Shown: piece after piece, positions 1-64,000 of the stretch
Layout: every line of letters starts with the position of its first letter
How positions within the stretch are numbered: the stretch's first letter is position 1
Source: an uncultured archaeon
GTDB lineage: Archaea; Nanobdellota; Nanobdellia; Woesearchaeales; CAIVOO01
DNA: 64,000 nucleotides
Direction: 5' to 3'
Assembly (NCBI GenBank): GCA_903904885.1
Contig: CAIVED010000037.1
Location: forward strand, 2,032 to 66,031
Made by a program: the position numbers and the translations under genes
The notes under the pieces: model-generated
Told to the model about the DNA's origin: nothing
The model's input: the letters and a program-made list of their open reading frames with translations, nothing else
Databases searched by the model: none

Positions 1-1580
1 GAGTCAGAATATTTTTTTGCCCAGCTGGAAAGCACAAGGAAATGCTCCGAAGGGGTGCATTTGTTCTTGCTAACTGCCGCATAAATGTTACTGGCAGCCA
101 GGTCTTTTGCAGTTTTTCCGCAGTTAAGAATCCTGAAAATCCCTGCAGAAAGGCTTTCATTGTCTGTTGAGAGGGCCCGCGCAATAAGATACATTTTCTT
201 CGCATCAGGGTTTCCCTCGACACTCACCTTCCTGTTTGCAAACGCGCGATAGAAATGGCCCTCATCCCACCAGGAGGTTATTGCAGCATCATTGCTTGAG
301 TTTGCATTTATCATCATTGCTGTTTCATAGACTGAGGAATCCATCAAAGGCGGCGCATTGGCCTCACTCCATGCTTTGGGAAGCAGAAAAACCAAAAACA
401 GCGCCAGGATAATTGCTCCGCAGGCAAATCCTGCTTTTTTGCGGCTTGCCTTCTGGAAAAACCCGGAAACAGAATTGCACAGGCCGCAGATTCCGCCTGC
501 TGCGAATATGACCGAAGCCAAAACCAGGAAAGGAGCTGTTCTGACAGCAAACACCATTCCCGCAGCTGAAAAAGCGAGGAAAACAATCAGGTAAATCTGA
601 AAAAGCGTTTTTTTATTTTTCCGGCTGAAATTCTTCATTTCCGTGAATGAAAAAAATACACCTGCCAGGGCTGCAACCGCCACAGGCCAGCCCAAGGCTC
701 CGATAAATGAGCCCCAGTCAGAACTCCTCAGCTCTTTTATCTGAGAGCTCCAGTCAGGATATATTCCCGTTATCTCCGGCTTGAAAAGATAGGTGTACAG
801 TTTTGAATTTAAAATCTGGCCTGAAAAGAGTATTCCGCAAAATAAAACAACTGCCGCAACGGCCAGGGCAAAAAGGGCCATTTTCCTGTAGTCCTTTTTT
901 GAATAAAGCCGGGCAAGGATGTAAACCGCAAAAAAAGCTGAGGTGATAATCAGAATATAGTAATAGCCAGACCATGCTAATTTGAACACAACCAATGACA
1001 ATAAAGCCAAAACCGCAAATATTGCCCCCTGCTTTTTTGAGCCCTCCCTGAATGATTCAACTGACTTTAGCAGGAACAGCATGAAAAAAAGGGAAAGCAT
1101 TATGTTCAGCGGGCCGGTATCACTGTAGCCGGCCTTGAATATGCTGATAAGCGAAAAATGCACAGCAAATAAAAAAGATGCTATAAACCCCGCTGCGGGG
1201 CCGAATGCTTTTTTCGCCAACAGGAAGATAAGTATTATTGAAACAACCCCAAAAATAAGCGGCAGGTAAAAAATGGCAGCCATCAATGAAAACTCCGGGT
1301 TGAAAATCTTTCCCAGTGAGAGCACTGAATTCTCCAGATAAGGCAAAAGAGATGGATTTTTAACCTCCTTTCCCTCTGAAAGGTCCAGGGCCTGCTTGTA
1401 GAAAAGGTAGCCGTCAACAGAAGACGGATAAATATACCCTCCGCAACAGGTGTAAAATCCCTTCTCTGCTTCGGGGATTCCTTCCAGCTTGGATGAGAAG
1501 GATGCGAGAAAAATGTAGGCCAGAATGGGCACTAAAACCAGAAGTGCATATACAAATTTGTTAGTATTAATAGTTTTCAC
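1..1580 (-). CDS. aglB: STT3/AglB-like oligosaccharyltransferase (GT-C fold), 3' end runs off window
   Basis: Not in the ORF track. Hand translation from GTG at 1580 gives an open frame to the window edge with many TM segments, DGYLFY and GYSDT loop motifs, LAWSGYY, and WWDEGH at 255-272 (WWDxG signature), followed by RALSTDNESLSAGIFR. Confidence 0.8.
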   Translation of the reverse strand, partial: MKTINTNKFVYALLVLVPILAYIFLASFSSKLEGIPEAEKGFYTCCGGYIYPSSVDGYLFYKQALDLSEGKEVKNPSLLPYLENSVLSLGKIFNPEFSLMAAIFYLPLIFGVVSIILIFLLAKKAFGPAAGFIASFLFAVHFSLISIFKAGYSDTGPLNIMLSLFFMLFLLKSVESFREGSKKQGAIFAVLALLSLVVFKLAWSGYYYILIITSAFFAVYILARLYSKKDYRKMALFALAVAAVVLFCGILFSGQILNSKLYTYLFKPEITGIYPDWSSQIKELRSSDWGSFIGALGWPVAVAALAGVFFSFTEMKNFSRKNKKTLFQIYLIVFLAFSAAGMVFAVRTAPFLVLASVIFAAGGICGLCNSVSGFFQKASRKKAGFACGAIILALFLVFLLPKAWSEANAPPLMDSSVYETAMMINANSSNDAAITSWWDEGHFYRAFANRKVSVEGNPDAKKMYLIARALSTDNESLSAGIFRILNCGKTAKDLAASNIYAAVSKNKCTPSEHFLVLSSWAKKYSD

Positions 1581-1777
1581 ACTTTTCCTAATATTTGGCT
1601 ATTTTTAATATTTTGCATATTCCTAACCTTCAAGTTTTTAAACCATTTTTAAACCTTTTAAACGGCAACCTGCCACCAGCGATTATCTATTTCAGAGTGA
1701 TGAAAGCTTGAATTTGGCGAATTCGCAGGGGAGAACGCTTGAAACGCTATCGTCGGTAAACGGAGCAGATTTGCTTT

Positions 1778-1792
1778 CGAAAGATTTATAAA
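1778..1792 (+). promoter_or_regulatory. BRE-TATA promoter candidate for S-layer gene
   Basis: CGAAAGATTTATAAA. A second CAAAGATTTAAAAA lies at about 1851-1864 and a GGAGGTG RBS at 1972-1978. Confidence 0.5.
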
Positions 1793-1983
1793 CAAAAGTT
1801 GTTTTTTTGGTATCCAGAACTAAATCAATCTACCCCAACATTACACATGGCAAAGATTTAAAAACCGGCCAAAAAATCATCATAAAATCACGTTTACTTC
1901 CAGAGTTTGTAACGGGCCTATGAAACTAACATAAGGCCCATACAAGCAACAATAACAAAAAAATAAATTTCGGAGGTGTTTAA

Positions 1984-4437
1984 ATGGAAGTTAAAAAGGC
2001 AATTAAAAAAGTCGTTGCCTTGGCAGCTGGTGCAACCATGCTTGGCGCAACAATGTTCAGCGCTATGGCAGCATCAAGCCTGACAGCATACCCTAGCCCA
2101 TTCGTAAAGGATGGCAAGTTCGACGCATTTATCGTCGTGGGTGATAAGGCAGCAGCAGAGGATGTCGTAGGAGCTGTAGACATAGGAGCAAGTCTTCAGT
2201 TTGAGATGAAAAAGGACTCGATGGTTTCCACAGGAAGCGAGAATGTCCTTATTTCTGACGGCGTCAAGATAAAAGGAACTGGTTCTGAGGTTTTGAACTA
2301 CAACGAGTCGCTTGGAGAAGTACGAGCAACTCCTATTGATTCAGAAGACCTGCCAGTTTTGCTTGCAGACGGAAGATACGTTGAAAGCGAAGGAGCAACA
2401 GACAACGACCAGTCATACACTCAGGAAATCAGGCTGAATGACACAAACGGAAGGTCACTTCACGACCAGCCTACAGACATGGTGCATGACGACTACTTGG
2501 AACTGATTGGAGGAGATGTCGTATACAAGTACACTCTCCAGTTTGACGACCCTGTTGAGTATGACACCGATGGGAGTATTAACGGCGCACTGGCTGATGA
2601 CATCGAAGGGACTCAGATTGAACTGCAGGGCAATGTCTATACAATTACAAAAGCAAGGTTCACATCTGGCGGAAACCTGAGCGACATGACTTTGATGGCA
2701 GGAGACACACTATTGTGGCTAATGCAGGACCAGGTCATTGAAAAGACAGTCAACGGCGTAAAGCACGAAGTCAAGGTTGTTGATGTAACTGATGCGCAGG
2801 ATTCTTGCGGCGTTTCTGTTGACGGATACGTTGCATGGATTGACACCAAATCAGACAAGGTAATCAACGGCATAGACATCGGCGTTCTTGACGCAAAGGC
2901 AGTCCACGCTCAGTTGCAGGATGTTGATATTTGTGAATTGAACATCGGAGCAACAGAGATAAAGATTGAAGACGCAATGACTGGAAGCGTAGCAGCAATG
3001 CCAGGAAGCAGCAGGATAACTGTTGACGGAATGGAAATCAAGAAAGCGAGAGTAGGTCTTGTAAATGCTGGAGCAGGAAACTGGGACGCTCTTACAATAG
3101 AGTTCACTCCACAGGACGACGTTTTCCTTAAGAAAGACGAGACTTTCGCAGACCCTGTGCTTGGCAACTTCAAGCTCCTTATGGGAGGAGTTGTAACACC
3201 TAGGGAAGTAATAGACGTAAAGGCTTCCGGTTCAAAGAAAGCAACTATCGACTTTACTAACAACGACGGGAAAGCTGTCAGCGTACCTATAGAAGTAAAC
3301 GACACAGAGACAGGATGGAGACTTGGAACAAGGGACAAAGAGCCTGTATTAATGGAAGGCGATTCCTACTACTGCGGAGTTTCAATTGAAGACTGCGACG
3401 GCGTTTTGCTTTACGCTATATCAAGCGGAAGAGCAGCCCACGTGCTTGAGATAACAAGCATCAGCACAGACGACACATCCATTGACTTGAGAGACCTGAC
3501 ATACGGAAGGACATTTGACAACAAGAACTACTCGCAACTGATTGACCTTGGTTCGCTTGGCTACATAAAGTTGGCCGATGGCGGATCAGGAGTGCTTACT
3601 GCAACTGAACTGTCCAATGTCACAGACAATGTCGCTGAGACAAACTACGGCGCAAGGATTGAGCTTGACCCATTAAATGCATTCGATGGGACAGTCTTCA
3701 TGCCGGCTGGCACAACTAACGTACTAGGAACAGACGCTGCCCTATTAGTAAGGGTAAACGAGTCAGACATTGACGACGTTGACATAAGAGCGCAGTTGAT
3801 AAACGTGACTGGCATGTACGACAACGTTAGTGATGACCAGTTTGAGATAAGGCTGCAAACAAGCGGCTTAATCATTGAACCTAAGGGCGGAGTCGACGAG
3901 AGCGAAGACAACTCAGACATACAGTACTACACAACACTGCACGGAACATTGGTAAAGGCTGATGACCAGGACAACAAGTACGTTATCATTAACTACCCTA
4001 AGCAGGAAGTTGAGATAAACGCATTCATTGCACCTGTCGCAGCACAGATAAGCACATCAGGAGGTAACATCGCAACTGTTACTCTTGACAAAATCAATGT
4101 CGGTGCGGCAAGACTAGCATCTGAGATAAGCGACGTCACAAAGGATAACTTAATCCTTGTCGGTGGAGCATGCGCAAACGCAGCAACTGCAACAGTTGAG
4201 GGCGTTTCACAGTCAGAACCTGACTGCATCGCAGGCCTACAGTCCGGAGAGGCAGTCATAAAGCTTTACGACCAGAGCAGCGGAAAAGTTGCTATGGTAG
4301 TGGCTGGTATGGACGCCATGGACACAAGGAGAGCTACAAGAGTTATCTCAAACTTTGATGCCTACAATCTAAGCGGCAGCGAAGTTAAAGTGACTGGAAC
4401 TAGCCTAACAGACATAAAGGTAAGCATGCCTTCCTAA
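1984..4437 (+). CDS. S-layer protein (S_layer_N / S_layer_C type)
   Basis: 817 aa acidic protein. It has a KKVVALAAGATMLGAT signal, YPSPFVKDGKFDAFIVVG..AAAEDVVGAVDI N-domain, NLILVGGACAN and DAMDTRRA C-domain, a strong RBS and a T-run terminator. Confidence 0.9.
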   Translation: MEVKKAIKKVVALAAGATMLGATMFSAMAASSLTAYPSPFVKDGKFDAFIVVGDKAAAEDVVGAVDIGASLQFEMKKDSMVSTGSENVLISDGVKIKGTGSEVLNYNESLGEVRATPIDSEDLPVLLADGRYVESEGATDNDQSYTQEIRLNDTNGRSLHDQPTDMVHDDYLELIGGDVVYKYTLQFDDPVEYDTDGSINGALADDIEGTQIELQGNVYTITKARFTSGGNLSDMTLMAGDTLLWLMQDQVIEKTVNGVKHEVKVVDVTDAQDSCGVSVDGYVAWIDTKSDKVINGIDIGVLDAKAVHAQLQDVDICELNIGATEIKIEDAMTGSVAAMPGSSRITVDGMEIKKARVGLVNAGAGNWDALTIEFTPQDDVFLKKDETFADPVLGNFKLLMGGVVTPREVIDVKASGSKKATIDFTNNDGKAVSVPIEVNDTETGWRLGTRDKEPVLMEGDSYYCGVSIEDCDGVLLYAISSGRAAHVLEITSISTDDTSIDLRDLTYGRTFDNKNYSQLIDLGSLGYIKLADGGSGVLTATELSNVTDNVAETNYGARIELDPLNAFDGTVFMPAGTTNVLGTDAALLVRVNESDIDDVDIRAQLINVTGMYDNVSDDQFEIRLQTSGLIIEPKGGVDESEDNSDIQYYTTLHGTLVKADDQDNKYVIINYPKQEVEINAFIAPVAAQISTSGGNIATVTLDKINVGAARLASEISDVTKDNLILVGGACANAATATVEGVSQSEPDCIAGLQSGEAVIKLYDQSSGKVAMVVAGMDAMDTRRATRVISNFDAYNLSGSEVKVTGTSLTDIKVSMPS

Positions 4438-4446
4438 GGCAGCTTA

Positions 4447-4465
4447 TTTTTTTTTCTTTTTTTTT
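4447..4465 (+). terminator. oligo-T archaeal terminator
   Basis: T9-C-T9 starting 10 nt after the S-layer stop. Confidence 0.7.
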
Positions 4466-4519
4466 AATTGCTTCTTGATGAGACTACGTTTCTGTTATCT
4501 CTTTTGAATAATATCTCTC

Positions 4520-4676
4520 TTGCTGGTTCTTGCGTTACTCTCCCTGTTTATTCTGCGTCTTCTGCTCAAGTGCCACGTAAGAAGTAATATTTAGCTGTCG
4601 AGCGCAACGAGACAGCTTAAAGCAGGCCTGGCAATCGAGGCAACTAGTGAAAGAAAGAAGACAGCCTAAGGCCTGC
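4520..4676 (+). repeat. dispersed structured intergenic element, copy 1 (full)
   Basis: TTGCTGGTTCTTGCGTTA-N21-CTTCTGCTCAAGTGCCACGTAAGAAG, then stems AGCTGTC/GACAGCT and GCAGGCCT/AGGCCTGC. Aligns with copies at 11926, 16768, 48178 and 56230. Confidence 0.85.
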
Positions 4677-4714
4677 CCAGAAAACGGGATTTTGTTGCAA
4701 TTAGCTAAATGATA

Positions 4715-5929
4715 TCACAAAGCTTTCCCGGCAAAGCAGTTGTGCTTGTCGCGGAGGATTTTGACCTTTATCTGGCTGCCTGTCTTGGCGTCGCAGCCAA
4801 AGACATTTATGCTTCTCCCCTCGGCAGCGGCTATTTTCTCGCTGCCGTACATGCCCTCGCACATCACAGTTGCCTTCACAACATCCCCCTTGCTGAACGG
4901 CTTTGGAAGCAATTTTGCCCTGTGTATGCCGAAATCCTCAGCCTTCAGGATGAGCTTTGCCCCGTATTTCTCCTCGAGCTTTTTCAGCCTGCTGTAGAAT
5001 TCTTCCCAGGGCATCTGCTTTGCGGGCTTCCTGCCCTTGTCATACTCAAGGAAGTTTTGTATGCCCAGCTTAACATTGCCCCGGCAGTATTTCATTGCAA
5101 ATTCAACCAGTTTCTCCATCTGGCTGTCATTCCATCCATTAACCCATACGGGAGCAATAAGTACATCTGACTTTTTACCTATGTATTCTATTATTTTTTT
5201 TACATGGCCAATGTTATAGCTGCAGCCGGCCATTTTGCATGCAATATTCTCGTCGAGAGAATCCAGGGATACATTGAACCTTGTGAGCCCCGCTTCAATC
5301 AGCTGGTCTGCTTTTTCTTCAGTAAGAAAAACAGCGTTTGTGTCCATTGAAATGGCCCCGAGATTCTTTATTTTCGAAATCTCGCCTATCAGTTCTACCA
5401 ATTCAGGATAAAGCAGGGGCTCCCCGTGGGTGCCGATGTGGCAGTTCCATTCCTCCCCGATGAACTCAGCAATTTTCTTTATTTCCTGGACAAGATAATC
5501 CTGCTCTATCAAAAAATCTGTTTTCTTGCCTGAACCAGTTCCCTCGTCGATGGAGCAGTAAACGCAGTTTAAATTGCATCCTGTTACCGGCTTTACCTCA
5601 ATTACATTTGAATTCCTGTAGACTATCCCGAATGCGGTGTTGCCAATCAAAGGTATGCCTGAATTTTTATGGATGTAAACAGAGCGCTTTCCCGTAAGAA
5701 CGTTTGTAAGCTCTGAAAAATACTTTTCAACAAGAAAATTGAATTTCCTTTGGACGCTTTCCATTGAGGCATTCCTGAATGTTATGCTGTTTTTCCCGAT
5801 TTCAAAATCAGCTATTTTTCGCAGCTCATTTTTCGGGATTCTAAAATAATAGCTTTTCAGGAAAAACACCTTAATATGACCTTCCTCCTCGGAAAATTCC
5901 AGCTGTTCAAAGGTTAAGGCGGCATTCAT
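4715..5929 (-). CDS. radical SAM protein with C-terminal TRAM-like domain
   Basis: CNLNCVYC, HGEPLLY, DTNAVFL, and a C-terminal OB/TRAM-like GDVVKATV...GSQIKVKI. Confidence 0.85.
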   Translation of the reverse strand: MNAALTFEQLEFSEEEGHIKVFFLKSYYFRIPKNELRKIADFEIGKNSITFRNASMESVQRKFNFLVEKYFSELTNVLTGKRSVYIHKNSGIPLIGNTAFGIVYRNSNVIEVKPVTGCNLNCVYCSIDEGTGSGKKTDFLIEQDYLVQEIKKIAEFIGEEWNCHIGTHGEPLLYPELVELIGEISKIKNLGAISMDTNAVFLTEEKADQLIEAGLTRFNVSLDSLDENIACKMAGCSYNIGHVKKIIEYIGKKSDVLIAPVWVNGWNDSQMEKLVEFAMKYCRGNVKLGIQNFLEYDKGRKPAKQMPWEEFYSRLKKLEEKYGAKLILKAEDFGIHRAKLLPKPFSKGDVVKATVMCEGMYGSEKIAAAEGRSINVFGCDAKTGSQIKVKILRDKHNCFAGKAL

Positions 5930-5990
5930 GTTATAAAGGGGCTTTCAAAAAGTATTTAAATGCTCTTGTTTTGTTTCTGCCGGGGGCAAG

Positions 5991-6671
5991 ATGGAAAAAG
6001 AAGTTGTAATAACATACGAAACGCTTTTTGAAATTCTGAGAAGGGAAAAAACACGGGAAGAGCTGCAGAAGCTTCCTGAAAATTTCCATGAGGAGGTTAA
6101 AAAATACCTTGCGGACAAAAAGCAGACCATGCTCTCAATATCCAATGACCAATTTTCCGAGATTGAGCAGGAAAAAACCCAGAGGCAGATGGTAAACCTT
6201 AAGAAAATACTTAATGACCTTTATGAAAGGCGGGAGAAGAAAATCGTCTCCATGGCGCTTAACAAGAGCAGGATGCCGAAAAGCGTCATTGACATCTCAA
6301 CGCTTGCTGAAAATGAGAAGCGCTTCTATGAGCTTCTGGTCTCAACCTTCAACGATGCCCGGGGCGATGCGCTGAGATACAACCTGCTCGAAAGCCAGGC
6401 AAGCCAGGAGGAAAGGCCGAAAACAGATGCTAAGGCTGTCCAGGAACTGCCCCTGGAGCAGGCAGATGAGCAGCCGCAGGAAGAAAAGCCTGCCTTCAAG
6501 ATAGCGGACAGCATGAAGAAGGTCAAGTTCGTATGCGATGTTTCCCAGTTTGTAGGCCCAAATCTTGAGATTTACGGCCCTTTCAGGGCAGAGGAGATAG
6601 CTGTCCTGCCTGTTTCTGTCTGCAATGTGCTTTTGAACAGGGATAAAGCGGAATTGGATGAATCCAGCTAG
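5991..6671 (+). CDS. gins15: GINS complex subunit (Gins15/Gins51 type)
   Basis: ITYETLFEILRREK..ELQKLPENF, LYERREKKIVSMAL, C-terminal B-domain FVGPNLEIYGPF, and the conserved position before rpl44e. Confidence 0.8.
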   Translation: MEKEVVITYETLFEILRREKTREELQKLPENFHEEVKKYLADKKQTMLSISNDQFSEIEQEKTQRQMVNLKKILNDLYERREKKIVSMALNKSRMPKSVIDISTLAENEKRFYELLVSTFNDARGDALRYNLLESQASQEERPKTDAKAVQELPLEQADEQPQEEKPAFKIADSMKKVKFVCDVSQFVGPNLEIYGPFRAEEIAVLPVSVCNVLLNRDKAELDESS

Positions 6672-6683
6672 CCCCAGAGTAGC

Positions 6684-6771
6684 GAAAACCCCAACTATCC
6701 TGCAGAGAGGGGGTTTTCTGACTCAATTTTTGCTCTGAGAAGCGAAACTCTAAATCCCTCAAAAATTGAGT
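6684..6771. other. pair of intergenic hairpins
   Basis: GAAAACCCC/GGGGTTTTC (6684-6718) and ACTCAATTTTTG/CAAAAATTGAGT (6721-6771). Confidence 0.6.
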
Positions 6772-6807
6772 AAACTTTTTAAATAACCCCTAAAATCCTT
6801 GTATACT

Positions 6808-7122
6808 ATGGCAAAATATCCTAAAACAGTCAAGAGATTGTGCCCATACTGCAAGAAGCACACAGAGCATAAGGTCATGCAGGCAAAGAAAAAGACCAGA
6901 GGCACTGCCCACCCTCTTTCCTGGGGTTCCAGGACAAGAATCAAGCTTAGGGGAAGGGCAAGGGGCTATGGCAATACAGGAAAGTATTCAAAGCCTGCAA
7001 AGCCTAAAATGACCGGAAAAAAGCAGTCAAAAAAGACTGACTTCAGGTATGAGTGCAAGGAATGCCGAAAGCAGCACGTCCAGAGAAAGGGCTTCAGGGC
7101 AAAGAAAATAGAGATGGTATAA
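6808..7122 (+). CDS. rpl44e: 50S ribosomal protein L44e
   Basis: CPYCKKHTEHKV, KPKMTGKKQSKKTDFRYECKEC. ATG at 6808 chosen over the upstream TTG. Confidence 0.95.
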   Translation: MAKYPKTVKRLCPYCKKHTEHKVMQAKKKTRGTAHPLSWGSRTRIKLRGRARGYGNTGKYSKPAKPKMTGKKQSKKTDFRYECKECRKQHVQRKGFRAKKIEMV

Positions 7123-7124
7123 TT

Positions 7125-7310
7125 ATGAAAAAAACAAAACAGTCTCCAAGCAAGTTCATAAAGATAAAATGCTCCAAGTGCAAGAACGAGCAGATTATAT
7201 TCGGCAAGGCGGCAACGGCAATAAAATGCCTTGTATGCGAAAAGCCGATTGCAGAGCCCACGGGCGGCAAGGTTAAAATCAAGGCAAGAATACTGGAAGT
7301 CCTTGAGTAA
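7125..7310 (+). CDS. rps27e: 30S ribosomal protein S27e
   Basis: SKFIKIKCSKCKNEQIIF..CLVCEKPIAEPTGGK, with ATG 2 nt after the rpl44e stop. Confidence 0.95.
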   Translation: MKKTKQSPSKFIKIKCSKCKNEQIIFGKAATAIKCLVCEKPIAEPTGGKVKIKARILEVLE

Positions 7311-7312
7311 TA

Positions 7313-8095
7313 ATGACAATGCTTCTGAGAAGACCGGGATGGCCTGAGGAAGGCGAGCTTGTACTTTCTACTGTAACCAAGGTTACAGGCAATTCTGTTT
7401 TCTGCAATCTTGACGAATACGGCAGAAGCGGGATGATCCATATTTCTGAAGTCTCTCCCGGGAGAATAAGAAACCTGAGGGACTTTGTTTCCGAGGGCAG
7501 GGTCGTTGTCTGCAAGGTAATAGGGGTTGACAAGGAGAGGGGTTACATTGACCTTTCGCTAAGGCGAGTTTCTGAGATGATGCGCCAGGAGAAGATGAAT
7601 GAGGTCAAGCAAGAGCAGAAGGCAGAGAAAATAATCGAGGCTGTTGCAAAATCGCTTAAAATACCTGCAAAACAGCTCTATGATTCTGTCTCAGCAAAAG
7701 TGACGGAAAAATACGCTTTCATTTACAATGCATTTGAGGATGTTGTTCTGGGCAATAAATCGCTGTCTGAGCTTGGCATCGACAAGAAATATGCCGACGC
7801 GCTGGACGAGGCAGTGAGGCTGAAAATAAAGCCGCCGAAAATTGAGATAAGCGGGACTTTCAGGATTTCAACCTATGCCTCTGAAGGGATTGATGTGATT
7901 AAAGCTGCACTGAAGCCTGCTGAGGAGACGAAAGATGTTTCGCTTAGCTATCTTGGAAACGGGCAGTATCATATCAAAATTACAGCAGGCGACTACAAAA
8001 GCGCAGAGAAAATACTGAAGCCGATTGTTGAGAACGCGATAGCCTATGTTGAAAAGCATGAGGGCGTCGCATCCTTTGAGAGGAAGGAAGAATAA
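7313..8095 (+). CDS. eif2a: translation initiation factor 2 alpha subunit
   Basis: PEEGELVL S1 domain, GMIHISEVSPGRIRN, GYIDLSLRRV, and operon context. Confidence 0.95.
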   Translation: MTMLLRRPGWPEEGELVLSTVTKVTGNSVFCNLDEYGRSGMIHISEVSPGRIRNLRDFVSEGRVVVCKVIGVDKERGYIDLSLRRVSEMMRQEKMNEVKQEQKAEKIIEAVAKSLKIPAKQLYDSVSAKVTEKYAFIYNAFEDVVLGNKSLSELGIDKKYADALDEAVRLKIKPPKIEISGTFRISTYASEGIDVIKAALKPAEETKDVSLSYLGNGQYHIKITAGDYKSAEKILKPIVENAIAYVEKHEGVASFERKEE

Positions 8096-8113
8096 TCCTA
8101 TTTAGGGGGTATA

Positions 8114-8269
8114 ATGAAGCACCTGATGAAATGCGTTGTCTGCAATTCTTACACAATGAAAGATGAGCACTGCAGCCAGAAGACAATACAAACCAAACCC
8201 GCCAAGTATTCTCCCGACGACAAATGGGCGGAATGGAGAAGGAAGGCGAAGAAGGAGAATGCGAAATGA
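8114..8269 (+). CDS. nop10: H/ACA RNP protein Nop10
   Basis: Hand translation (51 aa, below the track cutoff) gives MKHLMKCVVCNSYTMKDEHC..KPAKYSPDDKWAEWRR, in the canonical position after eIF2alpha. Confidence 0.9.
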   Translation: MKHLMKCVVCNSYTMKDEHCSQKTIQTKPAKYSPDDKWAEWRRKAKKENAK

Positions 8270-8727
8270 GATATAATGTTCCGCAGGGAGAAGAATTTGA
8301 GATAAATACAATCATCCTTGACCTAAACGGGACTTTGTCTGTTAATGGAAAAATTCCTGCGGGAGCAAAAGAAAGAATAAGGAAATTGCAAAGGCTTGGC
8401 TTTAGGGTAATTCTTTTCAGCGGGGACCAGAGAGGAACCGCAGGAAAAATCTGCAGCAATCTAGGCATAGAATTGCGCCTAACCCCGACAGGCAGGGAAA
8501 AAGAGCGGGAAATGCTCAAGCTAGACTTTAAAAAATGCGCATCCATCGGCAACGCAAGGATTGACCTTGGGACATTCAAGCATGCAAAACTTTCAATCAT
8601 AACGCTGCAGGCAGAAGGAATTCACGCCAGAGCGATTGAGCATGCAGATATCATTGTTCCTTCAATTAATGACGCTCTGGATTTATTCCTGAATCCGGAT
8701 TCCCTATGCGCTACCTTGAGAGAATAA
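8266..8727 (+). CDS. HAD-superfamily hydrolase (soluble P-type ATPase-like)
   Basis: IILDLNGTL, LFSGD, SIGNARID, and ATGA overlap with the nop10 stop. Confidence 0.75.
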   Translation: MRYNVPQGEEFEINTIILDLNGTLSVNGKIPAGAKERIRKLQRLGFRVILFSGDQRGTAGKICSNLGIELRLTPTGREKEREMLKLDFKKCASIGNARIDLGTFKHAKLSIITLQAEGIHARAIEHADIIVPSINDALDLFLNPDSLCATLRE

Positions 8728-8749
8728 GCCGCGGGTAAGAAGCGGTCCG

Positions 8750-9154
8750 TCAGGATTTCAGTTCTTCAATCTTATCAATGAATTTTCGTCTTTTCTGGAA
8801 AAATGAGTCCATGCCTCTGATGAACTCCCGTTTTATTTTGCTCTCCAGCACTTCCCCCTTGACTATCCTTGCCGGCGAAGACATGGGCCGCAAAATCTGG
8901 GACAGCCCTTCCATTTGGTGGTACCATCCATCCGGCCTGTATTCCCTGCCGCAGTCTGTTTTCAGCCGGACAGCCATCCTTCTCTTCAGGTATAGGATGT
9001 CAGTTTCTCTTTTTCCGCAGCCAAGATTTTTAGGAACCCGGAAATAATAGGCAGAATCCCTGAATTCGACCATCACCGGCGTTCCCGGGGCGCAGGCCTT
9101 GAGCGCGGGATATATTTTTTCTCCGGGAGGCAGGTAAATAACATCATCATTCAT
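8750..9154 (-). CDS. hypothetical protein
   Basis: ORF with GGAGT RBS before ATG 9154 and no recognisable motif. Confidence 0.55.
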   Translation of the reverse strand: MNDDVIYLPPGEKIYPALKACAPGTPVMVEFRDSAYYFRVPKNLGCGKRETDILYLKRRMAVRLKTDCGREYRPDGWYHQMEGLSQILRPMSSPARIVKGEVLESKIKREFIRGMDSFFQKRRKFIDKIEELKS

Positions 9155-9240
9155 AACTACTCCTGCAGGGATAAGAAAATATAAAGCTTCTGCTTTTGAA
9201 AACTGAAACCTTTTTAAATCCCAAAAAAACAAGCATCAAT

Positions 9241-10497
9241 ATGCTGATACTTGGCGTAAAGGGGCGGGAAGTTCTTGATTCGAGAGGCAACCCCACTGTT
9301 GAATGCGATGTTAGGACAGACAAGGGAATATTCTCTGCGATTGTCCCGTCAGGAGCGTCAACAGGAATTCATGAGGCGCTTGAGCTTCGCGACGGCGGAA
9401 AAAGATTTCTCGGGATGGGTGTTTTGAAGGCAGTCAAAAACATCAATGAAACAATATCAAAAAGGATAACTAAAAAGATGTTCACAGAGCAGATGGAACT
9501 TGATGAAACTTTAATCAGGCTAGACGGGACTCCAAACAAGAAAAAGCTTGGCGCGAATGCAATTTTGGCTGTCAGCATGGCCTGCTGCAGGGCTTTTGCC
9601 GCCGAGAAAAACCAGAAACTGTACGAGCATATTGCGGAAATCTCCGGCAACAACAAATTATTGCTGCCGATTCCTGCATTCAACATCATCAACGGCGGAA
9701 AGCATGCGCAGAATAATCTTGACATCCAGGAATTCATGATTCTGCCTGCCAAGGCAAAAACATTCGAAGAGGCCTACCAGATGGGCTCCGAGGTTTACCA
9801 TTGCCTGAAGAAGCTCATAGCAGACAAAAAAGGCAAGGAGCAGACAAATGTCGGCGATGAAGGCGGATTTGCCCCAAAAGTGAGCGGGATGGAAGAGCCG
9901 ATACAGCTGATACTTGATGCAATAAAAGAAGCCGGCTACAAAAACAAAATCTTTATCGGAATGGACTGCGCAGCATCGGAGTTTTACAAGAACGGAAGAT
10001 ACTATCTTGACGGGATAGAATACAGCGCAGGCGACCTGGCAGAAAAATATTACGAACTGTCACAGAAATATCCGATTGTCACAATTGAGGACCCGTTTGC
10101 CCAGGAAGACTGGCAGAGCTGGCAGAAACTAATGGAGAAAATGAAAGGCGTTCAAATTGTAGGTGACGATTTGCTTTGCACAAACACAAAGAGAATTGAA
10201 AAAGCGATTGTCCTGAATGCCTGCAATGCATTGCTTCTAAAAGTAAATCAAATCGGCACAGTTACAGAAGCAATTCAGGCTGCCCAGCTGGCAATGAAAA
10301 ACAAATGGAACATCATGGTCAGCCACAGGAGCGGGGAAACAGAGGACACCTTCATTGCAGACCTGGTTGTCGGGCTTGGCTGCGGGCAGATTAAATCCGG
10401 CGCTCCCTGCAGGGGAGAAAGGACAGCAAAATACAACAGGCTTCTCAGGATAGAGGAAGAGCTAGGGAAGAAGGCGAAGTTTAATTCTTTGAAATAA
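9241..10497 (+). CDS. eno: enolase
   Basis: [61 protein letters not shown]. Confidence 0.98.
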
Positions 10498-10619
10498 AAA
10501 ACTCCGTCCTAAGTGACAGAATACTCTTTAGGTAGCTTAGTACATCTTGACGGAGTTTTTTAGCAGAAAAAGAATGTGCGGGTCAAACACCATCCTAAAG
10601 GAATATGTGTTCTTTTTCT
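10497..10619. other. two long-loop inverted repeats downstream of eno
   Basis: AAAAACTCCGTC/GACGGAGTTTTT (10497-10560) and AGAAAAAGAA/TTCTTTTTCT (10565-10619). Confidence 0.6.
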
Positions 10620-10664
10620 CGAATAACCAAAATCTTTAAAAACAACCTCCTTCTTTGATTAGCT

Positions 10665-10940
10665 ATGGAACACAAAGCAAAGGCAATAATCATCGGAAGG
10701 AAAAAGGAGTCCGGGCAGTACGGCGCATTTGTGGCTATTTTTGACATGAATGACCCGCACAAGAGCGGTCAGGCGCCGAGAGAGATTATTGATTTCCTCG
10801 GATGCAGGAATGTGAAGATAAAGGGATTCGACCTGAAATTCATGATTGGCGGGGCGGACATCGTCATCAATGACATTGAAAAGCTTGAAATCGAAGACAA
10901 GGATATGCGGGTCACCATAACCGGCAAGCAGAAGAAATAA
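10665..10940 (+). CDS. hypothetical protein
   Basis: 91 aa ORF, 2 nt from the next gene and preceded by a TATA-like CTTTAAAA. Confidence 0.65.
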   Translation: MEHKAKAIIIGRKKESGQYGAFVAIFDMNDPHKSGQAPREIIDFLGCRNVKIKGFDLKFMIGGADIVINDIEKLEIEDKDMRVTITGKQKK

Positions 10941-10942
10941 GA

Positions 10943-11608
10943 ATGCTTCTTGAAGACATAAAAGACAAAATCCATCCTGAACTTTATTCTGTTCTCAATA
11001 AAGAGAAAATAAAAGAGCTTAGGCCTGCCCAAGAAAAGGCGATTAATGCGGGGCTTCTTGACTGGAAAAATCTTCTGGTCTGCACCCCGACAGCTTCAGG
11101 GAAAACACTGATTGCGGAAATTGCCGCGATGAATTCAATTTTGAAGGGAATCGGAAAGGCAATCTACATTGTCCCGCTGAAAGCGCTGGCAACAGAGAAA
11201 TTCAAGGATTTCAAAAGGAAATACGAGCACCTGGCAAAAATAATTGTTTCAATCGGCGACAGGGATACTGCCGACCCGTTCATCAGCAAATATGACCTGG
11301 TCATAACAACATCAGAGAAGCTTGACTCGCTAATCAGGCACAAGGCGCCCTGGCTGAAGGACGTGAAAGTCATAATTGTTGACGAGATTCACCTGATAAA
11401 CGACCCGGGCAGGGGACCGACGGTTGAGATTCTGATAACGCTTCTGAGGCAGCTTCTGAAAGACGTCCAGATTATCGGGTTAAGCGCAACAATCGGCAAT
11501 CCAAAAGAACTGGCGAAATGGCTGAATGCCAAACTTGTAGAAGACAGCTGGAGACCGGTTGAACTGCGCAAGGGGATTTACCTGAATGGGAACGTGGAGT
11601 TTTATTAA
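10943..11608 (+). CDS. Ski2/Hel308-like DEAD/DEAH helicase, RecA1 domain only
   Basis: LRPAQEKAI, PTASGKT, PLKALA, DEIH, LSAT, WRPVEL. The ORF stops at 221 aa. Confidence 0.85.
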   Translation: MLLEDIKDKIHPELYSVLNKEKIKELRPAQEKAINAGLLDWKNLLVCTPTASGKTLIAEIAAMNSILKGIGKAIYIVPLKALATEKFKDFKRKYEHLAKIIVSIGDRDTADPFISKYDLVITTSEKLDSLIRHKAPWLKDVKVIIVDEIHLINDPGRGPTVEILITLLRQLLKDVQIIGLSATIGNPKELAKWLNAKLVEDSWRPVELRKGIYLNGNVEFY

Positions 11609-11631
11609 AAAAATAAAATAAATAGAATTAT

Positions 11632-11856
11632 TTATTTCTTCGCCTTCAATCCCAACAGCGCGATTACAAACACAATCGCATACATCACAAATCCATAGAC
11701 GCAGGAAGGCAGTCCGATGATGCTTGTGCATCCTCCTCCCAATGCGCAGAATTTCTGGAACAGTTCAGTGTAGCTCAGATATCCTGAGAAAGCCATTCCT
11801 GCGATGGAAATCCCAAAAATTATCTTCAATGCTGTTTTTTTGTTTTTAATGCACAT
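11632..11856 (-). CDS. small membrane protein resembling N-terminal half of VKOR family
   Basis: Two TM helices, SGYLSY..CALGGGC..GLPSCVYG. Confidence 0.55.
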   Translation of the reverse strand: MCIKNKKTALKIIFGISIAGMAFSGYLSYTELFQKFCALGGGCTSIIGLPSCVYGFVMYAIVFVIALLGLKAKK

Positions 11857-11925
11857 TTTGACACCTCTTTCTCTTTATTATGTACTTCTCTCTTTTAAAA
11901 TTTAACTGTAAAAATAGCATGATAC

Positions 11926-12179
11926 GCAGTTCTTAACATTTCTGCTTGCTGTTTATTGTCCCCTCACTGCCAGAACTGCCATAAACTGCAAGAAATGGCC
12001 TTGCCATTCACAAGAAAAGCTTCGCTTTTCTGTGCCCAGAAAACGCTTTGCGTTTTCTTGGGTTCTGCACAGAAAATGCTATGCATTTTCTTGTGCCTTC
12101 GGCAGTTAGTATAAACTTCTTGTATGGCACTCAAGCAGAAAAAGCCAAACAACTTGAAGTATAATGCAAGAACCAGCAA
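11926..12179 (-). repeat. dispersed structured intergenic element, copy 2 (full, expanded by mini-palindromes)
   Basis: TAATGCAAGAACCAGCAA at 12162-12179, GCAGTTCT/AGAACTGC stem at 11926-11979, and three bulged AGAAAA..TTTTCT palindromes at 12009-12096. Confidence 0.85.
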
Positions 12180-12233
12180 ACGGGATTTTATTATAAGAGC
12201 TAAAAAAGAAAAAAGAAGAAAATAAAATAAAAT

Positions 12234-12947
12234 TTACTGCTGCTGGTACTTCGCCATCTGGGCCTTTATGTCCTGGTTGTCCTGCGGTTCTGCCGGTAAT
12301 GTGAATACCGAATCGGAAACGCTTGTTGAGTATTCTGTCGCAGTCCTCTCAAATGTGCTGTTGTCGGAGGTTGATTTTATGTAAAGCGGAACTCCCTCCT
12401 TGGAATAGCACAGTTCAGCAGTTCCCTGGCTGTTTGCCATACTGAAGCATTTTGCCGTTGTTCCCGCTATCTGCCTTGAAGGCATCACAGCAATTTTGTA
12501 GCTGTCAATATTTCCCTCAACCTGCTCTGTCCCGGTCTGGGGCTGCTCTGACTGGTTGCCGAAAAAGACGCACATTTTCGGCATGGATGAGCATTGGTAC
12601 ATCTTGCCGTCAATCGCGAAAAGTGAAACCTGGTTGCCGTGGGAAACCATGTCGTATCTCATGTTCTTGTTTTTGAAATACATGGTCATCTTTGCCAGCT
12701 CTTCCTCGCCTTTCACATCATAGCTTACCTGGTATGTCGGAGACTTGCCCGAAATCAGGCCCGTGATAACGCCCTTCGCGTCCCCTGAAGGAACTGCTTC
12801 ATTGCCCGTAGCTGCCGGTTGAGCTTCCTTTGTTACTGCAGGCGTTCCAGCCTCCTTTGCCGCCGGCTGATTCGCGCATGAAGAAACCAAAACTATGATT
12901 GCGAAAAACAAAGAAAGAAAAATAAAAAATCGGTTTAGATTTTCCAT
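12234..12947 (-). CDS. putative secreted lipoprotein
   Basis: Hydrophobic signal ending VSSC, a P/A/T-rich linker, and a beta-rich Cys-containing domain. Confidence 0.65.
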   Translation of the reverse strand: MENLNRFFIFLSLFFAIIVLVSSCANQPAAKEAGTPAVTKEAQPAATGNEAVPSGDAKGVITGLISGKSPTYQVSYDVKGEEELAKMTMYFKNKNMRYDMVSHGNQVSLFAIDGKMYQCSSMPKMCVFFGNQSEQPQTGTEQVEGNIDSYKIAVMPSRQIAGTTAKCFSMANSQGTAELCYSKEGVPLYIKSTSDNSTFERTATEYSTSVSDSVFTLPAEPQDNQDIKAQMAKYQQQ

Positions 12948-13261
12948 TTTTCAGCAATCCCGCCGATTACCGGCAATGGCTTGTACTTTCCTGTTGCTGC
13001 GTTCACAATTCCGATTATGAACAGAACAAGTACCACTATCCACAGCAGTGTGTCTATGACCCATCCGATGAACGGGATGAACATCAGCACGAATGCGATG
13101 ACCCATATAATTATTGCCGCTATGAACAGCACCAGGCCCTGCTTTGCATGGTACAGCGCAAACTTGTTGTCCTTCTTTGCAAGCAAAGGAACAAGAAACA
13201 AAATCCCAATGTAGCCGATTACGGCCCAAATAATTCCTTCTTCAACTTCTTTATCTGCCAT
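12935..13261 (-). CDS. DUF4870-like integral membrane protein
   Basis: GYIGILFLVPLL..KFALYHAKQGLVL, YKPLPVIG, with a GGAGGTG RBS. Confidence 0.8.
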   Translation of the reverse strand: MADKEVEEGIIWAVIGYIGILFLVPLLAKKDNKFALYHAKQGLVLFIAAIIIWVIAFVLMFIPFIGWVIDTLLWIVVLVLFIIGIVNAATGKYKPLPVIGGIAEKWKI

Positions 13262-13357
13262 CAAACCACCTCCAATGGAGCTATGTTTGATTATTTGTTT
13301 TTAAAGGTTTTGGTCAGAAGCCTTTGAAAGAAAAAATAAAAAAATCTTCCATTAATT

Positions 13358-13425
13358 CAGCCCATCATGCCTCACCTCCAGCTAATTTCGGATTAGTGTT
13401 CATGCAAATCATGATGGCGGGGCTG
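13358..13425. other. stem-loop element 3' of ftsY
   Basis: CAGCCCATCATG...CATGATGGCGGGGCTG enclosing CTAAT-TTCGG-ATTAG. Confidence 0.5.
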
Positions 13426-13469
13426 CTTAAATAGGATGTTAATGAAAAGTATAGAACTATAATCCACAA

Positions 13470-14813
13470 TTACAGGCCCAGATTCCCCATAATCTTCTTC
13501 TTGTCAAATTCCTCGATGTCGTCGTAGCCCTGGCCGCTTCCCAAAAACAAAATTGGCTTCTTGGTTACGTAGGCCGCGGATATTGTTGCACCGCCTTTCT
13601 CGTCCACGTCCGCCTTTGCCAAAATTATGCCATCAATTCCCGTAGTTTCTGCATACTTCTCTGCCTGCTCAACCATGTCGTTGCCCGTGAGGGAATCGCC
13701 GACAAATATTTTCATGTCCGGATTTGACACGCGAATTATTTTTTTCAGCTCGTCCATGAGATTTGCGTTTGAATGGCTTCTTCCGGCAGTGTCAATCAGA
13801 ACGACATCAATGTTTTTTGCCTTGGCATATTGAATGGCATCGTAGGCAACCGCAGCGGCGTCTGAACCGTATTCGCTTTTGATTACTTTTACTCCGAGAT
13901 TGTCGCCGTGCTTCTGCAGCTGGTCTATGGCAGCTGCCCTGAATGTGTCTGCGGCAGCCAAAACAACGGAAATTCCCTTTTTCTTTATGGCATTTGCCAG
14001 CTTTGCTATCGAAGTCGTTTTCCCGCTGCCGTTTATGCCGAAAAAGCAGATGACAAAGGGCTTCTTTGATTTTATAGTCTTGAAAAAATCAACCTTCTCC
14101 TGGGTAAGAACATCGTCAATCCCGTCACGCAATGCGCCGATTATGGTTTCCTCTATTGCCGACCTTTTCAGCTTTTGATTAACCAATTTTGCCTTCATGT
14201 CGCTTTTTATTTTTTCAATTACAGCCACAGCAACATTGTTTTCCAGCATCGCAACTTCCAGCTCCCAGAATATCTCGTCAAATTTTGATTCTGATAATGT
14301 TTTTGTTGTGAAAACCTCGCCAAATTTCCGGAAGAATCCCTTTTTCTCCTCTGCCTCTTCTTCGGCTTCTTCCTCAGCTTCTTCCGGCTTCTCTTTCTTT
14401 TCCTCTGGCTTTGGCTTTTCCTCTTTTATCTTTTCAGGTTTCTTTTCTTCCTTTTCTTCTTTTTCCTCTTCTTCCTCTTCAGCCTCTTCTTTAGGGCCGG
14501 CAAACTTTTCTTTTAATTTTGCAAAGAAACCTTTTTTCTCCTCGGGAACTTCCTCCTCAACCTTTTTCTCTTCCTGTTTTATTTCCTTTTTTATCTCTTT
14601 CTTGGCTTCGGGCTTTTCTTTTCTTATTTTTTCAGCAACTTCCGGCTTTTCTTTCTTTGCCTCTTTCTTCAGTTCCTCTTTTTTCTTCTCAGGCTTTTTT
14701 GCTTCCTTTGGTTTCTCTTTCTTTGCCTTGGGCTCTTCCTCTACCTCTTCCTCAACCTTCCTGGAGAATATTGAAACCGCGCTCTTCAGTTTTTCTTTTA
14801 GAAACTTGAACAT
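13470..14813 (-). CDS. ftsY: SRP receptor FtsY
   Basis: [35 protein letters not shown], and a long Glu/Lys N-terminal region. Confidence 0.97.
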
Positions 14814-14815
14814 AT

Positions 14816-15214
14816 TTACCCTTCCCTTGAAACAGCAGCCTCTATCTCGCCGGCCCTTGAAGAAAGCAGCTGCATGCCCTTGGCCATCTGCTCCCTATAA
14901 CCCCTCATCTCAACAAGCTGCTTTTCTATCAGCCCCTTTGTTTCGACGGCGGGTTTCTCAACAGCAACCCCTGCGCCGACATTAACTATGAAGTTATCCG
15001 TGTCATGCAGTTTTGCCTTTGCGTAAATGCCAGAGCTTACAGGAACAAATGCTTCCTCCCCGGATTTGCTTTTCAGCTCGTCAATGCTTTTGACAGCATT
15101 TTCAAATTCAATTATATTCTGCTCCAGGTTTTCCATCTGCTGCTGGAGCTGCTTCATCTGCTCCTCAATCATCTTCAGTTCAAAATACGCTTCCCGCGCT
15201 TCTTTCTCATTCAT
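14816..15214 (-). CDS. pfdA: prefoldin alpha subunit
   Basis: Coiled coil plus EAFVPVSSGIYAKAKL..FIVNVGAGVAVEK, adjacent to ftsY. Confidence 0.93.
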   Translation of the reverse strand: MNEKEAREAYFELKMIEEQMKQLQQQMENLEQNIIEFENAVKSIDELKSKSGEEAFVPVSSGIYAKAKLHDTDNFIVNVGAGVAVEKPAVETKGLIEKQLVEMRGYREQMAKGMQLLSSRAGEIEAAVSREG

Positions 15215-15936
15215 TTTTCTTCAGCTATGCTTATGTCAATGTCCCCGAAAGGAGACTGCTGGTCAATGTCAACCTTGCCCTGGGTTGTGAGGTGAAGCAA
15301 AGGCACCAGGGTTACAACCTGGTCCTCTTTCGTGTCAGAGCCCACAAGCTCGGAAAAAGTAAGCCTGCCTTTTTCTGAAAACATTTTCCTTATTTTCCTG
15401 TTCAGGTCAAGTATTAATTTTGTTACATCCAATGTCCTGTCTATGAACGGCATTTCCATGGGAACAACAACATCCCTCAGCACTCTCCTCTGCTTAACCT
15501 CCAGGGCCTTCTGAAGAGCCTCAACAAGGTCAAAAACAGAAATCTTCCTTTTTCTCGGCTGGGGAGTTCTCGGAATCAGGGTTATCTTGTCTGAAGGAAT
15601 CCCATCAAGTGAAAACCGCTGGTAGCCAACTTCATCATCATCCTCAAGCGCAGGAGGGTTAATTATGTCATCAAGCCGCGATTCCTCATCAAGAAGCTTT
15701 GTGGATTTTATGTTAAGGAGTATTGCTGCCGCAAGCACAACCTTGCCCGATATCCTTACATCAAACTCCTGCAGTTTTTTCAGGGTTGCTATGTATTTAT
15801 GGGAAAGCAGCGATATGTTGATATCCCAGGGATCCATCTCCTCAGTCTTTACAAGCTCGTAGATGATGGACTGCCAGGTAATCTCGTTTTCATTGAATAA
15901 AATTTCGAAAATCCGGTCTGTGCTGCTCACTGCCAT
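15211..15936 (-). CDS. scpA: segregation and condensation protein A (kleisin)
   Basis: MDPWDINISLL, SGKVVLAAAILL, LVEALQKAL, and a C-terminal winged helix LHLTTQGKVDIDQQSPFGDI. ATG 15936 chosen because a TATA lies about 25 nt upstream. Confidence 0.9.
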   Translation of the reverse strand: MAVSSTDRIFEILFNENEITWQSIIYELVKTEEMDPWDINISLLSHKYIATLKKLQEFDVRISGKVVLAAAILLNIKSTKLLDEESRLDDIINPPALEDDDEVGYQRFSLDGIPSDKITLIPRTPQPRKRKISVFDLVEALQKALEVKQRRVLRDVVVPMEMPFIDRTLDVTKLILDLNRKIRKMFSEKGRLTFSELVGSDTKEDQVVTLVPLLHLTTQGKVDIDQQSPFGDIDISIAEEK

Positions 15937-16088
15937 GGATGCTTTTTTACAGAGTTTATTTATAAAGTTATGCCTCAATCCGGGCTCCGGCACCCTCCAG
16001 CAACCCCCAAAAAAAGCGATAGATTTAAATATAACTAACTGTTTTTTAGGCGGATAACAAATATTTTAAAAACCAAAAGAGGGGGTTT

Positions 16089-16700
16089 ATGATGGCAAAG
16101 AAAAAGTCAAAATCCAAAAACGTTAGAAAAGCTGAGCCAGTCAAAAAGGCTCAAAAAAAGAAAACAAACACCGTAGGGTGGGTTATTGGCGCGATAATCG
16201 TCATCGTTATTATCATAGCGATTATCCTTCTAATGCGAGGAGTTACAAAAGCTCCAGTTGTACCTACAACTCCAACTACACCTGCTGCACCAGCGCCAAC
16301 AGAAACGACGCCTTCTGCAAAACCTGAAATAGTTGCGCAGGGACCTGAAGAAATCAAGGCCTGCACAATAAGATACGCAATCGGATGGCCTAAAAACAAG
16401 CTAGGCAATGAGGTCTGTTCAATAAGCGGAACCCAGGTTAATGCGCAGATTATGTACTCAGGAAAGGGCGACTCGTTGAGCGGAATGTGGTTCAAGATTA
16501 CAACCACTGATGGAAAGGTTCAGTACCTTAAGGACTCAACAACTGTAAAGTCCAATGAAACAAGGACCTACTCCGTTGATGTTGGCCAGAAAATAGAAGA
16601 CATGTTAGCATTGCCTATAATTGCAATCGACAATGTTGACAAGGCCTGCCTTAACCAGAGGCTTTTGGTCATAAAAGCTGAAAGCTGCGTAGCAGGATAA
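16089..16700 (+). CDS. membrane-anchored surface protein, paralog of 61875-62447
   Basis: Lys-rich N-terminus, one TM, a P/T/A linker, and a 4-Cys domain ending ACLNQRLLVIKAESC. Confidence 0.75.
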   Translation: MMAKKKSKSKNVRKAEPVKKAQKKKTNTVGWVIGAIIVIVIIIAIILLMRGVTKAPVVPTTPTTPAAPAPTETTPSAKPEIVAQGPEEIKACTIRYAIGWPKNKLGNEVCSISGTQVNAQIMYSGKGDSLSGMWFKITTTDGKVQYLKDSTTVKSNETRTYSVDVGQKIEDMLALPIIAIDNVDKACLNQRLLVIKAESCVAG

Positions 16701-16767
16701 ATTTTTTATTTTCTCTTTTATTTTTTTGTTTTATTAACTCCTTATCAGGTTTCTAACAAAAGCCCCC

Positions 16768-16903
16768 TTGCTGGTTCTTGCATTAGTCTTAATGCTCAGT
16801 TTGCTTCTTCTGCAGCGCAAGAAAAGCTTTGCTTTTCTGCGCGCAGAAAATCCCCGGGGGATTTTCTTGCGGATTGCCATGCAAGAAGTAAAGAAGTAAT
16901 ATT
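16768..16903 (+). repeat. dispersed structured intergenic element, copy 3 (5' half, with two inserted mini-palindromes)
   Basis: TTGCTGGTTCTTGCATTA-N21-CTTCTGC, insertion at 16815-16870, then TTGCCATGCAAGAAG. Confidence 0.8.
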
Positions 16904-16906
16904 AAC

Positions 16907-16993
16907 TGCGCCGACCGGGATTCGAACCCGGGTCACAGCCTGTTTGCATTCTAGTTTGGCAAGGCCGCATACTGACCACTGTACTATCGGCGC
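16907..16993 (-). tRNA. tRNA-Gly(GCC) with 15-nt intron at 37/38
   Basis: Cloverleaf GCGCCGA/TCGGCGC, T-loop TTCGAAT, and BHB with TTGC/GCAA central helix. Confidence 0.92.
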
Positions 16994-16995
16994 GC

Positions 16996-17087
16996 TGGGC
17001 CCGACCGGATTCGAACCGGTGACATACACCTTTCCTGCTTCTTTTGAAAGCTGTAAGGGTGTCGTCATACCGCTAGACCACGGGCCC
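16996..17087 (-). tRNA. tRNA-Val(TAC) with 20-nt intron at 37/38
   Basis: GGGCCCG acceptor, ACACC/GGTGT anticodon stem, TTCGAAT. The BHB central helix is imperfect. Confidence 0.9.
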
Positions 17088-17135
17088 GATAAGAAGTAAA
17101 TTTAAGACCTGTTTTAAAAATCTTTTGAAAATGAA

Positions 17136-18446
17136 TTAATATCTCAACTTCACGCTTCGCTTGTCCCTGCTGAAGACAAGCTCCTCTATATTATATGTGC
17201 CGTATTTCGGCGCCTCTGTAGAACCTTCCCAGGCGGCTTCTGCCAGTATTCCCTTGTCAAGCCACTCGAAAAGCCATTCCTCTGCATATTTCGGGTCCTC
17301 CTGCGGGAATCCTGTGCCCATCTGAACAAGCCACTGCTCGTTGAACTTTTCATGGGCTCCCAGGGGAGGGGTTGTTATTACCGGCAAGCCCAGCGCGGTG
17401 TAGAAAACAAGCTCGCTGGGCTTTGTCCAGAGTATGTCAGTAGTGTGCAAAAGCTCATTGAATTTTTCAAAATGGCTTTTCTTGTCCAGTTCGCAGACAA
17501 TGTTTACATACCTGCCAATCTCCTGTTCAAGATGCAATTCCGAGACAATCTTCCTGAAATACTGGGCCACCTCAAGCCTTGTCCCGGCGACAAGATTTAT
17601 CCTGATTTGATGGTATTTTATCTTATTCTTCAGGCTTCTCATTACATCCCCGCCAATCTCCTTCTGTGCACCTGCCCCTCCGACGACAAATGTGAGTGTC
17701 AGCGGATGGAAACTTTTTGTTTTGTAATTTTTTCCCAGGTTTTTTTCAATTGTTTCCTTGTATCTTGCTGTGTAAACTTTCTTGGGGTCCAGATTCGGAA
17801 GCCGCTCGCCCAGGTCTTTCCTAAGAATTTCCATGTTCCCGCCGGTGTTTTCCTTAGGCAAGGGGAATCCTGTAAAGAAAACATTCTCCTTCGGGACGCC
17901 ATATTCAATCAGCCTCTTTGCGCTGTGCTCTGTGGGAGCAAGATAAAATATCCTGTCCAGCCTTGGGAATTCAGGAACCCAAATCCGGTTTATGTCAGTG
18001 TCTGTAACAACGCAGTAAACATCCTTCAGCCCGATATGGGCAGCAGCGAGGGCGGGCGCAAAAAAAGTGCTTATTATGGGAATGTCTTTTTTTCTCATGT
18101 AGTCAACAATGCTGCCTATAAAGTTCTTGTTGATCAGATAATGCATAAACATGGAGCCGACATTCGGCTTTGACAGGTCGCGAAAGGGGTAATAGGGAGA
18201 TATTGCCTGGAATTTGTCATACATCCTCCAGAAGAATTTCAAAAAAGGCGTGTTGCTGAATCTTGAAAGCCCCTCATAATAGGTCCTCAGCCTCTGCCAT
18301 TGCTTTTTCTCGTTTTCAGTCACAATCTTGTCGCTGTTCGCAGTGATTATCCTTTCATAGGCGATGTCTTTAAGCGGGTAGGCTGCCCGCTGGTGGCCGT
18401 AGCCCATGTCAACGGATACGACCCATGCCCTTTTTTCAGAAGCCAT
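17136..18446 (-). CDS. GT-B fold glycosyltransferase-like protein (MGDG synthase/GT28-like)
   Basis: VSVDMGYGHQRAA, FFTGFPL, TDILWTKPSEL, PPLGAHE. Start moved to ATG 18446 because the track ORF overlaps tRNA-Ile. Confidence 0.75.
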   Translation of the reverse strand: MASEKRAWVVSVDMGYGHQRAAYPLKDIAYERIITANSDKIVTENEKKQWQRLRTYYEGLSRFSNTPFLKFFWRMYDKFQAISPYYPFRDLSKPNVGSMFMHYLINKNFIGSIVDYMRKKDIPIISTFFAPALAAAHIGLKDVYCVVTDTDINRIWVPEFPRLDRIFYLAPTEHSAKRLIEYGVPKENVFFTGFPLPKENTGGNMEILRKDLGERLPNLDPKKVYTARYKETIEKNLGKNYKTKSFHPLTLTFVVGGAGAQKEIGGDVMRSLKNKIKYHQIRINLVAGTRLEVAQYFRKIVSELHLEQEIGRYVNIVCELDKKSHFEKFNELLHTTDILWTKPSELVFYTALGLPVITTPPLGAHEKFNEQWLVQMGTGFPQEDPKYAEEWLFEWLDKGILAEAAWEGSTEAPKYGTYNIEELVFSRDKRSVKLRY

Positions 18447-18527
18447 GGGGGTATTAATTGAAGATGCTTTATAAATTTTTTCAGACGCGAAATCTTTATA
18501 AACAAACTGCCTAATTTCCCCTATCGT

Positions 18528-18659
18528 GAGCCCGTAGCTCAGCCCGGTGCAAAGTCGCAGCTGGCGGCTAGCTGGCAATTAGAGCGCTGGTCTTATATGT
18601 CCACGTTTTAAACACACTAAGACAGCCAGTGGTCGGGAGTTCAAATCTCCTCGGGCTCA
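18528..18659 (+). tRNA. tRNA-Ile(TAT) with 26-nt 37/38 intron and ~31-nt D-loop insertion
   Basis: GAGCCCG/CGGGCTC acceptor, anticodon TAT at 18594-18596, intron at 18598-18623 with CTTA/TAAG BHB helix, and TTCAAAT T-loop. Confidence 0.85.
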
Positions 18660-18669
18660 TCAAACAAAG

Positions 18670-18757
18670 GCAAAATGCCGATGAGCTTGCGAGTCGGCAC
18701 TTTTGCATTTTTTGATGCTCCATAATTCCGATGAGCTTGCGAGTCGGAATTATGAGG
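18670..18757. repeat. two hairpins with identical 20-nt core
   Basis: CCGATGAGCTTGCGAGTCGG at 18678-18697 and 18728-18747, each with a different self-complementary flank. Confidence 0.8.
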
Positions 18758-18760
18758 CAT

Positions 18761-19798
18761 CTATTTCTTCTCATACTTCATTCTGCTGAAGCGCATTTCA
18801 GCTGCCCTGAGAATTTTATAGAGAACATTAGATGCGTAGCACATTACAGACTGTTCCTCGCCAAGCATGTAAGCTATTGAAAGATGGCTGTCATCACTCA
18901 CGCCGCAGTTTGGATTCACTTCCATAAGTTTTGGCTTTCCGAACCTGTCAAGCCGCCAGTCGATGCGAGCGTAGTCCCTGCAGCCAAACTCGCGAAACAT
19001 TCTCAGGGAATGGATTACTGCAGTTTCCTGCGCCTCCAGGCTGAATTCAGGGTATTTTGAATGGGTGCCTTTAAAGTGGTCCGGGTCCCACTTCACGCGC
19101 TGGGAAATCATGCCCTCATCTTCCAAATCCTCCTCAAGAACGCGGGTTTCGAGATAAAACGGATTGCCTATGATCGCTACTGTGAATTCGTTTCCAGGAA
19201 GGTATTCTTCCACAAGAATGTCATTTCGCGCGTTTGCACTGGATAACACGCCTCTCAGCCATGCAACCTGCCTCGTGTAATCCTGACGGGTATGCACAAT
19301 ATTTTCCTTTACTATCCCGAAGCTCCCGTCGCCGAAAACCGGCTTTATGAATGCGGGAAAGTCGAACGGGGGCATAGTAACAAGGTCGTTTCCAGACAGA
19401 ACTATGCCTCGCGTTACAGGGACGTCAAGCCCGAACGCCTTTTTTTTAACCTCCGATTTGTTATAGCAAAACCGCAGGCATTCACTGCCGGCACCGGTGA
19501 ACAGCACCCTGTTTTCCTCAAGGGCATCTGTGATGTCTGCCTCCCGTTCAGGGTCGTTGTACAGTCCCTCGTCGCAGAAATTAATTGCATAATCAACTCT
19601 GCCCGGGAAACCCGCAATATCCCGAAGTATGGTTGAGTGATTGCCAAAATATTGAAACCTGTGGCCCGGAATCATCGCAAGAGCCCGCTTCATAGTCCTA
19701 ATTACCTTAAGGTCTTCAGGCTGAAAACGCCCGCCATGTTTTACACGGTCCTCGAGCCCCTTGTCTCCTAGCAGGACTGCAACTTCAATGGTTTTCAT
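18761..19798 (-). CDS. ATP-grasp ligase, D-Ala-D-Ala ligase-like
   Basis: NFCDEG, FTGAG..CYNK, FIKPVFGDGSFG, VEEYLPGNEFTV, CRDYARIDWR, MEVNPNCG. Confidence 0.85.
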   Translation of the reverse strand: MKTIEVAVLLGDKGLEDRVKHGGRFQPEDLKVIRTMKRALAMIPGHRFQYFGNHSTILRDIAGFPGRVDYAINFCDEGLYNDPEREADITDALEENRVLFTGAGSECLRFCYNKSEVKKKAFGLDVPVTRGIVLSGNDLVTMPPFDFPAFIKPVFGDGSFGIVKENIVHTRQDYTRQVAWLRGVLSSANARNDILVEEYLPGNEFTVAIIGNPFYLETRVLEEDLEDEGMISQRVKWDPDHFKGTHSKYPEFSLEAQETAVIHSLRMFREFGCRDYARIDWRLDRFGKPKLMEVNPNCGVSDDSHLSIAYMLGEEQSVMCYASNVLYKILRAAEMRFSRMKYEKK

Positions 19799-19906
19799 GT
19801 GCAATATAACAAAGGAAAGGCTTAAATCTCTTTCCCAAAAGCGAGGTTGTAATCTCTTTAATAGTAGTAAAATATATAAACTACCTTTTTTTGAAAATGC
19901 CCCATT

Positions 19907-21469
19907 GTGAAATCTAAGTATCTAAAGTCCAAAGGCAAACATAGGGCTGAAGAGAGCCAAAAAAGCCCAGACACATTTAATTATGCTGATGCCAGGGAGT
20001 TTCTGGAAGATGTAGAGGGAGAAACAGCCCAGCTCATTAAAAATAACCGGTTCACCCGGCTCAAGCAGGGGCTGGACAGGGAATCAAAGGCACTCGAAAA
20101 AGCAATAGATGATGAAACAATAACTGCATCAAGCATAAAATCCCGCCTTGACTCATTAAAGGAAAAAGCCAGAATAATCAGCGAGAATGAAAGGATTGTT
20201 CATGCAGCCAGAATTGCTGTTACAGACTTCCTAAATCCGCTTATACACGGAAATTTTGAATTTATTGCTTTTGAATATCCTATTGAAGACATGCTTCTTA
20301 ACCCTGCTCTCGCCAGATGGGCAGAAACCTCAGCAAAAGGATTTCCTGTTGGAGAAAGAATAGGTGCTACCTTTTTGCCCATGGACCACCACAGCGCTTT
20401 CTCAGGCCCTGCGGTTTTGAGGGGTTATTTTTATTCACCTGGGGAAGAAGGGCTGAGAAGATTTGGCATACCCCTGATTTACAATCCTGCAGCCGGCAGG
20501 GAGGCTGGGGAATTTGGCCGCCGCATGCTAAAGGAGAATTTTGCAGTTATGAGAGATGAAAAATGGATCCATAGCGTCATGGCAAACCGCGCAGAAATAG
20601 CATTTAAGTATTACGTTGGGCTTATTAAAGAATTGTCCAATTATGCCCAAACATTCCAGAAAAATTTCAATGCACTGACTCCTAGGAAAATCCTTGCAAG
20701 GCAAAGAAGACTGCCTAAGGAAGCGGAAAAAACAGATAGGCCATACGACCTCCAGATAGGCAGAGGAAAATACCTGCCGATTCAGGAGCAGGAATTTAAC
20801 AGCCTCTGGGCAGTCAGGGGAGACTGGGAGAGCCCCGTATTCAGGCACTCCGGGAATGAAACCGCATCTTATCTTTACAGCACCAACCGTAAAAAAGCCC
20901 TGAACTGGGCCAACATCCCAATCAGGGAAGTTGTGCACCCAAACACGCTGGAAGCCATTGCAAACAACGGATTTGAACAGGGCGTTTTTTTCACCAGCGA
21001 CGGAAACATATTCCGGGGGGATATGGCAGACTTGGTCAACCTCATATTCATATACGCAACATGCAACAATGTCCCGCCTGACAAAAATACCCGAAATGCA
21101 ATGACATACATAGGAAAGCAGCGTTACGGAAGGCATTCGCGAAAGGCAGTACCAAGAGACTGGGGTTTTGAATATCTTGACGGGTTAGAAGGCTGCAGCC
21201 AAAAAGAGATACTTGGAATAAATGCTGAAGGATGCTGCTTTATAGCATATCATTTTCCTGATAAAAACGCAGTTGTTGTTGAACCGAGCCTCAAGCCAGC
21301 AGCAACCTATGTTTTCGACGGTGACAGGTTTAAAACGCTCAGGCATGTGGACATACAGACTTTGAGAAAAATGAAACCAGATGGATTCAGGGGCAAGGTG
21401 GATCACAGGGAAGAAGAGCAAAGAAAATATCGCTGGTCTGAGGGAGTTAGCGGGCTTATCAACCAGTAA
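19907..21469 (+). CDS. hypothetical protein (520 aa)
   Basis: Long GTG-start ORF with an N-terminal coiled coil and no motif recognised. Confidence 0.7.
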   Translation: MKSKYLKSKGKHRAEESQKSPDTFNYADAREFLEDVEGETAQLIKNNRFTRLKQGLDRESKALEKAIDDETITASSIKSRLDSLKEKARIISENERIVHAARIAVTDFLNPLIHGNFEFIAFEYPIEDMLLNPALARWAETSAKGFPVGERIGATFLPMDHHSAFSGPAVLRGYFYSPGEEGLRRFGIPLIYNPAAGREAGEFGRRMLKENFAVMRDEKWIHSVMANRAEIAFKYYVGLIKELSNYAQTFQKNFNALTPRKILARQRRLPKEAEKTDRPYDLQIGRGKYLPIQEQEFNSLWAVRGDWESPVFRHSGNETASYLYSTNRKKALNWANIPIREVVHPNTLEAIANNGFEQGVFFTSDGNIFRGDMADLVNLIFIYATCNNVPPDKNTRNAMTYIGKQRYGRHSRKAVPRDWGFEYLDGLEGCSQKEILGINAEGCCFIAYHFPDKNAVVVEPSLKPAATYVFDGDRFKTLRHVDIQTLRKMKPDGFRGKVDHREEEQRKYRWSEGVSGLINQ

Positions 21470-21494
21470 TCCATACCGGAAATCTTTCATTTTC

Positions 21495-21734
21495 ATGAGC
21501 GTTGGGGAACACATACATGTATTTACAACATCAGAATGCAATTTAAACTGTAGCTATTGCTTTGGTCCGAATACGAAATATTCTGATTCCAGGCTTCCTG
21601 AGATTGCCGAGATTCTTGCACAGAATGAAGTTAAGATGGTAACCGCGGGAGGGGGAGAGCCGCGCCTGGTGCTTACATTAAAAAGCACAACCTTTAAAAA
21701 CCACCATTTTTCTTTTAAACCAATGCCCCTGTAG
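21495..21734 (+). pseudogene. truncated radical SAM gene remnant
   Basis: CNLNCSYC and GGGEP, then the frame loses similarity and runs through the tRNA-Glu promoter to a stop inside the tRNA. Confidence 0.7.
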
Positions 21735-21820
21735 TGTAGTCCGGTCAATCATGCCGCCCTTTCAATTCGGGAAACCGACAAAGCAAGGCGGCGACTCGGG
21801 TTCAAATCCCGGCGGGGGCA
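21725..21820 (+). tRNA. tRNA-Glu(TTC) with 21-nt intron at 37/38
   Basis: GCCCCTG/CGGGGGC acceptor, CCGCC/GGCGG stem, intron at 21765-21785 with CTTT/AAAG BHB helix and a GAAA tetraloop. Confidence 0.93.
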
Positions 21821-21868
21821 TATTATCTTAATAACATTTTAAGTATTTATTTGTTTTTCGGCATCATC

Positions 21869-23215
21869 ATGGCAGAGCAGGCACTCGAGGAAAGAATCAA
21901 TGACCTGAAGGATGACATTATAAGGTATGACTTTGCCGCAGACATAGTTGTCAGAATAAGGGAAAGCGAGAATATCACCCCCTTGGTTATACCTGCAATT
22001 GATGAGCTTGTCAGGTTATACTGCAGAGCAGGCAAGATAAGGAGAAAAAATAGCGTTATAGTGGTTGAAGGGAACTATTCCGCCAGAATCAATCCAGTCC
22101 ACACCTTGGGCAGACGCGTCCCTTCAACTGAATATAAGATTACACTTTTCAATAGGCGTTATTTACTCAAGGTCTTCTCAGGCTTTAAGGACTTCCCGAT
22201 TGATGTCAAAATAAGGCTGAAAAAAGGGAATCTTGAATTCGATTGGGACCTTGATGGGAATAAGCATACAAAGAGCTACAGCAAAAATGATTTCTTCTAT
22301 TACCAATTTCTCTCAGGGGATAGGCTCATCAATTCGAGCGGTGCTGCAATCAAGAGAACCCGCACGAATGGCCGTCTCAGGATAGGCAGCGATTACTGCA
22401 TATTGGGGGAGTCTAGTGGAGACCAGGACATCCTTGTTGTTTTCAGCAGAGGACATGTCTACCATTTCGATTTTTTCGGCAGAAGAATTCTTCCAGCCAT
22501 AGGCTCTCTTGAAAGGATTGAAACAAGAAAGATGATTAAGACATCGGATACTTGCGACAGAATGAAGAATCTCGACCTAGACGATTGGACGGAGAAACTC
22601 TTCAAGCAGGTTGTGCAGAGATGGCTTGATCGCCCTTTAGATTTCCAGATGAGTGCAGTTAATATAATAACTTACGGGGAATTTGCCGTGAAGACATCCA
22701 AGGCAGGTATCATCCCTTGGTACAATCACCGGCGAGATGGATCTGGCAGGAGAAACTATGCAATCAATGTTGGATATGACTGCCCATACAAGAGTGTTGT
22801 ACTGAAAGTAAAGGGGAACTATGTTTCTGTCCACGATAAGGAAGAGGTGCTCAATGCACACTGCCTGCCAGCCCCCCTCACTTTTGGCAGTCTGGGAAGA
22901 AGGTATCATATTGCGGACGATATTGGCATAATCTCAGTGAAGACATTGGAAATGAACATAACCCATCCGCGTGATAAACATGGGCTGTTTGTGGGGAGAC
23001 AGGAGTATCAATTCGGTACGGCTCATCTCAAATACGTCTTGGGATGCCCGATTGATAGCTTTGACAGGGCGGGCATTGTTGGGTTCAGAAACGGCAGGAA
23101 TACTTCATTCATAATTCTGGCAAAGAGGGGAGCTGACCTGTTTTCTTTTGATGTTGAGCATACAGGTGTTAAGGACACAGATTATCAGGGAATAAACCGC
23201 AAGATTTTAAAATAG
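21869..23215 (+). CDS. hypothetical protein (~448 aa)
   Basis: Long, apparently beta-rich ORF with no motif recognised. Confidence 0.7.
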   Translation: MAEQALEERINDLKDDIIRYDFAADIVVRIRESENITPLVIPAIDELVRLYCRAGKIRRKNSVIVVEGNYSARINPVHTLGRRVPSTEYKITLFNRRYLLKVFSGFKDFPIDVKIRLKKGNLEFDWDLDGNKHTKSYSKNDFFYYQFLSGDRLINSSGAAIKRTRTNGRLRIGSDYCILGESSGDQDILVVFSRGHVYHFDFFGRRILPAIGSLERIETRKMIKTSDTCDRMKNLDLDDWTEKLFKQVVQRWLDRPLDFQMSAVNIITYGEFAVKTSKAGIIPWYNHRRDGSGRRNYAINVGYDCPYKSVVLKVKGNYVSVHDKEEVLNAHCLPAPLTFGSLGRRYHIADDIGIISVKTLEMNITHPRDKHGLFVGRQEYQFGTAHLKYVLGCPIDSFDRAGIVGFRNGRNTSFIILAKRGADLFSFDVEHTGVKDTDYQGINRKILK

Positions 23216-23247
23216 TCGTTCAAAAAGCACAAACAAGGCGAAATATC

Positions 23248-23397
23248 GTGGTAACAGTTGAAGAGAGACTGAAAAACAAGAAGCTCACAGATTTTGAAGG
23301 CCTGTATGAGTTTGTTGTTTCAAATTCTGTAAAGGGAACGAAGCAGATGAAAAAGCAGAAGAGTGAGGAAAACAACAGGGCATTGTTTGAATTCTGA
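23248..23397 (+). CDS. small hypothetical protein (49 aa)
   Basis: Hand translation from GTG 23248, with TGATG coupling to the next gene. Confidence 0.4.
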   Translation: MVTVEERLKNKKLTDFEGLYEFVVSNSVKGTKQMKKQKSEENNRALFEF

Positions 23398-23864
23398 TGA
23401 AACAGCTGACAACACTGAAGGACTGCATCGAATGCAAGGATTGCTGCTATTACCACAGGCATTATCTCGGGCTGAGCACAATTCTCGAGAAGAACGCAAG
23501 GTTCACAAAAAAGGAGAAAGAAAAGCTGGTTGACAAAGGGAAATTTTACCAGGCAAAATGCGAGAGAAAAAAATCATTGAATTATTTTTTCTGCGATTTC
23601 AAGGATGGCGATTTGTGCCAATTGAAGGAAAAACGGCCGTTCGGCTGCAAATTGTACCCGTTCAATGTGATGAAAAACAGGGAAGGGAAACCTGTTGTCG
23701 GACTCGACAGGGACTGCCTGGGAATAAAAAACAAGACAGAGAAGCAGATAAAAGATTATGTTAAATATCTTAAGCCATTGCTTAAAAAAACAATTAAATC
23801 AAAACCATATTATGTTGAAGAATTCCAGGAAGAACTGGAGGTTATTGACTGTTTATTTCCCTAG
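23397..23864 (+). CDS. YkgJ-like Zn/Fe-chelating cysteine cluster protein
   Basis: CIECKDCC, FFCDF..LCQLKEKRPFGCKLYPF. Confidence 0.8.
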   Translation: MKQLTTLKDCIECKDCCYYHRHYLGLSTILEKNARFTKKEKEKLVDKGKFYQAKCERKKSLNYFFCDFKDGDLCQLKEKRPFGCKLYPFNVMKNREGKPVVGLDRDCLGIKNKTEKQIKDYVKYLKPLLKKTIKSKPYYVEEFQEELEVIDCLFP

Positions 23865-23935
23865 CAGTTATTTAACTACCACTAAGTGGTTAAAAACGAA
23901 AGATTTAAATACTCCTTCTTTTTTATCTTAATCCT

Positions 23936-24568
23936 ATGACAAATGAGATCGTTTTAGCAACACCTGGAGAAATATTCTCTAACCGCCCAATCATAGCATA
24001 CGACACGCTAAATGAAGCCGGCAAAATTACTGGAACAGACCCGGAAGAACTAAAGAAGAGGATAATGTTATTCGGCTTTTTAAGAGCAACAGGTTACACT
24101 TTAGTACAAGATCCTCCACGTCAAGATGGAATAATCGAAACTGTAAAAAAAGCGCCAGCCGGAGAGACTTACAAGTTTAATGCAAATGGAGGAATTATGA
24201 CCTTATCTGACAATGAAGGAGACATGTTTGTCAGGCCATACTTGGCAGTTAATGACTTCATGGATTTTTTGAGAAAATTGGGTTATGGATCGAGTTGTCA
24301 TGTAGGCACGATGATTGGACATATGATATATGCAGATAACTCCCTTCAAGATACGTATGATACTTTACAATTTTATTCCACTGCCGTAGAAGAGATGCTT
24401 GAGCAACTGAAAGAAGCGGGGGCTGATGCAAGTGTATTATTTCAGATGGCCCCTGAAACCGGAGGAGTAAAAATAGGAAGAAGGATATTTATCCCCGGAG
24501 ATATCAGTCAGAAAATAATTCAGATACCTGATTTTTCAATAACTGGTTTTCCTCAACTTCCAATGTGA
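23936..24568 (+). CDS. hypothetical protein
   Basis: 210 aa ORF with an upstream AGATTTAAAT TATA. Confidence 0.65.
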   Translation: MTNEIVLATPGEIFSNRPIIAYDTLNEAGKITGTDPEELKKRIMLFGFLRATGYTLVQDPPRQDGIIETVKKAPAGETYKFNANGGIMTLSDNEGDMFVRPYLAVNDFMDFLRKLGYGSSCHVGTMIGHMIYADNSLQDTYDTLQFYSTAVEEMLEQLKEAGADASVLFQMAPETGGVKIGRRIFIPGDISQKIIQIPDFSITGFPQLPM

Positions 24569-24570
24569 GT

Positions 24571-25245
24571 TCAGAACATCTTCTTCACAACATCAAGCGT
24601 ATAGAGAATTATCGCGTGCGCCTGCTCCTTGGACGGACTAAACGGCTCCTGCTTCTTGTGCACAGAATAAATCCTGACCTGGTTGATTAAATGAATCTGC
24701 TCGCTGATTCCCGGGTCGAAATTAAACTGCAGTTCCTTCATCTTTGCCACAAGATTCCCCAAACCTATTCCCGGGCTTGTCTCGAGAATATCCCTGCCAG
24801 TTATTTCATAGTATTTCCTGTGCAAAGCTGTTTCAAGAATCCTGCCGCAGAGGATTATTGTTGACCTGTAGCATTCATTCTCAAAGCATTTGTGCAGCTC
24901 TGCCAAATCCGCGTTCACCTCCTCTTTTATCTCAAAGGGAACTCTTGGAATTGAAAAACCCAGTTTCAGCTTTTCCTTTTTCTCCTCTTTCTCCTTGCCT
25001 TTAATTTCGTCAAGAAGAGGCAGCATTTCGCTTAGCCTGTTTTCCTTGTAAAGCTTCCAAAGCTTCAGATAGCTGTCCTCCCCAACGCTGGTTCTTATCT
25101 TATTCAGGGAGCTCTCAACAAGCTTCTTGTAATATTCAGCTCTTTGGTCTTTATAATTGCTGATATCAAACTTATCCTTAGCAATATCAAGCCTAGACGC
25201 AATTACCGCCTTTATCGCGCTGTATGCCTCTTCAGAATGTTTCAT
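24571..25245 (-). CDS. DUF4145-like (HEPN-related) domain protein
   Basis: CFENECYRSTIILCGRILETAL, NQVRIYSVH. Confidence 0.7.
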   Translation of the reverse strand: MKHSEEAYSAIKAVIASRLDIAKDKFDISNYKDQRAEYYKKLVESSLNKIRTSVGEDSYLKLWKLYKENRLSEMLPLLDEIKGKEKEEKKEKLKLGFSIPRVPFEIKEEVNADLAELHKCFENECYRSTIILCGRILETALHRKYYEITGRDILETSPGIGLGNLVAKMKELQFNFDPGISEQIHLINQVRIYSVHKKQEPFSPSKEQAHAIILYTLDVVKKMF

Positions 25246-25270
25246 GGCAATAGGAAAACAGAATGGATAT

Positions 25271-26302
25271 TTATGCTTTTCCTGTGGTGCTTATAAGGTA
25301 CTTGCTTCCGTCCGACATAATCATAACCGTGCCCTGCTCCTTGCTGTAAATCTTGACTCCCTCGGGCTTTATGCTGTCCTTGGTTAAATTGTCGTAGACA
25401 ATTATCTTAGGAGACACCGCGGAAATGATGTCCTCAGGAACATAGCCATGAACGCTAAGCACATCCGCATCTAGGCCTGAATTCTTTATTTGGTCCCAGC
25501 AAACATCCCTGCAGTCTCCAAGGAAAAGGAATGAAGCGTCCTCAAATTCCAGCTTGTATACAATTGTGTCATTTGCAGGATTCCCGTTTGACATGCCTTC
25601 CTCATAGGGAACAAATGCGCTTAGCTTAAGGCCATCCTCAATGTCAAAGACCCTGCTTTCTGTCATCGGTATTGAAGGGTATGAATATGCCTTTGCATAA
25701 TTTCTGTAGCTCCTGAATCCTGTGTAGGCGGTAGAGTAATCTATTGCTGTTGCGTATGACTGCGAGTTGTTGAAGTTGAAAATTATGCTGGAAAGCGCCC
25801 CTGAATTGGCACTGTCCGCATTTGAATCAAAAATATATTCAAACTTGGATATTCCCTTGGCCAGCAGATATTTTACAAGCCTGAGCCCGTCATTGTTCTT
25901 GCCCCCGTCGATAATGATATTTTTCTTCGTAGGGGTTCGGATAAGTATGGAATTTCCCCCGAGGTCTATGAAATCCACTGTAAGATTCCTTACACGCTCA
26001 GAATTCGTTGCGGCAGGAACAGATGAATTTTCGGTTTCGTTTGATGTGGTATTAGCTGTTAAATTAGATGAATTTGAAGAAAGGTTTGCTGAAATATTCG
26101 ATGAGATATTGGCTGAAATATTAGCAGATATATTTGAGGAAATATTCGCGGTCACGTTTGGGGTTGTGTTCTGCGGGGCAGGAACAGTTACATTTGCAGT
26201 TACATTTGTCCTGTTTATCCTGACAACCTTTATTGTCTCATTTCCTGCGCAGCCGGCTACCAAAATCGCTATCACCAACGCCAGGATGACAAATTTTCTC
26301 AT
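25271..26302 (-). CDS. ComEC/Rec2-like metallo-beta-lactamase-fold lipoprotein, metal ligands degenerate
   Basis: VAGC lipobox, Asn/Ser linker, VDFIDLGGNSILIRTP, IIDGG, NDTIVYKLEFEDASFLFLGD. The HxHxDH motif is absent. Confidence 0.75.
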   Translation of the reverse strand: MRKFVILALVIAILVAGCAGNETIKVVRINRTNVTANVTVPAPQNTTPNVTANISSNISANISANISSNISANLSSNSSNLTANTTSNETENSSVPAATNSERVRNLTVDFIDLGGNSILIRTPTKKNIIIDGGKNNDGLRLVKYLLAKGISKFEYIFDSNADSANSGALSSIIFNFNNSQSYATAIDYSTAYTGFRSYRNYAKAYSYPSIPMTESRVFDIEDGLKLSAFVPYEEGMSNGNPANDTIVYKLEFEDASFLFLGDCRDVCWDQIKNSGLDADVLSVHGYVPEDIISAVSPKIIVYDNLTKDSIKPEGVKIYSKEQGTVMIMSDGSKYLISTTGKA

Positions 26303-26335
26303 AACATTTAAAAATTGGGGTTATTTATAAAGCTT

Positions 26336-26752
26336 ATGCCGCAAGAGTTCTCAGCGGGGCTGATAGCCTTTATAAGGGCTGAAACCATTAAATTCCTGCT
26401 TCTGAAATACCCGAGGGGCTATTTCAGCTTCTCAAGGGGCGCCATTGAGCCAGGTGAAGACAGCCGGACAGCGGCCATAAGGGAATTCAGGGAAGAAACA
26501 AATCTTGAGCCGGCAAAGATATTTGACGGGTTCAAGGAGCTGGTTGGATTATTCTACAGAAAAGAGGGCAAGATAGTCCACAAGGACATAACGTTTTATC
26601 TTGCCGAGGCAAAAGAAGGTGAAATTAAATTGACAGAACATTCTGATTCTGGATGGTTCACGTTTGAGGAAGCAATGGAAAAATTGCAGTTCAAAAATGA
26701 CAAGGAAGTTCTGAAGAAGGCGAATGAGTTTCTGGAGAAGTATTACTGCTAA
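26336..26752 (+). CDS. Nudix hydrolase (Ap4A hydrolase-like)
   Basis: GAIEPGEDSRTAAIREFREETNL Nudix box. Confidence 0.9.
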   Translation: MPQEFSAGLIAFIRAETIKFLLLKYPRGYFSFSRGAIEPGEDSRTAAIREFREETNLEPAKIFDGFKELVGLFYRKEGKIVHKDITFYLAEAKEGEIKLTEHSDSGWFTFEEAMEKLQFKNDKEVLKKANEFLEKYYC

Positions 26753-28080
26753 CGTTTTTTATTTTCTTCCTGCCATTGCCTTATGTGCTTCCCAAAGTCT
26801 TTAAGCCCTGCCCACCCGCTTTTTTCAGGCTTCCACCCGAGAAACTTAAGCACAATCTCCATTGCTGCTCTGCCAGGCCCAAGGTCAAGAAGCGGCAATG
26901 AAACCAGTTCGCCGGTATCTGCCATTGCTCTTAAAGCGTTCATACCCTTCGCAAATTCTGCTTCCCACACCCTGGGAGAATAATAAACTTTGCCTTCGCC
27001 AAACAAAGTAATGCCACTAACTATATCTGACAGCAGAGGATAGTAAGGTTTGGCCGCACAGGGGGTTATTCTTAACAATGAAAACCCCTGTTCAACCTGA
27101 AGCGCAGGATAGTTTCCTCCGACATCAGGATCATCGCACAGCCTTTTGTTAAACTCCTCCCATTCTTCAGGAGTTTTCAGTTTGGTTCCAAAAACATGAT
27201 ATGCATTGCCTGATAAAACCTCTGCGGCAGGCCCAAGGCCAAAAAATGCTATAGTGTCTGTTGCATCATCACCCGACGCGCATTCTTTGAAGTCAATCAT
27301 CGGGATGTGCATGACCCGCCCATCAGACATTATAACCTTTGATGCCAGCCCCACAGCAAAATCCGGAGTTAAATTTCTTTTCTTTATCTCATCATCCAGT
27401 ATCTCGATATCAACACCGTCGTTATTTGGGACTGCTATCACTTCAAATGGGGCATTTGGCACCAATATTACATCGTCACTGTTTGTTGCCAGCCGGTTTG
27501 GGCTGTAAATAACAAAATGATATGTTTGTATATCCGGGTTGTATGGCAAAATTTGATTCAGCAGTTTTCGTGTCGATTCATTTACAATCCCCTCCCTTGC
27601 AATTATTTCCTCCAAAAAAATGTGCTCCACTGAAAAAAAGTTGTCCAATGGCGAAGGATACATTCCCTGTTCCTCCATAAAACAAGCAGTGTTATCCCAG
27701 TACGAGTCTAGAAGTTCTTCAATATTATGAGGCAGCTTTATGCTGTACAGACTGCATGCCCTGGCAAGAGAAACCGCATTAAACACCTTGCTTCCCAACT
27801 CAGATTCTTCGGTGAACTCTTTTTCAGCAATCCTGTAGCCGAGGGGTTCCAGCGCGTTTCGGATATTCTGCTTGTCTTCATCTCTGCCTAATCGCCTGAA
27901 CACAACAAGTTTTAATCCGGAATGCAAAGCGCCGGCGCAAAGACTACGATTTTTTGGTTTAATGGTAAACGCATGCTTCGAATCCCACCCAATCTCATAT
28001 CCGGGAAGAACCCTCTTTAACTGGTCGTTTACTTTAACGCCTTCTTCCAATAAGGTTCCAGGATATTGTGAAACATTCAT
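26749..28080 (-). CDS. hypothetical protein with putative AEP (primase-like) domain
   Basis: HIPMIDF, SGNAYHVFG and GFSLLRIT resemble AEP motifs I-III. Confidence 0.55.
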   Translation of the reverse strand: MNVSQYPGTLLEEGVKVNDQLKRVLPGYEIGWDSKHAFTIKPKNRSLCAGALHSGLKLVVFRRLGRDEDKQNIRNALEPLGYRIAEKEFTEESELGSKVFNAVSLARACSLYSIKLPHNIEELLDSYWDNTACFMEEQGMYPSPLDNFFSVEHIFLEEIIAREGIVNESTRKLLNQILPYNPDIQTYHFVIYSPNRLATNSDDVILVPNAPFEVIAVPNNDGVDIEILDDEIKKRNLTPDFAVGLASKVIMSDGRVMHIPMIDFKECASGDDATDTIAFFGLGPAAEVLSGNAYHVFGTKLKTPEEWEEFNKRLCDDPDVGGNYPALQVEQGFSLLRITPCAAKPYYPLLSDIVSGITLFGEGKVYYSPRVWEAEFAKGMNALRAMADTGELVSLPLLDLGPGRAAMEIVLKFLGWKPEKSGWAGLKDFGKHIRQWQEENKKR

Positions 28081-28192
28081 TTAACCACCCGGTAAAAATA
28101 AGAGAAGAGAAGATATTTAACCTTATCGCCAAAGAGGGCTAATCTTTATAAACAAAACTTCATTTTTATGAATAAAAACGAGGTGATATTAA

Positions 28193-28387
28193 ATGGCAAA
28201 AGGAAAAGATGAGTGCTGGTGCAAGTGGAAGATGAAGAAAGGCATTTGCCTGCTTGTTATTGGCGTATTGGTCTGGTTAAACGAGATGTACAGTTGGACC
28301 AGCCTGGGAAAGTTGATTGCAATCATTGCAGGTGTTCTTGGAATAATAATGATTCTCAAGGCAGCATTCTGCAAGTGCAGGAAGTAA
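28193..28387 (+). CDS. small two-TM membrane protein
   Basis: 64 aa with two hydrophobic helices, a GAGGTG RBS and a T-rich 3' flank. Confidence 0.65.
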   Translation: MAKGKDECWCKWKMKKGICLLVIGVLVWLNEMYSWTSLGKLIAIIAGVLGIIMILKAAFCKCRK

Positions 28388-28444
28388 GTTCTTTTTTATT
28401 ATTTTTTATTTTATTTCTTTTTCAAATTAAGAAAATAAAAAAAA

Positions 28445-28819
28445 TTATTTTTTTGGACTTCTGTAAACTGCCCTTGGTCCCCTTGCCCTTGGAACGCCAG
28501 GATGGCGTTTATAAACTGCGCGCATCTTAGGCGCTTTTTCTTCTGAAAATTCTATTCCCAGATGGCCTGCAGAGCGGGCCAGGCATTTGTCCCATAAGTT
28601 TGCAACTAATTCCTGGTCTCCTTCTCCTTTCTCAATCATAAGCCTATAAGCTTCTGCAAGAATTGCATATCCTCCAGGCTTATTTATTGTTAGTGCTGCA
28701 TCAAAAGCTTCCATTGGATCTTCTCTGGCAAGCAGATGCAGCTCGCTTGCTGCATTTGCAATATCCCCGACACATTGCACTGTACGATTAAAAATCCTTA
28801 AATCCTTGGCATCTCCCAT
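28445..28819 (-). CDS. hypothetical protein
   Basis: 124 aa ORF with a GGAGGG RBS. Confidence 0.55.
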   Translation of the reverse strand: MGDAKDLRIFNRTVQCVGDIANAASELHLLAREDPMEAFDAALTINKPGGYAILAEAYRLMIEKGEGDQELVANLWDKCLARSAGHLGIEFSEEKAPKMRAVYKRHPGVPRARGPRAVYRSPKK

Positions 28820-28872
28820 TATTCCCTCCCCTCTCTTGTCTCTCCAAAAGTCAGAAAAATCTATAAACCTTT

Positions 28873-29787
28873 CTATGGCAACCTTTTCGCCAGCTCATCC
28901 AATTCCTTGACAACCAGTTCAGGAGTGTAGCTTTGCAGTTTCTTAACTAAGCCTTTCTCAGAAAGCATCTTGACAGTAAGTGGAATTGCAACCCCATCAA
29001 CAGTCTTGGCGTCTTTCATGTGCAGCCCGAACGGCGCTCTGCAGAGTTTTCCAGAAGGGGTTTGCGACGGATCTATGTTTATTGCGCCCTTTATCTGTTC
29101 ATGCCCTCCCACAGCATTTATCTTTGACTGCTTTTTTATTTCCGCAGCCCACCTTCCAGTGAAGCTCTCAAGCGGCAAATCCTTTTTGTGTGAAATGTAT
29201 TTTTCGTAATCTGAATTTGCAATTGTTTTTTGCAGCAGCAAATAAACATGGAAAGAGCTTCCAGTCCACATCACAAAGGTCTTGAATTTGAACAATTTAT
29301 TGAACTCGGAATCTTTTTCAATCAGTTCAACAAGCAACCTTGCAACCTCCTGAGCTTTTTCAGCAGGCAAATCGCTTTTGTCAATGTCAAAGAATATCCG
29401 GTCAATGTTCCTGCCGGCGCTTTCGCCGTTTGTTGCATAAAAGAAGTCAATCAGTTTGCGGGGGACAAAATAATGCCATACCTTCGCTTCCTTTTTGCTT
29501 AATTTTGATTCCGCGTCCTTGAGGTTTTCAATGCCTTTCCTAACCTCCAGCAGATGCTCTGTTGCGCCCTCGCACAATTCCTCGATAAAAAGCGGCTCGT
29601 CCTTGGAGCCGCGCCTGATAAAAAAAGGAAGATTCCCCGAAGGCAGCCATATCTTTGCTGCCAGCTCTTTTCCTTTCAGGTACCTCTTCAATTTCTGCGC
29701 CACAATCCCGTAATAAAGAAGGACATCGGTATGCTCATACGGATGAAGAATGTTTTTGCTCTTTTTTGCCAGGTCAGACAAACCCAT
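28873..29787 (-). CDS. AEP-superfamily primase-polymerase (LigD polymerase-domain-like)
   Basis: DRIFFDIDK (DxD), WTGSSFHVY, IDPSQ..GKLCRAPFGL. Confidence 0.75.
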   Translation of the reverse strand: MGLSDLAKKSKNILHPYEHTDVLLYYGIVAQKLKRYLKGKELAAKIWLPSGNLPFFIRRGSKDEPLFIEELCEGATEHLLEVRKGIENLKDAESKLSKKEAKVWHYFVPRKLIDFFYATNGESAGRNIDRIFFDIDKSDLPAEKAQEVARLLVELIEKDSEFNKLFKFKTFVMWTGSSFHVYLLLQKTIANSDYEKYISHKKDLPLESFTGRWAAEIKKQSKINAVGGHEQIKGAINIDPSQTPSGKLCRAPFGLHMKDAKTVDGVAIPLTVKMLSEKGLVKKLQSYTPELVVKELDELAKRLP

Positions 29788-29864
29788 AGAATCTATGAGG
29801 ATTCGTGACTTTTTAAATGTTTTTAGTATTACTTATAAACTAGAAAAACATAATAACCGCTAAA

Positions 29865-30413
29865 ATGTGCGGAATATCACCAAAATCCGGCAGGTTATTT
29901 GATGAATTAAAAGAATTAGATAAGTCAAAAGAAAAGGAGGCGTGTAAGCAACTGATTTTAGAAATTTTAAATGATTATCATTCTCTCGTAAAACACCCAG
30001 AATATAAAGCAAGCGACGGGAGTGAGGCCTGTATTTTAATCGATATTTATCAAAACTATAGAAACCTGGCATGGGAAAAAATAATTAACACATTTATTCT
30101 TATCGCACAAACATGCCCTCATTTTTATACTGATTTCTTCCAAAATGTTTCAGGTTATACTGTAAAAATTTTAGAAAATTCCAGCAAGCAACAAGAAAAG
30201 TATTTTCTAGACAAACTGGAAAAATCAGATAATTGTTATTTGTTGGCATTTGGTTGGGAAGGAACGTTTCATACAAAAAATAAGCGTTCAAAAAAATTTG
30301 GAGAGCTTTTCTCAAAATTTTGTGAAGAACACTTAAAAGGAGGCAGGGACTACAGAACTTCAGACTACTCCCATGTTTTAAGCAAAATTAAAAAATTTGA
30401 TAACTTTTCTTAA
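29865..30413 (+). CDS. hypothetical protein, AT-rich
   Basis: 182 aa ORF that is visibly AT-richer than its neighbours. Confidence 0.55.
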   Translation: MCGISPKSGRLFDELKELDKSKEKEACKQLILEILNDYHSLVKHPEYKASDGSEACILIDIYQNYRNLAWEKIINTFILIAQTCPHFYTDFFQNVSGYTVKILENSSKQQEKYFLDKLEKSDNCYLLAFGWEGTFHTKNKRSKKFGELFSKFCEEHLKGGRDYRTSDYSHVLSKIKKFDNFS

Positions 30414-30829
30414 AAATAATCCTCATAGCAGAAATTCCTGTTTTGCTCGAATGTGCATGTGCCTTTGTCTTCGATAAGGTTTCCCTCGAGAAATTCCTTG
30501 TACTTATTTACAAGCGAACAGCATTCCGTGCACCGCCTGAACTCTGTGCCTATTTCAATCTCAAAATTCTTTTCATCAATTTTAACCAGTTTGCAGGGGG
30601 TTGTGGCATTTTCATTGAACTCTCCGAAAATTGCTTCCATAAATTTATTGTCGGAGAAAACATCGGAAAGAGCCACCTGCAGGACGCATTTCTTGGGGGA
30701 TTTGAAATTCACCACATTCTTTTTTATTTTGATGCATCTCTGGGTTCTGAGCTTCTCCTTGTTCTCCTCTGCCTGCTTTGCCAGCTGGCCCGGGAGCCTG
30801 ATGCTTCCGTCAGGGTTGAATTCTACCAT
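30410..30829 (-). CDS. hypothetical protein
   Basis: MVEFNPDGSI start, Cys motifs CTEC and CTF, 11 nt from the upstream gene. Confidence 0.65.
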   Translation of the reverse strand: MVEFNPDGSIRLPGQLAKQAEENKEKLRTQRCIKIKKNVVNFKSPKKCVLQVALSDVFSDNKFMEAIFGEFNENATTPCKLVKIDEKNFEIEIGTEFRRCTECCSLVNKYKEFLEGNLIEDKGTCTFEQNRNFCYEDYF

Positions 30830-30840
30830 CTTTTCAGAAA

Positions 30841-31815
30841 TTATACGTAAGCTCCTCTTTTTCCCTCAAGGCTCTTTCCTTTTTTGCAGGTCTCTTCCTG
30901 CTTCTTAAGTTCCCTTAGTGACTTGTAAAAGAAAAATCCAAGGATTGCAAATGTTATAACCGGCGAAAGCCAGCTTGGAAGCTCATGGCCGAATCCGTCT
31001 ATGAGCATTATGACACCCAATGCAAGAATCGAGTACATTGCCCCGTTTTTGAGATATTTGTATTTTTTCACCCGGTCAATATTCCCCACCGTAAGCTGCC
31101 TTACAACCAAAGCCCCAATGCCGTTGCCAAGTATTATCAGCGGAACCGCGAGAGTGAAGGCAAAAGCCCCCAAAACACCGTCTATTGAAAATGTTGCATC
31201 AATAACCTCAAGATAAAGTATCTTGCTCCAGTCGCTCAATGAGGAGTCCTTGTGAAGCATCTCATGCTCTGAACGCTCGGCATTCTGCTTGAAACCGTGG
31301 GTTATGAAGAATGCTGTGGAACCGACAACTGCGCCAAAGGCAACCAGCGGGTTCATTTTCATTGCAAACCAGATAATAACCATGAGAATTACTGAGATTG
31401 TGGCGAAAAACCATACAGACTCCCTTTCAAAGAATCTCTCTACGTGAAGCCCATAGTTTTTCGGCTCCATGAAAAGCCAGTGAAAGAATAGGAAAAGGAG
31501 GAAAATCCCGCCGCCAAGCATTAGTATTGGCTTTGCGGCCTCTATTGAGCCGACAATTGATGGGTTTGAGCTGAATGTTGCAGTTAGAGAGCCAATGAAA
31601 CCCAAACTCGGGTCAGTAAACCAGATTATGAGCCAGGGAAGGAGACCCCTTACGATAAAAACAGCAAACACCAGCCCCCAAATAAGGAACCATCTTTTAG
31701 CCTTATTGGACATTGTACCGAGGACTTCTGCATTAATTACCGCGTTGTCAACGCTGCTCACCACCTCAAACATGCAGAGGCCCAGTACGATAAGTATTAG
31801 TGTGAATATCTCCAT
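30841..31815 (-). CDS. TerC/DUF475 family integral membrane protein
   Basis: FEVVSSVDNAVINA, YLEVIDATFSIDGVLGAFA, LKNGAMYSI. Confidence 0.88.
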   Translation of the reverse strand: MEIFTLILIVLGLCMFEVVSSVDNAVINAEVLGTMSNKAKRWFLIWGLVFAVFIVRGLLPWLIIWFTDPSLGFIGSLTATFSSNPSIVGSIEAAKPILMLGGGIFLLFLFFHWLFMEPKNYGLHVERFFERESVWFFATISVILMVIIWFAMKMNPLVAFGAVVGSTAFFITHGFKQNAERSEHEMLHKDSSLSDWSKILYLEVIDATFSIDGVLGAFAFTLAVPLIILGNGIGALVVRQLTVGNIDRVKKYKYLKNGAMYSILALGVIMLIDGFGHELPSWLSPVITFAILGFFFYKSLRELKKQEETCKKGKSLEGKRGAYV

Positions 31816-31887
31816 GAGACCTTGCTAATCAGTTATATTTAAAAAATTTTCCATATTAAAGGTATGCTGGGGCGATGAGATAAACAT

Positions 31888-32481
31888 ATGATAACCAAAA
31901 ATACCCCGCCGATAGAACTTCTACCAAAAACTGGCATTAACTACATAATTGAATTCTACTATGAGTTTAACCAGATAAAACAACTTCTGAGGCAGGGCTG
32001 GCTAAAGAGGGGGCTTCCCGAGGAAAAATGCGAAAGCGTGGGAGACCACATACTCGGAGTTTATTTTTTAGCCTTGATAATAAACAAGGAATATAACCTC
32101 GGTATGGACGACTACAAGCTAGCCCTCCTTTCACCGATTCATGATTTGCCGGAAGCAATTGAAGGCGATCCCACTCCTCACGACGGAATTCCCGAGAACG
32201 AGAAAATCAGAAGGGAAACCGAGGCAATGAGGCGTCTTTTCCGAAATTTTCATTCTCCAGAGAAGTATCTTGCACTTTGGGATGAATATGCCCGCCAGTC
32301 AACGCCTGAGGCAAGGTTTGTGCGCCAGGTTGACAAGCTCGAAATGGCGCTCCAGGCAAGCATCTATGAAAAGCAGTACGGCAAAGACCTTTCTGATTTT
32401 TTTGTCGATGTCCGGTCAAAGCTCCAGGAACCTGCACTTAAATCAATACTGGAAGAAATAATTACGCTTAGGGGGCGTTAA
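31888..32481 (+). CDS. HD-domain hydrolase (HDDC2/YfbR-like)
   Basis: LRQGW..ESVGDH, IHDLPEAIEGD, VRQVDKLEM. Confidence 0.9.
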   Translation: MITKNTPPIELLPKTGINYIIEFYYEFNQIKQLLRQGWLKRGLPEEKCESVGDHILGVYFLALIINKEYNLGMDDYKLALLSPIHDLPEAIEGDPTPHDGIPENEKIRRETEAMRRLFRNFHSPEKYLALWDEYARQSTPEARFVRQVDKLEMALQASIYEKQYGKDLSDFFVDVRSKLQEPALKSILEEIITLRGR

Positions 32482-33398
32482 CTTTTTTGCTTCAGTTTTT
32501 TCCTCAGCGCTCCTATAATCTCGCATTTCTTGCAGATGCTCCTTGCAGACGGCTCTCCGCAGATTTCGCAGGAGCCTACAACATCGTTGCTGTAGTTTGC
32601 CTTTTCCTTGTTTAGGGTGTCAAGAAAGAAATTCACAATATTGTGCTTCACCGACGGATGCTTTTTCTCAAATTCCTCCAGAAACGACCTGAAATTTCTC
32701 CGGTAGGCATCGACAGAGCAGGGGCACCTTTCGTAATTGACAGGGAATTCCATAAGCTTGGAATAAGCAGTTGTCTCCTTTTCTGTGCAGAGATAGAGCG
32801 GCTTGACTCGTTTCACAAAAGCGGAATTACCGCCGGTGCCTGTAATTGGCCCCTGCCTTCTTGCCAAAGCAACGTCATTCCTGAAAATGTTCATCAAAAA
32901 TGCCTGGGCTTCATCATCAAGGGTATGGCCGGTTGCAACGGCATCAAATTTCATTTCCTTGGCATATTTGTTGATTAAATACCTTCTTAATACGCCGCAG
33001 ACCATGCAGGAGGCAAATTTCTTTTCCTTTTTGCTTCCGTTTAAAATAGAAGTGATGTAGCAGAGCGAGTAGCCGAATTCCTCCTTGAACCCGACAACTT
33101 TTAAGGGTATTCTGTATTTCCCGCAAACACTCTTTAGATTTTCAAGATTCTGCTTTGTGTAGTTGCCTATGTAAGCATCGACAGTTATCCCAGTTACATT
33201 GTATTCGAGCTTTTTCAGGACATAAAGCAAAACAGTTGAATCCTTGCCTCCTGAAACAGCAACAGCGATTTTGTCCTTATGGATGAAGAGTTGGAATTTC
33301 CTTATTGTTTTCTGGACCTTTTCCTCAAAATACCTTTTGAAGTGCGCTTTGCAGAAACCTGAGCATAATTCTTCTTTTCCGCATTTGACGCATTTCAT
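32478..33398 (-). CDS. ttuA: tRNA 2-thiolation protein (TtuA/Ncs6 family)
   Basis: CxxC..CxxH Zn finger, AVSGGKDS PP-loop, CMVCGVLRR, ATGHTLDDE, CP, and a C-terminal CxxC..CxxC. Confidence 0.88.
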   Translation of the reverse strand: MKCVKCGKEELCSGFCKAHFKRYFEEKVQKTIRKFQLFIHKDKIAVAVSGGKDSTVLLYVLKKLEYNVTGITVDAYIGNYTKQNLENLKSVCGKYRIPLKVVGFKEEFGYSLCYITSILNGSKKEKKFASCMVCGVLRRYLINKYAKEMKFDAVATGHTLDDEAQAFLMNIFRNDVALARRQGPITGTGGNSAFVKRVKPLYLCTEKETTAYSKLMEFPVNYERCPCSVDAYRRNFRSFLEEFEKKHPSVKHNIVNFFLDTLNKEKANYSNDVVGSCEICGEPSARSICKKCEIIGALRKKLKQKS

Positions 33399-33421
33399 AA
33401 CAGAAAAACCATTATAGAAGT

Positions 33422-33898
33422 TTATAAAGGCTTCGGCAGCTCAAACTCTTTCACAAAAACAAAGCGCAACTCATCATTGTCCATGTAAGAACCTGCATTC
33501 CTGAACCCCAATTTTTCATAGAACTTAATCAGTTTTTCCCTGCAGTCGAGCCACATGCCAGTTCTGCCCTTTCTGGCGCTCCACTTTTGGCAATTGTCAA
33601 TTAAATTTCTGGCAACGCCCTGGTTTCTGTAGCCAGGATGCGAAGCTATCCCGGCAAGGCATGCATAATTTCTGATGCTATCGCCAATTATCTTGCGGGC
33701 CTCAGCATTACATTCTGAACAATTGATGCCTGCATAACCAATCATAGTATCATTTTCCGCAAGAAATATTTGCTGGTCTGGCAGGTATAAATAATGTATT
33801 ACTCTGTCCTGAGCCCAATCTTCAGTCCTATTATCCGCAATCTGCATTAAACGCACAAGATTGGCTATATCGTTCTTGGTTGCATTTCTTATTCTCAT
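33422..33898 (-). CDS. GNAT family N-acetyltransferase
   Basis: IRNAT, HPGYRNQGVARNL, FYEKLGF. Confidence 0.9.
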   Translation of the reverse strand: MRIRNATKNDIANLVRLMQIADNRTEDWAQDRVIHYLYLPDQQIFLAENDTMIGYAGINCSECNAEARKIIGDSIRNYACLAGIASHPGYRNQGVARNLIDNCQKWSARKGRTGMWLDCREKLIKFYEKLGFRNAGSYMDNDELRFVFVKEFELPKPL

Positions 33899-33949
33899 GA
33901 GCAGGCAAGCTAACAAAGATTTTTAAAATTTGCTATTATATATCTAAGT

Positions 33950-34498
33950 ATGAAACTTTTGGTAAGAAAATTATGGTTTCCGTTTAGCGTGGAAGAGAGT
34001 ATTGATGCCCTTTTCAAAATACCGCAGGTTGGAGAAGTATTTAATGAGGACTGGGCTTATGATGGGGAGATGATACCAAGGGGGTTTAAGCTTGGTCCCC
34101 TATACTGGTCCGCGGACAAAATTCTTGAAAAAATGCCTTTTTCTGAAACAGATATCTATCTTGTGATAACCTCTACAGACATCAAACGGGACAAGGACTA
34201 CATTGACCCAAAGTATGATGAAACAGTCCATAGAGTCCATGGCATGGGGAAAAACAGAAAAGCGCTTGCAACAAACTGCTCTTTTATCGGGGGAGATAAA
34301 ATTAAAATTTTTAATCCAAATTATGTTGATTTCAATGCAATTGTATTCGGTGAAATAGGCCATGCGCTTGGGCTTGACCACCATGAATTTGACCCATCCA
34401 ACCCATGCAATATGTCTCATAGCGACAGGCCACGTGCTGAGTGGACACATTTAGAAGATATCCGTTTCTGCAGCAATTGTTACCAGAAAATTAGATAA
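33950..34498 (+). CDS. archaemetzincin-like zinc metalloprotease, variant Zn motif
   Basis: GEIGHALGLDH, CNMS Met-turn, FCSNC. Confidence 0.7.
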   Translation: MKLLVRKLWFPFSVEESIDALFKIPQVGEVFNEDWAYDGEMIPRGFKLGPLYWSADKILEKMPFSETDIYLVITSTDIKRDKDYIDPKYDETVHRVHGMGKNRKALATNCSFIGGDKIKIFNPNYVDFNAIVFGEIGHALGLDHHEFDPSNPCNMSHSDRPRAEWTHLEDIRFCSNCYQKIR

Positions 34499-34544
34499 TC
34501 CCGTTCATCCCAACCTTTTTAAAATCTCTTATCATACTGTCAGC

Positions 34545-35093
34545 GTGACAGAAAACTGCGACTGCTGTGAAAGCGCCCATGATTTCTTTGAAGGACTTAG
34601 GGGCCCGAATTATAGTAAAACCGGTCTACTGCTCGTTTTGCACCATTCAGATTTCCGGGCTTTGACTCCAACACTGCCCGGATTTGACAAGTATGAAACT
34701 ACACTTTGGCAAACTGCAACAGGCATATTTCTCAGCAAAATACTAAATTTTTGCCATCTTTCGCCTGATGATGTTTACATAACTAATTTAGTCAAATGCA
34801 TTTTTGACAGGAAGCTGAAGCCTTCAGACTATGATACTTGCAAATTGTTGCTGACAGAACAAATGTATGATGCTAGTACAAGGGCAATAATGCTGTTTGG
34901 ACAAAAGCCTGCACAAAGCGTACTCTGCGAAAAAAGACTTGAGGATGTTTTGCATAAACCGACTACCTGGTTTGACAAACCAATAATGGCATTAAACCAC
35001 CCTTCAGCGCCCTGGCTGAGGTCTGAAGAGTGGGCAATAAAAGAATACGAAGCTGCGAAGAAACTTCTTGAAATCGCAAATATAACACGCTGA
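34545..35093 (+). CDS. uracil-DNA glycosylase superfamily protein (family 4-like, divergent)
   Basis: VYITNLVKC, IMLFGQ, NHPSA. The GEAPG-type motif A is not seen. Confidence 0.7.
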   Translation: MTENCDCCESAHDFFEGLRGPNYSKTGLLLVLHHSDFRALTPTLPGFDKYETTLWQTATGIFLSKILNFCHLSPDDVYITNLVKCIFDRKLKPSDYDTCKLLLTEQMYDASTRAIMLFGQKPAQSVLCEKRLEDVLHKPTTWFDKPIMALNHPSAPWLRSEEWAIKEYEAAKKLLEIANITR

Positions 35094-35166
35094 AATTGCT
35101 ATTGAGTTATATTCCTCACTGTCTTGTATATAGATAAACATTTTAACAACCCCAGCTAACTAAATC

Positions 35167-35484
35167 ATGCTATACGCCCCTCCCAAGCCCTGGAGCCAGG
35201 AGGGTTCTGGCCACCTCAAATATTCTGTGGCAAAAACAGCTGTTATTCGTCTTGACGGCCTTGCTTTCCTTGTCCAGCAGCAGGTAAAGGATTTCAAATA
35301 TCCATATTATTATACGGTTATACGCGGGATTGTAACTGCGCCCAATCCAGTGCCTGACTGCAACGGCGGGGGAACTCTGTATGAACTTGCTCCTGCCGAC
35401 CCAAAGTACAAAGCTGACCTTGAGGGCCTGCTAAGAGAACATAATTTTAAAGGGCACTTGGAGTTCAGTCGATTTCTTTCCTGA
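35167..35484 (+). CDS. hypothetical protein
   Basis: 105 aa ORF. Confidence 0.5.
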   Translation: MLYAPPKPWSQEGSGHLKYSVAKTAVIRLDGLAFLVQQQVKDFKYPYYYTVIRGIVTAPNPVPDCNGGGTLYELAPADPKYKADLEGLLREHNFKGHLEFSRFLS

Positions 35485-35542
35485 CAATAAGAAGGTTTTT
35501 AAGTTTTTCTGCATTAGGATAATATGAGGGCAGGAGAGTAAA

Positions 35543-35953
35543 ATGGATAAACAATTTGATGGTATTGATAATGCATTGAAAGATGGCTGCAAACTATTCA
35601 TGTTCTGCGCATCACCCCATAACAAAGTCAGGGATGTTCAGTTCAGAGATCCTGACGAAAGGTTAATTGTCTCGGTTGGAGCACCAGACCTTATTACTGC
35701 ATTGAATTTGGCTTCAGAGATTTACCTCATCGGGTACAAATATGTAAAAGGCAATTCAGGATCTCCAACCCCTCTGGATCAAGTTGATAGTTGGGTTTTA
35801 AGCATGCAGGAAGTTCATGGAAGGTACAGAGATGGAAAAGTATGCCTTAATGCAATATCCATCAATACTGATGGAATAGTTGCTTCTGCAGAAGGACCTA
35901 CATTTGAAGAAGCATATTCCAAATTGGATGGCCTGCTTGCAAACCAAAAATAA
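35543..35953 (+). CDS. hypothetical protein
   Basis: 136 aa ORF with a GGAG RBS and a T-rich 3' flank. Confidence 0.55.
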   Translation: MDKQFDGIDNALKDGCKLFMFCASPHNKVRDVQFRDPDERLIVSVGAPDLITALNLASEIYLIGYKYVKGNSGSPTPLDQVDSWVLSMQEVHGRYRDGKVCLNAISINTDGIVASAEGPTFEEAYSKLDGLLANQK

Positions 35954-35988
35954 TCAATCTATTTCTTTTTTTACTTTAATTAATAAAT

Positions 35989-36936
35989 TCACAAATACTT
36001 CACATAAACTTTGAAGAATTTCTCAAATGTCTGCTCAAATTTCTCTACCAAGAATCTCTCCAATTTAGGAGCATGCCCTCCATCAAAGGATTCCAGAGCA
36101 GAGAAATATGCCTGCCTTGATGTCTTCCTTATTATCAAAGGGGGGTAGTTATTATCAATCAGTATTGCATTTGCCAGAACCCTGCCAACCCGCCCATTTC
36201 CGTCCTCAAATGGATGTATCTTCTCAAACTTTCCGTGAAATATGGCTGCAATTTTAAGGGGGTGCATTTTTCCTTTTGCAGAATTGTACCATTCAACAAG
36301 TCGTTTCATTTCAACATAAACCATCTCGGGAGGGGTTGTCTCAACATTTCTCATAAGCAGGAAATTAGGCATTTTCTTAAAGCTGAGACTAACCCCCGTA
36401 TCCTTCATTAAAACTGCATGTATTTTTACTATGTCCTTCAGACTTATCTTTATTTTGCCCCGGAACAAAAGCGCATTTGCAATTCTTGTATTTCTTGTTT
36501 CATAAATCTCTCTAAGGTCTTTGCCTTTAGGCATCATATTTTCAGAAAGAAAGAGGGTAACATCCTTAAGTGTCAGTGAATTTCCTTCTATGGCGTTTGA
36601 TTCATATGTAAAATTAACTGTAAACCTGTCAAGAACATCGCTAATTTGCTTTTTTGTCAGTTTCCTGAGAATCTCCTTATACTCGACCCGGTAACTCTCT
36701 ATTTTAACTATTTTCCTCTCATCAAGCACATCATCTTTTTTATATCGGGCGATGGCGAGTTTTTTATATGCATCTAATTCTTTCTCCCTGAAATACGCAG
36801 ATACTTCCTTCCGTCTAGCATCTTCCTTATTTTTAATCAGCTTGGAGATTTTCTTTATTTTTCCGTCTACCCTGAAAGAGTATTCAGCATACAAATAGCG
36901 CTTTCCCTTTATTTTTTTAATTTTAACACTTACCAT
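35989..36936 (-). CDS. Fic family protein
   Basis: FTYESNAIEGN and an intact HPFEDGNGRVGR motif. Confidence 0.93.
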   Translation of the reverse strand: MVSVKIKKIKGKRYLYAEYSFRVDGKIKKISKLIKNKEDARRKEVSAYFREKELDAYKKLAIARYKKDDVLDERKIVKIESYRVEYKEILRKLTKKQISDVLDRFTVNFTYESNAIEGNSLTLKDVTLFLSENMMPKGKDLREIYETRNTRIANALLFRGKIKISLKDIVKIHAVLMKDTGVSLSFKKMPNFLLMRNVETTPPEMVYVEMKRLVEWYNSAKGKMHPLKIAAIFHGKFEKIHPFEDGNGRVGRVLANAILIDNNYPPLIIRKTSRQAYFSALESFDGGHAPKLERFLVEKFEQTFEKFFKVYVKYL

Positions 36937-36987
36937 GAATACAGTTACCCCTACAGATATTTAAATCTATCGTTTTTGTAGGGGTAA

Positions 36988-39888
36988 CTAATCAATCTCC
37001 TTCCGGACCTTGCACAGGAATTTCGCAATCTCGTCTTCCCAGTACTTCGGAACCGGATGTGAGCAGAAGTCATTGAGCCATTTGACAAAATTATCACTAA
37101 ACCCCTTTCTCTCGCCGTCAATCAATCTGTTTACATCATAGACAATCAATTCCCCCAAATCCCCTTTAAGTCTTGCTTTATTTAACTGCCACCGCAATTT
37201 GTCTTTTTCAGAAACCTCAATCTTCTCTTTCTCCTTTTCCTGCCTTCTCCAGAATTTGTTGTAGTCAATCGTGAATCCGTCACCGATGTCAATTTCTTTT
37301 GCTTTCTTGTCCCCGATTTTTGTACCGATTTTGGCAAGCACCATCTGATGCATCCTCCTCATGAATTCCATTTTGTCTTCAATCCTGAGCAAATCAACAT
37401 ATCCCTGCATGACAAGATTCAATGCAAACGGCGAGGGAATTGTTGTGCTTATTTCTTTTACCTTTATCTTATTGTCCTCGATCATCTCTATAACCCGCTT
37501 TGCGTTGTCAATGTCCATCAAATCCTCCAAAACTTCCCTTCTTGCCTCTTTCAGGACAGAAAAATTATTGCTTATCCTTCTGACAGCAGTGAGAAGTATC
37601 ATAGAACTGACCTGCTGCCTTCCGACTCTCTTCGCTTCACCTTTGTAAATCCTAAGAATCATAAGCGCCCTTGTGGCGCAGTGCCTGAATCTCCTTTTCA
37701 AAACCTCTGTGTTTTCAATCGCATTGTCAAGAATCCCCTTTATCTCCTTTGCATTAAGCATCTCCAGCGCTTTTACTGCATCAAAGCCGCTCTTGGAAGC
37801 AACATAAAACCCGTTGTCATTTATCCCAACTTCAACATCCCGGTGCTGGGCCCTTGCGATTGCATAGGCAACTGCTCTTGAAAGCGCATCATTCACCCTC
37901 CTCCCATAGAGCGCATGGAAAATTGCATAGTGCTTCCCGTCCTCGGTGTAATTTTCAACAATTAATTTCTTCTCGCTCGGAATCTCACCGCAATAAAGGA
38001 ACTGCTCATTGAAATACTCATAGATTGAGTTGGCGGCATTGTCATCAACATAAAGGAATTCGTTTATGAATTTTATAACATCCTGCTTAAGTTCATGGCT
38101 TTTCAGCTTCTCTTCCATCAGTTTCCTGAACCTGCCAATCTCATTTGCCAGGTCAAACGAAAGCGGGAGCATCTCAGAGAACCAGGATGGAACAGTTGGC
38201 TTCCTGCCGATGACTGATTCAACCTGGGCAGTCATTCCCCTTGCAAAATTGAATCTGTAGGTGTCGCCTCCCAAAACAAAAATATCCCCCTTTTTCAGCT
38301 TCTCAAGAAATGCTTCATCAATGGAGCCGATTATCTGCTCGCCAATTTTGACGGAAACAGAAGTCTCCTCAGGAATTGTGCCGATGTTTGTCATGTAAAT
38401 TACACGGCTCATCTTGCCCTTCCTGCCAATCATGCCCGTGCTTTCATCATACCAGATTTTTGAATAGATGTGCCGGTCTTCCAAAGAGATGTATTTTCCT
38501 GCAAGGTAATCAATAACTTCCCCGAAATCCTTTCTCTGCAATGTCGCATAGCAGTAGCTTTTTCTTATTGTTTTGTAAACATCCTCAATATTCTGGTTTC
38601 CTTCAAGAGCAATCCCGTCAATCTGCTGGGCCAGAACATCAAGGCAGTTTTTAGGAATATGAACTTTGTCAATCTTTTTTTCTATTGCACTTTTCAAAAG
38701 AACAGAGCATTCAATCAAATCATCCCTGTCCAATACGACAATCCTGCCCTTTGTTGTCGAGTGAAGCTGGTGGCCCGACCTTCCGACTCTCTGCAGCGCC
38801 CTTGATACGGACTTCGGGGAGCCGAGGAGAATTACCAAGTCTATAAAGCCAATATCAATCCCCAGTTCAAGCGAGGTTGAGCAGACAACGCATTTCAGCT
38901 TTCCGTCCCTGAGACTCTGCTCTATTTTTCTCCGGTGGGTTTTTGAGAGAGAGCCATGATGCGCTCCGATATTCTCTGTATAATTTTTAGGGTATTTTTC
39001 CTTCAGGTGATGCACAACCCTTTCTGTTGCAGCACGGGTGTTTGTGAAAATCAGGGTTGTCTTGTGCGCCTGGATTAGTTTGTCAAGCAGCTCATACAAT
39101 TTGTCATTGAGATATTCCGCGCCGACGTCAGCAAGATTCCTCACCGGGCTGAGCACTTTCATGTCCAGATTTTTCAGGAACTGGACATCAACAATCTTGC
39201 AGTTTCTGTCTGTCCCGACCAGGAACTTCGCTATTTCCTCAAGCGGCGCCACTGTTGCGCTTAACCCTACTCTTGCAAATTCGCAGATTCTCTGCATTCT
39301 CTCAAGAGTCAATGAAAGATGAACTCCCCTCTTGTTTTCAGCCAGCGCATGGATTTCGTCGATAATAACCCATTCAACTGCCTTGAGATGCTCCCTGAAT
39401 TTCAGGGAGGTTATCATTATTGCCAGAGATTCAGGAGTTGTTATCAGAATGTGGGGAGATTTTTTCAGCATGGCCGCTTTTTCAGAGGCAGTTGTGTCCC
39501 CTGTCCTGACGCCAACCCTTATTCCAAGTTTTTTGCCTGCAAGCTTTTCTATCTCCTGGAGGGGGCTTAGGAGATTTACCTGTATGTCATAATTCAACGC
39601 CTTAAGCGGAGAGATGTAAACAGCGTAAACCTTGTCTTCCAATATCCCTTTTTGTGACAGGTCAACAAGCTCGTTCAATATTGACAAAAATCCTGTCAAT
39701 GTCTTGGTTGCCCCTGTGGGAGCGCTCACAAGGATGTTCTCCCTGCTGTGAATTGGCATAACCCCATACAGCTGGGGAATCGAGAACTTCGGGAATTTCG
39801 AGAAAAACCACTGCTTTACGAGGGGATTGAGTATATTAATTAGGTCTTCCGGCCTTTCCGGTTCCTTTTTGTAGATTAGTTTTTCCAT
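36988..39888 (-). CDS. lhr: ATP-dependent helicase Lhr (Lhr-core)
   Basis: YISPLKAL..DI, VRTGDT, TTPESL, DEIH, LSAT, HHGSLS, STSLELGID, QRVGRSGH, YMTNIGTIP. Confidence 0.93.
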   Translation of the reverse strand: MEKLIYKKEPERPEDLINILNPLVKQWFFSKFPKFSIPQLYGVMPIHSRENILVSAPTGATKTLTGFLSILNELVDLSQKGILEDKVYAVYISPLKALNYDIQVNLLSPLQEIEKLAGKKLGIRVGVRTGDTTASEKAAMLKKSPHILITTPESLAIMITSLKFREHLKAVEWVIIDEIHALAENKRGVHLSLTLERMQRICEFARVGLSATVAPLEEIAKFLVGTDRNCKIVDVQFLKNLDMKVLSPVRNLADVGAEYLNDKLYELLDKLIQAHKTTLIFTNTRAATERVVHHLKEKYPKNYTENIGAHHGSLSKTHRRKIEQSLRDGKLKCVVCSTSLELGIDIGFIDLVILLGSPKSVSRALQRVGRSGHQLHSTTKGRIVVLDRDDLIECSVLLKSAIEKKIDKVHIPKNCLDVLAQQIDGIALEGNQNIEDVYKTIRKSYCYATLQRKDFGEVIDYLAGKYISLEDRHIYSKIWYDESTGMIGRKGKMSRVIYMTNIGTIPEETSVSVKIGEQIIGSIDEAFLEKLKKGDIFVLGGDTYRFNFARGMTAQVESVIGRKPTVPSWFSEMLPLSFDLANEIGRFRKLMEEKLKSHELKQDVIKFINEFLYVDDNAANSIYEYFNEQFLYCGEIPSEKKLIVENYTEDGKHYAIFHALYGRRVNDALSRAVAYAIARAQHRDVEVGINDNGFYVASKSGFDAVKALEMLNAKEIKGILDNAIENTEVLKRRFRHCATRALMILRIYKGEAKRVGRQQVSSMILLTAVRRISNNFSVLKEARREVLEDLMDIDNAKRVIEMIEDNKIKVKEISTTIPSPFALNLVMQGYVDLLRIEDKMEFMRRMHQMVLAKIGTKIGDKKAKEIDIGDGFTIDYNKFWRRQEKEKEKIEVSEKDKLRWQLNKARLKGDLGELIVYDVNRLIDGERKGFSDNFVKWLNDFCSHPVPKYWEDEIAKFLCKVRKEID

Positions 39889-39992
39889 TATAAATGCTCA
39901 TTCACCCCAGAACTTGATGCCTGGATAACGTCTGAAGTCATATATAAAGCTTTTGGTGAAGGGTATTTAAATTTTAACGGTATTATGGCGCC

Positions 39993-40979
39993 ATGAGATA
40001 CCTGAATTTGGACATTCTCCGAGAAGAACAAACACCCAATAATTTCCCTGTTTTCTTTCGAGTGGTTAGAGGAGCAACAGATTGCAACATTCACCGCAGG
40101 GTTATAAAATCCATTGATATGGACGGCAGGGATTTTTTCAGAAAAGGCAACTCCATAAGAGCATTGTTCCTGAAGCTTTTCGCGGCAACGGCCTATGAGC
40201 TGGAGGGCTACGACAGGGAAGCAGCAGTTTGCTATGATTACGCAGCCAAAAGCGCAGATGCACTGGAGTTTAGAATGGAACGAGGGGAAATGCTCAAGTG
40301 CTGCGCCTATCGCTATCTGGCTGTCTGCCCCCCCGACTTCTTGAACGCAGGGTTTGCATTTCTCAAGGCAAGCACCTGCGAAGAGGAAAGGCTTAAAATT
40401 TTCAGGGATCTCAAGCGCGCAGAGCACAGCTTTGCCTGCGCAGGCAGGGACATTGAAAGAGACAGCTCGGTTGCTAATTTATACCAGCAAATTCTGCAGG
40501 AGATAAAAGCCCCAACGCTCAATGAAGAATTTCTTGGAGATGTGAGAAAAAGCCTGGAATGTGAAAACCTGGAGGTTCTGATTTCAGAGGTGCTTTTCGC
40601 AAGAAAATCAGAACTGGGCAGATGCCGCATTGACCAGCTGAGAGAGAAGAGCAAAAAAACCAAAAACCGCCCTCCGTCCTACGGCAACATTTTAATCAGT
40701 GCTCTCGCAGGGAGGGGGTACGAACTTCTGCCTCCTTCAGAAATAAAAAATTTTTTTGCAGCAGAGGCCTATGAGCAAGCAGCTGCCTGCGCCGGGGAGC
40801 TTAACTTAATGTATCACTGTGTTGACCTTTCTGTGAGGGCTGCCCGGAACTTCCGGACGGCAGGCAAAAAGGGCAAGGCAGCCCAGGCACTGAGACAGGC
40901 AAGCCAGTACAGCAGGCCTGTTTTCCGGGAGGGTCTTGCCAAAATGGCAGATTCTCTGAGACAGCCAAAACCTTTATAA
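39993..40979 (+). CDS. hypothetical alpha-helical protein
   Basis: 328 aa Ala/Glu/Arg-rich ORF with TPR/SNAP-like helical character. Confidence 0.6.
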   Translation: MRYLNLDILREEQTPNNFPVFFRVVRGATDCNIHRRVIKSIDMDGRDFFRKGNSIRALFLKLFAATAYELEGYDREAAVCYDYAAKSADALEFRMERGEMLKCCAYRYLAVCPPDFLNAGFAFLKASTCEEERLKIFRDLKRAEHSFACAGRDIERDSSVANLYQQILQEIKAPTLNEEFLGDVRKSLECENLEVLISEVLFARKSELGRCRIDQLREKSKKTKNRPPSYGNILISALAGRGYELLPPSEIKNFFAAEAYEQAAACAGELNLMYHCVDLSVRAARNFRTAGKKGKAAQALRQASQYSRPVFREGLAKMADSLRQPKPL

Positions 40980-41051
40980 ATGACCTGTTTTTCACAAATG
41001 CAGGGTTTAGCGGTTCTAGGGGTTGCAGAACAGATAAAGGTGTAAAAAAAT

Positions 41052-41492
41052 ATGTCAAATGCTTACGATGTAAACACAAATGATTTGATAGACGCTGTTG
41101 CTGAAAAGCTGGAGAAGATGCCTGACATGAAGCCGCCTGCATGGGCGAGCATTGTAAAAACAGGCATCCACAAAGAAAGGCCGCCTGCAAACCCGAACTG
41201 GTGGTTTGTGAGGGCAGCGGCAATACTGAGGCAGATTTACATTCTTGGGCCCATAGGAACCTCAAAACTGAGGACCAAATTCGGCGGCGCCCAGAACAGG
41301 GGATATGCCCCTGAGCGATTCAAGAAGGCTTCGGGCAACATAATCAGGAAAATACTGCAGCAGCTTGAGAAATCAGGCCTCTCGGTCCAGACCACAAAGA
41401 AAGGCCACAAGGGCAGGTTTGTCACGGCAAAAGGAAAATCATTGCTTGATAAGACTGCTTCGGAAATTGCAAAATCGCAGAAGAAGGAATAA
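41052..41492 (+). CDS. rps19e: 30S ribosomal protein S19e
   Basis: PPAWASIVKTG, WWFVRAAAILR, SGNIIRKILQQLE. Confidence 0.97.
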   Translation: MSNAYDVNTNDLIDAVAEKLEKMPDMKPPAWASIVKTGIHKERPPANPNWWFVRAAAILRQIYILGPIGTSKLRTKFGGAQNRGYAPERFKKASGNIIRKILQQLEKSGLSVQTTKKGHKGRFVTAKGKSLLDKTASEIAKSQKKE

Positions 41493-41494
41493 AA

Positions 41495-41668
41495 ATGTCA
41501 AGATACATCCATCCAAGCAGGAAAAAAAGGCTGGCAAAGGCAGGAACGCAGACCAAGTGGGCGCCTTTCTGGCTTATTCCTAAGATCTTCGGCAAGGGAA
41601 GAAAGGTTCATCCTTCCAGGATAACCAAAGTAAAGAGAAGCTGGAGAAGAAGAAAGACAAGGGCATAA
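41495..41668 (+). CDS. rpl39e: 50S ribosomal protein L39e
   Basis: Hand translation (57 aa): KKRLAKAGTQTKWAPFW..KRSWRRRK, lying between rps19e and rpl31e. Confidence 0.9.
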   Translation: MSRYIHPSRKKRLAKAGTQTKWAPFWLIPKIFGKGRKVHPSRITKVKRSWRRRKTRA

Positions 41669-41670
41669 AA

Positions 41671-42201
41671 ATGATTGAAAGAACATACAACATACCATTG
41701 AGAAGAGAATTTCTGAGGTCTCCAAGATACCGAAGGGCAAAGAGGGCAGGCATTGCTCTCAGGACATTTCTCGAGAGGCACATGAAGTCAGAGGAAGTTT
41801 ACATAGGCAAAAGGCTGAATGAGAAAATCTGGGAGCACGGGATCAAAAACCCACCCCATCATGTTAAAGTTGATGTTGTTAAGGAAGACGACGGCAAGGT
41901 TTACGCCGAGCTTTCAGGCTTCAAGTATGAAAAGCCAATTGTTGAGGAAGAGAAAAAGAAGGGAAAGGCTGAAGTGAAAAAAGAAGCCAAAAAGGGAGAG
42001 GAAGTCATCAAGGAAGAGCTTGAAAAGTTGGAAGAGAAGACAGAAAAAATAAAAGAAACAAAAGAAAAGAAAGGCGAAGAAAAGGAAAAGAAGCTCGAGA
42101 ACCTCTCAAAGCATGAAGGCAAAATACCATCTCCCAGGGGAAAAACAGTTGTTGAAATGACCGAGAAAAAGAGAAAGGAAAGGTCAGCTAGTTCTTCTTA
42201 A
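41671..42201 (+). CDS. rpl31e: 50S ribosomal protein L31e with Lys/Glu-rich tail
   Basis: ERTYNIPLR, RAKRA, LNEKIWEHGIKNPP. Confidence 0.95.
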   Translation: MIERTYNIPLRREFLRSPRYRRAKRAGIALRTFLERHMKSEEVYIGKRLNEKIWEHGIKNPPHHVKVDVVKEDDGKVYAELSGFKYEKPIVEEEKKKGKAEVKKEAKKGEEVIKEELEKLEEKTEKIKETKEKKGEEKEKKLENLSKHEGKIPSPRGKTVVEMTEKKRKERSASSS

Positions 42202-42724
42202 TTTTTGTTGCTTCGTATAATTGATTTAGGCTTATTGAATAAGAATGTCCGCCCAGTTTTACGATTTTATCTTTAGCTAACGCAACCAAAATTAGGCATT
42301 GCCTCTGTTTATTCTCTACAGGAAAAATTTTTCCCAGCTCGGCATATTTCAATATTTCCCTGCCTGTGCTATCAAGGCCGAGCAGGGAATCAGATGTTAT
42401 CAAAGTCAAAGAATATGCTCCGTTGACAAAACTGTCCCGGTCATCATAATTTGCCCTTGCGCTTATTGAGTAAACATGGCCAGGCTGTTGGCACTGCAAT
42501 ATGCGCGTCCTGCGGAAGGAGTTGAAATCTGAATTTCTGCCTGCAGGAACAATATCGCTAAATGGTATTACCAACCCCGTTTTTAGGTCAGCTTCGTCAT
42601 ACTCCGAAACAAGCCTGAATCCGAGCTCATTTGCGAGCTCTTCCACCAGGCCAAAGAATCTGGGGCTGCTTTTTTGCTCTTCAATCAGCCTGATTCTCTC
42701 CTCAACAGTCAGAGACTTTGCCAT
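42188..42724 (-). CDS. hypothetical protein
   Basis: 178 aa ORF. Confidence 0.6.
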   Translation of the reverse strand: MAKSLTVEERIRLIEEQKSSPRFFGLVEELANELGFRLVSEYDEADLKTGLVIPFSDIVPAGRNSDFNSFRRTRILQCQQPGHVYSISARANYDDRDSFVNGAYSLTLITSDSLLGLDSTGREILKYAELGKIFPVENKQRQCLILVALAKDKIVKLGGHSYSISLNQLYEATKIKKN

Positions 42725-42779
42725 ATCCGGGGAATAAATTAAATTCTATTTAAAATCCTTCAGAAACGTTTAAAAAGAG

Positions 42780-43538
42780 TCATTCAAGGGCAAGCATCGC
42801 AAACATGAGCGCTATCCCCAAAACGAAGAATAAAAGCTGGAGCAGTGAGCGTGACAGTTGCGGGGATTCGCAAACGTCTTTATGAAGTTCAGGTATCAAA
42901 TCTGTCCCTGCAATGTAAATGAACCCGCCGGCTGCCAGGGGCAGGAAGAACAGTTTAATGTTTTCGGAGTAGGCGCCCAATATCAGACCAACAACCGCTC
43001 CCAAAACCGCTGTAAGCGCTGAAAGCATGTTGAACAAAAGCGCCCTTTTCTTTGCGAAACCTGCATGAATCAAAACTCCGAAATCGCCAAGCTCCTGCGG
43101 GATTTCATGGGCTATGACCGCAATGGTTGTGGTAATTCCGATAGGTATGCTGATTAAATAAGATGCTGCAACAATAAGCCCGTCAATGAAATTATGGACT
43201 CCGTCCCCCACAAGGTTGAGGATTCCGACAGGATGGATATGGTTCTTTTCTGTCGGCATGTGGCAGTGCCTCCAATGGATTACCTTTTCCATTATGAAGA
43301 ATATTATTATGCCTGAAAGTACCCCTGCTGATACCATCATAGGCGTGCTAAGCTTAAATGATTCCGGCAAAATATGGATGAACGCGTCCCCGAACAATGC
43401 CCCTGCAGAAAAGCTGACGAAGTAAATAATTATTTTTTTCAAAGTATTTTCTTTCAATGACAAAGCAAAAACGCCAATGAGAGAAATCAGGCTTACAATT
43501 ACGACGCTGATGAGTGTGTAGAGCCAGAGGGTTAACAT
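42780..43538 (-). CDS. ZIP family metal transporter
   Basis: SFSAGALFGDAFIH, HNFIDG, HEIPQELGDF. Confidence 0.93.
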   Translation of the reverse strand: MLTLWLYTLISVVIVSLISLIGVFALSLKENTLKKIIIYFVSFSAGALFGDAFIHILPESFKLSTPMMVSAGVLSGIIIFFIMEKVIHWRHCHMPTEKNHIHPVGILNLVGDGVHNFIDGLIVAASYLISIPIGITTTIAVIAHEIPQELGDFGVLIHAGFAKKRALLFNMLSALTAVLGAVVGLILGAYSENIKLFFLPLAAGGFIYIAGTDLIPELHKDVCESPQLSRSLLQLLFFVLGIALMFAMLALE

Positions 43539-43569
43539 TTCTTTATTGTTTCAATTTTGGTTTATAAGC

Positions 43570-43947
43570 CTATCGGACAGTTTCATTCTGCCAGTATTCT
43601 CTTAGGGATTTTATTTTACCTTTGGATATTTCCATTATTGCAACCTCTTTCATGTGTATTTTTTCTTTTTTCCGTTTGTTGAAGAATCTGGCATCCCATT
43701 CTGCAATTACTATGCTGCCATCAATGTAAAAATTCAGCAGTTTGAATTTTATGTCCTTTTGCTCATTGACAACCTTGTAAGTCCAATATTTTCTTATCTG
43801 CTTATGCCCAATATATGGCTTTTTCAAAACACGCTCATGGTAAATTGCATTTTTCGTGAAAATAGAGAGAATTTTGTCAGGGTCCTGCTCAACCCACGCT
43901 TCGCCGTAGATTTTTAGAAGTTTTGAAATCGTTTTTCTATCAATCAT
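43570..43947 (-). CDS. SnoaL/NTF2-like domain protein
   Basis: YGEAWVEQDPDKILSIFTKNAIY, GHKQIRKYW, SLREYW. Confidence 0.85.
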   Translation of the reverse strand: MIDRKTISKLLKIYGEAWVEQDPDKILSIFTKNAIYHERVLKKPYIGHKQIRKYWTYKVVNEQKDIKFKLLNFYIDGSIVIAEWDARFFNKRKKEKIHMKEVAIMEISKGKIKSLREYWQNETVR

Positions 43948-43948
43948 C

Positions 43949-45289
43949 TCACATCCTCGGCATCTTGGCTCCCATCCTTTTCATCATCTTATCCATGTTG
44001 CCGCCCTTCATCATCTTCACCATTTTCTTTGACTGCTTGTACTGCTTCAGCAAATCCCGCACTTCCGACGCAGGCATTCCGGAGCCCTTTGCAATCCTTT
44101 CAATTCTTGTGCCGGTTATTTCCTCAGGATTTTCCAGTTCATACTGTGTGCAGGAATCCATTATGAATTTCCATTTTTTCAGCTTTCCTTCCTGCACCTG
44201 CAATGCCTCTTTTGGCATTTTTATCTGAGAGAAGCCGGGAATCAGTTCAACCACTTTTGATAGCGGGCCCATCTTGCCCATTGCCTGCAGTTGGTCGTAC
44301 AAGTCAACAAGATTAAACTCGCCCCTAAGCATTTTCTTGCTCAAATCTTCTGCTTTCTCCTCGGGAATTGCTTCTTTAACTTTTTCAAGAAGGGTTTCCA
44401 GATCTCCCATTCCGATAATTCGGCCCACAAACCTCTTTGGGTCAAACATCTCGAAATCGTCAACTTTCTCGCCAACGCCGATGAATTTTACCTTTGCGCC
44501 TGTAACAGAGCATGCAGCAAGCGCGCCGCCGCCCTTTGCAGTCCCGTCCAGTTTTGTTATAATAACACCATTAACACCGCAGGCATCATGGAAAGCCTGG
44601 GCCTGCTTTTCAGCGCCCTGGCCAACATCTGCGCCTATGACAAGCATTCTCTCGTCGGCATTTACCGCTTTCCCGATTTTGTTCAGTTCCTTGATTAAAT
44701 CATCAGAAAGCGCATCCCTTCCGGCAGTATCATAAATTATAACATCAAATTTCTTCAGCTCGCTGTCAAATTCCTTCAGGATTTTCAGCGGGTCTTTCTG
44801 CTTCGGGTTGCCGAAAACAGCGGCGTTGATACTTTTCCCCACCTGGAACAGTTGCTCATAGGCCGCAGGCCTCCAGACATCCAAACCCACAAGCGCAACC
44901 TTGTGGCCCCGCTTCATAAAATATTTTGCCAGCTTGCCTGCGGTTGTTGTCTTCCCGTTTCCGAACAGGCCAACAAGCATTATTTTGTATGGCTTCTTTT
45001 TTACCTCGATTTTTGCAGGCTCTTCGCCGAGAAATTTGACCAGCTCATCATAGACAATCTTTACCAGATGCTCTTTCTTGGAAATGCCCGGCAAATCCTT
45101 CTCTGCCATTGCCTTTTCCTTTATTGATTTTGTAAGGTCAAAAACAAGCTTGACATTGACATCGCTCTGGAGAAGCGCCCTCTGAATGTCTTTCACAAGC
45201 TCGTTTATCAGCTTTTCATCTACAAAAACTGCCTTGGCAATCTTGTCAAAGGTTCCCTTTATGCTTTCCCCCAGTTTTTCAAGGACCAT
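43949..45289 (-). CDS. srp54: signal recognition particle protein SRP54
   Basis: GLFGNGKTTT, DVWRPAA, DTAGR, TKLDGTAKGGG, and a Met-rich M domain. Confidence 0.97.
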   Translation of the reverse strand: MVLEKLGESIKGTFDKIAKAVFVDEKLINELVKDIQRALLQSDVNVKLVFDLTKSIKEKAMAEKDLPGISKKEHLVKIVYDELVKFLGEEPAKIEVKKKPYKIMLVGLFGNGKTTTAGKLAKYFMKRGHKVALVGLDVWRPAAYEQLFQVGKSINAAVFGNPKQKDPLKILKEFDSELKKFDVIIYDTAGRDALSDDLIKELNKIGKAVNADERMLVIGADVGQGAEKQAQAFHDACGVNGVIITKLDGTAKGGGALAACSVTGAKVKFIGVGEKVDDFEMFDPKRFVGRIIGMGDLETLLEKVKEAIPEEKAEDLSKKMLRGEFNLVDLYDQLQAMGKMGPLSKVVELIPGFSQIKMPKEALQVQEGKLKKWKFIMDSCTQYELENPEEITGTRIERIAKGSGMPASEVRDLLKQYKQSKKMVKMMKGGNMDKMMKRMGAKMPRM

Positions 45290-45336
45290 GGCAAAAGACA
45301 AAGAAAAAGGGTTTATAAAACTTCTCCTGGCGGCAA

Positions 45337-47037
45337 CTACTCTTTGACGCTAATAACATCATATATCCTAATCGGCTTCACCTTGCCCTTGACAGTTATT
45401 TCTCCCAGGCTTCTGGCCTTTATTTTATCGCTGATTCGTTGGTATGTTTCTTCGGAAATGATAACCTGCCCTGCCTCTGCCTTGCTGCAGAGCCTTGACG
45501 CTGTGTTGACAGTATCTCCTATGGCAGTGTAGCTTGCCATTTGAACTGAGCCCATGCTGCCGATGACAGCCACTCCAGAATTTATGCCTATGCCCATTCC
45601 CACTTTTTTCTTCTTGCCTTTCTGCATATCAACTATTTTGTCCCGCATTTTTACCGCAGCCTTTACCGCATTAAGGCAGTGGTTTTTGTCAGCCAGGGGA
45701 GCTCCGAATATGGCCATGATGCAGTCCCCTATGTACTTGTCAAGGGTCCCTTTGTTTTCAAAAATAGGCTCGGTCATTCCCCCAAGATATTTGTTCAGCA
45801 TGGCAACAACTTCATGGGGCTTCATGTTTTCAGACATTGAAGTAAACCCTCTTATGTCCGCAAAAATCACTGTTACGTCCTTTTCCTCCCCATTCAGGTC
45901 AATCCTGTCGCTTTTTGTTTTTGAAAGAATCTCATTGACAACATCCTTTGATACATATTTGCTGAAAATCGACTTTATTCTCCTTCTCTCTTTTCCCTCG
46001 GAGAAATAAAAAAGGATTGTTATCCCGACATAGGTTATCGCTATTGCAAGGAATGGGTAAACAATGTTCATTATTATGCCTTTGTCAAATGAATAGACTG
46101 CTAAAAATAAATAGCCGACAAACAATGCTGCGGAAAGCACAGTGGCTGTTAAAAATCTCAGGCAGCAAAGGAGAAGTGCAGTTATGGCCGCAAGCGCGAG
46201 GATTACAGCCAACGCGCTGAGATTTCCCTGCCGGTTTAGAAATCTCTTTGTCAGAAGAGTCTGTATGGCCGAAGCGTGAACCTCAACCCCTACCATGGGC
46301 CTGTCCTGGGAAGTTGGAACGAAAAAATCATCATGCAAATCAGGGGCAGTTGCGCCTATCAGCACAATCTTGTTTTTGAAATCAATATCGCTCCTGCCGT
46401 AATAAACATCCGCAAATGAAACTGTCCTGAAGGTCTTTGGCGGCCCTATGAAATTTATTATGAACCTGTCAAAACCATAGGTTATGTTTTTGTCAAGGTA
46501 TTTCTGCACTATTTTGAGCGCAAAGCTTTGGCTGCTTCCGACAGTAAGCGGGGCTATTCTTGCTATCCCGTCGCTGTCAGCAAAAATATTGATGAAGCCT
46601 GTATCGCTCCTGTTTTCCAGCTCTGCTATGGGCTTCAGAATTTTCCCCGAGACCGATGTCCCGTTTTTTTTATCGAAATCTGCAAATTCTATCGGTATGA
46701 CTGCGTTCAGCCTTGAAAGCGCATTCCCAAGCTCGGCATCAGCTTTTTTATCGTATGGCTCGAAGAATGCAACATCCACACCTATAACCTTGCTTTCGTT
46801 CAGCAGTGGAAGGGCTTTGGCAAAAACCTCCCTGGGCCAGGGCCACCGGCCTATCTCCTGCAAACTATTGTCATCAATTGCTATTATGATTATATTGCTG
46901 AGGGGAGCCTTGGCAGTGTAAAGCGAGTCAGAAAGCTTGTACTCCCAGCCCAGGAAAACCCCTGCGGAGAACAGGGATGCAAGAATGATGAATGCGGCCA
47001 GCGCAACTGCCAGGGAATAAAGTAATTTGCTTCTCAT
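45337..47037 (-). CDS. CHASE2-domain class III adenylate cyclase
   Basis: IAIDDNSLQEIGRWPWPR and GVEVHA (CHASE2), three TM helices, IFADIRGFT, KYIGDCIM, YTAIGDTVNTASRL. Confidence 0.92.
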   Translation of the reverse strand: MRSKLLYSLAVALAAFIILASLFSAGVFLGWEYKLSDSLYTAKAPLSNIIIIAIDDNSLQEIGRWPWPREVFAKALPLLNESKVIGVDVAFFEPYDKKADAELGNALSRLNAVIPIEFADFDKKNGTSVSGKILKPIAELENRSDTGFINIFADSDGIARIAPLTVGSSQSFALKIVQKYLDKNITYGFDRFIINFIGPPKTFRTVSFADVYYGRSDIDFKNKIVLIGATAPDLHDDFFVPTSQDRPMVGVEVHASAIQTLLTKRFLNRQGNLSALAVILALAAITALLLCCLRFLTATVLSAALFVGYLFLAVYSFDKGIIMNIVYPFLAIAITYVGITILFYFSEGKERRRIKSIFSKYVSKDVVNEILSKTKSDRIDLNGEEKDVTVIFADIRGFTSMSENMKPHEVVAMLNKYLGGMTEPIFENKGTLDKYIGDCIMAIFGAPLADKNHCLNAVKAAVKMRDKIVDMQKGKKKKVGMGIGINSGVAVIGSMGSVQMASYTAIGDTVNTASRLCSKAEAGQVIISEETYQRISDKIKARSLGEITVKGKVKPIRIYDVISVKE

Positions 47038-47912
47038 TTCATCTGGGCAAGCCTGGCGTCAATAATCTCAAGCTTTTTGTTAAGCTCTACTATTTTCTCA
47101 GTTATTTTCCTTATCTTTGCGAGCCACATTGTTTTCACAGGGATTTTCCGCTCAACCTCATTAAGGTCCACCTTGCCGGTGTTCACATCATCTATGAACT
47201 GGCTTATGTTTTCATCGGTAAGATTGTTCCGCTTCTTTATTATCCCAATCAGGAATTTTTTCTTTGCCAACTCCCTCATCTGGAGCTGCTCAAGAATTGA
47301 TATTGCCTTTTCTATCCTTCCCCTTGCAAACATCAGCATTCCCCTTGAGATGTTTCCCTCTGAAACCGCACCATTTTTCACAAAGCATGAACGGAATTCT
47401 GTGATGCTCCTGAAATCGGTTTTTCCGATTGCACCGCACTGCACTGTGCCGTCGTCAACATCAATCTGGTCGCCACCCTGGGAAACATTCACCCCGAAGC
47501 CGGTTCCTCTCACGGTTGCAACGCTGTTCGGCGTTTCAACAGTGTACTCCCTTGTGCCGGTCAGCTTGTTAACCCTGTTCCATGTCTCGCCTGATTTCTG
47601 GTTAACTTTTACCTGGCTGGCAACAAGCTGAGCGAGCTCAACCTCTGTATTTGGAGAAAGCTCCATGACATCGCTTTCATAGAAAACAATCGATGCCTGG
47701 CTGTCACTAAGAGTTTTGATGCCGTAATTCTTCCCCAGCTCCATCTGGTCGGTTGCAGCCTGCCATCCGCTTCCTGCATTTACCTGGACATTCCCGGATT
47801 CAATGTTTAGGTATGCAACTGTTTCCGGGCTGCCTGTGAAATAGAAATATGCGCCGATGCCTGCTGCAGCAAGAACAGCTACTATGATTAAAGATATGTA
47901 GACCCCCTTCAT
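47034..47912 (-). CDS. FecR-domain membrane-anchored protein
   Basis: N-terminal TM, SQASIVF..MELSPNT, VETPNSVATVRGTGF, and ATGA overlap with the cyclase. Confidence 0.85.
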   Translation of the reverse strand: MKGVYISLIIVAVLAAAGIGAYFYFTGSPETVAYLNIESGNVQVNAGSGWQAATDQMELGKNYGIKTLSDSQASIVFYESDVMELSPNTEVELAQLVASQVKVNQKSGETWNRVNKLTGTREYTVETPNSVATVRGTGFGVNVSQGGDQIDVDDGTVQCGAIGKTDFRSITEFRSCFVKNGAVSEGNISRGMLMFARGRIEKAISILEQLQMRELAKKKFLIGIIKKRNNLTDENISQFIDDVNTGKVDLNEVERKIPVKTMWLAKIRKITEKIVELNKKLEIIDARLAQMK

Positions 47913-47961
47913 GATAGTGGAAGGTATTGGTTTGTTTATAAAGTTTTTTATAGGAATATAA

Positions 47962-48085
47962 TGCGGGGGAGGAGATTCGAACTCCCGGACCCACTAAGGG
48001 ACAGGATGGCTTAAAGCCGCCAATTCAGTATTGGCTGCCCCATTTCTTAAGTCCTGCGCGTTTGACCAGACTTCGCTACCCCCGC
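47962..48085 (-). tRNA. tRNA-Leu(TAA) with 38-nt intron at 37/38
   Basis: GCGGGGG/CCCCCGC acceptor, long variable arm, intron at 48008-48045 with CTTA/TAAG BHB helix. Confidence 0.93.
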
Positions 48086-48177
48086 ATAAAGGGCATTCTT
48101 AATAGAATTTGGGAGTTTTAAAAAGGTTTTGATTATCTGTGTTATTTCTCCAATTCCTGCGAGCAAAAACCCATTTT

Positions 48178-48247
48178 CTGGTTCTTGCATTACAACTAAT
48201 GTTGGTTCGGCTTCTTCTGCTCAATTGCCATGCAAGAAATAAATATT
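48178..48247 (+). repeat. dispersed structured intergenic element, copy 4 (5' half)
   Basis: CTGGTTCTTGCATTA-N21-CTTCTGCTCAATTGCCATGCAAGAAATAAATATT. Confidence 0.8.
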
Positions 48248-49586
48248 ATTTCTTTTTAGCGAACTGGCTCTTCTTCCACACAGGAGCGTACAATTTATGC
48301 ACTTCTTTTGAATACTTGTCAATCGCTTTCCTTACCTTCTGGTCTCTGATTGGGTCGTCCGCCCCGGGATGGGTCGGATACAGATTGAATTTCTTCTCCA
48401 TTTCCCGGCTGACTTCAGGATGGTCTATCCACTGGCAGGGCAAAAATAAATTTTCATGGTAGGGCTGCCTCGCCCTCAGCGCCTTGAAGTAATCGGAATT
48501 CAAAACGTCTTTCAATGATTTGTTTTTGATGTTGTCAACCGCCATGTGGGTGAATATGCAGGGCTCCACGTCCCCTTTTGATGTGATGTGAACATACTCT
48601 TTTCCTGCGATGCAGCCGCCGACCCAGGGCGCATCGTTCCAGAAATCCACTATGAATATCGGCTTTGTTTCCCTGAGTTTCAAATCCCGGTTGTACAAAT
48701 GCAGCCTCTGCTTCGGCGTCGGCATTAGTTTCGGGTCCGGCTTTGCGCCCACAGGCATGTAAAGGAAAAACCATCCGAGATAGGCCCCTTTTTCAATCAG
48801 GAAATTGACAAACCTGTCGCTGCTGATTTCCTCTGCATTTTTGCTTGTGACCGCCGATGAAAACCCGAATGGAATTTTGTTTCTCTTCAAAATAGCCATG
48901 GCATTCATTATTTTTTTGTAAACTCCCCTGCCTCTCCTTTCATCTGTCCTTTTTTCAAATCCCTCTATGCTGAGAATCGGCAGGGCATTTCCTGTCTTCA
49001 GCAGTTTTTTTGCAACATCCTCGGTAATGAGGGTGCTGTTGGTGTAAACCTGGAAAAAAACATCTTTGTGCTTCTCAAGAATCCTGAACAGATGCGGCCA
49101 GACAAATGGTTCCCCGCCGAGAAATGTGAAAAACGCAACCCCCATTTTTTTGCCTTCTCTTACTATCCTGTCAACAACCTCAAAAGGCAAATCATCTTCT
49201 CTTGCGTATTTCATTGCATAGCAGCCGACGCATTTCAGGTTGCATCTCATGGTCGGGCTTATCAAAACAGTTGTTGGAACAGTGCCGCCTTTTTTGAACT
49301 CCCTGTTCCTTTTTTTGTAATTCATCACCAGGCCCTGGACAATGAGGTTTTCTATCAGCTTTTCCTTGTAAATCGGAGCAACATTGTCAAGTATTCTTCT
49401 TATCAGCTTGTAGCCGACAGTATTCTTTTCAATCATCTCCCTTACGCTGATTATCGCATCCTTGCTTGCCGCAGTGCTGAACTTTTCGAGAAACCGTGTT
49501 ATATTTATCAGGGTTTTATCAGAAACATTTGTTGCCTTTTTCAGAACAGCAGTTATTGCCTTCTTTTTTATGTAGTTTATTACCAT
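48246..49586 (-). CDS. radical SAM protein (SPASM/twitch-type C-terminus)
   Basis: CNLKCVGC, LGGEP, YTNSTL, GCIAG..GDVEPCIF. Confidence 0.9.
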   Translation of the reverse strand: MVINYIKKKAITAVLKKATNVSDKTLINITRFLEKFSTAASKDAIISVREMIEKNTVGYKLIRRILDNVAPIYKEKLIENLIVQGLVMNYKKRNREFKKGGTVPTTVLISPTMRCNLKCVGCYAMKYAREDDLPFEVVDRIVREGKKMGVAFFTFLGGEPFVWPHLFRILEKHKDVFFQVYTNSTLITEDVAKKLLKTGNALPILSIEGFEKRTDERRGRGVYKKIMNAMAILKRNKIPFGFSSAVTSKNAEEISSDRFVNFLIEKGAYLGWFFLYMPVGAKPDPKLMPTPKQRLHLYNRDLKLRETKPIFIVDFWNDAPWVGGCIAGKEYVHITSKGDVEPCIFTHMAVDNIKNKSLKDVLNSDYFKALRARQPYHENLFLPCQWIDHPEVSREMEKKFNLYPTHPGADDPIRDQKVRKAIDKYSKEVHKLYAPVWKKSQFAKKK

Positions 49587-49653
49587 TTTTGGGGTTGATT
49601 TATTTATTATTTATAAATATTATTGCCTGACCAGCTTATACTATTTATATTTT

Positions 49654-50154
49654 TCAGTACTTGTAAAGGTTTAGGAACGACTTTATCTGGGTTGAAAGCT
49701 CGCTTACCTCCCCTCTAAGGGTTGACAAAAACTTGTCTGTGTAGATTTTATAGAAATACTTGTCAACAATCAGCCTCAGGAAATAAATTCCGGCCTTGGT
49801 GTGCCATGCCTCCTCGTAGTCTGTCAACAGCCAGGCGTCGAAGGTTACTGTTACCCTGCCCTCATGCATTTTTTTCTTCTCGCCGTCAATCTCCACAACG
49901 GTTTCCTTCAGGCCCTCCATCTGTATGTGTATTGATATTACAAACTTGACATAGTCACTTTCCTTCCTTGCAGGCTCCAGCTTCAGCTCTATGTATTTGC
50001 CTTCGGGCTTTACGTACTCTATGCTCTCCTTCTCGGTCTTGTCATAGTTGTGCTTCTTCTGCCAGTCGTCAAGAATCTTGTAGAGCTCAAATACATTGAA
50101 AAGCCCTTCATAGCTTACAACCATCCCGCTTACTGCAATGTTTCTCTCTGCCAT
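49654..50154 (-). CDS. hypothetical protein, paralog of 50159-50683
   Basis: Full-length similarity to the upstream neighbour (YEGLFN..LYK..DW, RKESDY, EGR..TF..L.TDY, TQIK..LNL). Confidence 0.75.
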   Translation of the reverse strand: MAERNIAVSGMVVSYEGLFNVFELYKILDDWQKKHNYDKTEKESIEYVKPEGKYIELKLEPARKESDYVKFVISIHIQMEGLKETVVEIDGEKKKMHEGRVTVTFDAWLLTDYEEAWHTKAGIYFLRLIVDKYFYKIYTDKFLSTLRGEVSELSTQIKSFLNLYKY

Positions 50155-50158
50155 TTTG

Positions 50159-50683
50159 TTACCAGGCCGAATAGGCCGTTTCCATGTTCAGCGCCTTTTT
50201 GATTTGCGTATGCAGGCCATAGGCCTCTGCAACAAGATTCCCAGTCCAGAGGATTATTATTTTCTTTCTCCAGAGGGTGAACCTTATCAGGTTAAAAAGG
50301 CGCCTGTTCCACTCCGACTTGTCGAACTTTGAGCTGTAGTCAAGCACCACGTTGAATGATATGGTTATCAGCAATCTCCCTTTATTTATCTTTTGCTTTT
50401 TTCCCCCAATGACCGCCTCAACTTCAACAAGATTCCATGTTTTCAGCTCGACCTCAAGGTCGTATCTCATGAACTCGCTGGTTTTCCTGTTGGCCTTTAT
50501 GCCAAGCTCAACCTCAGTGCCTGTGCCCGTCATCTTGTGCTTGTATGTTTCAACAACCTCATACTGCATCTTCTTGAACCAGTTATGGATGATCAGGTAA
50601 ACCTTTTCATAGTCAAATTCGCCAGAATACCTTATCTCGCCAAGGACATCGCCTACCTTATCGCCCCTTTTTGAAACAACCAT
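50159..50683 (-). CDS. hypothetical protein, paralog of 49654-50154
   Basis: YSGEFD..VY..HNW, RKTSEF, KGR..TISF..LDY, TQIK..LNM. Confidence 0.75.
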   Translation of the reverse strand: MVVSKRGDKVGDVLGEIRYSGEFDYEKVYLIIHNWFKKMQYEVVETYKHKMTGTGTEVELGIKANRKTSEFMRYDLEVELKTWNLVEVEAVIGGKKQKINKGRLLITISFNVVLDYSSKFDKSEWNRRLFNLIRFTLWRKKIIILWTGNLVAEAYGLHTQIKKALNMETAYSAW

Positions 50684-50705
50684 GGGCTTTTTAATGGTAT
50701 TTCGT

Positions 50706-51191
50706 TTATAAACGTTTCTGAGAATTAAATAATGCCTGCTCCTCCTTGAGGAGATTAATCTTTCTTTCCCATTCCCTCAGCTCTATCTTGTCTGCAAGGA
50801 ATTCAAACAGCTGCGGCTGGAGCTTGAGGATGTCTTTTCCTGTCAGGAAACCGACCAGCGCCTTCTTGCTCATCACAGGAAGGTGCCTTATGTTCTTGTC
50901 CCTCATTAGGATTATTGCGTCATAAATGTCCTTCTCAGGCGCGATTGTCGGGAAATCCGTCTCAGCAATTTCGCTCGCCAGAATCCTGGAAGGGTCCTTC
51001 TCCTCTGCGACAACCTTTCTTACAATGTCTTTTTCTGTCAAAAGCCCCACGAACTGGTTTGACTTCTTGACAATCAGGGTGCTGACGTGGCTCTCTGCCA
51101 TTATCTCGGCGCATTTTGCTATTGTAATGTTGTATTCCACCGAAATCGGCCTCTGGGTCATGGCATCGCAGACGAGAAATCCGGTTTTCAT
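50706..51191 (-). CDS. CBS-pair domain protein
   Basis: VCDAMT..PISV, VGLLTEKDIVRKVV, IRHLPV..VGFLTGKDIL. ATG 51191 chosen. Confidence 0.9.
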   Translation of the reverse strand: MKTGFLVCDAMTQRPISVEYNITIAKCAEIMAESHVSTLIVKKSNQFVGLLTEKDIVRKVVAEEKDPSRILASEIAETDFPTIAPEKDIYDAIILMRDKNIRHLPVMSKKALVGFLTGKDILKLQPQLFEFLADKIELREWERKINLLKEEQALFNSQKRL

Positions 51192-51249
51192 GGAGGGGTT
51201 AATGAAATAAATTTTAAATAGGTTTGGTATATATAGTATAGAGAGAAAA

Positions 51250-53172
51250 TCAGTAGTTAACCAGAATCTCAACATTAGAGCCGAAGATTTTCTTCAGGTC
51301 CTCAAACAGCTGCTCTTTTATGAAAACCCTGAGCGGAAGCTTCATGTCAGCAATTGCCTTTTCGTATTCCTCATAGGATGATTTTCTTATTCCTGAGATT
51401 CCGCCTTCTTTTGTAACAACCGCTTTTTGAACGGTTTTTTCAGAGGAATCAACATCATCAATTATGAACGCTTCCTTGTCAAGCAGAATCACTTCGCCGT
51501 ATTTGTCTCCGTACTTAACTCTTATCCTTGCCCTTTCCAGCTCCCTTCCCCGTTTTCTCTGCACATATTCAATCATTGCTTTTATGAATACGCCGGCAGT
51601 CTTGCTTATGTTCTGGATTTCTGTTTTTGTGAGCTTCTTTGAATCGTAATCTTTCTTGGCCTTGGCAATATCATCGAATGAGCGCAGAAGCTTCTCCGGC
51701 ATTTTTCCCGTCAGTACCAGCGCATTCTTGAACATTTTTGCCAGCTCTGCATTTTCAATTTTTTCAATGCCCTCAAGCTTTAGCACATCCCTGACAAGGG
51801 AAACTGCAGTATCGTAAATATTAACCACGTTGTCCTCTTCCTTTTTCTTTTCTATGGCAGAGAACAGTTTTTTCAGCCTTGCAAGGTACTTCTCGGCATT
51901 GTCAAGCAGCTCGTCAATTTCCTTGCCGGAAACATTTTTCTTTGTGCCGTGCTCAACATCCTTCCTTATTTTGATTACCTGCTCAAGGGTTTTCATGAAA
52001 TTCTCCTCAAACAATTTCTCCTTCTCTACAAAAATCTCCCTCATAAGTTCGGGAGTTTCTTTCGGTGTTGGCGGGGGAATCCCGTACATCATCAAAGCTG
52101 CCTGGGAAGGCGTCAGCAATGCGTAGAACAAATCCTCTATGCCTATGTCATTCAATTTGAACTGGATTCTTTTTATCAGCTGCTCCCCTGAGCTGAGGTA
52201 CATTTCAATTGCCTCTGCAGAGGGCTTTATCCTGCCCATCTTAAGCAGTTGCTTCCAGGGCATGAAAATTCCCCGGTCATAGAGCGGAACCCCGTCTCTT
52301 AGGAATGTGAATATTACCGGATGCGCCTCCTTGATGGATTCCCAGAAATCAGTAAGGATGTAAACCTGGATGTTGATTTTATTCCTTATGCCGGTCATCT
52401 CGCCTGCCTGGACTCCCATCCCGATTATTATTGCGCGCAGCTTGTCCTTCAGCTCGGCACGTGTCATTCTCTTTACATCTGTATCGTCAATTACTATGAA
52501 AACATCAATGTCAGATTCAGGCGTTGCCTTGCCCTGTACAAGCGAACCCGCAAGAACATAGGCAACTATGTATTTCTCAAATTTCTCAAGCACCATCTTC
52601 TTGTGGACTTCAGCAATTTTGATTGCAGAAAGCATTCCAAGGTCAAAAACCGGGGCGGACATTGCGATTGTCCTAAGCAAATCGTATTTTGCGTCATAGC
52701 ATGACTGCCAGACCTCTGAAAGAAGCAATGGCTGGGGAGCGAATTTTTCATCAATCTCCTTAGCGTTCTTTTCCATGATTGATGTCAATTTTTGTATCAG
52801 CTCTGCCTTGGTCATCTTTTGCGAATCAGAATCATCAATAAGCACAAGGATGTTAATCTTGTCCTTTGCCGAATTCGCCGCTTCTTCTCCCTCGAATTTC
52901 TTTATGTCATCAAGCTCTTTTTGAGTCAATGGAGGCAGAAGAGAAACGCCCATGATGTACTTGCCGAATTTTTTTACTGTTTCATTTGAGAACTTGTCAA
53001 GCTTTTCCTTTACCTGCTTGAGCTTTTCCTGAACCTCTTTCGGGATTCCTGCCTTTTCCAGCATATCTGCAGGAAGCTCCTTGCTGATTGTTTCCCTCAG
53101 CTCAGAATCAGGGGATTTGTCCTTTTCCTTGGATTTTCCCTTGTCCTTTTCATACTTAGAATACTCTGCCAT
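51250..53172 (-). CDS. nucleotidyltransferase (MNT)-HEPN fusion protein with internal duplication
   Basis: AGSLVQG..SDIDVFIVIDD (intact MNT), a preceding degenerate copy KINILVLIDD, and a HEPN-like region with RKDVEH (RX4H). Confidence 0.75.
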   Translation of the reverse strand: MAEYSKYEKDKGKSKEKDKSPDSELRETISKELPADMLEKAGIPKEVQEKLKQVKEKLDKFSNETVKKFGKYIMGVSLLPPLTQKELDDIKKFEGEEAANSAKDKINILVLIDDSDSQKMTKAELIQKLTSIMEKNAKEIDEKFAPQPLLLSEVWQSCYDAKYDLLRTIAMSAPVFDLGMLSAIKIAEVHKKMVLEKFEKYIVAYVLAGSLVQGKATPESDIDVFIVIDDTDVKRMTRAELKDKLRAIIIGMGVQAGEMTGIRNKINIQVYILTDFWESIKEAHPVIFTFLRDGVPLYDRGIFMPWKQLLKMGRIKPSAEAIEMYLSSGEQLIKRIQFKLNDIGIEDLFYALLTPSQAALMMYGIPPPTPKETPELMREIFVEKEKLFEENFMKTLEQVIKIRKDVEHGTKKNVSGKEIDELLDNAEKYLARLKKLFSAIEKKKEEDNVVNIYDTAVSLVRDVLKLEGIEKIENAELAKMFKNALVLTGKMPEKLLRSFDDIAKAKKDYDSKKLTKTEIQNISKTAGVFIKAMIEYVQRKRGRELERARIRVKYGDKYGEVILLDKEAFIIDDVDSSEKTVQKAVVTKEGGISGIRKSSYEEYEKAIADMKLPLRVFIKEQLFEDLKKIFGSNVEILVNY

Positions 53173-53219
53173 GATTTTTTAAATGATTATACAGAGTTTA
53201 TAAAGGTTTTGCTGGCAAA

Positions 53220-55784
53220 TTAAATCTCATACTTCCTGAAGAAATAATACTTGCCCAGTTCTACCAAAAGCAGGTATGTCAGGACCATCAGTATCAGGAC
53301 GCCGAAGAACAGCAGCGGAGGCGCTACAAACCCGAAGAATTTGCCCAGGAATGTGAACGGTATTGCTATTGCGAATGCCACCCCTGCAAGGCTTGTCAGA
53401 AGCAGGTATTTGCTCGGCCGGCTCTTGAAAAACGGCAGCCTCTTTGTCCTTATGAGGAATATGACAAAAATTTCGGTGCACAAAGATTCTATGAACCATC
53501 CTGTCTGGAAAAGGGCGGGGCTTGCATGGAAAATAAACAGCATAACACCATAGGTCAGGAAGTCATACAAGGAGCTTATGGGGCCGAAGAATACCATGAA
53601 TCTTTTTATTGCCTTTACATTCCACTTCTTCGGCTTTCTCAGGTCCTCCTCATCAACACTGTCAGTTGAAACAGTTATCTCAGAAACATCATAGATAAAA
53701 TTTGTGAGCAGTATCTGCTTCGGGAGCATGGGTAGGAATTTAAGGAACATGGATGCGCCGGCAACGCTGAACATGTTGCCGAAATTGGAGCTTGTGCCCA
53801 TCATTATGTATTTCAGCGTGTTTGCGAAAATTTTCCTTCCCTCAACTATTCCCTGGGCAAGCACATCAAGGCTTTTCCTCAGAAGCACTATGTCTGCAGC
53901 ATCCTTGGCAACATCTGTTGCAGTGTTTACCGATATGCCTACGTCTGCCTCGTGCAGCGCAGAAGCGTCATTCACTCCATCCCCGAGGAAACCGACAACG
54001 CGGCCATTTTGCTTTAATGAGCGTATTACCCTGACCTTTTGCTCAGGGGTTATTCTTGCAAAAACAGTGACGCTGTTTACTGCTTTGCGAAGTTCCTCAT
54101 CACCCATCTTTGCTATCTGCTCTCCTGAAAGAATCCTGCTGACATGTATTTTAAGCTCCTCGCAGACCTTTTTGGCAACAAGGGCGTTGTCGCCGGTTAA
54201 TACCTTCAGGTCAACGTTCAGCTGCCTGAGCCGCTGCATTGAGCTTATGGCTGTTTTTTTAGGCGGGTCCAGGAATGTCAGGAAGCCCTGGAAAATCAAA
54301 CCTGCCTCATTGCGGTTCTTTATGCAGTTATCCCTGCATTCCTTGTAACCAATGGCTATTACAAGATATCCCTCCTCACTCAGCTCGTTGTATTTTCTTA
54401 TTATCTTTTGCCTGTATTTTGCGATTGGCTCCAGACGATTTTTGTTTTTTACATGGGTGCAGAGACCCAGCACTGATTCCGGTGCACCCTTTGTTATGAG
54501 AATGCTTTTGGAATTTTTTCTCACAAGAACAGACATTCTTCTCTTTGAAAAATCAAACGGGACCTCATCAACTTTCTTAAATCCCCTAAGCTCGGCGATT
54601 ATTTTAGGATGCGACTGCCTGGCCCTTTCCCAGATGGCAAGGTCCATGGAGTTTGTGCCGTACAGTTTTTTGCTGTCTTCCACAGAATTGCACAGCAATG
54701 AGTTTTCAAGAAGGCTATGGTCTATCCTGTCCTCCAGGTCAAAAAAATTGATAAGGGCAATTTTTCCCTCGGTCAGCGTGCCTGTCTTGTCTGTGCAGAG
54801 AACATCCATGTTCCCGAAGTCTTCAATTGAAACCAGCCTTTTGACAAGCACCTCCTTTTTTGCCATAAGTTTTGCGCCTCTCGCAAGGCCTGTGGTGACG
54901 ATAATGGGGAGAAGCTCGGGAGTAAGCCCTATGGCCACAGCCAGCGAGAACAAAAGGGATTCCAAAAGGTCATGCTTTAGAAGGGCATTTGCAAGAAATA
55001 TAAATACTGTCAGCAGAAGCGTTACCTTGAGAAGCATTGAGCTGAATTTTTTTATTCCCTTCTGGAAATCTGTCTCAGGGGAGGGAAGCAGAAGTTCCTT
55101 TGATATTTTTCCAAGCTCAGTATTCTGGCCCGTTGCAATAACAACACCCATTCCATAGCCGCCGATAACTTTTGTCCCCGTAAACACATAATTTTTTATG
55201 TCCTGGAGAATCGGGTTTTTTATTTTGACCGGGCTGCTGTTCTTTATGACCGGCACAGACTCTCCTGTCAGGATTGATTCATCAATCTCAAGGTCCCTGA
55301 CGCTCAGAAGCCTCAGGTCAGCAGAAACAACATTTCCCCTTTCCAGAAAAACTATGTCTCCGGGAACCAGATCTTTTGAGCTTATCTCCTCTTTTTTCCC
55401 GTTCCTTAAAACCAGAGTCTTGAATGAAATTCTTTTGTCGAGCTCATAGGCAATTTTTTCTGACTTGTATTCATTGAAGAACCCGAGAGTCACGCTTATC
55501 AGCACCATGACCAGGATTATAAGAGAATTAACCAGCTCTCCCAAAAACATTGAAACAAGGCTTATTACTATAAGCACCAGCAGGAAAGCGCTCTTAAACT
55601 GCCTGAGGAATACAAAAAGCGCGCTAATGCTTTTCTTTTTTACCTCATTTATTCCGTATTCCTTAAGCCGTGACGCCGCCTCTTCAGCAGAGAGCCCCTT
55701 TTCAGAAGTATTTAGCCGGGACAATACTCGGTCATCAGGCATGTCCCAATAGTTCTCAACCAAAACTTCGCGCTCCTTGTTCAT
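53220..55784 (-). CDS. mgtA: magnesium-translocating P-type ATPase
   Basis: TGES, PELLP, DKTGTLT, KGAPE, TGD, GDGVNDA, and the MgtA-typical GTSSNFGNMFS. Confidence 0.92.
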   Translation of the reverse strand: MNKEREVLVENYWDMPDDRVLSRLNTSEKGLSAEEAASRLKEYGINEVKKKSISALFVFLRQFKSAFLLVLIVISLVSMFLGELVNSLIILVMVLISVTLGFFNEYKSEKIAYELDKRISFKTLVLRNGKKEEISSKDLVPGDIVFLERGNVVSADLRLLSVRDLEIDESILTGESVPVIKNSSPVKIKNPILQDIKNYVFTGTKVIGGYGMGVVIATGQNTELGKISKELLLPSPETDFQKGIKKFSSMLLKVTLLLTVFIFLANALLKHDLLESLLFSLAVAIGLTPELLPIIVTTGLARGAKLMAKKEVLVKRLVSIEDFGNMDVLCTDKTGTLTEGKIALINFFDLEDRIDHSLLENSLLCNSVEDSKKLYGTNSMDLAIWERARQSHPKIIAELRGFKKVDEVPFDFSKRRMSVLVRKNSKSILITKGAPESVLGLCTHVKNKNRLEPIAKYRQKIIRKYNELSEEGYLVIAIGYKECRDNCIKNRNEAGLIFQGFLTFLDPPKKTAISSMQRLRQLNVDLKVLTGDNALVAKKVCEELKIHVSRILSGEQIAKMGDEELRKAVNSVTVFARITPEQKVRVIRSLKQNGRVVGFLGDGVNDASALHEADVGISVNTATDVAKDAADIVLLRKSLDVLAQGIVEGRKIFANTLKYIMMGTSSNFGNMFSVAGASMFLKFLPMLPKQILLTNFIYDVSEITVSTDSVDEEDLRKPKKWNVKAIKRFMVFFGPISSLYDFLTYGVMLFIFHASPALFQTGWFIESLCTEIFVIFLIRTKRLPFFKSRPSKYLLLTSLAGVAFAIAIPFTFLGKFFGFVAPPLLFFGVLILMVLTYLLLVELGKYYFFRKYEI

Positions 55785-55899
55785 CAGCCGCCTCTTTTAA
55801 TAGGTCACAAGTTTAAAACATCCTATTTAAATGTTTTGATGGCTTTGCATGGAAAGATTTAAAACAACAAAAAAAATAATAGCTGCAAAGAGGTGCAAA

Positions 55900-56181
55900 A
55901 TGCTATCAGCAATTCCGGTAAAAATCGAGGGGATGAAAAAAGAGGACATTGACAAGGAAGTCCTGAGGGTTGGGATGATGGCCGAGCTTGATGCTGTTTC
56001 ACTTTATGAGCAGCTTGCGGCAATGACAAAAAATTCCGGCATTAAAAAAATATTCCTGGACATCGCAAAGGAAGAGAAAACCCACATGGGCGAATTCCAG
56101 GCGCTGCTTCTAAGTTTGGATCCTGAACAGAAAAAGGAACTTGAGAACGGAAGGAGCGAGGTGGCGGAGAAGCTGGGGTGA
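55900..56181 (+). CDS. short ferritin-like (rubrerythrin/EncFtn-like) protein
   Basis: AELDAVSLYEQLA, DIAKEEKTHMGEF, with a GAGGTG RBS before ATG 55900. Confidence 0.85.
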   Translation: MLSAIPVKIEGMKKEDIDKEVLRVGMMAELDAVSLYEQLAAMTKNSGIKKIFLDIAKEEKTHMGEFQALLLSLDPEQKKELENGRSEVAEKLG

Positions 56182-56229
56182 GGTTGGTTAATTTTATTCT
56201 TTTATTACCAAAACAAACTATTTATTTTG

Positions 56230-56392
56230 GCAGTTCTTATTTTTTATTGTTGTTCCAATACTTGCCCTGATTGCCAGAACTGCCTTAACTTGACTCACTT
56301 CTCTGCGCTCGTCAAGTAAATATTTTTTCTTGCGCATGGCATTCGAGCAGAAGAATCAAGCTAAACCTGGATGGTAATGCAAGAACCAGCAA
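56230..56392 (-). repeat. dispersed structured intergenic element, copy 5 (full)
   Basis: TAATGCAAGAACCAGCAA at 56375-56392, stems ACTTGAC/GTCAAGT (56288-56317) and GCAGTTCT/AGAACTGC (56230-56283). Confidence 0.85.
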
Positions 56393-56414
56393 ACGTAATT
56401 TTAATTTAAAGCAA

Positions 56415-57329
56415 TTACTCCCCTATTTTCTCAAGCTCAATCAAGTGCTTCCACTTCTCATCAATATGCTTCTGTATTTTCTCAATCGCATCTTTGTCTT
56501 CCAATAAATGCTTAAACCTTGCCTGGGCTTTCATGAAATCAATTACAGGAAGCTTTTCGTCCGGCTTGTAATTTATTTTGTATTTTCCTTTCTCAACCTC
56601 ATAAATCGGCCAGAAGCATGACTTAACCGCTTTCTCGGATATTTCAACTGCTTCATCTGACTTAATTCCCCACTGTGCGCAGGGCGCAAGAACGTTTATG
56701 AAAGCAGGTCCTTTTGCATCAAATGCTTTTTTAGCTTTCATGTAAAGGTCAAGCGGATGGGAAAGCGATGCCTGGGCAACATAGGGAATTCCATGTGCAA
56801 CCATTATCTCTGTCAAATCTTTCCTGAATGTTTCATTTCCTTTCTTGAATTTTCCTGAGGGAGAAGTTGTTGTATGCGCTCCGTAAGGCGTTGCAGAGCT
56901 TCTCTGATGGCCTGTGTTCATGTAACCCTCATTGTTGTAGCAGACGTAAACAAAATCATGGCCCCTTTCTGCTGCGCCTGAAAGCGCCTGCAATCCGATA
57001 TCATAGGAACCGCCATCCCCGCCGAAGGCAATGAATTTGACATCCTTTTTGATTTTGCCTTTTTTTCTCAGTGCATTGTAGGCAGATTCTATGCCGGAAA
57101 TTGTTGCTGCGGAATTTTCAAAAGCGTTGTGGATGAAAGGAATGTTCCATGAGGAATACGGATAAATCGTTGTCGCAACCTCTAAACATCCTGTTGCGCA
57201 TGAGGCCACAACTTCCTTGTCTGTTCCTGCAAGGATTATTCTTACAATAGGTATGGCTGCGCAGCCGGGGCAAAGCCTGTGGCCGGAAACGATTCTCTTT
57301 TCCTTTGATGCGATTTCCTTGAAGCTCAT
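56415..57329 (-). CDS. porB: pyruvate:ferredoxin oxidoreductase beta subunit
   Basis: GHRLCPGC, ATGCLEV, GGDGGSYDIG, YNNEGYMNTG. Confidence 0.93.
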   Translation of the reverse strand: MSFKEIASKEKRIVSGHRLCPGCAAIPIVRIILAGTDKEVVASCATGCLEVATTIYPYSSWNIPFIHNAFENSAATISGIESAYNALRKKGKIKKDVKFIAFGGDGGSYDIGLQALSGAAERGHDFVYVCYNNEGYMNTGHQRSSATPYGAHTTTSPSGKFKKGNETFRKDLTEIMVAHGIPYVAQASLSHPLDLYMKAKKAFDAKGPAFINVLAPCAQWGIKSDEAVEISEKAVKSCFWPIYEVEKGKYKINYKPDEKLPVIDFMKAQARFKHLLEDKDAIEKIQKHIDEKWKHLIELEKIGE

Positions 57330-58474
57330 TCTCTCAGCCCTACGTATCTTGTTTTTTCTTCAAACTTGTTCTTCATAAGATTTTCAAAAACATTTTCAAT
57401 GTCTTTTTCCAAAAGCTCCCTTCCGCCAATTCCATAAACATAGCTTTGGATTTTTGCATTGATATCAAAAAGCGAATTCTTTATCTCTGCAAAAAGCGGG
57501 GGATTCGCGCCGAAGGACTCGCTCCTGTCGAGCACGGCGATTTTCTTTCCTTTCAGCGCTGCCTTTATCTCGGAATAGGGAAACGGCCTGAATAAAACCG
57601 GCTTCAGCAAACCGACTTTCTTTCCTTTTTTTCTCAACTTGTCTATTAATGATTTGACTGTGCCGGCGCTGCTGTTCATTGAAACAACAACATAATTTGC
57701 ATCCTTCAGTTTGTAGGACTCGAAATAATTGTATTCCCTTCCGGTTAATTTTGAAAGCTCTTTTCCTGTTTTCAGGAATTCTATTTTCGCCCTTTCGATT
57801 GCGTCAGACTGCTGCTTTTTTGTTTCAAAATTATAATCCGGCAGCTGAAGCGCGCCGAAGGTGGCGTTATTTTTTAATAAACTGGTTTCGGGATTGTATT
57901 CCCCGACAAATCTTTTCACTTTTTCATCGTCCAGGATTTCGACTTCCTCTACGCAATGTGAGGTTATGAATCCGTCCTGCATTACCATAACCGGAAGCTC
58001 AGTCTTTTCTGCAAGTTTTTGTGCGAGTATTGTATTGTCATAAACCTCCTGGTTGTCCTCAGAATAAATCTGCACCCAGCCCAAATCGCGGCAGGCCATG
58101 CTGTCTGAATGGTCGCAGTGAATATTTATTGGGGCGGATATTGCCCGGTTAACAACGTTCATTACAATCGGCAATCGCAACCCTGATGCAATCGGCAAAA
58201 TCTCCAGCATCAGCAGAATTCCCTGGGAAGATGATGCAGTCATCACCCTTGCGCCTGCTGCAGATGCGCCAACAGCTGCGCTCATTGCAGAATGCTCGCT
58301 CTCGACGCGAATCATTTCTGTTTCCACTTTTCCGTCGGCAACAAAATGGGCAAACGATTCGACAATCTGGGTTTGGGGAGTGATAGGATATGCTGGAACA
58401 ACATCAGGATTAATCTGGCGCATCGCTTCCGCTGCCGCCTGGGCTCCTGTTAGCGCGATTTTGTTTTTGTTCAT
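57326..58474 (-). CDS. porA: pyruvate:ferredoxin oxidoreductase alpha subunit
   Basis: AYPITPQT, ESEHSAMS, TASSSQG, NRAISAP, and ATGA overlap with porD. Confidence 0.93.
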   Translation of the reverse strand: MNKNKIALTGAQAAAEAMRQINPDVVPAYPITPQTQIVESFAHFVADGKVETEMIRVESEHSAMSAAVGASAAGARVMTASSSQGILLMLEILPIASGLRLPIVMNVVNRAISAPINIHCDHSDSMACRDLGWVQIYSEDNQEVYDNTILAQKLAEKTELPVMVMQDGFITSHCVEEVEILDDEKVKRFVGEYNPETSLLKNNATFGALQLPDYNFETKKQQSDAIERAKIEFLKTGKELSKLTGREYNYFESYKLKDANYVVVSMNSSAGTVKSLIDKLRKKGKKVGLLKPVLFRPFPYSEIKAALKGKKIAVLDRSESFGANPPLFAEIKNSLFDINAKIQSYVYGIGGRELLEKDIENVFENLMKNKFEEKTRYVGLRE

Positions 58475-58746
58475 CTTGCTTTCTCCATCTTTATGCATTT
58501 CACAGGGCAGACCTTTGCGCACAGTGCGCAACCCTTGCAGTAATCAAGATTGGATGTTATTTTTTCATTTTTCATTTCAATGCACAAATCAGGGCAGAAT
58601 ACGACGCACCTGAAACATTTAATGCATTTTTTGTGGTCCACAACCGGCTTGAATACTTTCCAGTCGCCTGTCTTGACCGCCAAAGATGATGCCGGCTCAA
58701 CCAGTCCTGCTTTTCTCATTTCCTTCCATCCTTTTAGCCTGCTCAT
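58471..58746 (-). CDS. porD: pyruvate:ferredoxin oxidoreductase delta subunit (2x[4Fe-4S])
   Basis: KTGDWKVFKP, CIKCFRCVVFCP, YCKGCALCAKVCP. Confidence 0.93.
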   Translation of the reverse strand: MSRLKGWKEMRKAGLVEPASSLAVKTGDWKVFKPVVDHKKCIKCFRCVVFCPDLCIEMKNEKITSNLDYCKGCALCAKVCPVKCIKMEKAR

Positions 58747-59291
58747 TTTTTGATTTCCCTGTAAGCGATTTCCATTGCTTTTACATTTGCAGCGGCCATT
58801 TTTTCATCCTTGCTTTTTAGCGTGCTGTAAACCTCTTCTTTCAGTTCATTAAAAATATTCTCTTCAATTACCCCTGCCAGCGCCCCAAGCATTACTGCAT
58901 TTACAATGGGCTTCCCGATAACGTCTATTGCAATTCTTGTTGCATCAATTGCCACGACTTTCCCGCCGAATGTTTTTTTGAAATGCTCGGGCTCTTGGCC
59001 TGAGTTGATAATCAGGATTCCCTTCGGTGAAAGACCCTCAGTGATTTCAGGCAGGCCTATGAGTGATTCATCGAGCACAACAACAAAATTTGGATTTGCT
59101 ATGGGCTCGTGGGTTGTGATTTTCTCATCTGATATCCTTGCAAAACTTCTTACAGGAGCGCCCCTCCTTTCCGGCCCGAATTCCGGAAATGCCTGCACAT
59201 GCTTTCCTTTTTTCAGGAAGGCCTCTGCCAGTACAATGGCCGCGGTCTTGACGCCATGGCCTCCCCTTCCGTGAAAGCGTATCTCGAGCAT
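58743..59291 (-). CDS. porC: pyruvate:ferredoxin oxidoreductase gamma subunit
   Basis: EIRFHGRGGHG, FPEFGPERRGAPV, NAVMLGA. Confidence 0.95.
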   Translation of the reverse strand: MLEIRFHGRGGHGVKTAAIVLAEAFLKKGKHVQAFPEFGPERRGAPVRSFARISDEKITTHEPIANPNFVVVLDESLIGLPEITEGLSPKGILIINSGQEPEHFKKTFGGKVVAIDATRIAIDVIGKPIVNAVMLGALAGVIEENIFNELKEEVYSTLKSKDEKMAAANVKAMEIAYREIKK

Positions 59292-59322
59292 GAGAAAAAG
59301 CGCTTTCTGTTGTTTTTAAAAC

Positions 59323-60309
59323 TTATGCAATTTCCTGGAACAGGTAACGCGGCAAATACGACTTCTTGTAATACCTGTAGAACTCGATTATATTAAAGGA
59401 CTCTATCAGGTCCTTGAATTCCTGCCTGACCTGCACAATAAGCGACCTTGTTTTGGACCTGTCCGATGATTCCATGTCCATCTCAATGTCCCAGTCGCCG
59501 ACGGTCTTGTTGAACTGGACAATCTCCTTTGTTTTCAGCATGTAGTCAAAAAGCTGCTTTTCTCTCTCGGGGCTGATATTGTGCAGCTTCAGGAAAAGCC
59601 GGAATTTTGCGACCTCAAGCTGGTCTGTGTCAATTGCGTATTTGAACCCCTTGATGATTTTCCGTTTCTGCAGGGTCTTAACCAGCGCCGTAGCTGTCTT
59701 TATGTTGATTCCGCATTTCTTAGCCAGCGTTGTCATCCTCGTCTTTGGTGACTCAAGGAAATTTTTCATTATTGCCAGCTCGTTTTTTTCAAAGGCCTCT
59801 ATGTTCCTGTCCCCCCCGACGAGAATTTCCGGCTTTACGGTGTCCAGCAGGTGGGCATCTTTTGCAAGGTAGGCCCTTGGGTATATGTGGGTTACAAGAT
59901 TAAGGAGAATCTTATAGTTATTCAGCGTCGGGATTTCGTCAATGATTTTTTTAAGCTCCTTGTTGAATCTTGAGGGATTGGGCGACAAAATTTCTATTGC
60001 CAGGTCAAATTCCCCGTTCAACTCGTAAATTGCAACCACATATGGATTCCCGCTCAGCTGGTGGATAATGCTTTCCCTGTCCTTTTCGCTTGAATAGCCG
60101 CCTTTAAAGTAAATCCTGAACAAGATGAGCCCAAAATAAGAATAATCAAATATGCCGTGGCAGTTGTTGACTATTTTCTCTTTCTCCATCAGTTTAATTG
60201 TGTATTTCAGCCTCTGGGGGCTTTTTTTGAGCAGTTTAGCCAAATCACGTATTTTAGAACGGGCATTCTCCGAATAAAGAAATAGCAGGTTCCTGTCGAT
60301 TTGTGCCAT
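59323..60309 (-). CDS. Lrp/AsnC-family regulator with two HTH-RAM modules
   Basis: DRNLLFLYSENARSK..LAK and second HTH PKTRMTTLAKKCG, each followed by a RAM domain (NGEFDL, VGDWDI). Confidence 0.85.
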   Translation of the reverse strand: MAQIDRNLLFLYSENARSKIRDLAKLLKKSPQRLKYTIKLMEKEKIVNNCHGIFDYSYFGLILFRIYFKGGYSSEKDRESIIHQLSGNPYVVAIYELNGEFDLAIEILSPNPSRFNKELKKIIDEIPTLNNYKILLNLVTHIYPRAYLAKDAHLLDTVKPEILVGGDRNIEAFEKNELAIMKNFLESPKTRMTTLAKKCGINIKTATALVKTLQKRKIIKGFKYAIDTDQLEVAKFRLFLKLHNISPEREKQLFDYMLKTKEIVQFNKTVGDWDIEMDMESSDRSKTRSLIVQVRQEFKDLIESFNIIEFYRYYKKSYLPRYLFQEIA

Positions 60310-60417
60310 AGTGGGTGTAAAAGTTTTATTTATTAATAAATCTTTCGCTTTTTAAGGAAAAAAGTAAAAAAATAGCCCTAGTTAAATATAAATATAGATA
60401 AACGTATACTGGAATAC

Positions 60418-61329
60418 ATGACACTGAGATATGAGCATTTTGATGGAGACCTGGGATTTGAAATAGGGGCTTATTTGAAATTCAAAAATCTTAGCGAGTG
60501 CCTTCCTGAAATAATCCGAATGCGCAATGGCGAGATAAATGTAGTTGAGGGCCAGGACAGCACCAGTTTCCCTGAAGATCTCGGCACGCTTATTATTCTT
60601 GACGGAAAAACGCGGGCAGAAATGGAAGCCCAGGGGGCAATATCCCGAGAAGGCGACCGTCTGCCGTTTGAAAGTTTCCGCGGAGTCCCAGGCGCAGAAA
60701 AGTATATCAGAGATCATTACGATGACGGCGCAGTTTTTGTCGACGCCGATAACCAGAAAATTTCACTTGTTGGCCCGGTGATTCCCTCACGAGAAATATC
60801 GCTGAAAACAAATACAAAATATCTTGCGCCTCCGGGGTTTAATGTGGGCTGCAAGGCAAAAGCAGCCATGCTGCTCCCGCTTGAATATGAACTGGTAAGA
60901 ACGACCAGAGTTAGCAGCACTCCAAGGGGCTCCCTTAAAATGGGCAGGGTCGAGGGATTTGGGCAGGAAGGACTGGACATAGAGCTTGAACTTACAGAAG
61001 ACCCTAGCAGAAAAGAATATGCAATATCGCCTGAATTTTTGGGGCTTGACAGCAGAAGCACCAATCCAGAGGTCATAGCCCAATTGGATTTGCTGCGAAA
61101 TGTTGTTCCTGTTCTCAGGGCGTATGAAAACCGCGACTGGGAAAATCCCGTTGAGAAACTCATGATGGTTGACAGGTATGGGAGAATGACCACTGTTTCC
61201 TATGACTCGAAATCCCAGCCAAGAAGCAAAGAAATCCAAACTGCAAAAATTCCTACTAATTTTAGAGAAACCTGCGGCGGAGTTCTCGGTCAACATGAAC
61301 ACCCACTGCATTTGGAACAGGCATACTAA
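60418..61329 (+). CDS. DisA_N/diadenylate-cyclase-like domain protein, divergent
   Basis: LGTLIIL, DDGAVFV (DGA), GCKAKAA in place of GTRHRAA, RVSS. Confidence 0.55.
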   Translation: MTLRYEHFDGDLGFEIGAYLKFKNLSECLPEIIRMRNGEINVVEGQDSTSFPEDLGTLIILDGKTRAEMEAQGAISREGDRLPFESFRGVPGAEKYIRDHYDDGAVFVDADNQKISLVGPVIPSREISLKTNTKYLAPPGFNVGCKAKAAMLLPLEYELVRTTRVSSTPRGSLKMGRVEGFGQEGLDIELELTEDPSRKEYAISPEFLGLDSRSTNPEVIAQLDLLRNVVPVLRAYENRDWENPVEKLMMVDRYGRMTTVSYDSKSQPRSKEIQTAKIPTNFRETCGGVLGQHEHPLHLEQAY

Positions 61330-61379
61330 ACCCAAACTTTTAAATTCTCAAATTTATTTCTTTTCTCTGAGGGGAATTA

Positions 61380-61874
61380 GTGAATGAGCCATACGTCAGT
61401 TCGCCGGTTGGAACAGAGATAAGGTGCACTTTCTATGGAATCCCGGAAAAAGGGCTGCTTGAATCCGGCGAATTTGTAGGAGGAGAGGATTTCCCAGGCT
61501 ACATAACCAGGACATTCAGGCGGATAAGTTTTGAGGCGATTCTTCTTCGCGCGCTTAGGGAGGACGGATTTACAATTTTGAAATCCATGAGCACTAAATT
61601 CGAGCCCAGGGGCTACAGCTGCGCAATCCAGCTTGCCGAGTCAGACATAACAGTCCACACTTACCCGGAGCATGATTCTTTTGTCGTTAAACTTTATACC
61701 TGCCGGAGGCCTTTCGACGGTCGTAGGACAATAGCCAGCCTAATGAGACAGCTAAGGCCTTCGATTGTGGAATTAAAAGAGAGCGCGGTTATAGTAAAGG
61801 AAGGAAATGCAGATGATTACGAATTCAAACTTTCCATAGACTACAAAAATGGAAAATTCAAAAGAAAAAACTAA
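61380..61874 (+). CDS. S-adenosylmethionine decarboxylase-like proenzyme
   Basis: KFEPRGYSCAIQLAESDITVHTYPE..LYTC. The usual ESH is ESD here. Confidence 0.75.
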   Translation: MNEPYVSSPVGTEIRCTFYGIPEKGLLESGEFVGGEDFPGYITRTFRRISFEAILLRALREDGFTILKSMSTKFEPRGYSCAIQLAESDITVHTYPEHDSFVVKLYTCRRPFDGRRTIASLMRQLRPSIVELKESAVIVKEGNADDYEFKLSIDYKNGKFKRKN

Positions 61875-62447
61875 TCATCCTCTGCAGGCTTCAGCTTTTA
61901 TTATCAAAAGCCTCTGGTTGAAGCAGGCATTGTCCTTGCCGTCAACGGTCTTGACAGGAAATGCCGTCATCTCTTCAATCTTGCTTCCTACTTTTGACTC
62001 AAGGTCAGAGATTGAAAAAGAGTATTCTGCAACACCATTATAGTCTGCTTTGGTGTTGTCCTGGAAAATCTTTATGACTTTGTTGACTCCGGTAACATAG
62101 AACACCATTCCGCTTATTCCGTTCTGCCCTGATGCCTTAATTCTTACTTTCAGGTTATCCCCCGACATCTCGCAGGAATTTGGAATCCACCCTATGCTGT
62201 AGACTGATTCGCACATCTTTATCTCCTGAACCTGGGCTTCTGCCGCAGAAGGCGCAGATGTTGTTGCAGGAAGATTTGCCGGTTCAGCCGGAGCCGCTGT
62301 TCCTGTTGAAGGCGTTGAAGCTGCGGGAGTTGCGCTCCCGGTGGCCTCCTGACCCTGCGGCGGATAAATTGTTGTGGTTGTGCCGCAGCCAACCAAGAAC
62401 ATTGAAACTACAAGCAAAACTGCAAAACCGATTATGTATTTTTTCAT
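61875..62447 (-). CDS. putative lipoprotein, paralog of 16089-16700
   Basis: LVGC lipobox, P/T/A linker, and a 4-Cys domain ending ACFNQRLLIIKAEAC. Confidence 0.75.
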   Translation of the reverse strand: MKKYIIGFAVLLVVSMFLVGCGTTTTIYPPQGQEATGSATPAASTPSTGTAAPAEPANLPATTSAPSAAEAQVQEIKMCESVYSIGWIPNSCEMSGDNLKVRIKASGQNGISGMVFYVTGVNKVIKIFQDNTKADYNGVAEYSFSISDLESKVGSKIEEMTAFPVKTVDGKDNACFNQRLLIIKAEACRG

Positions 62448-62527
62448 CTTGACACCTCTGGTTGAAAGCAGATAAAGCTTTTTGGTTTATAAATATTGTT
62501 GCTAAATCAGGCAAATAGCAGAAAAAT

Positions 62528-62668
62528 TGGTGGGGCTGCCCGGATTCGAACCGGGGTCGTCCGGTTTTTTGCGTTCCTTGCGAAACGGCCCAAACCGGAA
62601 AGGATGGTTGCTCCAACGCAACCCAGCAAATCCGCTGATTTGCGCTGGCCAAGCTACCCCACAGCCCC
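62528..62668 (-). tRNA. tRNA-Pro(TGG) with 23-nt 37/38 intron, ~41-nt D-loop insertion and encoded CCA
   Basis: GGGGCTG/CAGCCCC acceptor, intron at 62566-62588 with TTTG/CAAA BHB helix, and insertion at about 62605-62646. Confidence 0.87.
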
Positions 62669-62781
62669 ATTATTATATAGAATGGAAAATTGGCTTTTTA
62701 AAAATGTATCTGTTTAACGAGGAATAACAGCAAGGTTTATAAACTAAATATTCATTACTACGCCATTTTAAAAGGTGTTTG

Positions 62782-64000
62782 ATGAATAAGAGCGCGATAA
62801 GAGGCATTGTAGCATTGTTTGTGTTTATTTTCTGCTTGAATTTTGCAAATGCAGCCAATTGCGGCGGAGCAACGGCATGCAATTGCGGGGATAATCTGAC
62901 CGATTCTAGAACTTTTGACGGTTCTGATAACCTGATCAATTGTGCTGGAACAGGACTGGAAATAGGAACAAGCAATCTCACTTTGGACTGCAATGGCTAT
63001 CTTATTAATTACAGCAAGACTCAAACCGGATTGGGGATAAATGCGACTGGGCGCTCAAATATAACAGTAACAAACTGCTGGATAAACCAGGTTGCAGCAA
63101 ATCCGGATTCTCATGCAATATATCTTAATTCTGCCAATGGGATTATAACAAATAATAATATTACAACAATAGGCCAGTGGAGCGACGCAGTTACATTGAT
63201 TGCAGGCGCGGATAATACTCTTGTTTCGGGAAACAGGTTTAATGGGACTGCCAGCGGTTTCAATGGAATCCTTTTGGATATTCAGTCTGATTCAAATATG
63301 CTTCTTGGCAACTATATCACATTCGGGGGCCTGATGGAAGCATTGATTTTTGAGCTTGGTGCAGACAATAACCAAATTATAAATAACACAATTTTATTTT
63401 ATGGGGGCGCTACCACTTCGGATACAATTTATATTTCAGCAAGCAGCAATAATAATTTTACTGGGAATGTCATCCTAAACACACGATCATCTGGTGGAAA
63501 TGGAATCAGTCTTGCTGGAGGCAGCAGCGGAAACAGGTTCTATAATAATTTCATCAATGCAACTTACCAGGTTGATGGAGCATCAGCCTCATATGCAAAT
63601 TACTGGAACACGACAAAGCAGTCATCAACTAATATTATGGGCGGGTCTTTTTTGGGAGGAAATTATTATGCTGACCGTTTAGGCACAGGATTTTCCCAGA
63701 CCTGCACAGACGCTAATTCCGACGGAATCTGCGACAGCACAAATTCTTTTTCAGTGAACAATGTTGATTACCTTCCTCTGGCCAATCCTCCGATTCCTAT
63801 AGGCTGCGTCGGAGCAACACACACTTTTGTCTGCGGTGAGAACATAACTGAGTCCTGCACAATGAGCGGGGATTTGAACAGCACATCAACTTGTTTCACG
63901 GTAAATGCGAGCAATATTGTTTTGGATGGAGCAGGTCATACATTAACCGGAACATCTCATAACGGGTATGGAATAGATAACGAGGGTTACGAGAATGTAA
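62782..64000 (+). CDS. secreted parallel beta-helix (NosD/CASH-like) surface protein, runs off window
   Basis: Not in the track. Signal peptide, Asn-rich repeats (NITVTNCWIN, NNNITT, GNRFN), YWNT..GGNYY..DYLPL, then a second CG..ITESCTM..VLDGAG module. Confidence 0.8.
   Translation, partial: MNKSAIRGIVALFVFIFCLNFANAANCGGATACNCGDNLTDSRTFDGSDNLINCAGTGLEIGTSNLTLDCNGYLINYSKTQTGLGINATGRSNITVTNCWINQVAANPDSHAIYLNSANGIITNNNITTIGQWSDAVTLIAGADNTLVSGNRFNGTASGFNGILLDIQSDSNMLLGNYITFGGLMEALIFELGADNNQIINNTILFYGGATTSDTIYISASSNNNFTGNVILNTRSSGGNGISLAGGSSGNRFYNNFINATYQVDGASASYANYWNTTKQSSTNIMGGSFLGGNYYADRLGTGFSQTCTDANSDGICDSTNSFSVNNVDYLPLANPPIPIGCVGATHTFVCGENITESCTMSGDLNSTSTCFTVNASNIVLDGAGHTLTGTSHNGYGIDNEGYENV

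Follow-up and report, generated by a model that had tools for sequence, protein, structure and literature searches.

The window, by which we mean the whole stretch of 64,000 nt that was analysed, contains two co-oriented genes, here called A and B, and a regulator gene lying divergently to gene A. The features of this region are as follows:

59323-60309, minus strand: gene for a tandem Lrp/AsnC (FFRP) regulator, 328 aa, with two complete HTH + RAM modules
60310-60417: divergent control region common to the regulator gene and gene A, 108 nt, with conserved blocks at fixed spacing
60328-60341: perfect 14-bp palindrome ATTTATTAATAAAT, a candidate operator, its centre about 26 nt from the regulator start codon
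60358-60372: A-tract block, consensus AAAAATAAAAAAA
60386-60397, plus strand: TATA-box-like block ATATAAATATAG, about 27 nt upstream of the gene A ATG
60404-60410: GTATACT block, close to where transcription of gene A is expected to begin
60418-61329, plus strand: gene A, 303 aa, encoding a predicted DAC-fold protein of an unannotated family
60724-60732, plus strand: D103-G104-A105 of protein A, aligning to the DAC 'DGA' motif, which is kept
60847-60867, plus strand: G144-C-K-A-K-A-A150 of protein A, in the place of DAC G-T-R-H-R/K-A-A and aligning to the GTRH of PF02457-positive proteins
61380-61874, plus strand: gene B, 164 aa, GTG start, encoding a class 1b AdoMetDC/SpeD-family pyruvoyl decarboxylase homologue

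Protein A is predicted to consist of a DAC domain (residues 8-191, approximately), an additional alpha/beta extension (approximately 192-265) and a disordered segment (281-303). Sequence searches with this protein were largely silent: it matched no Pfam family (E up to 1) and no NCBIfam model, did not reach the PF02457 gathering score, and gave nothing significant against the PDB, either as a single protein or as profiles A1 and A2. No PF02457 match was found throughout the genome to which the window belongs (G000), and ESM Atlas gave no match to protein A above 0.87. The putative glycosyl hydrolase 3p2c recurred as a weak PDB match of the gene A profiles (E 1 with A1, 0.11 with A2) and was judged to be noise. 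A word-based homologue search returned only protein A itself, a search of genome contigs found no relatives of the single protein, and the A1 profile retrieved two proteins. The alignment of the family (family A) comprises 36 relatives, and 42 genomes with the family were compared with 359 without it; the hosts are small-genome DPANN archaea of the Woesearchaeota type. The apparently DAC-derived family defined here thus escapes present domain libraries. PADLOC gave no match for gene A, gene B or the two slot DACs of genomes G029 and G068 described below; for the tandem regulator it gave weak CasR/HTH-type matches at most.

Both Pfam domains of the regulator scored above their cut-offs (HTH_24, 43.6 bits; AsnC_trans_reg, 33.6 bits), and comparison of the regulator family profile with Lrp/AsnC proteins of the PDB matched residues 3-135 to 2dbb and residues 166-288 to FL11 (1ri7). 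This gene, which the first-pass annotation did not mention, has orthologues (n=26) that keep 50-64% identity between orders and as far as a sister order, a slow rate of change compared with the 18-33% identity within the fast-evolving family A. A tandem FFRP divergently adjoins the family A gene in 31 of 40 family genomes, a count composed of 26 of 30 loci from ORF and Pfam analysis and 5 of 10 further family genomes from coordinates. FFRP orthologues scoring above 470 bits occur in 37 genomes, 35 of which carry family A, the slot being taken by a different gene in the remaining two. Genome G067, of the same genus as that of the window, has neither gene A nor an FFRP orthologue. No orthologue was found in seven family genomes (G034, G131, G079, G115, G213, G280 and G393, the gene of the last lying at a contig end), and A-type proteins can therefore stand alone. 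Among the FFRP-family matches listed, none was a fused FFRP-DAC frame, the longest frame being 405 aa. Gene A and the divergent tandem FFRP form a conserved two-gene unit, in which the FFRP is the true and conserved partner. In this slot, the proteins of G029 and G068 scored 35.6 bits (above the cut-off) and 23 bits against PF02457, and the motifs found there form a graded series: DGA/GTRH/SEE, DGA/GTRH/KSD, DGA/GTKT and DGA/GCKAK.

We found that the control region is itself conserved: an alignment of 23 loci (A5) had a mean column identity of 57% and 11 invariant columns. The palindrome ATTTATTAATAAAT and the A-tract block are both conserved in A5, and the palindrome overlaps the putative TATA position of the regulator. 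With up to one mismatch allowed, the palindrome has one match in the window versus 0.04 expected; in the 1.31-Mb genome it occurs once exactly and seven times with at most one mismatch, compared with one to three copies in five shuffles. In the ATATAAATATAG block, alignment positions T80, A81, T84 and A85 are invariant and A82 and A83 nearly so; from the spacing of archaeal promoters we take this block to be the TATA box of gene A, and its position about 27 nt before the ATG implies a leaderless mRNA. The GTATAC of the block that follows is present in 9 of the 23 aligned loci. The operator and the TATA boxes are putative, assigned by where they lie and by their conservation within AT-rich DNA. 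An Rfam search of the control region found nothing, and the sequencing runs listed for 59300-61900 were four DNA runs, all from one study, and no RNA runs.

The first-pass annotation had described gene A as a degenerate diadenylate-cyclase-like gene from its DGA and GCKAKAA motifs, both of which are present, and structure prediction bears this out. An AF2 model built from the 36-sequence input had a pLDDT of 87.9 and a pTM of 0.85 (from the single sequence the pLDDT was 31, and that model was unusable). In VIA-align, the model superposed on residues 15-146 of Thermotoga maritima DisA (4yxm_A) with Z 11.1 and an rmsd of 2.7 Å over 127 aligned residues; the scores of 38 DAC entries ran from Z 6.8 to 11.1, and that of the next, unrelated row was Z 3.2. 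All 37 of the 37 Foldseek matches listed (ranks 1-47) were DAC proteins, the best with E 9.6e-4, and in a Foldseek-independent search of 48,161 PDB representatives ranks 1-6 were all DAC (Z 7.3-9.7), followed by Z 5.1 at rank 7. Folds of the IMPase/PAPase type, with Z 4-5 across residues 9-264, were judged to reflect a common arrangement. A direct hhalign comparison of the family A profile with DAC was weak (probability 11.7%, E 0.0025), and the slot proteins provided a bridge: a profile of the two G029 and G068 sequences matched canonical archaeal DisA-like DACs (probability 91%, E 1.1e-6) and also family A (probability 78.9%, E 1.6e-5), placing DGA on DGA and GTRH on G-T/C-K-T/A. Because an independent structure model and the profiles both put DGA and G-x-K at the DAC positions, the likeness of the motifs goes beyond chance. 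Together, model and profiles support the view that gene A encodes a degenerate and strongly diverged DAC (DisA_N) homologue in which the fold is kept.

Conservation within family A is concentrated at these motifs. All 36 members have D103, G144 and G176, and at least 90% have G104; the second motif, which opens helix 145-156 in the model, has the consensus G-T-K-T-x-x-A, its A150 being nearly invariant. The RHR that binds the ATP phosphates in DACs has no equivalent, its place being taken by T-K-T-x in the family and by C-K-A-K in the window protein. In addition, the [KR]-x-[ST]-x-Y-G segment of the family contains no conserved acidic residue, although the placement of the metal-binding Glu on this segment comes from a non-significant extended alignment (E 0.08) and motif order and not from superposed coordinates. 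In a DisA orthologue, changing RHR to AAA is described as abolishing both ATP binding and activity (PMC3328451). With RHR replaced and the metal-binding Glu apparently lacking, c-di-AMP synthesis by family A is therefore unlikely. Judged from its motifs and model, family A is a new, probably non-catalytic DAC-derived family tied to the regulator; gene A most likely encodes a protein that still binds an adenine nucleotide, with c-di-AMP synthesis presumably lost.

Gene B was recognised as AdoMetDC-like in the first-pass annotation, and the assignment holds: the protein scored 62.5 bits against Pfam AdoMet_dc (PF02675; cut-off 25), and it matched 2iii in the PDB (E 4.3e-11), its closest solved relatives, 2iii and 1tlu, being AdoMetDCs. 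Against the equivalog TIGR03330 it scored 59.3 bits, below the cut-off of 75.65. The features read from its sequence are likewise present, namely E87-S88 followed by D89 (ESD for ESH), H93 in VHTYPE and C108 in YTC. The Ser-His (+5) and Ser-Cys (+20) spacings are those of S63, H68 and C83, the residues named for the T. maritima AdoMetDC (PMC10407285). Among 23 aligned homologues, gene B alone has Asp (D89) in place of the His that follows the pyruvoyl Ser and alone carries an insert of 19 residues; its N-terminal beta-subunit region is divergent. A word-based homologue search with gene B returned only itself. No spermidine synthase (PF01564) was found among the 58 ORFs scanned in the window, as had been noted from the sequence, nor in the whole genome, which is 98.7% complete, nor in G067, G056, G106 and G108, the genomes carrying the closest relatives of gene B. 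For SpeD homologues that occur without SpeE, some of them from DPANN, decarboxylation of Arg or Orn has been demonstrated (PMC10407285). An intact triad in a genome lacking spermidine synthase thus probably indicates a decarboxylase of changed substrate, and by analogy with these enzymes the presumably self-processing product of gene B would more probably act on an amino acid (Arg or Orn) than on S-adenosylmethionine. No pathway gap forces such a role, since G000 has two or three genes for PLP-dependent group IV decarboxylases, one of them beside deoxyhypusine synthase; the argument that absence of PvlArgDC makes gene B the Arg decarboxylase is weakened by these genes and by the lack of a detectable TiaS_FLD. 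Gene B also belongs to another clade than the SpeD type that is linked to DHS/agmatinase in its phylum.

Several other explanations can be set against these readings. That the likeness of gene A to DACs is a chance match of folds, with no relation to DACs, might be argued from the silence of Pfam, NCBIfam and PDB sequence searches and from the low direct hhalign probability, but is extremely improbable: the best Z lies far above that of the next unrelated row, the DAC domain is covered nearly fully, both motifs are collinear with those of DACs, and PF02457-positive proteins that sit in the same slot beside orthologous regulators bridge the profiles in both directions. A more serious alternative, which we nevertheless consider unlikely, is that gene A encodes an active nucleotidyl cyclase or transferase, making c-di-AMP or another signal with Lys in place of Arg under the control of the tandem FFRP. 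The fold, the DGA motif, a basic residue at the first Arg position and the three invariant residues are family-wide, and Lys146 and Lys148 of the window protein (K-x-K for R-x-R) imitate the charge pattern of DACs, making some residual nucleotidyl-transfer chemistry possible; moreover, the slot gene of G029, which keeps DGA, GTRH and SEE, is the sole PF02457 match of its genome. But the family consensus has no His, no second Arg and no conserved acidic residue at the apparent Ser-Glu position, loss of RHR ends ATP binding in the DisA orthologue cited above, neither a PstA/DarA-type c-di-AMP receptor nor an RCK_C domain was found in G000, and family A evolves fast next to a slowly evolving partner. 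A PF02457 DAC occurs in one of the 42 family genomes (G393) versus 87 of the 359 others, a distribution that would fit functional replacement; however, it tracks lineage, canonical DACs being mostly in other orders, and within the order about four (an estimate) would be expected against the one seen, so that the anti-correlation is not established and we rejected it as evidence of replacement. We therefore retain a degenerate and probably non-catalytic DAC homologue as the reading of gene A.

For gene B, an ordinary AdoMetDC that supplies its decarboxylated product (dcSAM) to an aminopropyltransferase as yet unrecognised is a minority possibility, somewhat better placed than an active cyclase is for gene A. 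The PF02675 score, the solved relatives and the presence of the Ser/His/Cys triad together with both prolines (F-x-P-x-G and HT-x-PE) favour it, as does the deoxyhypusine synthase encoded in the genome, an enzyme that normally needs spermidine. It is countered by the absence of PF01564 from all five genomes searched, by the score below the TIGR03330 cut-off, by the divergent beta-subunit region, unique insert and Asp for His, and by the report that, in all cases tested there, SpeD homologues lacking a SpeE partner proved to be Arg or Orn decarboxylases as that criterion predicts (PMC10407285). A decarboxylase of altered specificity had also been proposed to act jointly with gene A, the latter as a DAC-like sensor or scaffold, in a signalling/polyamine module that was expected to recur elsewhere. 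The two genes are indeed co-oriented with 50 nt from stop to start, a Shine-Dalgarno-like GAGGGG 5 nt before the gene B GTG makes co-transcription possible, and each protein departs from its own family. But an AdoMet_dc gene adjoins a family A member in one of 30 loci, that of the window itself; among these loci the two genes thus do not occur together elsewhere, which is the outcome that was to refute the pairing, and the pairing fails. Somewhere in the genome an AdoMet_dc gene is present in 16 of the 42 family A genomes versus 104 of the 359 others, and in the 15 other genomes with both families it lies on a different contig or far from A. Furthermore, the closest relatives of gene B lie in unrelated contexts, including a homologue with 32% identity in G067, where gene A is absent, and a T-rich tract and a TATA-like TTTTAAATT separate A and B in the window. 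Joint action of the two is thus very improbable. Of the first-pass proposal, the half concerning the DAC fold stands and the half concerning the pairing falls: the link between gene A and polyamines is a chance adjacency, and gene B is an unrelated neighbour outside the module. A false lead is thereby removed, and gene B is flagged as a further SpeD homologue without SpeE.

The explanation that we prefer, to which we give a probability of roughly 60%, is that a degenerate DAC homologue and a tandem FFRP make up a two-gene unit, gene B being a separate decarboxylase. Each of the two start codons has a TATA-like block at a distance of about 26-27 nt; the regulator may bind the palindrome ATTTATTAATAAAT at its own promoter and repress itself, and may set the expression of gene A according to a small ligand that its RAM domains would detect. 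The near-canonical DAC in the same slot of relatives suggests that in the ancestral unit a c-di-AMP synthase was under Lrp control, and that this enzyme degenerated later. A bolder and rather doubtful reading is that the pair constitutes an undescribed archaeal circuit from a nucleotide signal to transcription, in which A would produce an adenine nucleotide, be it c-di-AMP, pApA or a new product, or would respond to one, and its state would be passed to the double Lrp regulator as a ligand of the RAM domains or by direct binding; the ancestor of such a circuit would be a true DAC under Lrp control, of the kind still seen in G029. Under the preferred two-gene reading, the slot series may represent a concrete case of a second-messenger synthase becoming a pseudoenzyme or sensor, in a slot tied to one double Lrp regulator, itself highly conserved, and to a conserved operator-like palindrome, and the pair is a candidate entry into gene regulation of archaea that cannot yet be grown. 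To our knowledge, c-di-AMP signalling is known from very few archaea and not at all from DPANN archaea. Among the literature titles and abstracts searched, which did not extend to Galperin's 2023 survey of DAC architectures, none dealt with a DAC-Lrp pair or with a degenerate family of DACs from DPANN.

Compared with known systems, gene B resembles SpeDA (Arg) and SpeDC (Orn) of Li et al. (2023), whose validated enzymes include DPANN homologues, in being of class 1b with S, H and C intact and no spermidine synthase (PMC10407285). It differs in having Asp after the pyruvoyl Ser and the 19-residue insert, and in standing apart from speY/DHS, speB and any further polyamine genes, with which most of the published cases are clustered (PMC10407285). 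The residues given there as diagnostic are Gln, Thr, Phe and Tyr for SpeDC and, for SpeDA, the loss of a Pro specific to AdoMetDC. The minimal DAC PanS of the PanDA defence system is, like protein A, a short stand-alone DAC-domain protein encoded in a two-gene unit. PanS, however, is an active enzyme with a 2TM effector as its partner (preprint PMC13640721), whereas protein A lacks the catalytic motifs, has no PADLOC match and has a protein of transcription-factor type as its partner.

With the DACs in general (DisA, CdaA/DacA, CdaM and the archaeal DisA-like proteins), protein A shares the predicted fold throughout the domain, the N-terminal helix included; DGA precedes the same strand, the Gly-x-basic motif starts the same helix, and family A appears to have Ser/Thr at the Ser of the S-E motif, a placement that comes from the non-significant alignment (E 0.08). 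Unlike them, it falls below the Pfam model, has T-K-T (family) or K-A-K (window protein) for RHR and apparently no conserved metal-binding Glu, and carries a C-terminal extension of about 75 residues, the family also having an insert of 20-30 residues with a conserved LPxDF between DGA and the second motif. Whereas the known partners of DACs are RadA, CdaR/GlmM and membrane anchors, family A is coupled to a tandem Lrp/AsnC gene. This regulator, in turn, resembles local Lrp/AsnC regulators such as Pyrococcus FL11 (1ri7) in its HTH and RAM modules, its divergence from the presumed target and the AT-rich palindrome at its own promoter, but it differs from them in combining two complete modules in one 328-aa chain, in its unusually high conservation (50-64%) and in having as its fixed partner a gene of predicted DAC fold.

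The first-pass annotation had paired a degenerate diadenylate cyclase (DAC)-like gene with a variant AdoMetDC-like gene as a candidate signalling/polyamine module. All the features it described were confirmed. The features concerned, those between regulator and gene A being taken from an alignment of 23 loci, are:

59323-60309, minus strand: tandem Lrp/AsnC regulator gene, 328 aa
60328-60341: perfect palindrome ATTTATTAATAAAT, about 26 nt from the regulator ATG
60358-60372: A-tract
60386-60397: ATATAAATATAG, about 27 nt from the gene A ATG
60404-60410: GTATACT (GTATAC in 9 of the 23 loci)
60418-61329, plus strand: gene A, DAC-like, 303 aa
61380-61874, plus strand: gene B, AdoMetDC/SpeD-like (PF02675), 164 aa, GTG start

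Genes A and B are indeed co-oriented, with 50 nt between them, but the module is refuted because the two do not co-occur elsewhere, the refuting result that the first-pass annotation itself had named: by tblastn and by Pfam searches of 120 flanking ORFs, an AdoMetDC-like gene adjoins a gene A family member in only one of 30 loci, that of the window itself. The conserved partner of gene A is the tandem Lrp regulator, not gene B. This regulator consists of two complete Lrp/AsnC modules in a single chain. Of the 30 loci, 26 have it upstream of the family gene and divergently oriented, as a protein of 323-357 aa carrying HTH_24, AsnC_trans_reg and another HTH. The loci in genomes G302 and G133 end at contig ends, with a regulator orthologue at the end of another contig in both genomes, and those in G034 and G131 have no regulator. 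The same divergent pairing was found by coordinates in G376, G023, G161, G399 and G197 and was not seen in G115 and G079, and in G393 the family member lies at a contig end, giving a total of 31 paired among 40 credible family genomes, with G213 and G280 counted in the 40 and not in the 31.

The search that used the regulator alignment (A4) was bimodal, with 37 genomes above 470 bits and the remainder at 365 bits or less. Two unpublished genomes, G360 and G244, count in the regulator and AdoMet_dc genome tallies, and no specific claim depends on either. Gene A family members were detected in 33 of these 37 with the A1 profile and recovered in G236 and G269 with the A2 profile, while the slot divergent to the regulator holds a near-canonical DAC in G068 and a 211-aa protein without clear affinity in G086. 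G067, of the same genus as the window, has neither gene A family nor regulator. Identity to the window protein is 50-64% for regulator orthologues and 18-33% for A-type proteins.

The 108 nt between the regulator and gene A start codons aligned across 23 loci at fixed spacing, with a mean column identity of 57%. The palindrome occurs once in the window, against 0.04 occurrences expected, and is the sole exact copy in the genome (G000). The positions of the elements are compatible with two leaderless archaeal promoters, the candidate operator coinciding with the TATA box of the regulator itself; an operator so placed would point to the regulator repressing itself, with control of gene A coupled to this.

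Gene A matched no family in Pfam or NCBIfam, PF02457 matched nothing in G000, and PDB sequence searches with gene A and its profiles gave no meaningful match. An exhaustive HMMER search of 1.84 billion representatives returned seven proteins at E values up to 0.001, gene A included, and with the profile built from them (A1), family members were detected in 42 genomes of a 401-genome sample of the phylum, three matches being weak. In the 36-member alignment (A2), D103, G144 and G176 are invariant and the consensus contains the motifs DGA, LPxDF, G-T-K-T-x-x-A and QIKRSxYGxLGMGKV; gene A carries D103-G-A105 and G144-C-K-A-K-A-A150, as originally read.

The DAC fold proposed at first pass was confirmed by modelling. 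The AlphaFold2 model from the single sequence had a pLDDT of 31, and that with A2 a pLDDT of 87.9 and a pTM of 0.85. All 37 Foldseek matches listed (ranks 1-47) were DAC-domain proteins, and VIA-align matched the model to residues 15-146 of T. maritima DisA (Z 11.1, rmsd 2.7 Å, 127 residues), the 38 DAC entries scoring Z 6.8-11.1 and the first unrelated one after them Z 3.2. In a Foldseek-independent search of 48,161 representatives, the top six were DAC proteins (Z 7.3-9.7; next, Z 5.1). As in DAC proteins, DGA is predicted to precede a strand (105-109) and G144 to open a helix (145-156).

Comparison of A2 with a profile of 20 canonical archaeal DisA-like proteins of the same phylum (A3) was weak (E 0.0025, probability 11.7%) but in register, with GxLIV and DGA aligned. 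The slot beside a tandem Lrp gene in G029 encodes a protein of 234 aa that carries DGA, GTRH and LSEESG (PF02457 35.6 bits, over cut-off); that in G068, adjoining a clear regulator orthologue behind the same conserved control region, encodes a 188-aa protein with DGA, GTRHIAA and KSD replacing SEE (PF02457 23 bits). A profile of these two proteins matched canonical DACs (probability 91%, E 1.1e-6) and the gene A family (78.9%, E 1.6e-5), placing GTRH on G-T/C-K-T/A. It is genomic context that supplies the link to DACs, one of homology and not of fold alone. The slot thus holds a decay series, from DGA/GTRH/SEE through DGA/GTRH/KSD and DGA/GTKT/[KR]x[ST] to DGA/GCKAK/RVSS in the window. An RHR-to-AAA change in a DisA orthologue abolishes ATP binding and activity (PMC3328451), and cyclase activity of gene A is therefore unlikely; the invariance of Asp and Gly in the family favours a retained ligand site. 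The c-di-AMP receptor domains PstA/DarA and RCK_C were not found in G000. The gene A family is a previously unannotated, probably non-catalytic, DAC-derived family locked to the tandem Lrp regulator and a conserved candidate operator; no description of such a family was found in the literature searched, which did not cover the Galperin 2023 survey of DAC architectures. Beside tandem-Lrp paralogues, the same divergent slot encodes 211-263-aa proteins (L093, L095, L097, L092 and L104) with EG-I/V replacing DGA and G-T/G/S-K/R-T/S, which may be DAC relatives in a further state of degeneration (profile E 0.01, weak).

The window is archaeal, encoding eIF2-alpha, GINS51, prefoldin, S19e, L31e, SRP54 and an S-layer protein, and G000 has 1.31 Mb (98.7% complete, 42% G+C). 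A second nucleotide-signalling gene of this small genome (45337-47912, minus strand; 566 aa) joins a CHASE2 sensor domain and an adenylate/guanylate cyclase domain of class III in one protein, with a FecR-like gene directly upstream. At 50706-53172 (minus strand), a Pol-beta-type nucleotidyltransferase domain occurs in a protein of 640 aa, with a CBS-pair protein encoded next. A 141-nt tRNA-like gene (62528-62668, minus strand), missed by ARAGORN and below threshold for the Rfam tRNA clan (26.9 bits), has an acceptor stem, a T-arm (GGTTCGAATCC), an encoded CCA and, internally, a long insertion that probably represents at least one intron. Two over-long tRNA calls, 16996-17087 (minus strand, 92 nt, anticodon undetermined) and tRNA-Glu 21724-21821 (plus strand, 98 nt), are probably also intron-bearing.

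In relatives, single ORFs of about 445-450 aa matching both AdoMet_dc and deoxyhypusine synthase (DHS) look like SpeD-DHS fusions (L071:1468-2820, L073:538-1866, L081:517-1866, L085:1468-2802), and DHS, a SpeD-like gene and agmatinase are contiguous in others (L066, L075, L079 and L082). In L134:2950-3785 (G106:C1), two SpeD homologues lie in tandem on one strand, one of the window clade and the other more canonical (78.5 bits), adjoined by a form III-like RuBisCO gene. SpeD homologues in L087:6446-7027 (G067) and L110/L111 have the Glu-Ser site without the catalytic His (AST or FST replacing IHT); these could be inactive or work by a different chemistry. In G000 itself (C25:17462-19400, L004), the gene directly after deoxyhypusine synthase encodes a group IV PLP decarboxylase of 348 aa that scores weakly as LysA-like; it may provide the polyamine for hypusination in a genome without SpeE.

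Gene B, the sole PF02675 member in G000, reached that model (62.5 bits) and missed the AdoMetDC equivalog model (59.3 against a cut-off of 75.65). It has E87-S88-D89 and C108 in YTC, as first reported, and H93 in VHTYPE; among 23 aligned homologues only the window protein has Asp after the pyruvoyl Ser and an insertion of 19 residues within its beta-subunit part, its closest relatives (G056, G106, G108 and G067) all having ESH. The spermidine synthase found missing from the window was also not found in the whole genome, no PF01564 match exceeded the cut-off in G000 or the four relatives' genomes, and the neighbourhoods of the relatives gave no linkage of the clade to polyamine genes. SpeD homologues without SpeE, DPANN ones among them, proved to be Arg or Orn decarboxylases in Li et al. 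2023 (PMC10407285). A changed amino-acid substrate is the reading we would favour for gene B (roughly 0.55); a true AdoMetDC is rather doubtful, and another role or inactivity accounts for what is left. The spacing of S88, H93 and C108 in gene B equals that of S63, H68 and C83 in T. maritima AdoMetDC (PMC10407285). The gene B clade is distinct from the DHS/agmatinase-linked SpeD type of the phylum.
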